From a virus (lineage: Duplodnaviria > Caudoviricetes), in the IMG/VR virus record IMGVR_UViG_3300047292_000009, positions 1 through 28,224 of that record: a stretch of DNA of 28,224 nucleotides, one strand, 5' to 3'. The position numbers and the translations under genes are program-made. The first letter of the stretch is position 1; every line of letters starts with the position of its first letter. A model generated the notes under the pieces. That model was not told the DNA's origin and made no database searches. It saw nothing but the letters and a program-made list of their open reading frames with translations. This document shows positions 1-28,224 of this stretch, in pieces.

Positions 1-868
1 GCTTATTCAAGCCCTTCCAAGGGTACATAGCCTCAGCCTTAGCTTCAGGTTTAATCACTTCTTCCCACAGTGAGGCAGCATTGATAATCCCATCTGGAAT
101 GTAAACCTCAGCTCTCCACCACTCATTTACAAACTCTTTGGTAGCCCCTGCAATGAGATAATCACAAGCATCTTTGTAGCCACTCAAATGCTTCACAATC
201 TTAGCCTTCTGTCCGAACAGTTCAGCTACTTCTTTAGAGGCCTTCTTACCCGGCTCATCAGCATCGAAGCAGATAACAATGTTCTCAAAGCTGTTAAGCC
301 ATTCATACTGAGCTTTGCAGTCCTTCAGAGCGGCTTGTGCCCCGTTACGAATGCTGACACTAGGCCACTGAGATCCGGTGAGTTGGTAGCCTGCGAGTGC
401 ATCAAGTTCTCCTTCATAGACTGTGACATATTTGCCTCCTGCGTGGAAGAGACCTTGCCCAAACAACCGTGCATTGTGAAAGGTTCCGTTAATTGAAAAA
501 GACTTTTCAGCAACTCTTCGTGTTTTGTAGGCGACAATGGTTCCACTGTCGTCAGTGTAAGGGTAAAAGTGATTCTGTGCATCTTGAGTTACTCCATACT
601 TCTCACAGGTTTGTAGGTTAATACCTCGATCAGGTATCGATTTAATAGTCCCTTTGGGTTCTATCATGGGCTGCTTTCTATGTTGTACTGCATCTTGCTT
701 TACTGTGAAGTCATCATATTCATTCTCATGGTGAGTTTCATGGCAGTTAAAGCAATAGGTGTGATTGTCATCGTATAAAGCACCTGCGTCTGAGCTACCA
801 CAGTACTCACATGGTATGTGCTTAACAAACTTTGACTCACTTGGTTTACGTACTATGCTAAGCTTCAT
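1..868 (-). CDS. T7 gp4-like DNA primase-helicase (N-terminal part, runs off the window)
   Basis: Manual translation from ATG 868 gives MKLSIVRKPSESKFVKHIPCEYCGSSDA...HTYCFNC (Cys4 zinc-binding domain) and TOPRIM motifs VTVYEGELDALA, ICFDADEPG, KDACDYL. Frame is open to position 1; RBS GGAGG upstream. Missed by the ORF track. Confidence 0.95.
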   Translation of the reverse strand, partial: MKLSIVRKPSESKFVKHIPCEYCGSSDAGALYDDNHTYCFNCHETHHENEYDDFTVKQDAVQHRKQPMIEPKGTIKSIPDRGINLQTCEKYGVTQDAQNHFYPYTDDSGTIVAYKTRRVAEKSFSINGTFHNARLFGQGLFHAGGKYVTVYEGELDALAGYQLTGSQWPSVSIRNGAQAALKDCKAQYEWLNSFENIVICFDADEPGKKASKEVAELFGQKAKIVKHLSGYKDACDYLIAGATKEFVNEWWRAEVYIPDGIINAASLWEEVIKPEAKAEAMYPWKGLNK

Positions 869-1064
869 TGTTTAATGCCTCCCGTAGCCCTTCAATGGTC
901 TTTAGAGCCTTTTTATCTGGGTATCCATAGTAGATGTCACCTCTGAGCTGAAAAGCTGTGAAATCCTATAGCATTGACAAAGTCTCAGCTAAAGCTTTGA
1001 GGCTTGAGTCACCTGCTAAGGGTGCAGACGGAAAAGGCCAAGGTTTGTTAGGATCAATAGTCAT
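858..1064 (-). pseudogene. Small hypothetical gene interrupted by an in-frame TAG
   Basis: MTIDPNKPWPFPSAPLAGDSSLKALAETLSML*DFTAFQLRGDIYYGYPDKKALKTIEGLREALNNEA*. TAG at 966-968. The start overlaps the upstream stop (ATGA) and the distal part ends overlapping the primase start. Confidence 0.6.
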
Positions 1065-1120
1065 TTAGTCAATATCAGTTTAATCATAGTTACGATGAAG
1101 ACAAACAATGCCATCATCAT
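1061..1120 (-). CDS. 19-aa hydrophobic micropeptide
   Basis: MMMALFVFIVTMIKLILTK*; ATGA start/stop overlaps with the genes on both sides. Confidence 0.5.
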   Translation of the reverse strand: MMMALFVFIVTMIKLILTK

Positions 1121-1329
1121 GGACGTTCAGCCACTGGCAAAGGATCTTCGACAGGTGGAACATAACCATCACCTAAACGTTTAATCACGACATCAGCTAC
1201 GTCAGCCATAACTCTGTCACGACCATTGTTCAAGATTAAGTCAGCCATACTGTCAATGACAGACCAATACCAACATTCATACTTAACGACATCCATGTCA
1301 ATGTCATCATCAATCAACTCAATAGACAT
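1117..1329 (-). CDS. Hypothetical acidic phage protein
   Basis: 70-aa ORF with strong RBS AGGAGG; first gene after the promoter at 1474-1502. Confidence 0.8.
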   Translation of the reverse strand: MSIELIDDDIDMDVVKYECWYWSVIDSMADLILNNGRDRVMADVADVVIKRLGDGYVPPVEDPLPVAERP

Positions 1330-1473
1330 AATTATCCTCCTAGGGTTAGTGTCTATAAATTTTAAGAGTCCTACTTAACTTTAAAGTTACTTTATAAGTA
1401 AATATATAAAGATACTTTAATAGTGTATTTAACTTTAAAGACTTCTATGAAACATCATAGGTACTTTAAAGTA

Positions 1474-1502
1474 AGGGTAGCATACTTTGTACAGATTGTC
1501 AA
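1474..1502 (-). promoter_or_regulatory. sigma70 promoter for the replication genes
   Basis: Minus strand TTGACA-17 nt-TACCCT with extended TG. Confidence 0.7.
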
Positions 1503-1735
1503 TAGTCCTTTCCATCTAAGGTGTCACCAATGTTACACTCATCGTCTTCACCTTCTACACTGTCGTCAATGTCATCCTCTGAGATCAAGTCTCTACGATC
1601 CTTTGTAGGCAGATTAGCGTCCATCTGTACAGTTTTAAAGCATTGTTGACATAGGTCTATAAACATCCCTGTTACAGCGTGTTTACGTGTAGCTTCAAAG
1701 TCTGTCAGCATCTTGTCACAGCATAAGCACTTCAT
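1499..1735 (-). CDS. Small zinc-finger protein with acidic tail
   Basis: CLCC...CQQC motifs, D/E-rich C-terminus, RBS GGAGG. Confidence 0.8.
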   Translation of the reverse strand: MKCLCCDKMLTDFEATRKHAVTGMFIDLCQQCFKTVQMDANLPTKDRRDLISEDDIDDSVEGEDDECNIGDTLDGKDY

Positions 1736-1878
1736 ACATCCTCCGTGACTTCTATCAATTCCATCTCTTCAGGATCATAGCCTAAGGTTTCAAACACTTT
1801 ACCTTCAGCTTCCTCTTCACTAGAGGCCATCACCCATACTGACTTTGTAGGGCTTACCTGATAGCAATATTCATTCAT
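1732..1878 (-). CDS. Hypothetical 48-aa acidic protein
   Basis: MNEYCYQVSPTKSVWVMASSEEEAEGKVFETLGYDPEEMELIEVTEDV; ATGA overlaps at both ends, RBS GGAG. Confidence 0.7.
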   Translation of the reverse strand: MNEYCYQVSPTKSVWVMASSEEEAEGKVFETLGYDPEEMELIEVTEDV

Positions 1879-2090
1879 TTAGAACTCCGTTTCTTTAAAG
1901 GGTTAACTGTAGCCCATGCTTGCATATGCACTGGGTGTCCCTCTACATCGTAGCACAGACTGTAAGCCCCGTCTATGTGCTTAAACCATAACAAACCAAA
2001 GTGAGTCTTTATAGGTGTTTCTTTTGGTACATCGTATAAAGGTTTAGAAGGTTGCTCAATCCAGTCTTTTAAGTCAATTTCTGATAACAT
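1875..2090 (-). CDS. Hypothetical early protein
   Basis: 71-aa ORF, RBS GAGG, abuts its neighbours. Confidence 0.75.
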   Translation of the reverse strand: MLSEIDLKDWIEQPSKPLYDVPKETPIKTHFGLLWFKHIDGAYSLCYDVEGHPVHMQAWATVNPLKKRSSK

Positions 2091-2279
2091 TTATACATCC
2101 TCGCTTTCTAAAGTTATTTTAAAGTGTAGAGCTTCATTCCAGTCGTTACATTTACCCCTTAAAAGTTCTAGCAGTTCGTCAATGTGTTTGTCAGTCATTA
2201 GGTAGTCAAACTCAAAAGTCATTACCTTTTGTTTAGTGTCACCCATGAAACCTTCAATAGAGCCTTTTGTGTATAACAT
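2091..2279 (-). CDS. Hypothetical early protein
   Basis: 62-aa ORF tightly packed in the early operon. Confidence 0.7.
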   Translation of the reverse strand: MLYTKGSIEGFMGDTKQKVMTFEFDYLMTDKHIDELLELLRGKCNDWNEALHFKITLESEDV

Positions 2280-2292
2280 AGCACCCTACCCC

Positions 2293-2583
2293 TTACCTAG
2301 TGTAAAATGAAGGCTTAGAGAGGCCATAAACAGCTTCTAAGCTACGTTCTAAGTCATGATCAATGGTGGATTGTTCGTATTGCTCAGCCTTATAAGCTTT
2401 AGAAGCTTGAAACTCTAAGTCTTCCCATTGATTAGACGCTATCACTTCAAGGATGTCTAAGCCCTTGAAAGTCACTGAGTCTAAGCCGCTACAATCCCCG
2501 TCTGAGTCAATCTGACACTGTACGTCAACTACAGCCATCGAATCTTCTAATTGTCCTACAAAGTGAAAGGTTATTGTGCTCAT
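2293..2583 (-). CDS. Hypothetical acidic early protein
   Basis: ORF track 2293..2589; ATG at 2583 preferred (AGGA RBS, follows the upstream stop at 2586). Confidence 0.75.
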   Translation of the reverse strand: MSTITFHFVGQLEDSMAVVDVQCQIDSDGDCSGLDSVTFKGLDILEVIASNQWEDLEFQASKAYKAEQYEQSTIDHDLERSLEAVYGLSKPSFYTR

Positions 2584-2585
2584 GT

Positions 2586-2732
2586 TCAAGTTTTCCTAGT
2601 TATGACAAGTTTATAAAGGTTAGCAGGTTGACCCTCTAGATTATTGTTATCTTGGAGCCACTCCTCAGCGAATGATAGCTTATTAAAGGTGGCAACGACA
2701 ATGCCTGAGGATATAGACACAATCTTATACAT
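2586..2732 (-). CDS. Hypothetical 48-aa early protein
   Basis: MYKIVSISSGIVVATFNKLSFAEEWLQDNNNLEGQPANLYKLVITRKT; RBS AAGGGG; fills the gap between neighbours. Confidence 0.65.
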   Translation of the reverse strand: MYKIVSISSGIVVATFNKLSFAEEWLQDNNNLEGQPANLYKLVITRKT

Positions 2733-2904
2733 CTAGAGTCCCCTTCGAAGGGCTTAGACGCTGTACAGATTGACTTAAAAGCCACTTGTCACCTAATAGA
2801 CGTACTGATCTGATCCACTTGCGACGATAATCACGCCTTACGTGCTCAGGTACATCGTAAGTCTTGAATAGTTCCCGTGTGTATTTGAGTAGTTTAGTAT
2901 TCAT
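2725..2904 (-). CDS. Small basic early protein (59 aa)
   Basis: MNTKLLKYTRELFKTYDVPEHVRRDYRRKWIRSVRLLGDKWLLSQSVQRLSPSKGTLDV; starts 1 nt after the upstream stop. Confidence 0.7.
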   Translation of the reverse strand: MNTKLLKYTRELFKTYDVPEHVRRDYRRKWIRSVRLLGDKWLLSQSVQRLSPSKGTLDV

Positions 2905-2905
2905 T

Positions 2906-3184
2906 TTAAAGTTTCCAAGTTGTTTTTAAGTAAGATTGTTTCTTTACGTCAAATATAGACACACTTTCCCAATGTGTTAATTCATCGTCACAGTCAATGA
3001 CTAGCTCATAATCCCTTGATCCAATTCTTAGATAGTTATGGTTACGCTCAAAGCTACCGTGTCCAATATCTCCGCTAGCATATTGCCCATACTTAGGAAA
3101 TAAGACGTACCAATGACTGCGTTCTAGATCGACAATCAGTTCTAGTTTGTGCTTGTTTACTTCAACGTTAAAATGTTTAATCAT
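2906..3184 (-). CDS. Hypothetical early protein
   Basis: 92-aa ORF with TAATG coupling to the upstream gene. Confidence 0.75.
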   Translation of the reverse strand: MIKHFNVEVNKHKLELIVDLERSHWYVLFPKYGQYASGDIGHGSFERNHNYLRIGSRDYELVIDCDDELTHWESVSIFDVKKQSYLKTTWKL

Positions 3185-3513
3185 TATTCCTGCTCCTCTG
3201 ACTCTTCAAGATCTTTCAATTCATCATAGAAGTGACCTGCGATCTCTCTAAAGTTAATCTTATAGAAGGCCGCTGAGATCAAGTCATTGACAAAACCGTT
3301 AGTGCCTTCGTCTGAGTCAATCCATTCTTGAAGCATTGACTTGATGTGATCACCTAAGCGATAGTCAACGTCTGACTTATCGTCCCATGACCCCATCAGA
3401 CCGAGACAGACATTAGAGATCTCCTCAGTAGCATAAGAATCCTCACCCAGCCACAGATTAGCTAACCATGTCTCATAGTTAGTCCAGCCATTGTAAGTTT
3501 TATCAGTCATCAT
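3184..3513 (-). CDS. Conserved acidic early phage protein (YNGWTNYETW type)
   Basis: N-terminal YNGWTNYETW motif, which I recognise from phage early regions; RBS TAAGGA. Confidence 0.85.
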   Translation of the reverse strand: MMTDKTYNGWTNYETWLANLWLGEDSYATEEISNVCLGLMGSWDDKSDVDYRLGDHIKSMLQEWIDSDEGTNGFVNDLISAAFYKINFREIAGHFYDELKDLEESEEQE

Positions 3514-3551
3514 GTTTCCTTAGTAGGTACGCCTTAGCGTGTATCCCTGCA

Positions 3552-3600
3552 ACATTGCAGGCCATAGCATCCTACCATAGGACGCTACAGTCTGCAGTGT
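3552..3600 (-). other. Long intergenic RNA hairpin (candidate RNase III site)
   Basis: ACACUGCAGACUGUAGCGUCCUA-UGG-UAGGAUGCUAUGGCCUGCAAUGU: a stem of about 23 positions whose G-U pairs form only on the minus strand. Confidence 0.6.
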
Positions 3601-3603
3601 CAC

Positions 3604-3702
3604 TTAGGCGACTAAGATGTCGAAGTAGGCTAAGGCTCCGCAGGTCAGTGCTAGGCCTAATAAGACTGCTGAGAGGATGTCGTAAATAGTTTCTTTGCTC
3701 AT
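3604..3702 (-). CDS. First early gene: 32-aa single-pass membrane peptide
   Basis: MSKETIYDILSAVLLGLALTCGALAYFDILVA; RBS TAAGGA. Confidence 0.75.
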   Translation of the reverse strand: MSKETIYDILSAVLLGLALTCGALAYFDILVA

Positions 3703-3756
3703 GGTGTAGTTTCCTTAGTAATTTAGACAGTGCTTTATTGCCCTGCCATGCTTTAA

Positions 3757-3788
3757 ATTATACGGATGAAGCTTACATGAACCTTACA
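3757..3788 (-). promoter_or_regulatory. Early promoter: TATAAT -10 with an 11-bp direct repeat in place of -35
   Basis: Minus strand TGTAAGGTTCA TGTAAGCTTCA TCCG TATAAT. Confidence 0.6.
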
Positions 3789-3841
3789 AACTAATATATT
3801 TTTAAAGTTTAAACCCTTACGTATAAACCCTACCTTTTGTG

Positions 3842-3875
3842 TCTTATGTCATATATCTTATGTCTTATATAAGAC
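3842..3875. promoter_or_regulatory. SdhR-type (GntR family) operator plus a degenerate copy
   Basis: TCTTATGTCTTATATAAGA at 3856-3874 matches the betaproteobacterial SdhR motif as I recall it; partial copy at 3842-3855. Confidence 0.6.
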
Positions 3876-3965
3876 TTGATAGTAACCCTTTAAAGTTTAG
3901 GGATATTGAGTGACTAGGTAGAAACCCTAGGTATGCCTTAGTAGGTGCTACACCGCCCTTCACAC

Positions 3966-4005
3966 TGTCAATATTCCGACACCTCTAGTGTCAACTTTCC
4001 GACAC
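3966..4005. repeat. 17-bp imperfect direct repeat TGTCAAnnTTCCGACAC x2
   Basis: 3966-3982 and 3989-4005; each copy is pseudo-palindromic (TGTC-N8-GACA). Confidence 0.8.
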
Positions 4006-4051
4006 ACTACCTATAGTGTATGTGAGTACTCACTAACGCTACCTATAGTGT
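4004..4051. promoter_or_regulatory. Tandem NrdR boxes
   Basis: ACACTACCTATAGTGT (4004-4019) and ACGCTACCTATAGTGT (4036-4051) against consensus acaCwAtATaTwGtgt; 32-bp spacing. Confidence 0.7.
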
Positions 4052-4181
4052 ACTGCGAAGTAAGTACTAACTAACCTGAGCTACAAAGTGACTGGGGGGA
4101 GGGTCATGGTGATAGAGATTACTTTTGTGGGAGCCTCTGAAGCACACAAAAAAGGATAATTAGGGACAGATGAAGTAACTA

Positions 4182-4194
4182 TAAGTCCTTGATC
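4182..4194 (-). promoter_or_regulatory. Candidate IHF site
   Basis: Minus strand GATCAAGGACTTA against WATCAANNNNTTR (1 mismatch), with an A/T tract on its 5' side. Confidence 0.45.
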
Positions 4195-4343
4195 TACAAA
4201 GTAAAAATAACAAGAACTACAAAGTATCTAAAATGTATGCAAAAGTGTATACAATTAAGGGTAAGTACAGACAATTTGTACACCTTGGAAAGGGAACTAA
4301 GTTAGAGTTTAGACTCTAAAGTTAAATAAATATAAGAAAAGAC

Positions 4344-4372
4344 TTGACAAATAGACAAACATAGTGTATAAT
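4344..4372 (+). promoter_or_regulatory. Consensus sigma70 promoter for the packaging/late operon
   Basis: TTGACA-17 nt-TATAAT with an A-rich UP element. Confidence 0.9.
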
Positions 4373-4632
4373 ATTCTGTATAGGAAATAATTGTGTTTAC
4401 TAAGAAGCCTGACCCCACTTCTTAGGTTGCTAAGACGTACACCCTAGTAGGGGAACATAGAAGTTAAATACACTATTAACAGTTACTTATAATATATTAC
4501 TTACTAAGTAAATTAATATTAATAACTAATATAAGTACTTATAATATTTATGTCTATGTAACATTTATGTTAATGTCTTAGGTACTTTATAGTACTACAC
4601 TTAAAAGTCTCCCTATAAAGGACAAAGACGAG

Positions 4633-5022
4633 ATGACTGAAGAAATTAAAGACAGTGTTAAGGTTATGTCTCCCAAACTACGTGGTAAAGGGAGACCTCC
4701 AAAGAGTGACCTACAAGCTGTTAAGAACAGAACTAAGAATAAAGTAGGCAGACCTGTAGGAGATGCAGGTAGGCTTCAAGAGTTCAAGGAAAGACTATTA
4801 GCCACAGGTGGTACTAGAATCCTTGATAAGATGATTCAGATAGCCTTGGATGATGAACATCCCGGACAGATGGCAGCTATTAAGTTAGCTATGGATAGGA
4901 TCTTACCAGCCTCAGTGTTTGATACAGCTAAGAGTGGTGGTAGTATGCCTCAGATCAGTATTAACATATCAGGCCTTACAAGTCCAGTTGTGTCTACAAA
5001 CGATGAAGTGATAGACGTATGA
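4633..5022 (+). CDS. terS: Terminase small subunit (putative)
   Basis: Directly upstream of and overlapping terL; basic GRP motifs, helical core, INISG..VIDV tail. Confidence 0.75.
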   Translation: MTEEIKDSVKVMSPKLRGKGRPPKSDLQAVKNRTKNKVGRPVGDAGRLQEFKERLLATGGTRILDKMIQIALDDEHPGQMAAIKLAMDRILPASVFDTAKSGGSMPQISINISGLTSPVVSTNDEVIDV

Positions 5023-6278
5023 CACAATTAAACTTCCAACTGCTTAAGTGGCAACAGAGTGTCTTTAAAGATACTACACGCTTTAAAGTGGTAGCTGCAG
5101 GTCGAAGGTGTGGTAAGTCAAGGCTGTCAGCAGTATCGTTACTGATTGAAGCTCTTAACTGTCCAGATGGGTCAGCTGTGATGTACATAGCACCTACCTT
5201 AGGACAAGCTAGAACGATTATGTGGGACTTACTGCATGAGCTAGGTAGACCTGTGATTAAGTCTAGCCATGTGAATAACTTAGAAATTACCCTTATAAAT
5301 GGTAAGAAGATCTTAGTACGAGGAGCTGATAATCCCGATTCTCTGCGGGGTGTTTCCTTAATTTACGTAGTAATGGACGAGTGTGCCTTTATTAAGGAAG
5401 ATGTATGGCAGAAGATCATTCGAGCTTCACTGTCAGATAAGAAGGGTAGAGCACTGTTCATTAGTACTCCTAGTGGACGTAACTGGTTCTACGATACTTT
5501 TAATCTAGGACAGGATAACACTGACGAAGAGTGGAAGTCTTGGCACTTCACAACTCAGGACAATGAGACTATTGATCCTAAGGAGATTGAGGCTGCAAAG
5601 CGTACATTGAGTTCCTTTGCATTCAAGCAAGAGTACTTGTCTAGTTTCGATACTGCAGGTGCTGATGTCTTTAAAGAGGAATGGTTCAAGACTGCTGAAG
5701 AACCTAGTTACGGTAGCTACATTGTAGCCATTGACTTAGCAGGTTTTGAAGAGGTAGGTAAGAATGCTGGGGCATCTAAGAAGAGATTAGACGAGACAGC
5801 TATTGCAGTTGTTAAGTTAGAGGATAACGGTAACTGGTGGGTTCACAAGATACAACATGGTCGGTGGGACATCAGAGAGACTGCAGTTAACATCTTGAAA
5901 GTGATTAGAGACTTTCAACCTACAAGTATAGGTATTGAGCGAGGAGCATTGAAGAATGCTGTGCTGCCTTACCTGAATGACTTGATGAGGAAGAATAACA
6001 TCTATGCTCACATACAGGACTTAACTCACGGGAATAAGAAGAAGACTGATAGGGTTGTCTGGAGCTTACAAGGTCGCATGGAGCATGGAAGGATTACCTT
6101 CAATGAGGATGAGGACTGGAGTGAGTTTAGAGATCAATTAGTTATGTTCCCTACAGCAGGTGTACATGATGACTTGGTAGATGCTTTAAGTTACATTGAT
6201 CAACTGGCTATAGCTAACTACAACCAAGACTACGAAGATGATGACTACGAAGTCTTAGACGTTATCTCAGGCTACTAG
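5019..6278 (+). CDS. terL: Terminase large subunit
   Basis: Walker A AAGRRCGKS, Walker B VVMDE, coupling motif ISTP, nuclease motifs AIDLA and HDDLVDA. Confidence 0.97.
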   Translation: MTQLNFQLLKWQQSVFKDTTRFKVVAAGRRCGKSRLSAVSLLIEALNCPDGSAVMYIAPTLGQARTIMWDLLHELGRPVIKSSHVNNLEITLINGKKILVRGADNPDSLRGVSLIYVVMDECAFIKEDVWQKIIRASLSDKKGRALFISTPSGRNWFYDTFNLGQDNTDEEWKSWHFTTQDNETIDPKEIEAAKRTLSSFAFKQEYLSSFDTAGADVFKEEWFKTAEEPSYGSYIVAIDLAGFEEVGKNAGASKKRLDETAIAVVKLEDNGNWWVHKIQHGRWDIRETAVNILKVIRDFQPTSIGIERGALKNAVLPYLNDLMRKNNIYAHIQDLTHGNKKKTDRVVWSLQGRMEHGRITFNEDEDWSEFRDQLVMFPTAGVHDDLVDALSYIDQLAIANYNQDYEDDDYEVLDVISGY

Positions 6279-6297
6279 CCGAAAGGATACTAAATAT

Positions 6298-6552
6298 ATG
6301 GCTATTAAAAGAGGTAGTGAAGAGTTCCAAGGTTATAACAAACCTAAGAGAACTCCCGGACATCCAACTAAGAGTCATGCAGTCTTAGCTAAAGATGGTG
6401 AAGAGGTTAAGCTGATACGATTCGGACAGCAAGGTGTCTCAGGTAGTCCTGAAGGTTCAGCTCGTAACGAGTCCTTTAAAGCTAGACACGCTAAGAACAT
6501 AGCTAAAGGTAAGATGTCAGCAGCTTATTGGGCTAACAAAGTTAAATGGTAA
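6298..6552 (+). CDS. Small basic conserved phage protein
   Basis: RFGQQG...FKARH...SAAYWANKVKW; RBS AAGGA. Confidence 0.85.
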   Translation: MAIKRGSEEFQGYNKPKRTPGHPTKSHAVLAKDGEEVKLIRFGQQGVSGSPEGSARNESFKARHAKNIAKGKMSAAYWANKVKW

Positions 6553-6565
6553 TAAGGAACATATA

Positions 6566-8587
6566 GTGGCTCTAACTAACGACCAATTTGATGAGAATCA
6601 TAACTCTCAATTTGAGGAACCTACAGAGGCTGAGAAAGAACTCACCTCATGGGTAACTCAGCACATTACTCGCTGGCGTGACCATCGTGATGCTAACTAC
6701 ATGGATTTGTGGTTGGAGTACGAGCGTGTCTTCCGAGGTATCTGGGCTGCTGATGATAAGACTCGTGAGAGTGAACGCTCACGTATCATCTCCCCCGCCA
6801 CTCAGCAAGCCATTGAGACTCGCCATGCTGAGATCATGGAAGCTATCTTCGGTCAAGGTGAATTCTTTGACATCTCAGATGATGTCTTAGATGTAGATGG
6901 TAATCCTCTAGATGTTGAACAAATTAAGGTTCAATTGCATGAGGACTTTAAACGAGACAAGATTAAGAAAGCTATTGACCAGATTGAGTTGATGGCTGAG
7001 ATTTATGGTACAGGTATTGGTGAGATCATTGTCAAGACTGAGAAGGAGTACATTCCAGCAACTCAGGCAATTCCCGGTATTGCTAATGCAGCTGCCATCG
7101 GAGTTCAAGAGAAGGATCGTATTGCCGTTAAGATCAAACCAGTTAACCCTAAGAACTTCCTTATTGATCCTAATGCTGATTCCGTTGACGATGCTTTGGG
7201 CGTTGCTATCGAGAAGTACGTTTCCATTCACAAGGTTGTGGAAGGTATTGAGAGAGGCATTTACAAAAAGGTAGACATTACCACAGCCTCAGAGGATGAG
7301 GACTTAGAAGTAACTCAAGACTTGAAGACCTATCAAGATGATAAGGTTAAGCTCATCACTTACTACGGTTTAGTACCTAAAGAGTACTTGACTGAAGGTG
7401 AAGAGGAAGAAGAGTACGAAGAGTTGTTCGCTGAAGGTACGTCAGCTGATGAGCATTGTAACTTGGTTGAAGCCATTGTCGTTATTGCCAATGACTCAAT
7501 CCTCTTGAAGGCTGAAGCTAATCCTTACATGATGAAGGATCGTCCAGTCGTTGCATATCAAGATGATACAGTTCCCGGACGTTTCTGGGGTCGTGGTACA
7601 GCTGAGAAGGCCTACAATATGCAGAAGGCTATTGATGGTCAGCTTCGTGCTCACATGGACTCATTGGCCTTGACTACAGCTCCTATGATTGCAATGGATG
7701 CTACTCGTCTGCCTCGTGGTGCTAAGTTTGAGATTAAGCCCGGTAAGGCTATCCTAACCAATGGCTCACCTTCTGAGATCTTGTATCCCTTCAAGTTTGG
7801 TCAGACTGATGGCAATGCAGCTGCAGCAGCGCAGAACTTTGAGCGTATGCTTTTGCAAGCTACAGGTACAGTTGACAGCGCAGGTATGCCCTCTAACGTA
7901 CCTCGTGATGCAGGTGCTGGTGGTATGTCTATGGCTATGGCAGGTATCATCAAGAAGTACAAACGTACATTGAGTAACTTCCAAGAAGACTTCATGATCC
8001 CGTTCATTAACAAGGCTGCCTTCCGTTATATGCAGTTTGACAGTGAGCGTTATCCTTCAGTTGACATGAAGTTCATTCCAACAGCTACTTTGGGTATCTT
8101 GGCACGAGAGTTTGAACAGCAACAGATGATTGGTTTGTTGCAGACACTTGGCCCTAATACACCTGTACTGCCGTTGATCCTTAAAGGTATCTTGCAGAAC
8201 AGCTCATTGTCTAACCGTGGTGAGTTGATGCAAGCTTTGGATCAGATGTCTCAGCCTAACCCACAGGCTGCTGAGGCTGCACAGATGCAACAACAAGCTC
8301 AGATGCAGTTGGCACAGGCTCAGGTGGCAGATCTGCAGTCTAAGGCTCAGAAGCAGTCAGCTGAGGCTCAGAAAACCATGATTGAAGCTCAGATGATCCC
8401 TGAAGAGCATCGTGTTAAGGTGGTTCAGGCAGCTGCAACTAACCTAGATAACGGTGATGACTTCGAGAAGCGTCTGAAACTGGCTGACATGATGCTTAAA
8501 GAGAAGCAAGTTAATCTGAAAGCTGCTGATATTGCCTCAAATGAGCGTATTGCAAGCCTTCAGATGATGACTAAACCACGTAAATAA
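6566..8587 (+). CDS. Portal protein (podovirus type, with C-terminal coiled coil)
   Basis: 673 aa after the terminase; GRFWGRG motif; Gln/Ala-rich helical C-terminus; GTG start with AAGGA. Confidence 0.9.
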   Translation: MALTNDQFDENHNSQFEEPTEAEKELTSWVTQHITRWRDHRDANYMDLWLEYERVFRGIWAADDKTRESERSRIISPATQQAIETRHAEIMEAIFGQGEFFDISDDVLDVDGNPLDVEQIKVQLHEDFKRDKIKKAIDQIELMAEIYGTGIGEIIVKTEKEYIPATQAIPGIANAAAIGVQEKDRIAVKIKPVNPKNFLIDPNADSVDDALGVAIEKYVSIHKVVEGIERGIYKKVDITTASEDEDLEVTQDLKTYQDDKVKLITYYGLVPKEYLTEGEEEEEYEELFAEGTSADEHCNLVEAIVVIANDSILLKAEANPYMMKDRPVVAYQDDTVPGRFWGRGTAEKAYNMQKAIDGQLRAHMDSLALTTAPMIAMDATRLPRGAKFEIKPGKAILTNGSPSEILYPFKFGQTDGNAAAAAQNFERMLLQATGTVDSAGMPSNVPRDAGAGGMSMAMAGIIKKYKRTLSNFQEDFMIPFINKAAFRYMQFDSERYPSVDMKFIPTATLGILAREFEQQQMIGLLQTLGPNTPVLPLILKGILQNSSLSNRGELMQALDQMSQPNPQAAEAAQMQQQAQMQLAQAQVADLQSKAQKQSAEAQKTMIEAQMIPEEHRVKVVQAAATNLDNGDDFEKRLKLADMMLKEKQVNLKAADIASNERIASLQMMTKPRK

Positions 8588-8607
8588 CAAAATAGTTAAC
8601 AAAAAGC

Positions 8608-8636
8608 TTGACAAAGTGTTGTTTTTATGCTACAAT
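8608..8636 (+). promoter_or_regulatory. sigma70 promoter for the head genes
   Basis: TTGACA-17 nt-TACAAT with extended TG. Confidence 0.85.
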
Positions 8637-8675
8637 AACACTATTGTTTAAATATTTAATGGAGGGATAAGCCTT

Positions 8676-8906
8676 ATGGCCCCTGATTTACAAAAGTATT
8701 ACGAAGAAACCTTTAATACGATGAGTACTAAGGGTTGGGAGTTCCTCATAGAGGACTTCGAAGAGATTAAGGCTAGTTTAAACGACTTATCAACTGTCAC
8801 GGACACACACTCTTTATATTTCCGTAAGGGACAGTTAGATATTCTTGAATTAGTTTTAGGGCGTAAGGCTGTGTGTGAGAAGGTATTTGAGGACTTACAG
8901 GGATGA
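8676..8906 (+). CDS. Conserved small protein after the portal
   Basis: 76 aa, RBS GGAGG, GW...FRKGQL pattern. Confidence 0.85.
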   Translation: MAPDLQKYYEETFNTMSTKGWEFLIEDFEEIKASLNDLSTVTDTHSLYFRKGQLDILELVLGRKAVCEKVFEDLQG

Positions 8907-9136
8907 GAAGACTGTATGACTTTAAATGTCCTAACGATCACATAACTGAATCGCTAGTTGATAGTGATCATACCACTGCTAAGTGTAAGGTATGTAGTAA
9001 GGACGCTATCAGGCTCGTTTCAGCTCCAAGTATCGGACTAGACCCTTTATCAGGGGACTTTCCCGGTGCTACAGCTAAATGGGCTGCTGTGAGGGCTGAC
9101 AGGCTCAAGCAGGAACAAAAGAGAGGATCTGAATAG
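8903..9136 (+). CDS. FmdB-like zinc-ribbon protein
   Basis: YDFKCPNDH...CKVC...RLVSAP pattern. Confidence 0.8.
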   Translation: MRRLYDFKCPNDHITESLVDSDHTTAKCKVCSKDAIRLVSAPSIGLDPLSGDFPGATAKWAAVRADRLKQEQKRGSE

Positions 9137-9207
9137 CTATTCAGGCAACCCAATTCTATTTAATAAGTTAATCCTGTAATCCATCCGTGGACAGGGAAAG
9201 GTTAGGT

Positions 9208-10020
9208 ATGGCTTTAATTGATCACAATGAGGAACTAGGTAGTGTTAGTGAGTTAGACGCTGAGGACTTTAAACAGTCCCAACAAACAAGCGAACAACCC
9301 AAGCAACAACCTGAGGTAGAACAAGCTCCACAAGAGATCCCTGAGAAGTACAAAGGGAAGAATCTCGAAGATATTGTTCGTATGCACCAAGAGGCTGAAA
9401 AGCTAATCGGTAGGCAAGCACAGGAAGTTGGTGAAGTTAGACGTTTAGCGGATGAACTCTTAAAACAAAGCTTAGCTCAAAAGAACCAACAACAAGCACA
9501 ACCACAGAAGGTGGAAACACCACAAGAGATCGACTTCTTTGAAGATCCGCAGAGTCACGTTAATCGTGCTGTAGCGAATCATCCAGACGTATTGGCAGCT
9601 AAACAAGCTTCAATGCAACTTAAGCAGATTCAGACACAAGCAATGCTCAACAAGAAGCATCCTGACTTTGCTAATATTGTAAGTGATGGTGAGTTTATTG
9701 AGTGGATTAAAGCTTCTCCCATGAGGCTTAATATCTATGCAATGGCTGATGCTAACTATGATTTTAATGCAGCTGATGAACTGATTACTACATTCAAACA
9801 GATCCGTACATCTAAGACACAACAAACTACTGAAGCAGGTAACGCTGTTCGCAAACAGAATCTGAAAGCAGCTGGTGTTGACGTTGGTGGAACTGGAGAG
9901 TCTTCTAAGAAAGTATATCGTCGTGCCGACCTTATCCGGCTACGTATGACAGATCCCGACCGATATGAGGCTTTACAACCAGAAATTATGGCAGCATATC
10001 AAGAAGGTCGAGTGAAGTAA
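9208..10020 (+). CDS. Capsid scaffolding protein
   Basis: Acidic helical protein just before the capsid gene, with a PEKYKGK motif; ATG 9208 preferred to GTG 9187. Confidence 0.85.
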   Translation: MALIDHNEELGSVSELDAEDFKQSQQTSEQPKQQPEVEQAPQEIPEKYKGKNLEDIVRMHQEAEKLIGRQAQEVGEVRRLADELLKQSLAQKNQQQAQPQKVETPQEIDFFEDPQSHVNRAVANHPDVLAAKQASMQLKQIQTQAMLNKKHPDFANIVSDGEFIEWIKASPMRLNIYAMADANYDFNAADELITTFKQIRTSKTQQTTEAGNAVRKQNLKAAGVDVGGTGESSKKVYRRADLIRLRMTDPDRYEALQPEIMAAYQEGRVK

Positions 10021-10052
10021 TTTAATATTAATATCAACAGGAGATTTATAAA

Positions 10053-11012
10053 ATGGCATTAGGAACAGATCACGTAACGAGTACGACCGCAGCAACGTTT
10101 ATTCCAGAAGTATGGAGTGATGAAATTGTTGCGGCTTACAAGAAGAGCTTGGTTGCAGCTAACCTAGTTAAGAAGATGAGCTTCAAGGGCAAGAAGGGTG
10201 ACGTAGTTCACATTCCAGTCCCTGCACGTGGCACAGCTTCTGCTAAGGCAGCTTCTACACAAGTTACATTGATTGCAGCTACTGAGTCCGAAGTAACTGT
10301 GTCTATCAACAAGCACTACGAATATTCACGTTTGATCGAGGATATTGTTGAAGCTCAAGCTTTGTCTAGCCTGCGTCAGTTCTACACTGATGATGCTGGT
10401 TACGCTTTGGGTAAGCAAGTTGATACTGACTTGATTAACTTGGCTCAACAGTTCAACGTTTCCACAGCTGGTGCAGGTAACTATCGCTACGCTGGTGCTT
10501 TCATCGGTGGTGATGGCTCTACAGCTTTCGACTACACAGCTAACACCAATGCTGGTAACGCATCAGCTTTGACAGCTGCTGGTATTCGTCGCACTATTCA
10601 GCGTCTTGACGATAGCGATGTTCCTATGGACAATCGTTTCTTCTTGATTCCTCCTTCAGTGCGTAACACTATCCTCGGCTTGACTGAGTTCACAACCTTC
10701 AACAGTGTTGGTGAAGCTGGTTCTGCTAACAGCATCCGTAACGGTATGATTGGTGACATCTATGGTGTTCCAGTCTACGTTTCGTCTAATGCTGGTTCTG
10801 CTAAGTCAGCTGCTGACGGTTCTGGCACTACTCTTGGTCGTGTGTGCGTAATGGCTCACAAAGACTCTATGGTGTTGGTGGAGCAAGTTGGTGTCCGTTC
10901 ACAGACTCAGTACAAACAAGAGTACCTCGGTACATTGTTCACAGCTGATACATTGTACGGCTGCGCTGAGTTGCGTAACTACGGTGGCGTTGCCCTCGTC
11001 GTTCCAGCTTAA
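10053..11012 (+). CDS. Major capsid protein (HK97 fold)
   Basis: FIPEVWS, GDVVHIP, LDDSDVP..R, G.IYGVPVYVS, DTLYG motifs; strong AGGAG RBS; followed by a terminator. Confidence 0.95.
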   Translation: MALGTDHVTSTTAATFIPEVWSDEIVAAYKKSLVAANLVKKMSFKGKKGDVVHIPVPARGTASAKAASTQVTLIAATESEVTVSINKHYEYSRLIEDIVEAQALSSLRQFYTDDAGYALGKQVDTDLINLAQQFNVSTAGAGNYRYAGAFIGGDGSTAFDYTANTNAGNASALTAAGIRRTIQRLDDSDVPMDNRFFLIPPSVRNTILGLTEFTTFNSVGEAGSANSIRNGMIGDIYGVPVYVSSNAGSAKSAADGSGTTLGRVCVMAHKDSMVLVEQVGVRSQTQYKQEYLGTLFTADTLYGCAELRNYGGVALVVPA

Positions 11013-11021
11013 TAGCTAACT

Positions 11022-11058
11022 AGGTTCCCCATGCTCAAAAGGTGTGGGGAGCCTTTTT
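11022..11058 (+). terminator. Rho-independent terminator after the capsid gene
   Basis: GGTTCCCCATGCT...GGTGTGGGGAGCC stem followed by TTTTT. Confidence 0.9.
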
Positions 11059-11098
11059 AATGTATTACTTTTAGTACATCAGAAAGGTTAACAATATC

Positions 11099-11308
11099 AT
11101 GGCTAAATTTAAATGTAATCAATCAGGTAACACAGTAGAGTTCTTCCAAGAGCATGAGATCGCTGAAATGCGTAAACATGGTGGCTACACTGAAGTACCG
11201 GAGGTACGGGAAGTAGTTGAAACTTCTGTTGTAGTAGAAGAAGCTCCTGTAAAGACCACAAGTAAGAAAGCGACTAAAGTAAATGAAAGCATTGTCGACG
11301 GGTCATAG
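11099..11308 (+). CDS. Hypothetical protein
   Basis: 69-aa ORF with phage-like codon usage. Confidence 0.75.
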   Translation: MAKFKCNQSGNTVEFFQEHEIAEMRKHGGYTEVPEVREVVETSVVVEEAPVKTTSKKATKVNESIVDGS

Positions 11309-11615
11309 TCTTACAGCAGGTACTAAGACAACAGTTTATACAGTACCTACAGGTTACTACGCTAAGTGGAATCTTTGTTTCATTTCAAACCACACAGGCA
11401 ACAACAAACTTGTAAGTGTTTGGTGGTATGACTCAAGTCAGAATCTTGAGATTACAGTTGTAGATTCTTATCAAATTGCAGCTACACAGTACCTACGGTT
11501 TGACGGTGGAGCTTATGTAGTGCTTGAAGAGGGTGATCAAGTACGTATTACCCCTGAAACTGGATCTGCAATGTCAGCTACTAACACATTTGAGCTATAC
11601 AGAAAAGGCGAATAA
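11283..11615 (+). CDS. Putative small structural protein (beta-rich)
   Basis: YTVP...VVLEEGDQVRI pattern; position after the capsid gene. Confidence 0.7.
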   Translation: MKALSTGHSLTAGTKTTVYTVPTGYYAKWNLCFISNHTGNNKLVSVWWYDSSQNLEITVVDSYQIAATQYLRFDGGAYVVLEEGDQVRITPETGSAMSATNTFELYRKGE

Positions 11616-11620
11616 TTATC

Positions 11621-13225
11621 ATGGCAGTCTCTAATCAGCAAATCTTTGATTTTTTACTAGCTAACCCAAACATAAGTGATGCTGAGTTGGCTGCTGTTAT
11701 GCAGGAATTTAATGTTACGCCTCAACAAATTGCTGAAGCTACTGGAACAAGTGCGACTGAAGCTGTTAAAAGGTTTGAAGCGGTAGTTCCTTTTACACCT
11801 GTTGAACGAGTAATTTCCACAGCTCGTGGTACTGTCATCGAAGGGGATGACATTGAAGCTCAGATGGCAGGTGTACCTCAAGTTGTTTATGAAACACGAG
11901 TAGATCCTAACAATCCAGCTAACTGGGAAACTTACAATCCTAAGACTGGAGAAGTAATCAACAGCGGTACTTTTGCAGGTGGTGGTGATCGTGGTTTGTT
12001 AGCTGCAGCAGCTCCTGTGATTGGCTTGGCTGCATCTACAGTTGGTTTACCTTTTATATCTGGTGCTTTGGGTGGCTTAACAGGTGCTACAGGCTCTACA
12101 CTAGCAGGTTTGACAGGTGCTACAATTGGTGGAGGCACACAAGCTATAGCAGGTGGCAGCACTGAAGACATCCTTAAAGCTGCTCTGTTAGGCGGTGGTG
12201 GTGGCTTCTTAGGTAGTGAGCTACAGAACGCCATGTATGATTCTACAGCTGCTGCTGACTTAGCTGGTGGTTTAGATCCTCGCTATGGTGGCTCTAACCC
12301 TTTGTATGGCACTAAGTATGATGCTGCAATGTCTGACTTGCTCAGTTCTGCTGAATCTCAGAAGGCACTAGCAGATTATATTAATGGTGTAACTACACCG
12401 ACAACAACAACACCTGTAGCTGTAAGCACCCCAGTTACAGACGGTGGAGTATTGAACATTACAGGCACTACAGCCCCAGCTTTAAATGTTGGTGGTTTAC
12501 TAAGTGGTGTTGTAACCCCTACAGTTACTGTTGCTGCTCCTAAGACACCTCAGCAGGTTGACCAAGCTGTACTTAATTTAGTTAATAGTCAACTTGCAAC
12601 TAATGTAACTACACCAGCTAACTTAGCTAACGTACAAGTTACAGGTAATAAAGGGATGATGTCTAATGCTGATACTACATCTGCTATTTTGAATACTATT
12701 GCAGGTCTTCCAACAACAGTTACACCTACACAGACAATTACAGCTCAGAAGCCTGCAACTACACAGGAAGTTATAAACGCTATTACAGCAACACTTCCAG
12801 CTGTCACACCACCTGTAACAACAACTACAGCAACTACAACACCTGAAGTAAAGGTTACAGCTCAGAAGCCTGCAACTGTAGGAGATACTTTAGCTGCTTT
12901 ACCAGCTACTTTAGTAAATACTCCAACTACACCTACAACTGTTACTACTTCTGACAAGACTAATGAACTAGGTCTTACAGATGCTCAGATGGCTAACTTG
13001 TTAAAGGCTGGTTTAGGTTTGTTTGGTGGTTTAGGAGGTGCTGCAGCCTTGTCTAATATGGGTAGTACTACAAACCTTGTAGGAATGCCTACACAGTTAC
13101 CTCCTATGTACACAGATGATTATTTCACTAAAGTACAGCAAAACTACAACAGACTTCTTCCAGCAGTTCCTCGTGATGTTGCAACACCATTACGTGACTG
13201 GTACACTTCTCAATATGGAGCTTAA
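11621..13225 (+). CDS. Putative virion/ejected protein with Gly-zipper segments and Thr/Pro-rich repeats
   Basis: 534 aa; hydrophobic Gly/Ala stretches; five repeated V-x-V-T-A/G motifs; exact 23-bp DNA repeat at 12738-12760 and 12855-12877. Confidence 0.75.
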   Translation: MAVSNQQIFDFLLANPNISDAELAAVMQEFNVTPQQIAEATGTSATEAVKRFEAVVPFTPVERVISTARGTVIEGDDIEAQMAGVPQVVYETRVDPNNPANWETYNPKTGEVINSGTFAGGGDRGLLAAAAPVIGLAASTVGLPFISGALGGLTGATGSTLAGLTGATIGGGTQAIAGGSTEDILKAALLGGGGGFLGSELQNAMYDSTAAADLAGGLDPRYGGSNPLYGTKYDAAMSDLLSSAESQKALADYINGVTTPTTTTPVAVSTPVTDGGVLNITGTTAPALNVGGLLSGVVTPTVTVAAPKTPQQVDQAVLNLVNSQLATNVTTPANLANVQVTGNKGMMSNADTTSAILNTIAGLPTTVTPTQTITAQKPATTQEVINAITATLPAVTPPVTTTTATTTPEVKVTAQKPATVGDTLAALPATLVNTPTTPTTVTTSDKTNELGLTDAQMANLLKAGLGLFGGLGGAAALSNMGSTTNLVGMPTQLPPMYTDDYFTKVQQNYNRLLPAVPRDVATPLRDWYTSQYGA

Positions 13226-14986
13226 ATGACTACGATCATTACAAAGAATAGCAGTACATCATCTGCTACACCTGCGTCAGGGGATCTAACTAAGGGTGAG
13301 TTAGCTGTTAACGTTACAGATAAGAAGCTGTACACCAAAGACAACTCAGGTACAGTTGTTAAGTTGGTAGGCTCTCTAGGTAATCAAGAGGCTTCAGCAG
13401 CTGCTATTACAGGTGGTACATCAGCTGGTGTCGCTATCACTGGTGGTACTATTAACAACACACCTATTGGTGGTACTACAGCTGCAGCTGTGACAGGTAC
13501 TACAGTTACAGCTACTACAGGCTTTGTAGGAGCTATTACAGGTGCTGTGACTGGTAACGTAACTGGTAATGTGACAGGTAACGTCACAGGTAATGTCACA
13601 GGTAACTTGACAGGTAACGTTACAGCATCCTCAGGTAGCTCAACCTTTAACAATGTAACCATTAACGGTACATTGGACATGGATGCAGCTTCCTCAGCTA
13701 CCATTACTAACCTTCCAAACCCTACTAACTCAGGTGATGCAGCTAACAAGGCTTATGTTGACTCAGCCGTTGCAGCTGTTGTCGATGGTGCTCCAGCAGC
13801 GTTGGATACCTTGAATGAGCTTGCAGCAGCCTTGAATGATGATGCTTCATTCTCCACAACTGTAACTAACAGCATTGCAGCTAAGCTTCCCTTGGCTGGT
13901 GGTACTATGTCTGGCAACATTGCCATGGGTACTAACAAGGTGACTGGCTTAGGCACACCTTCATCTAGTACCGATGCAGCTACTAAAGGATATGTAGACA
14001 CTGTTGGTGATGCTAAGTTAGCCTTGGCAGGTGGTACTATGACAGGTAACATTGTCATGGGATCTAACAAGGTTACATCTACAGCTACACCTTCAGCTGA
14101 TAGTGATCTAACAACTAAGACTTACGTTGATAGTATCCTCGGTAGTGCTACATCTGCAGCTACATCAGCCTCAGCAGCAGCTACATCTGCAACCAATGCA
14201 AGTAATTCAGCCTCAGCAGCTTCTACAAGTGCATCTAATGCTTCAGCAAGTGCCTCAGCAGCTGCAGCATCCTATGATAGCTTCGATGATCGCTACTTAG
14301 GCTCTAAAACATCAGCTCCATCAGTTGACAATGATGGTAACTCACTGTTGACAGGTGCTCTGTACTGGAACTCTACATCATCTAACTTATGGGTGTGGTC
14401 TGGTAGTGCATGGACTCAAGCTACACTAACAGCTGGCTCCTTTGCTACATTAGCTGGTAGTGAAACTCTTACAAACAAGACTATTACATTTGCTGACAAC
14501 ACTCTAACCAATGTTGCAAGTCTTAACACAGCACAGACCTTTACAGCTACTAAAACCTTCTCAGGTTCATCATCTGCTACAGCCATTGTTCTAAACGATG
14601 CAGCAGAGGTAGCTACAGTATCTGCAACAGCAGCTACAGGAACGATTAACTACGACATTACAACTCAGTCTGTCTTGTACTACACAAGTAACGCAAGTGG
14701 TAACTGGACAGTTAACTTCAGAGGCTCTAGCGGTACTTCATTGAATACTTTGATGACTACAGGTCAATCAATGACTGTGGCTTTCTTAGTGACTCAAAAC
14801 TCTACTGCTTACTACAACTCTGCTGTGCAAGTTGATGGTACTACATCAGGTGTTACGACTCGGTGGTTAGGTGGTGCGCCTACTGCGGGAAATGCTAGTG
14901 GCATTGATTCATATCGTTATTTGATTATCAAGACAGGTAGTGCGACTTTCACAGTCTTGGCAAGCAACACACAATTTAAGGCATGA
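13226..14986 (+). CDS. Tail fibre protein (proximal)
   Basis: GELAVN..DKKLY N-terminus, GNVT repeats, DAA.K.YVD repeats, APAALDTLNELAAALNDD motif, Ala/Ser coiled coil. Confidence 0.9.
   Translation: MTTIITKNSSTSSATPASGDLTKGELAVNVTDKKLYTKDNSGTVVKLVGSLGNQEASAAAITGGTSAGVAITGGTINNTPIGGTTAAAVTGTTVTATTGFVGAITGAVTGNVTGNVTGNVTGNVTGNLTGNVTASSGSSTFNNVTINGTLDMDAASSATITNLPNPTNSGDAANKAYVDSAVAAVVDGAPAALDTLNELAAALNDDASFSTTVTNSIAAKLPLAGGTMSGNIAMGTNKVTGLGTPSSSTDAATKGYVDTVGDAKLALAGGTMTGNIVMGSNKVTSTATPSADSDLTTKTYVDSILGSATSAATSASAAATSATNASNSASAASTSASNASASASAAAASYDSFDDRYLGSKTSAPSVDNDGNSLLTGALYWNSTSSNLWVWSGSAWTQATLTAGSFATLAGSETLTNKTITFADNTLTNVASLNTAQTFTATKTFSGSSSATAIVLNDAAEVATVSATAATGTINYDITTQSVLYYTSNASGNWTVNFRGSSGTSLNTLMTTGQSMTVAFLVTQNSTAYYNSAVQVDGTTSGVTTRWLGGAPTAGNASGIDSYRYLIIKTGSATFTVLASNTQFKA
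13551..13625 (+). repeat. 12-bp coding tandem repeat (TGNV/L)x6
   Basis: acHggtaaYgtN units encoding TGNVTGNVTGNVTGNVTGNLTGNVT. Confidence 0.85.
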
Positions 14987-15564
14987 TGAATACCGCCTAC
15001 GTTTACACACTGACTGACCCAAGAAATGGGATGCCCTTTTACGTTGGTAAGGGTGTGGGTAGACGTTGCCATTTTCACGCTTGGGAAGCTAAGAATTCTG
15101 ATAAGCCAACATATAAGCTGAACAAGATTCGTAAGATTCAAAGCCTTGGTTTAGACATTGTTGTGCGTAAGGTTGAGGAAAATGTAAGCCATGAGCAAGC
15201 TAAAGAACTTGAATGTTTCTTGATTGCTGAAATGCGTGAGTTTGGGATTGATTTAACAAACTTGACTGATGGTGGTGATGGTACTGAAGGTTACAAACAT
15301 AGCGCAGAAACACTTGCCAAAACTAGACATGATTGGACTGATGAGCAAAAGCAAAGGATTAGTGAATCGCTTAAAGGTAGAAGCAATCCATGTACTGAGC
15401 AACGCAGACAAGCTATTATTGCTGGAACAACTGGTGTAAAGAAATCAACAACAATCAATATGCGTAAGCCAAAGCGTAAAGAACAATGCCCACATTGCGG
15501 AATAATGGCAAGTGGCGGTAACTTAGCTAAGTGGCACATGAACAACTGCAAAAGCAAGGAATAA
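14983..15564 (+). CDS. Free-standing GIY-YIG homing endonuclease (NUMOD3-like motif and C-terminal zinc finger)
   Basis: YVY...FYVGKG..R, ELECFLI, LTNLTDGG, GYKHSAET, CPHCG...WH..NC. Confidence 0.85.
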   Translation: MMNTAYVYTLTDPRNGMPFYVGKGVGRRCHFHAWEAKNSDKPTYKLNKIRKIQSLGLDIVVRKVEENVSHEQAKELECFLIAEMREFGIDLTNLTDGGDGTEGYKHSAETLAKTRHDWTDEQKQRISESLKGRSNPCTEQRRQAIIAGTTGVKKSTTINMRKPKRKEQCPHCGIMASGGNLAKWHMNNCKSKE

Positions 15565-15566
15565 CA

Positions 15567-17480
15567 ATGCCTTTACAATCGACAAGTGGAGCAGCAAGCT
15601 ATGACGCATTTGGAGGCGGTGTTGCTGCTGTACCAAAATATATAGAGGAATATTTTTCTACTTTTTTGTATGCTGGTAATAACGGAAGCCAAACTATTGT
15701 TAATGGAGTTGATTTAGCAACTAAAGGCGGTCTGGTATGGATTAAGGATAGAACGCAAGCAGCATCGCATTACTTGCAAGATACTGTAAGAGGCGCAAAC
15801 AACTATCTATCAACCAATAACACCAATGCGCAAGCGTCTTTATCTCTAAATACTGTTTTTAATACTGACGGTTTTTCGCAAAACAATAGTTATGGCGGAT
15901 TCAATGGAAGCGGAGACAACTACGTTTCATGGTCTATAGCAAAAGCTCCAAAGTTCTTTGATGTTGTGACTTTTACGACAGCATCAGATGGCTCGGCAAC
16001 TGTAAGTCACAATCTTGGTTCTACACCCGGCTGTGTCATAACTAAAGCAACAAGCACAACAAGCCGATGGGAAACATGGCATCGGAGTTTAACAAGTACA
16101 AATTACACAGTTGCTTTAAATACTACTGGCGCTGAGGTTAACAATGGTTATTGGATTAACCCTAGTTCAACGCAAGTTCAGTTTATTGCTGGAACATTAA
16201 CTGGAAGTCAAACCTACGTTGCCTACCTATTCGCCCACAACGCAGGAGGCTTTGGTCTGACTGGTACAGACAATGTGATTTCGTGTGGGTCGTTTACTAC
16301 TGATTCAAGCGGAAACTTTACGACCACTTTAGGTTATGAGCCGCAATGGATTTTGTACAAAAATTCAGGTACAGCATCAAATTGGAATATTATTGACAAT
16401 ATGCGCGGTTGGCCTGTTGGCTCAGGTTCTAGTTATTTGCGCCCCAACACATCCGGAGCAGAAACGACCGACGCAAGTCCTTACATGATCCCAACTGCAA
16501 CGGGTTTTGCTGGGATCAATAGCGGTTTTGGGAATACCCAAACCTACATCTACATAGCCATTCGTAGAGGCCCGATGAAAGTGCCTACGGATGCGACTAA
16601 GGTGTTTGAGCCAGTTGCAAACACTACAACCTACACATCACCAAATGTTATTGGCTCACTCAATGCAGATTGGTTCTTTGGAAGAAAAATTACAGCAGAC
16701 ACAAACTGGTTTCAGTCTTCTAAACTGTCTCCAAAGACAATGCCGTTTAATTCTACTAGTTCAGAGGACGCAACACAGTATGTAACTTTCACAAATACTG
16801 GTGTTAAGTGGATTTCGACATGGGATTCGACTGCGACTACATATCGTAGTTATTTATTTCAGCGTGCCCCCAGCACATTCGATGTGGTTTGCTATACAGG
16901 GAATAACAACGGGGTAGGCCAAACTCTAAGCCACAATCTAGCGGCTGTTCCTGAGCTGATGATTGTAAAACGTAGGGGAAATGTTGGAGCATGGCTTGTG
17001 TATAGCACTGCAACAGGTGCTGCTAATTATTTGATGCTGCAAGATACAGCGGCTTCTGCGGCATCATCTACAGTTTGGCAAAACACAACGCCAACAGCAA
17101 CGCAGTTCACAATAGGTCAGACGCCAAATCAAGCTGATACTTACGTTTCCTACCTATTTGCCACTTGTGCAGGTGTTCAATACATAAATTCTTATGTTGG
17201 AGACGGAACAACAGGTCGTACAATTAACTGTGGTTTTACAGGTGGAGCACGTTTTGTTTGCATCAAAGCAACTAGCACTACAGGGTCGTGGTGGACGTTT
17301 GATTCTGCACGTGGAATTGTGACAAACAATGACCCTGCACTTCAATTGAACTCAACCGCTGCCGAGATAACTTCTGCTGATGCAATTGATACTGCGTCTA
17401 GTGGTTTTATTGTTAACCAAGAAGCGACTTGCAGTCTAAATGCTAGTGGAGTAACTTATTTAGTTTGGGCTATTGCTTAA
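15567..17480 (+). CDS. Distal tail fibre / receptor-binding protein with internally repeated beta domains
   Basis: Repeats of FDVV.(F/Y)T..SHNL..P...I.K and Y(V/I)(A/S)YLFA; ATG 15567 has an AAGGA RBS; followed by a chaperone gene. Confidence 0.8.
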   Translation: MPLQSTSGAASYDAFGGGVAAVPKYIEEYFSTFLYAGNNGSQTIVNGVDLATKGGLVWIKDRTQAASHYLQDTVRGANNYLSTNNTNAQASLSLNTVFNTDGFSQNNSYGGFNGSGDNYVSWSIAKAPKFFDVVTFTTASDGSATVSHNLGSTPGCVITKATSTTSRWETWHRSLTSTNYTVALNTTGAEVNNGYWINPSSTQVQFIAGTLTGSQTYVAYLFAHNAGGFGLTGTDNVISCGSFTTDSSGNFTTTLGYEPQWILYKNSGTASNWNIIDNMRGWPVGSGSSYLRPNTSGAETTDASPYMIPTATGFAGINSGFGNTQTYIYIAIRRGPMKVPTDATKVFEPVANTTTYTSPNVIGSLNADWFFGRKITADTNWFQSSKLSPKTMPFNSTSSEDATQYVTFTNTGVKWISTWDSTATTYRSYLFQRAPSTFDVVCYTGNNNGVGQTLSHNLAAVPELMIVKRRGNVGAWLVYSTATGAANYLMLQDTAASAASSTVWQNTTPTATQFTIGQTPNQADTYVSYLFATCAGVQYINSYVGDGTTGRTINCGFTGGARFVCIKATSTTGSWWTFDSARGIVTNNDPALQLNSTAAEITSADAIDTASSGFIVNQEATCSLNASGVTYLVWAIA

Positions 17481-17489
17481 AGGAAAATC

Positions 17490-17987
17490 ATGCAAATCAG
17501 AATCCGACAATCTGGACAAGTCATGTACGAAAGTGAATTTCGTGCATATCAAAAAGCCAATGGTGGCCCATCATGGGAGACAACAACAACTGAAGTCTTA
17601 GAGGCTTTGGGTGCTGATGTAGTCTTTGAAGGCCCACAAGCTACTGGCGGTACTGTTTACCAATACTCTCAAGCCTCTGGTGTTGAGCAGATTGATGGTA
17701 AGTGGTATACCAAGTATGTCCTTGGACCAATCTTTCTAGACCAAGTTGTAGATGGTGTAACTACTACTGCTGCTGAACAAGAAGACGCTTACAAGGCTCA
17801 GAAGGATGCTGAACAAGCTAAGAATGTTCGTGCTACTCGTGATGCTAAGTTAGCTGAGTGTGATTGGACACAAGTAGCAGATGCACCTGTTGACAAGACA
17901 GTATGGGCTACATATCGTCAAGCCTTGCGTGATGTTACAGCGCAGGAGGGCTTCCCTTGGACAGTTACATATCCTGAGAAACCATGA
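17490..17987 (+). CDS. Tail fibre assembly chaperone
   Basis: C-terminal RDAKLAECDWTQVADAP...WATYRQALRD motif. Confidence 0.9.
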   Translation: MQIRIRQSGQVMYESEFRAYQKANGGPSWETTTTEVLEALGADVVFEGPQATGGTVYQYSQASGVEQIDGKWYTKYVLGPIFLDQVVDGVTTTAAEQEDAYKAQKDAEQAKNVRATRDAKLAECDWTQVADAPVDKTVWATYRQALRDVTAQEGFPWTVTYPEKP

Positions 17988-18214
17988 GCGAAGTAACATA
18001 TGAACACATCTATGATCGACTAATGGCTGTAGAGGCTAAGGTGGATAACATAGAGAAGAATACACAAGAGGTTGTTAAAGCCTTCAACGCAGCTCAAGGG
18101 GCTTTCCAAGTCCTTGAGTGGATCGCTAAAGCTGTAAAGCCTATCATTATTATAGGTGCTTTCTTCGGAGCTATTTGGTTAGCTATCGACAACAGATTTC
18201 ATGGAGTTAAGTAA
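17984..18214 (+). CDS. Small coiled-coil membrane protein (holin/XhlA-like architecture)
   Basis: N-terminal heptads and C-terminal TM segment PIIIIGAFFGAIWLAI. Confidence 0.7.
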   Translation: MSEVTYEHIYDRLMAVEAKVDNIEKNTQEVVKAFNAAQGAFQVLEWIAKAVKPIIIIGAFFGAIWLAIDNRFHGVK

Positions 18215-18216
18215 TT

Positions 18217-18396
18217 ATGAATATGCCTACACGTGGTCAGCGTACAGCTAAGAACAAGATGAAGAAAGTTATGGGTGAATACAAAGAAGGTACTCTCCAC
18301 AGTGGTAAGGGAGGCCCTGTGGTGAAATCCCGTAAACAGGCTATTGCAATTGCCATGAGTGAGGCTGAGCAAGCTAAGAAACGTAAGAAAAAGTAA
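18217..18396 (+). CDS. Small basic protein (DUF6496-like)
   Basis: MNMPTRGQRTAKNKMKKVMGEYKEGTLHSGKGGPVVKSRKQAIAIAMSEAEQAKKRKKK; missed by the ORF track. Confidence 0.85.
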   Translation: MNMPTRGQRTAKNKMKKVMGEYKEGTLHSGKGGPVVKSRKQAIAIAMSEAEQAKKRKKK

Positions 18397-18404
18397 TAAA
18401 ACTA

Positions 18405-18433
18405 TTGACATTTACTTTAAAGTGTGATACCAT
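18405..18433 (+). promoter_or_regulatory. sigma70 promoter for the tail/ejection genes
   Basis: TTGACA-17 nt-TACCAT with extended TG; ACTTTAAAGT palindrome in the spacer. Confidence 0.8.
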
Positions 18434-18460
18434 AGTATACAGAGATATAAGGAATAACTA

Positions 18461-19111
18461 ATGGCTACGACATATCTACAGTTGGTTAACAACGTATTAG
18501 TACGTCTAAGGGAGACTGAAGTATCGTCGGTAGGCGATACTCCTTATAGTTCCCTGATAGGTGTTTTTGTTAACGATGCTAAGCGAGAGATTGAGGATGC
18601 CCTTGACTGGAATGTCCTCACACAGACTATTGTGTTACCTACAGTGGCAGGTACTCGTAACTATACATTGACAGGTTCAGGTCAGAGATTCCGTACTGTT
18701 GATGTACTGAATGACACTGAAGATGTCCCTATGAAACAAGTACCTACTAACTGGATGAACAGACAGTATTACTTAGGCACAACTCAGAATGCAGCTCCGG
18801 TGTACTACAACTACAACGGTATCTCCGGTGACGATACTCAGGTGGATGTATGGCCTCAGCCTGATGGTGTCTATTCACTACGCTTTGAGTTAGTTATCCC
18901 TCAAGCTGACTTGTCTGCAGATGCTGATGCTTTGTTAGTACCTCATCACTTGGTACAGATGTTAGCCTACGCTAAAGCTGTTGGTGAGCGAGGTGAAGAT
19001 GGAGGTTCAACCTTCAGTGAGATTTATCAACAATATCGTTTAGCTTTGGCAGATGCTGTAGCTATTGAGCGTAACCGCTACGATGAAGAAACTACTTGGG
19101 TGGGTATCTAA
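18461..19111 (+). CDS. Head-tail adaptor (tail tubular protein A-like)
   Basis: TYLQLVNNVLVRLRE N-terminus, DWN and VWPQPD motifs; size and position. Confidence 0.8.
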   Translation: MATTYLQLVNNVLVRLRETEVSSVGDTPYSSLIGVFVNDAKREIEDALDWNVLTQTIVLPTVAGTRNYTLTGSGQRFRTVDVLNDTEDVPMKQVPTNWMNRQYYLGTTQNAAPVYYNYNGISGDDTQVDVWPQPDGVYSLRFELVIPQADLSADADALLVPHHLVQMLAYAKAVGERGEDGGSTFSEIYQQYRLALADAVAIERNRYDEETTWVGI

Positions 19112-20649
19112 TGGTAGCTAAGATATTAACTACTACAGTGTCAGCTCCGGGATTCATGGGGTTGAACACTCAGGATAGCTCAGTCTCTCTAGAGGCTGGC
19201 TATGCTACTGTAGCTAATAATTGTGTGATTGATAAGTTTGGACGTATTGGTGCTCGTAAGGGATGGACTACAGCACACTCATCTAACAATGATTTAGGTG
19301 AAGCTAACGTCAAAGCTATCGGTGAGTTGATTGATAACTCAGGTAACTCATACATTATTGCTGCTGGTAACAATAAGCTATTCAAGCTTTCAGGTACAAC
19401 ACTATCACAGTTGACCTACGGAGGTGGTGGCACAGCTCCTACCATTACAGATGATAACTGGCAGATGGCTCCGTTGAATGGTGTCATGTATCTGTATCAG
19501 TCTGGGCATGATCCTCTAGTGTTCGATCCTGCGACCAGTTCAACTACGTACAAGCGTATCACTGAAAAGACTGGCTACTTAGGAACTGTACAGAGTAACA
19601 ACTGTGTAATCAGTGCTTATGGTCGTACATGGAGTGCTAATAACACATCAGTTAAGAGTACTATTCAGTTCTCAGACTTACTTGCAGGTCATGTCTTGAA
19701 TACAGGTACTTCAGGTACTTTAGATGTATCTCAAGTGTGGCCTAATGGTGCAGATGAGATTATCTCTCTAGCTGCTCACAATAACTTCTTGATTGTGTTT
19801 GGACGTAGACAGATCTTGATCTACTCCAATGCTACAGATCCTAACAACTTAACACTGTCAGATGCCATTACAGGTATTGGCTGTGTAGCTAGGGACTCAG
19901 TAGTAGCTACAGGTGGTGATGTAATCTTCTTGTCTGACTCAGGTGTACGTTCTCTAATGCGTACCATTCAAGAGAAGTCAGCTCCAATGCGAGACATCAG
20001 TGCCAATGTACGTGATGACTTAGTGTTGGAAGTTAGCTTAGAAGATGCTGATGAGATCAAGGCTGTGTACTCAGACAAGGAAGCCTTCTATCTGTTGTCT
20101 TTACCAGCTCGTCAGATTGTGTACTGCTTTGACATGAGAGCACCTCTACCTAATGGTGCTAACAGGGTTACAACATGGGATGGCTTAGTACCTTATGCTT
20201 TCAAGTACACCCGCAGTAAAGAGTTATTGATGGGTAAGGCTGGATACATAGCTAAATATGGTGGTTATAAAGACAATGCTAATAACTACCTGATGAAGTA
20301 CTATACTAATTACTTTGACTTCCAGTCACCTACGGTAATTAAGATTATGAAGAAAGTAGGTGTAACGATTATCGGAGGTCAAGGTTATCCAGTTACTCTT
20401 AAGTTTGGCTTCGATTACAGTGACATTTTAAATCTTAGACAGTTTAGTTTGTCTAATGCTGCAGTAGCTGAATACAACATAGCTGAGTACAACATTGCAG
20501 AATATGGTGGATCAGCCTTCGATAACAAGATCATTAACATTGGTGGATCAGGTAAGGTTATTCAATTAGGTTTTGAAACCACAGTATTTGATAAATCAAT
20601 ATCCATTCAGAAACTTGATGTCTACGTTAAGACAGGGAAGACAAGATGA
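19111..20649 (+). CDS. Tail nozzle/hub protein (tail tubular B / P22 gp10-like)
   Basis: Beta-propeller-like motifs GLNTQD, IQFSD, IGCVARDSV, FLSDSGVR; ATG 19111 coupled by TAATG. Confidence 0.8.
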   Translation: MVAKILTTTVSAPGFMGLNTQDSSVSLEAGYATVANNCVIDKFGRIGARKGWTTAHSSNNDLGEANVKAIGELIDNSGNSYIIAAGNNKLFKLSGTTLSQLTYGGGGTAPTITDDNWQMAPLNGVMYLYQSGHDPLVFDPATSSTTYKRITEKTGYLGTVQSNNCVISAYGRTWSANNTSVKSTIQFSDLLAGHVLNTGTSGTLDVSQVWPNGADEIISLAAHNNFLIVFGRRQILIYSNATDPNNLTLSDAITGIGCVARDSVVATGGDVIFLSDSGVRSLMRTIQEKSAPMRDISANVRDDLVLEVSLEDADEIKAVYSDKEAFYLLSLPARQIVYCFDMRAPLPNGANRVTTWDGLVPYAFKYTRSKELLMGKAGYIAKYGGYKDNANNYLMKYYTNYFDFQSPTVIKIMKKVGVTIIGGQGYPVTLKFGFDYSDILNLRQFSLSNAAVAEYNIAEYNIAEYGGSAFDNKIINIGGSGKVIQLGFETTVFDKSISIQKLDVYVKTGKTR

Positions 20650-20876
20650 GTAATTACACCAAGGCAACTAACTTTGCAATTAAGGATAGCCTAAATACAG
20701 GTAATCCTTCAAAGATCATTAAAGGTACAGAAGTTAACACTGAGTTTGATAACATTCAATCAGCAGTTAACTCTAAGCCTGATGCTAATAATGCAGCATT
20801 AACAGGAACAGCCACTGCAGTTAATCTTACTGTCTCTGGCACTTTTACAGCAACAGTGGACGGAGGTACATACTAA
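20646..20876 (+). CDS. Small tail-associated protein
   Basis: 76 aa, coupled on both sides; EVNTEFDNIQSAVNSK resembles fibre/needle N-termini. Confidence 0.7.
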   Translation: MSNYTKATNFAIKDSLNTGNPSKIIKGTEVNTEFDNIQSAVNSKPDANNAALTGTATAVNLTVSGTFTATVDGGTY

Positions 20877-21862
20877 TGGCTGATTGGACAGACTTAATTG
20901 GCCCTCTGTTGGGCACTGCAGGTAGCGTATATGCTTCTAACCAAGCTGCTAATGCTACCACTAACGCAGCTAACGCAGCTGCACAGGCTGCACAGTTCCG
21001 ACCTGTAGGAGTTACTACAAGGTTTGGTAAGTCAGGCTTTCAGTATGATCCTGCATCAGGTCAGTTGATCGGTGCAGGTTATCAGGTAGCTCCTGACGTA
21101 GCTGCAGCCCGTGAAGGTTTGATGGGCATGGCAGGTACTGGCTTAGGTCAGGCTCAGCAGATCCAAGCATATCAACCTAATGTTAATGCTCAAGCTGCTG
21201 GTTTGTTTAACCTTGGTGCTACATACACAGCTCAGAATCCTCAGCAGGTTGCTCAGAACTACTTAACTCAGCAGCAACAACTGTTAGCTCCCGGTCGTGA
21301 ACAGACATTGGCTAACTTGACTAACCAACAGCAACAGCAAGGTCGTTTAGGTCTAGCTACTGGTGGTACTACAGCAGGTTACACTGCAGGTGCTCCCGGC
21401 TTGCAAGCTACTAATCCTCAAATGGCTGCATACTACAATGCTCAAGCTCAGCAGGATGCTCAGTTGGCAGCTCAGGCACAACAAGCTGGTCAGCAACAAG
21501 TACAGTTCGGTCAAGGATTAATGACAGGTGGTTTGAACTTGGCAGGTCAAGGCTTTGGCTTACAGACACAGGCTCTGGCTCCTTACAACGCCTATGTACA
21601 AGGAGCTACTAACTTGGAAAACTTAGGTCAGAATGCTTTGACTCAAGGTTCAGCTCTGGGATCAGCTATCACAGCAGGTTCTACCAATGCAGCTAACATT
21701 CAGAATGCTGCAGCACAACAGGCAGCAGCTTTGCAGATGCAACGTAACAATGCTGTAGTAGGTGGTTTAACAGATCCTATCAGTCAGTTGATTAGTGGTC
21801 TAACTAAAGGTTCATCTACACCTTATCAGCCAGCTGCAGTTAGCGGTTACTTTGGATACTAA
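20876..21862 (+). CDS. Ejection (internal virion) protein 1
   Basis: Gln/Ala/Gly-rich with a hydrophobic N-terminus; canonical position after the nozzle. Confidence 0.7.
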   Translation: MADWTDLIGPLLGTAGSVYASNQAANATTNAANAAAQAAQFRPVGVTTRFGKSGFQYDPASGQLIGAGYQVAPDVAAAREGLMGMAGTGLGQAQQIQAYQPNVNAQAAGLFNLGATYTAQNPQQVAQNYLTQQQQLLAPGREQTLANLTNQQQQQGRLGLATGGTTAGYTAGAPGLQATNPQMAAYYNAQAQQDAQLAAQAQQAGQQQVQFGQGLMTGGLNLAGQGFGLQTQALAPYNAYVQGATNLENLGQNALTQGSALGSAITAGSTNAANIQNAAAQQAAALQMQRNNAVVGGLTDPISQLISGLTKGSSTPYQPAAVSGYFGY

Positions 21863-21873
21863 GAGGAAACACA

Positions 21874-23031
21874 ATGGCTACACAAGGAATTCAAGGTTTA
21901 TTCGGAGGCATGGGTACTCCTGAGGAAATGCAACGTCAGCTGGTAGAACAGAAGGCTTTGCAGTTTGCTAATATGTCTCCTCAGCAACAAACATCCTACA
22001 ACATCTTTAAGAACACTGGTAACTTAGGTCGTGGCTTAGCTGGTGCTATGGGTGTTGATGTACAAGATCCAGCTATTAAACGAGCTACTATGCTTCGTCA
22101 GATGGCCTCACAGTTTGATACCAATACTGTTGAAGGTTTGAAGCAAATGGCTCAAGCACTGCAGGGTACAGATCCTGAGCTTGGCTACCAAGTTATGCAG
22201 CGTGCTCAGGCTTTAGAGTTAGCTCAAGCTAAATTAGGCTCTGAACAAGCCCTCACAGCACAACGTACTCGTGAGAAAGCAGCTGCAGATCCCTTCCAGA
22301 AACTTGTTGAAACAGGTAAGTATACTCCTGCTAGTTTAAAAGCATATAAAGATTCTAATGATGTGGCTGATCTGCAGTTCAAAGAATCTGATGCTAAGAC
22401 AACAGTTATTAAAACTGATGGTCGTAATAAGCTTATTAACTCACAAACAGGTGAAGTTATTGCCGATCTAGGTGCAGCAGGTAAGACGCTTGAAGAATCG
22501 CTAGGTGCAGGTCTTGGTAAGCTTGGTGAGGCAATGGCAGGTTCTCAAGCCAAGGCCGCAGGTGCTGAAGCTGGTAAAGGTGTTGGTAAACAATCTGTTG
22601 AGATTCAAGGTAAGTACACAGCTATTGAATCTATTGACGATGCTTTGGACATGGTTAAGAAAGGTATTTATGCCGGTGGTTACGGCCCAGCTATGGAAGC
22701 TACCGCTAAATACACTAAAGGAGCTGTAGGATCTCAGAAGACACTTGAGAATACAGAACAGTTTAGGGCTTATATTGGTGATGTTGTTATTCCTCGTCTG
22801 CAAGACTTTGGTGGTAATGACTCAGTTGAAGAACTTAAATACTTACGATCTGTCTTGGCTGGTGATACAACACTTGAAAAGAAGTCTATTGAGGGTGTTC
22901 TTAAACGTGCTAAGCAAAAGATTGATGCAGGTATTAAACGAGTACAAGCTCAGCAGGAGGCTGTATCGGGAGGTAAACCTCTACCTACAGGCCCAATGAG
23001 TAAACCTGTAAAGTGGTCAGATTTACCTTAA
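21874..23031 (+). CDS. Ejection (internal virion) protein 2
   Basis: Helical 385-aa protein; position. Confidence 0.7.
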   Translation: MATQGIQGLFGGMGTPEEMQRQLVEQKALQFANMSPQQQTSYNIFKNTGNLGRGLAGAMGVDVQDPAIKRATMLRQMASQFDTNTVEGLKQMAQALQGTDPELGYQVMQRAQALELAQAKLGSEQALTAQRTREKAAADPFQKLVETGKYTPASLKAYKDSNDVADLQFKESDAKTTVIKTDGRNKLINSQTGEVIADLGAAGKTLEESLGAGLGKLGEAMAGSQAKAAGAEAGKGVGKQSVEIQGKYTAIESIDDALDMVKKGIYAGGYGPAMEATAKYTKGAVGSQKTLENTEQFRAYIGDVVIPRLQDFGGNDSVEELKYLRSVLAGDTTLEKKSIEGVLKRAKQKIDAGIKRVQAQQEAVSGGKPLPTGPMSKPVKWSDLP

Positions 23032-23043
23032 TTAAGGAACAAC

Positions 23044-24693
23044 ATGGATATTGAACTCCCAAACGGTAAGATTATTGAAGGTGTTCCTGAAGGTACTTCT
23101 AAGGCTGACATTCAAGCTAAGGCCATTAAAGCTGGCCTAGCTACAGCAGCTGATTTTGGTATTCAGACACCTCAGAAAGCACCTAGTGGTTTTCTACAAG
23201 GTGTAATGGATCCTGTCTACGGTGCTGGACAGTTGATGGCTAAGGGTATGCAAGCTGTGGGCTTCTTTCCTGAAGAGGCTAAAGCTTTTGAGCAACGTGT
23301 AGTTCCTCAGCGTGAACAACAATATCTAGCTCAGCGTCAAGCAGCTGGTGAGGAAGGCACAGACTGGGCACGACTTGGAGGTAACATTCTAAGCCCTGCT
23401 AACTTGCTTGCTGGCGGTGCTGTAGGCTCTATGGTTGCTAAACCACTTGCTCAAGCTGCAGCTATTGGAGCTACTCAAGGTGCTATAGCTCCTGTTACTG
23501 ATGTTGAAAACTTTGGTGAAGAGAAGCTTAAACAAACTGCTGGTGGTGGTGTCTTTGGTCTAGCTGGTGCAGGTCTAGTTAAAGGTGCAGGTAGTGTCTT
23601 AAATCCTCTTGCATCTAAAGCTGAACAGACAATGCGTGATCTAGGTGTCAAGATGACTCCCGGTCAGATCATGGGCGGTCAAGCTAAAGCCTTTGAAGAG
23701 TTTGCTGAGAACTTGCCGCTGGTAGGTTCTTATATCTCTAATGCTAAAGAGCGTGGATTGTATTCGTTTAACAAAGGAATCATTAACAAAGCTCTTAAGA
23801 AGATTGATGATGCTCTTCCTGAGGATGTGATTGGTCGTGACGCTGTTCAACACGCTAATACAGCTGTATCTAATAAGTATGATGAAGTCTTGCAGAAGAT
23901 GGACTTTAAGCTAGACTTTCCAACTTATACAAACATCCTTAAAGTAACCCGTTCACCCAATCTTCCAAGTGCACAACAGCGCCAAGCTGTGAAAGACATT
24001 GTTGATTCAACAGTGTTTAGTCGCCTACCTAAGGACGGTAAGATTGATGGGCCAGCATACAAAGATATTGAATCTGACTTGCTTAAGAAAGTAATCTCTT
24101 ATAAGAATAGTACCACAGCAGCTGAGCGAGAGATTGGTGATGCTTTAGGTGAGGTATTGGATTCTATGAAGGGTGCTCTACGTAAGCAGAACCCAGAACA
24201 ATCGTCTGTACTAAGACGTATTGATAGTGCTTACGGTGATATTGCAGTGATGAAGACAGCAGCAGCTAACTCAGGGGCAGCTAACGGTGTGTTTACTCCT
24301 AAGCAATATAGTACAGCTGTTAGACAACGTGATATGTCTAGAAACAAGACAGCCTTTGCAGCTGGTACTGCACGAGGTCAGGACGTATCAGATGCAGCCT
24401 TGTCTGTACTTGAGCGTGATGCCCGGTCTACTTTGGAAGGTCGTTTAGCTACTCAAGCTTCAGGTTTGATGGCAGCTTTCCAGAATCCTGCTGTAGCTGC
24501 AGGTTTATCTGTAGGTTCTCCAGTGCTGTACTCTGAGAGTGGTATCAAAGCAATGGAAACATTGTTACGTAGCCGTCCTGATGCAGCTAAGAAGATTGGA
24601 CAGATGCTGACTTCTAGGGCTACCAAGGAAGGTAGTATTACAGGTGCTCAAGTACTGCAAGAGTACAACAGACAAACTAAGGGTACGGAATAA
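23044..24693 (+). CDS. Ejection (internal virion) protein 3
   Basis: 549 aa with Gly/Ala hydrophobic segments; last structural gene. Confidence 0.7.
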   Translation: MDIELPNGKIIEGVPEGTSKADIQAKAIKAGLATAADFGIQTPQKAPSGFLQGVMDPVYGAGQLMAKGMQAVGFFPEEAKAFEQRVVPQREQQYLAQRQAAGEEGTDWARLGGNILSPANLLAGGAVGSMVAKPLAQAAAIGATQGAIAPVTDVENFGEEKLKQTAGGGVFGLAGAGLVKGAGSVLNPLASKAEQTMRDLGVKMTPGQIMGGQAKAFEEFAENLPLVGSYISNAKERGLYSFNKGIINKALKKIDDALPEDVIGRDAVQHANTAVSNKYDEVLQKMDFKLDFPTYTNILKVTRSPNLPSAQQRQAVKDIVDSTVFSRLPKDGKIDGPAYKDIESDLLKKVISYKNSTTAAEREIGDALGEVLDSMKGALRKQNPEQSSVLRRIDSAYGDIAVMKTAAANSGAANGVFTPKQYSTAVRQRDMSRNKTAFAAGTARGQDVSDAALSVLERDARSTLEGRLATQASGLMAAFQNPAVAAGLSVGSPVLYSESGIKAMETLLRSRPDAAKKIGQMLTSRATKEGSITGAQVLQEYNRQTKGTE

Positions 24694-24711
24694 CTAAATA
24701 AAGGACTATAA

Positions 24712-25209
24712 ATGATCGACCCCATAGCAGCTCTAGATGGGCTACAAAAAGCAATAGGGATGGTCAAGAAGGCAAGCAAGGTAGCCAACGATATCGGTGG
24801 TCTTGCTCCTATGATCGGTAAGATGTTTGATGCTAAGAGCCAAGCTACTAAGGCTATGCTCCAAGCTAAACGTGATAAAACAAAGTCTAACTTTGCAGTG
24901 GCTCTCCAGATCGAAATGGCTCTGGATCAAGCTAAGACTTTTGAGGAGGAGTTAAAACTGCTCTTCATGCAGACAGGAAAGATTGACGTCTGGAATAAGA
25001 TTAAAGCTCGTGAAGCTGCTGACAACCTAGCCGATGCTAAGGAGATGGCAGCTCTGAAGGCTGAAGAGAAGAAACAGAAGCAGAAAGAACAAGAGGAGAT
25101 GGAAATGGTAGCCCTCATTGGAGGTATTGCCTTTGTCCTTCTCCTAGTGGGTATCGGTATCAACGAACTCATGGACTTCTGCCAAGCAACTAAAAGGTGT
25201 GGCAGATGA
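24712..25209 (+). CDS. Coiled-coil protein with C-terminal TM helix
   Basis: MIDP N-terminus, charged coil, TM VALIGGIAFVLLLVGIGI; RBS AAGGA. Confidence 0.8.
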   Translation: MIDPIAALDGLQKAIGMVKKASKVANDIGGLAPMIGKMFDAKSQATKAMLQAKRDKTKSNFAVALQIEMALDQAKTFEEELKLLFMQTGKIDVWNKIKAREAADNLADAKEMAALKAEEKKQKQKEQEEMEMVALIGGIAFVLLLVGIGINELMDFCQATKRCGR

Positions 25210-25355
25210 ACGAGTATCAGAAGCAGTTTGATTTACTGCTAAGGATATTCGTTTATATGCTTGTAGCTTGGTGGTTCTTAGGCTTCCTTAAATTCTTACC
25301 AAATGACTTATCAGACAAGATTGTGGCACTTCTATTGGGAAAGATTGGGCTATGA
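25206..25355 (+). CDS. 49-aa membrane protein
   Basis: MNEYQKQFDLLLRIFVYMLVAWWFLGFLKFLPNDLSDKIVALLLGKIGL; ATGA overlaps at both ends. Confidence 0.7.
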   Translation: MNEYQKQFDLLLRIFVYMLVAWWFLGFLKFLPNDLSDKIVALLLGKIGL

Positions 25356-25513
25356 AAGTAACACCTTACCAACACAATGCAAACCTGTTGAAAGAGTACC
25401 AGAAGGTGATCAATCAACAACACATAAAGGAACTGGAGAAGTTAAACCGACAAGCGGAGGAGAGATTCAAAGCTCAGTGGGTTAAGACAGGCTCTGTGGA
25501 TATCTATGTATAA
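25352..25513 (+). CDS. 53-aa helical protein
   Basis: MKVTPYQHNANLLKEYQKVINQQHIKELEKLNRQAEERFKAQWVKTGSVDIYV; coupled to its neighbours. Confidence 0.7.
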   Translation: MKVTPYQHNANLLKEYQKVINQQHIKELEKLNRQAEERFKAQWVKTGSVDIYV

Positions 25514-25721
25514 ATATCTTTTAATACCCTTACTGTTTCTGATGACAGGCTGTGAAGACAGATACAGATACTACTGTCAAAACCCTGATAACTTCCATGC
25601 TGAACAGTGTCAGAAACCTAGATGTCAGTTTACTCAGACCTGTCCTGAATACCTAGTAGCACCCATATTGGAGAAACAAATTGATCAGTCTAAACAGCAA
25701 CAAACCAAAACTAACCCCTGA
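25506..25721 (+). CDS. Cys-rich lipoprotein
   Basis: Signal peptide with lipobox MTG-C; four further Cys in the mature part. Confidence 0.75.
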   Translation: MYKYLLIPLLFLMTGCEDRYRYYCQNPDNFHAEQCQKPRCQFTQTCPEYLVAPILEKQIDQSKQQQTKTNP

Positions 25722-26211
25722 GGAGATTGAGGTACGTATCTGGGGCTTTGTAGTAGTTGCTATCACTATAATTCTCTTCGGTATTGTCTTTGCACTCCTG
25801 TACTCAGTCACCTTTGTGACACAGCCTATCAAGTCAATGGCTCCTATCGACCAAGCTTACACTAAGATGCTTAACGATATTGTCTTGTTGATTGTAGGCG
25901 GTATCGGTGGTATTGTAGGTAAGAGAGCTGTTAACTCAGCTACCAATGCCTTCAATAAACCTCCAACACCTCCTATGATGATGGGACAGCCCTGTGGAGG
26001 AAGTGGATACGGTATGCCTAATAGTAGTTATGCTCCACCACAGTCAGCCTATGGCCTACCAAGTCAACCCTTTGGTGCAATGCCAGTGTGGAAGAATCCT
26101 GAGCTAGATGAATCTTGGACACCCGGCCCTCCACCTACAACTCCTCCTGAGCACTTAGAGGATGATGAGGATAGAGCTGAGATAGCTGAAGCTAGGAAGG
26201 AAGTTGACTAA
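25681..26211 (+). CDS. Putative holin (2 TM) with a Pro-rich tail
   Basis: Two TM segments; TTG start with GGAGA RBS; lies upstream of the spanins and endolysin. Confidence 0.6.
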   Translation: MISLNSNKPKLTPEEIEVRIWGFVVVAITIILFGIVFALLYSVTFVTQPIKSMAPIDQAYTKMLNDIVLLIVGGIGGIVGKRAVNSATNAFNKPPTPPMMMGQPCGGSGYGMPNSSYAPPQSAYGLPSQPFGAMPVWKNPELDESWTPGPPPTTPPEHLEDDEDRAEIAEARKEVD

Positions 26212-26681
26212 TGTTACCAATACCTTTACCGTGGATCATCATAGGTGCAATAGTATCTCTGTTCACAACCTATCAAGTGGGTCATCGTTATGGATGGCTT
26301 GAGCGTGATGGAGAGATGCAAGTTGAGATAGCTAAGAAGAACGATGAAGCTCGTGAACTTGAAAAGAACATGGCTTCTAAGTTAGCTGATAAAGAAACTG
26401 AGTTGAGAAAGGCTAAGAATGAAATATCTAAGAAACAGTCTGCTATGCGTGAGCTTGCTAACACTGGTAGGTTGCGCCTCCCCACCTCCAGTTGTGTACA
26501 AACCAGCTCAAGTGCCTCCACTCCCGCAGGAGATAGCAGAACTGAGCCAAGCGAACTTGAGCGACAGACTATTAACACTCTTATCGACCTCGTCGCAGAA
26601 GGAGACAAAGCCATCGTCAAACACGCAGCCTGTGTCGCAGCCTACAACGAAGTAAGGGAATCTATCAATGGTAAACGCTGA
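26211..26681 (+). CDS. i-spanin (Rz-like)
   Basis: N-terminal TM, coiled coil, GRLRL motif, C-terminal Cys; contains an embedded lipoprotein ORF. Confidence 0.85.
   Translation: MLPIPLPWIIIGAIVSLFTTYQVGHRYGWLERDGEMQVEIAKKNDEARELEKNMASKLADKETELRKAKNEISKKQSAMRELANTGRLRLPTSSCVQTSSSASTPAGDSRTEPSELERQTINTLIDLVAEGDKAIVKHAACVAAYNEVRESINGKR
26419..26655 (+). CDS. o-spanin (Rz1-like), embedded in the +1 frame
   Basis: Lipobox LVG-C followed by Pro-rich ASPPPVVYKPAQVPPLP; lies fully inside the i-spanin gene. Confidence 0.8.
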   Translation: MKYLRNSLLCVSLLTLVGCASPPPVVYKPAQVPPLPQEIAELSQANLSDRLLTLLSTSSQKETKPSSNTQPVSQPTTK

Positions 26682-27279
26682 TCAATTACGACAACTACAT
26701 ATTGATCCTAACTTAGTCGATCCATTCAATGAGACTTTTCAAAGGTTTGGTATTACTACACCTGCACAACAGGCTTCATGGATTGGTCAATGTGGTCATG
26801 AGTGTGGTAACTTCCGTATCTTAGAAGAGAACTTGAACTACAGAGCACCTACACTGCTTAAACTATTTCCTAAGACACCTAAGCGTCAATGGGGCTTCAC
26901 TCCTGAGGAAGCTGCAGCTTATGAGAAGCAACCACAGAAGATTGCCAATAGGATCTACGGTAATCGTATGGGTAATCGTGATGAAGCTTCAGGTGATGGT
27001 TGGAGGTTCCGTGGATCTGGATTCCTTCAGCTGACTGGTCATAGCAACTTCTATCATGCAGGTCAAGCCTTAGGAGTTGACTTTGTGATGCAACCTGAGC
27101 TAGTACGCACACCTATGTATGCAGCTCAAACAGCTGGCTGGTTCTGGCAAACACATAAGCTTAATCAGTATGCCGATAAAGGTGACTTCCTAACAATGAC
27201 TAAGCGTATCAATGGAGGTACGATTGGTCTAGAGGATCGAATAAAACATATCAACCATGCTCTACACGTACTGAGTTAA
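26668..27279 (+). CDS. Endolysin, glycoside hydrolase family 19
   Basis: GQCGHECG, EENLNY, FRGSGFLQLTG..N, AGWFW and TKRINGG motifs. Confidence 0.95.
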   Translation: MVNADQLRQLHIDPNLVDPFNETFQRFGITTPAQQASWIGQCGHECGNFRILEENLNYRAPTLLKLFPKTPKRQWGFTPEEAAAYEKQPQKIANRIYGNRMGNRDEASGDGWRFRGSGFLQLTGHSNFYHAGQALGVDFVMQPELVRTPMYAAQTAGWFWQTHKLNQYADKGDFLTMTKRINGGTIGLEDRIKHINHALHVLS

Positions 27280-27312
27280 GTATACAATTGTAAGTTTTAA
27301 GTTTACAATTAC

Positions 27313-27350
27313 AAAAGCCCTTTAGAGTTATTAGCTCTAGAGGGCTTTTT
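27313..27350. terminator. Bidirectional intrinsic terminator between the convergent arms
   Basis: AAAA-GCCCTTTAGAGT...GCTCTAGAGGGC-TTTTT. Confidence 0.9.
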
Positions 27351-27356
27351 AGTTGG

Positions 27357-27512
27357 TTAATCCATTATGAAGGCTACTGTAATGAATCCAATGTGTAGAT
27401 AGACAACAGGTACAGGCTCATCGTGCATCTTCTCATCTTCATCCATGATGTACAGTTGATCAGCTTCTAAGCCAAACACTAGACCAGCTTTAGTTTCAAA
27501 CTCTAGAGTCAT
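27357..27512 (-). CDS. Hypothetical 51-aa protein
   Basis: MTLEFETKAGLVFGLEADQLYIMDEDEKMHDEPVPVVYLHIGFITVAFIMD; RBS AAGGAG, ATGA overlap. Confidence 0.75.
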   Translation of the reverse strand: MTLEFETKAGLVFGLEADQLYIMDEDEKMHDEPVPVVYLHIGFITVAFIMD

Positions 27513-27694
27513 GCAGCTTCTCCTTCAACGACTGTATAAGGTACTGTTCGTACTGTTGGAAATTGACTCATAAAGTCTTCCCTTGTGATGTCTCTACCTA
27601 TCTTGATCTCTTTAAAAGGCTTACCCTCTTGTGAGAGAGTAGCCTTCAAAGATACACAAGCGGGACAGTTATCCTTTGTGTACACTGTAATCAT
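27509..27694 (-). CDS. Glutaredoxin / NrdH-like redoxin
   Basis: ITVYTKDNCPAC and RTVP motifs; coupled to the RNR gene. Confidence 0.9.
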   Translation of the reverse strand: MITVYTKDNCPACVSLKATLSQEGKPFKEIKIGRDITREDFMSQFPTVRTVPYTVVEGEAA

Positions 27695-28224
27695 CAGATT
27701 TCACAGCCTCCTGCAGTGCAAGCTAGTGTCTGAGAACCTTCAACATTGTCAGTACGTTCAATGAACTTATCCCAGTCAATACCTAATGGCATCTTAGACA
27801 CCATGTCGTGATACTCAAACTCATTGATGGACTCATAAGGAGCTTGTCGATATGTTCCTCCATCCATAGGCAAGAAGCTCACACCTGTAATCTCATCAAA
27901 GTTATTCCACACCCACGCTCCAACTTCAGGCCACTCAGTCTCGTTCACTGAAATAGTCACTGAAGGCTTATGCTCACAGTAGTGACGCTGGAACAACAAC
28001 CACAGACGCAAGTGCTTAATAGCATTTAAGTCCTCACGTAGTACAGCACCCTTCTCAACTCGCATTGGGAAGCTAAACACTGTAGTACTATCAGGCTTCA
28101 TCACACATGGTTCAGCTACAAACCCTGCTTGAATCATGAACTGAGTTAGAGGGTCTTTGTTATCAGCTCTAACCCTACGGATATAATACTTACTATGCTG
28201 AGGGTGAATGCCACTAGCAGTGGA
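27694..28224 (-). CDS. nrdJ: Class II (B12-dependent) ribonucleotide reductase, C-terminal part
   Basis: Frame open to the window end: SGIHP..YYIRRV, EHKPSVT, GVSFLP, QAPYE, C-terminal ACTAGGCEI redox cysteines. Confidence 0.92.
   Translation of the reverse strand, partial: STASGIHPQHSKYYIRRVRADNKDPLTQFMIQAGFVAEPCVMKPDSTTVFSFPMRVEKGAVLREDLNAIKHLRLWLLFQRHYCEHKPSVTISVNETEWPEVGAWVWNNFDEITGVSFLPMDGGTYRQAPYESINEFEYHDMVSKMPLGIDWDKFIERTDNVEGSQTLACTAGGCEI

Follow-up and report, generated by a model that had tools for sequence, protein, structure and literature searches.

The window analysed here, 28,224 nucleotides in length, is the whole 28-kb record of a tailed phage, and its genes are arranged in two divergent arms (Table 1). 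The gap of 930 bp that separates the leftward early arm from the rightward late arm holds a repeat-rich stretch (3767–4320), which an earlier note had described as a non-coding array of duplicated sites for host transcription factors and as a possible DNA decoy. All nine motifs listed in that note were recovered at the same positions and in the same copy numbers, and the stretch indeed holds no credible gene: no ORF of at least 60 aa overlaps it, and its reading frames do not exceed 38 aa. Repeat cover, scored as the positions lying in a 14-mer that has a direct copy at no more than two mismatches, amounted to 37.7%, compared with 4.0 ± 4.5% in dinucleotide shuffles, and was reached by none of 200 shuffles; two 554-bp tiles of a tail-fibre gene exceed the value of the hub, as we call this stretch (0.54 and 0.44). 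The nonamer of the stretch also occurs twice within the early genes (1842 and 2556). A structured RNA was considered for 3767–4320 and rejected, given no Rfam match at the gathering score and a fold z of −1.55. Elsewhere in the window, a homing-endonuclease-like gene (phrog_314) is located between tail-fibre genes at 14983–15564 (+).

Table 1. Genes, promoters and motifs in and around the hub (positions in the window; motif starts are given for the nine motifs of the earlier note).
Feature	Position	Strand	Motif starts	Remarks
Primase-helicase and small genes	below 3702	−		leftward
First early ORF, 32 aa	3604–3702	−		start of leftward early/replication arm
Early promoter −10 hexamer	3757–3762	−		perfect sigma-70 consensus; faces first early gene
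Direct repeat, 11-bp period	3767–3788	−	3767/3778	replaces −35; 9 nt upstream of −10
Duplicated site	3817–3832 and 3914–3929		3817/3914	probable host regulator site
Degenerate extra SdhR-type half site	3842–3855		3842	17/26 over 3842–3867
SdhR-type operator	3856–3881		3856	GntR/HutC-family regulator beside Betaproteobacteria TCA-cycle genes
Left arm	3934–3966	−		inverted copy of right core; probable short-terminal-repeat boundary
Imperfect palindrome pair	3966–4005		3966/3989	23 bp apart
NrdR-type operator pair	4004–4019 and 4036–4051		4004/4036	32 bp apart
14-bp palindrome, two copies	4021–4034 and 4059–4072 (4021–4075)		4022/4060	
Three nonamers and IHF-like site (4182–4194)	4081–4225	+	4081/4194/4217	nonamers arm-core-like
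Right arm	4094–4152	+		G-run, conserved core and A-tract; probable end/packaging signal
8-bp palindrome	4246–4253		4246	not conserved
5-6-5 palindrome	4302–4319		4302	centre about 68 bp upstream of inferred late start
Late sigma-70 promoter	4344–4372	+		perfect 12/12; faces terminase genes
Terminase, portal, capsid, tail and lysis genes	from 4633	+		rightward
Probable terminase small subunit	4633–5022	+		by position only; no family match
Terminase large subunit (TerL)	5019–6278	+		phrog_2, E 1e-47
Thioredoxin, then end of RNR gene	close of window			

The phage showed no cultured relatives by DNA (one chance match), and TerL identity to cultured phages was at most 31% among the 30 matches listed; in IMG/VR, about 3100 stretches match the TerL patterns, and 80 of these were taken. 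Freshwater runs contain the hub. One run contig covers 3132–6300 without any difference to the window and may derive from the source sample, while one RNA run had no contig over 3014–4267, which is no evidence either way. An integrase was absent in five relatives (35–40 kb, rated 96–100% complete; the control was positive in 14/14 genomes), and one complete relative encodes polymerase A, a primase-helicase, endonuclease I and a B12-dependent class II ribonucleotide reductase (RNR). Judged by these relatives, the uncultured phage is therefore likely lytic and self-replicating. A search for a phage RNA polymerase gave no match in the five relatives, and its control was likewise without a match. 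The motifs described below point to a host within Burkholderiales. One of 241 Polynucleobacter genomes holds a 4.5-kb contig (G059:C27; L496, L498) with a TerL of 73% identity and the same hub type, which constitutes a weak host link and may be a binning stray. On the Comamonadaceae side, a family host search returned 1 of 401 genomes, at 32% identity and from a different lineage.

For comparison, loci were anchored on the conserved G-run of the right arm, which gave 166 loci, of which 107 extended 450 bp or more upstream; dereplication left 85, among them the window. Counts over these loci are descriptive because the loci are related and recombine. The NtrC, Fur, LexA, CRP, IHF and sigma-54 labels of hub sites follow patterns that we take to be the consensus of these factors. 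A 9-mer count made without preset motifs placed the DnaA box at the top (43/85 loci, compared with a maximum of 8 loci for any 9-mer over ten shuffle sets); words of SdhR-type, NtrC-like, Fur-like, sigma-54 and NrdR-type sites came next, in this order. Counted with patterns chosen after seeing the data, sites in the 600 bp before versus beyond the G-run numbered 146:3 for DnaA, 27:0 for SdhR, 26:0 for NrdR, 19:0 for Fur, 76:9 for NtrC and 15:7 for IHF, the last being scarcely enriched. With matrices trained on hubs, 41 of 44 matches in the window and the five complete relatives fell in the hub when hub copies at contig ends were counted. DnaA boxes, in the consensus printed in bioRxiv 866236, are carried by 45/85 loci, with up to eight per hub in other phages and none in the window hub; a DnaA-dependent origin is disfavoured, as the window and 40 of the 85 loci are without boxes. 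The hub is real, selected and lineage-wide, and by its layout it reads as an early/late control hub that is kept in 84 dereplicated relatives.

Instead of the single uniform array proposed at first, the stretch is built in three layers, namely promoter-linked activator sites, a skeleton of the phage's own and distant host operators. The repeat at 3767–3788, formerly counted as a unit of the decoy array, is better read as the putative activator site of the early promoter. Its arrangement with the −10 is common to 12/85 loci and corresponds to the OmpR/PhoB-type activator geometry, that of a pho box, in which the −35 gives way to a direct repeat of 11-bp period at about 10 nt from the −10. The OmpR-type label thereby stands for the geometry and not for a regulator tied to a host regulon: matches to the repeat were not enriched in five host genomes (19 vs 15 in the control). 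A leftward sigma-54 promoter is present in 19 other loci, and the two promoter types occur together in none. At least two enhancer-like sites were found in 17 of these 19 loci vs 9 of the 66 loci without such a promoter, a count that is not independent because the loci are related; mostly, the sites lie 52–180 bp from the promoter. NtrC sites are usually located 100–150 bp upstream (PMC5491218), and the relatives' enhancer sites at 100–180 bp from a −24/−12 promoter resemble the NtrC/sigma-54 systems treated in the available part of that paper. The promoter-linked sites appear ordinary in kind, in that the phage would borrow host activators; unlike in the OmpR/PhoB and NtrC/sigma-54 systems, they would serve as interchangeable modules and switch on the first early genes in a phage that is likely lytic.

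Two further arrangements concern sigma-54. Four loci (L005, L010, L011, L013) combine a leftward sigma-54 promoter with three copies of a palindrome, exactly 21 bp apart and about 180–310 bp before the G-run, which is likely the site of an enhancer-binding protein other than NtrC. The hubs of L038, L040 and L259 contain several sigma-54 −24/−12 matches near the G-run and not at the early gene.

On the late side, sigma-70 promoter matches number 58 in the 85 loci. The palindrome at 4302–4319, another supposed decoy unit, is placed relative to the late promoter as an activator site might be; relatives have a CRP-type site in this slot (18 late-side CRP-pattern matches in the 85 loci). The 8-bp palindrome at 4246–4253 may be a chance occurrence. 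Further downstream, a hairpin at 4401–4424 (+), about 20 nt after the late promoter, was found in 28/85 loci with a nearly invariant 10-nt loop and compensatory stem changes at three pairs; it is possibly an antitermination or leader element, and base pairing could occur between the C-run of its loop and a G-run near 4450. The late promoter is flanked by two copies of a 20-bp element (4278–4297 and 4437–4456) that contains a small hairpin and is kept in close relatives, as is a stretch of the late leader at 4480–4600, which is very AT-rich and palindrome-rich and a possible unwinding element.

The arms and nonamers look like the phage's own end and packaging skeleton. The left arm was detected in 81/85 loci and in none of five shuffle sets, and the right core is matched by the outer portion of this arm when inverted (median 13.8 bits, vs 0.9 on the same strand). 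The right arm was present in 47/73 terL-anchored loci, many of the misses being contigs that are too short, and was matched in about 300 IMG/VR stretches. Together with the IHF-like site, the nonamers are likely sites for phage packaging proteins. As to the IHF label, 4182–4194 matches 12 of the 13 positions of what we take to be the consensus and lies on the late side, where the 85 loci contain 14 exact pattern matches.

That the arms bound a short terminal repeat seems to us fairly probable. Six of the 16 contigs truncated within 600 bp begin at or in the left arm (binomial p 0.0002–0.012, depending on the null), a count based on assembled contigs, where an assembly that breaks off at a conserved block or G-run can pass for a genome end. 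Among the five contigs examined for terminal redundancy, one fits and one conflicts. The fitting contig, G652 (99% complete, TerL 52% identical), starts inside the left arm and ends 37 bp into the right arm, and its ends are identical to each other at 132/136 positions. The conflicting one, G651 (36 kb), starts about 40 bp past the G-run and ends in a poly-G tail, and is therefore a misfit with a repeat beginning at the left arm. The ends of G646, G648 and G649 overlap by 127–138 bp at places outside the hub; these overlaps resemble those made by assemblers, which also weakens the 137-bp overlap of G652. Terminal redundancy was rejected for G647, which actually consists of two strains at 77–80% identity; its ends (L015, L503–L504) repeat about 1.8 kb at this identity with different hub cassettes.

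Among the distant host operators, the SdhR-type site is the most clearly recognisable. It matches 23 of the 26 positions of the SdhR palindrome printed in PMC4494728, a comparative-genomics motif of the HutC subfamily. The exact 19-mer at 3856–3874, which would arise by chance at about 2e-11 per site, was matched in about 4600 bacterial stretches; among the 120 matches listed, nearly all come from Betaproteobacteria. When bacterial loci with full flanks were inspected, 71/80 had mdh, aceA, icd or acn (aconitase) and 51/80 a GntR/HutC gene. Its sequence thus makes the site, as the earlier note had suggested, a host operator with predicted binding, which shares its 26-bp palindrome and its 19-mer with the operators of Betaproteobacteria at mdh/GntR, aceA, icd and acn and, unlike these, lies in a phage hub without a TCA gene. 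In IMG/VR, 116 stretches contain the 19-mer. A terminase gene is visible in 43 of the 80 with full flanks, and in all 43 the operator lies 373–1164 bp upstream of the terminase; host mdh, GntR, aceA, icd and acn genes were found in 0/80. The remaining 37 of the 80 viral loci are without this terminase family nearby, and other phage groups may therefore carry the operator as well.

SdhR sites are present in 19/85 loci, and some phages have three or four tandem copies spaced 21–30 bp. Such amplification was seen at L385:95–182, L326:176–254 and L001, with four copies 23 bp apart or three copies 30 bp apart. The site lies about 95–120 bp upstream of the early −10 in the window and further away in relatives; across loci, SdhR sites are found 76–190 bp upstream of the activator repeat and 128–744 bp from the first early start codon, and at these distances none was found on a promoter under its control.

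NrdR requires two boxes that are 31–32 bp, or three turns, apart (PMC2892513, PMC9110341), and the NrdR and NtrC regulons are widespread (PMC5343134). Like such operators in the available parts of these papers, the NrdR-type pair of the hub is formed by two palindromic boxes of 16 bp that are separated by three helical turns, and in conserved pairs a C is followed by a G at a distance of nine bases. It was found in 12 loci, always at 32-bp spacing, and in 12 of the 13 loci with any NrdR match. These pairs have ten distinct spacers and varied offsets, and their 16-bp boxes are near-invariant; such boxes around diverged spacers of fixed length speak for selection for predicted binding. In host genomes, the best matches precede nrdA or nrdD in 3/5 cases, one pair being also 32 bp apart, while the total number of matches was not above the control (9 vs 13) and the phage box is more uniform than the host boxes. 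Unlike known NrdR operators, the hub pair overlaps no promoter, nor the RNA polymerase site of an RNR operon, the RNR gene of the phage being located at the opposite extremity of the early arm; phages with the pair still encode their own RNR. The pair is a well-supported predicted NrdR operator, in agreement with its first labelling. In the window, 232–264 bp separate it from the early activator repeat downstream, and the distance to the first early start codon is 205–458 bp in 10/11 loci for NrdR and 224–508 bp for Fur. Start-codon distances across loci thus bear out the view that these sites are too far from promoters for steric repression.

The other repeated motifs gave more varied results. 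In three Comamonadaceae genomes, the site at 3817/3914 had 16 matches, many of them preceding transporter genes, vs 1 in the control; in the other two genomes, the numbers were 3 vs 9. The pair at 3966/3989 occurs in 9/85 loci with a spacing of 22–23 in 6/7 pairs, and its exact degenerate pattern matched 0/5 host genomes in one search. The 14-bp palindrome is found in 36/85 loci and at 16 sites vs 5 in the control in five host genomes, where no common target gene was seen.

Across loci, these sites are sorted by the arms. Between the arms lie 25/26 NrdR sites, 19/19 Fur sites and 50/51 copies of the 14-bp palindrome (94/96 together), and outside them 26/27 SdhR, 120/142 DnaA and 65/75 NtrC sites (211/244 together). 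Instead of reflecting function, this compartmentalisation could be the outcome of phages recombining at their conserved arms. The cassettes are optional and differ among near-identical phages: relatives with 95–97% identity in terL lack the NrdR pair (one of them at 96–97%) or have three SdhR copies or three DnaA boxes, and the sigma-54 label changes 7 times for 10 rows on a 39-row terL tree. The comparison proposed in the earlier note thus had the expected outcome, with motifs shuffled as modules, boxes kept and spacers diverged. Helical phasing, including that of operators to the G-run, gave best p values of 0.035 and 0.042 among eight tests, none of which survives correction; SdhR-to-promoter phasing had a p of about 0.015, on eight related distances.

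The sequence and its relatives show divergent promoters, two arms in inverted orientation, an SdhR site of host identity, an NrdR-type pair at 32-bp spacing and cassettes that are exchanged among phages. From these, we infer mechanistic steps that go beyond site identity and layout. Cutting by the terminase at or near the arms would turn the 160–220 bp between them into a short terminal repeat, with the early side leading on entry into the cell. A host activator of the OmpR/PhoB family would then switch on the early promoter, a role that sigma-54 with NtrC or another enhancer protein would have in relatives; with an activator-dependent early promoter, infection would therefore start only in a matching host state. 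Repressors that bind in a replete cell (dATP-loaded NrdR, and in relatives Fur and DnaA) would sit on the end and on the promoter-upstream DNA and might tune entry, end processing or activation. Finally, with tens of genome copies per cell, SdhR and NrdR could be titrated to some extent, either incidentally or to the phage's further benefit. We tentatively favour this reading of the hub as a docking platform that senses the host state at the probable entering genome end, and regard it as close to, if not quite, an even call.

In the decoy reading of the earlier note, which is the main rival and in our judgement doubtful, replicating genomes would titrate SdhR and NrdR (and Fur, LexA and DnaA in relatives) and thereby derepress host TCA/glyoxylate and ribonucleotide reductase genes, as a non-coding counterpart of auxiliary metabolic genes. 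The sites are near-consensus and overlap no promoter, as would suit a decoy; the activator sites of the same hub, however, are promoter-linked, and a decoy should be position-independent, whereas the sites are sorted into fixed compartments, which could be historical. In E. coli, single operators on plasmids of 10–500 copies relieve repression (PMC7826281), and a site inside the terminal repeat would have a doubled dose. Yet the one or two genomes present at infection would titrate nothing, tens to hundreds having been needed in the E. coli work as available to us (PMC7826281), and many copies would be predicted where the window has one or two sites per regulator, even though SdhR sites are in tandem in some phages. 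The RNR typed in a relative is B12-dependent class II, and extra host class Ia enzyme could therefore help; against this, phages with the NrdR pair keep their own RNR. A decoy would also predict retention across the lineage, while the NrdR pair and SdhR sites are limited to 12/85 and 19/85 loci. Strict compartments, optional cassettes and one to four sites per regulator are therefore fitted at least as well by the platform, and the two readings are not exclusive. In a wider form that we hold to be rather unlikely, a lineage-wide, swappable panel of repressor operators (SdhR, NrdR, Fur, LexA, DnaA) on replicating DNA would act as a multi-regulator sponge; were this true, host TCA flux and dNTP supply would rise and host replication would be held back, a gene-free form of auxiliary metabolism.

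It is improbable, in our view, that the hub is a generic coat, anchor or ratchet, in which any abundant host DNA-binding protein shields the entering end from nucleases and end-sensing defences, anchors it or pulls it in. Such a role would account for cassettes that are interchangeable, optional and clustered at a probable end, and for DnaA boxes in 45/85 loci even though a relative encodes its own polymerase and primase-helicase; the T5 DnaA-box model along these lines is itself a proposal (bioRxiv 866236, as far as available). The sites, however, suit ligand-sensing regulators that leave the DNA under stress and not constitutive nucleoid proteins; moreover, IHF is scarcely enriched on the early side, and the window has no DnaA box.

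Quite improbable, too, is the idea that most motifs belong to the phage itself, as replication-origin or packaging sites to which phage proteins or DnaA would bind, with an incidental likeness to host operators. It probably holds for the arms and nonamers, and an NrdR-type box that is more uniform than the host's and one repeat without a host match would agree with it. For the other motifs, it is opposed by the exact SdhR 19-mer, which marks bacterial TCA genes, and by their absence from most relatives, where essential cis sites would not be missing. The GC-skew minimum, which lies at or near the hub in 5/6 records as an origin would have it, is a consequence of the genes switching strand there. 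In addition, a Pfam scan of 34 proteins, most of them without any match, returned no DNA-binding regulator family. Finally, although phages recombine freely at the hub, neutral relics of host promoters gained by recombination are very improbable, as boxes kept while spacers diverge contradict this reading and 0/80 viral loci have flanking host DNA.

Known systems offer partial parallels. For CtrA, experiments showed binding to phage promoters and their regulation, and terminal repeats and gap regions hold clusters of its sites (PMC9437464, Mascolo et al. 2022). As in this "lytic deferment" of Alphaproteobacteria phages, high-scoring host regulator sites are concentrated here in one non-coding end or gap region and are gained and lost among relatives. 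In contrast to the single regulator in the available part of that study, the hub combines SdhR, NrdR-type and OmpR-type sites, and its relatives add DnaA, Fur-, NtrC- and LexA-like and sigma-54 sites; the signal would be metabolic and not cell-cycle-related, the repressor sites are far from promoters, and motifs and host clues indicate a Burkholderiales and not an alphaproteobacterial host. CtrA binding was demonstrated, whereas binding to the hub sites is predicted. The T5 injection-stop region with its eight DnaA boxes (bioRxiv 10.1101/866236, Davison) is likewise repeat-rich, non-coding and near the entering end, and its host-protein boxes, too, are unlikely to be a replication origin. Unlike that region, as far as the preprint was available, the window has no DnaA box and hence no paired boxes in long inverted repeats, and unlike in T5-like phages the genome measures 35–40 kb. 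By analogy, the hub would work like the CtrA clusters and resemble the T5 region while belonging to neither. A host regulator acting on a lytic phage is also known from SrpA control of phage K5 (PMC5945682, available part). Synthetic transcription-factor decoys (PMC7826281, available part) similarly consist of multicopy operators without a target gene; unlike these, the hub is natural and position-sorted, and its effect on host expression is hypothetical. The earlier note knew of no described array of this kind. This remains valid for SdhR/NrdR operators in phage DNA and for a swappable multi-regulator hub, neither of which was reported in the literature searched (most subscription journals and supplements excluded), while CtrA-site clusters and the T5 DnaA boxes, going by the available parts of PMC9437464 and bioRxiv 866236, are precedents for the general arrangement.

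Where lytic phages influence the metabolism of their hosts, proteins are usually assumed to be the means. The hub points to selection for several host metabolic-sensor sites in the non-coding DNA of a common freshwater phage lineage, in which cassettes are swapped faster than the terminase diverges, and the SdhR 19-mer may serve as a host marker for uncultured Burkholderiales phages. If the hub is a decoy, it would represent a metabolic rewiring that is invisible to gene-based surveys of auxiliary metabolic genes. If it is a sensor, lytic phages would make infection depend on the carbon, nitrogen, iron and dNTP supply of the cell, and lytic deferment would be extended from one cell-cycle regulator to a modular panel.
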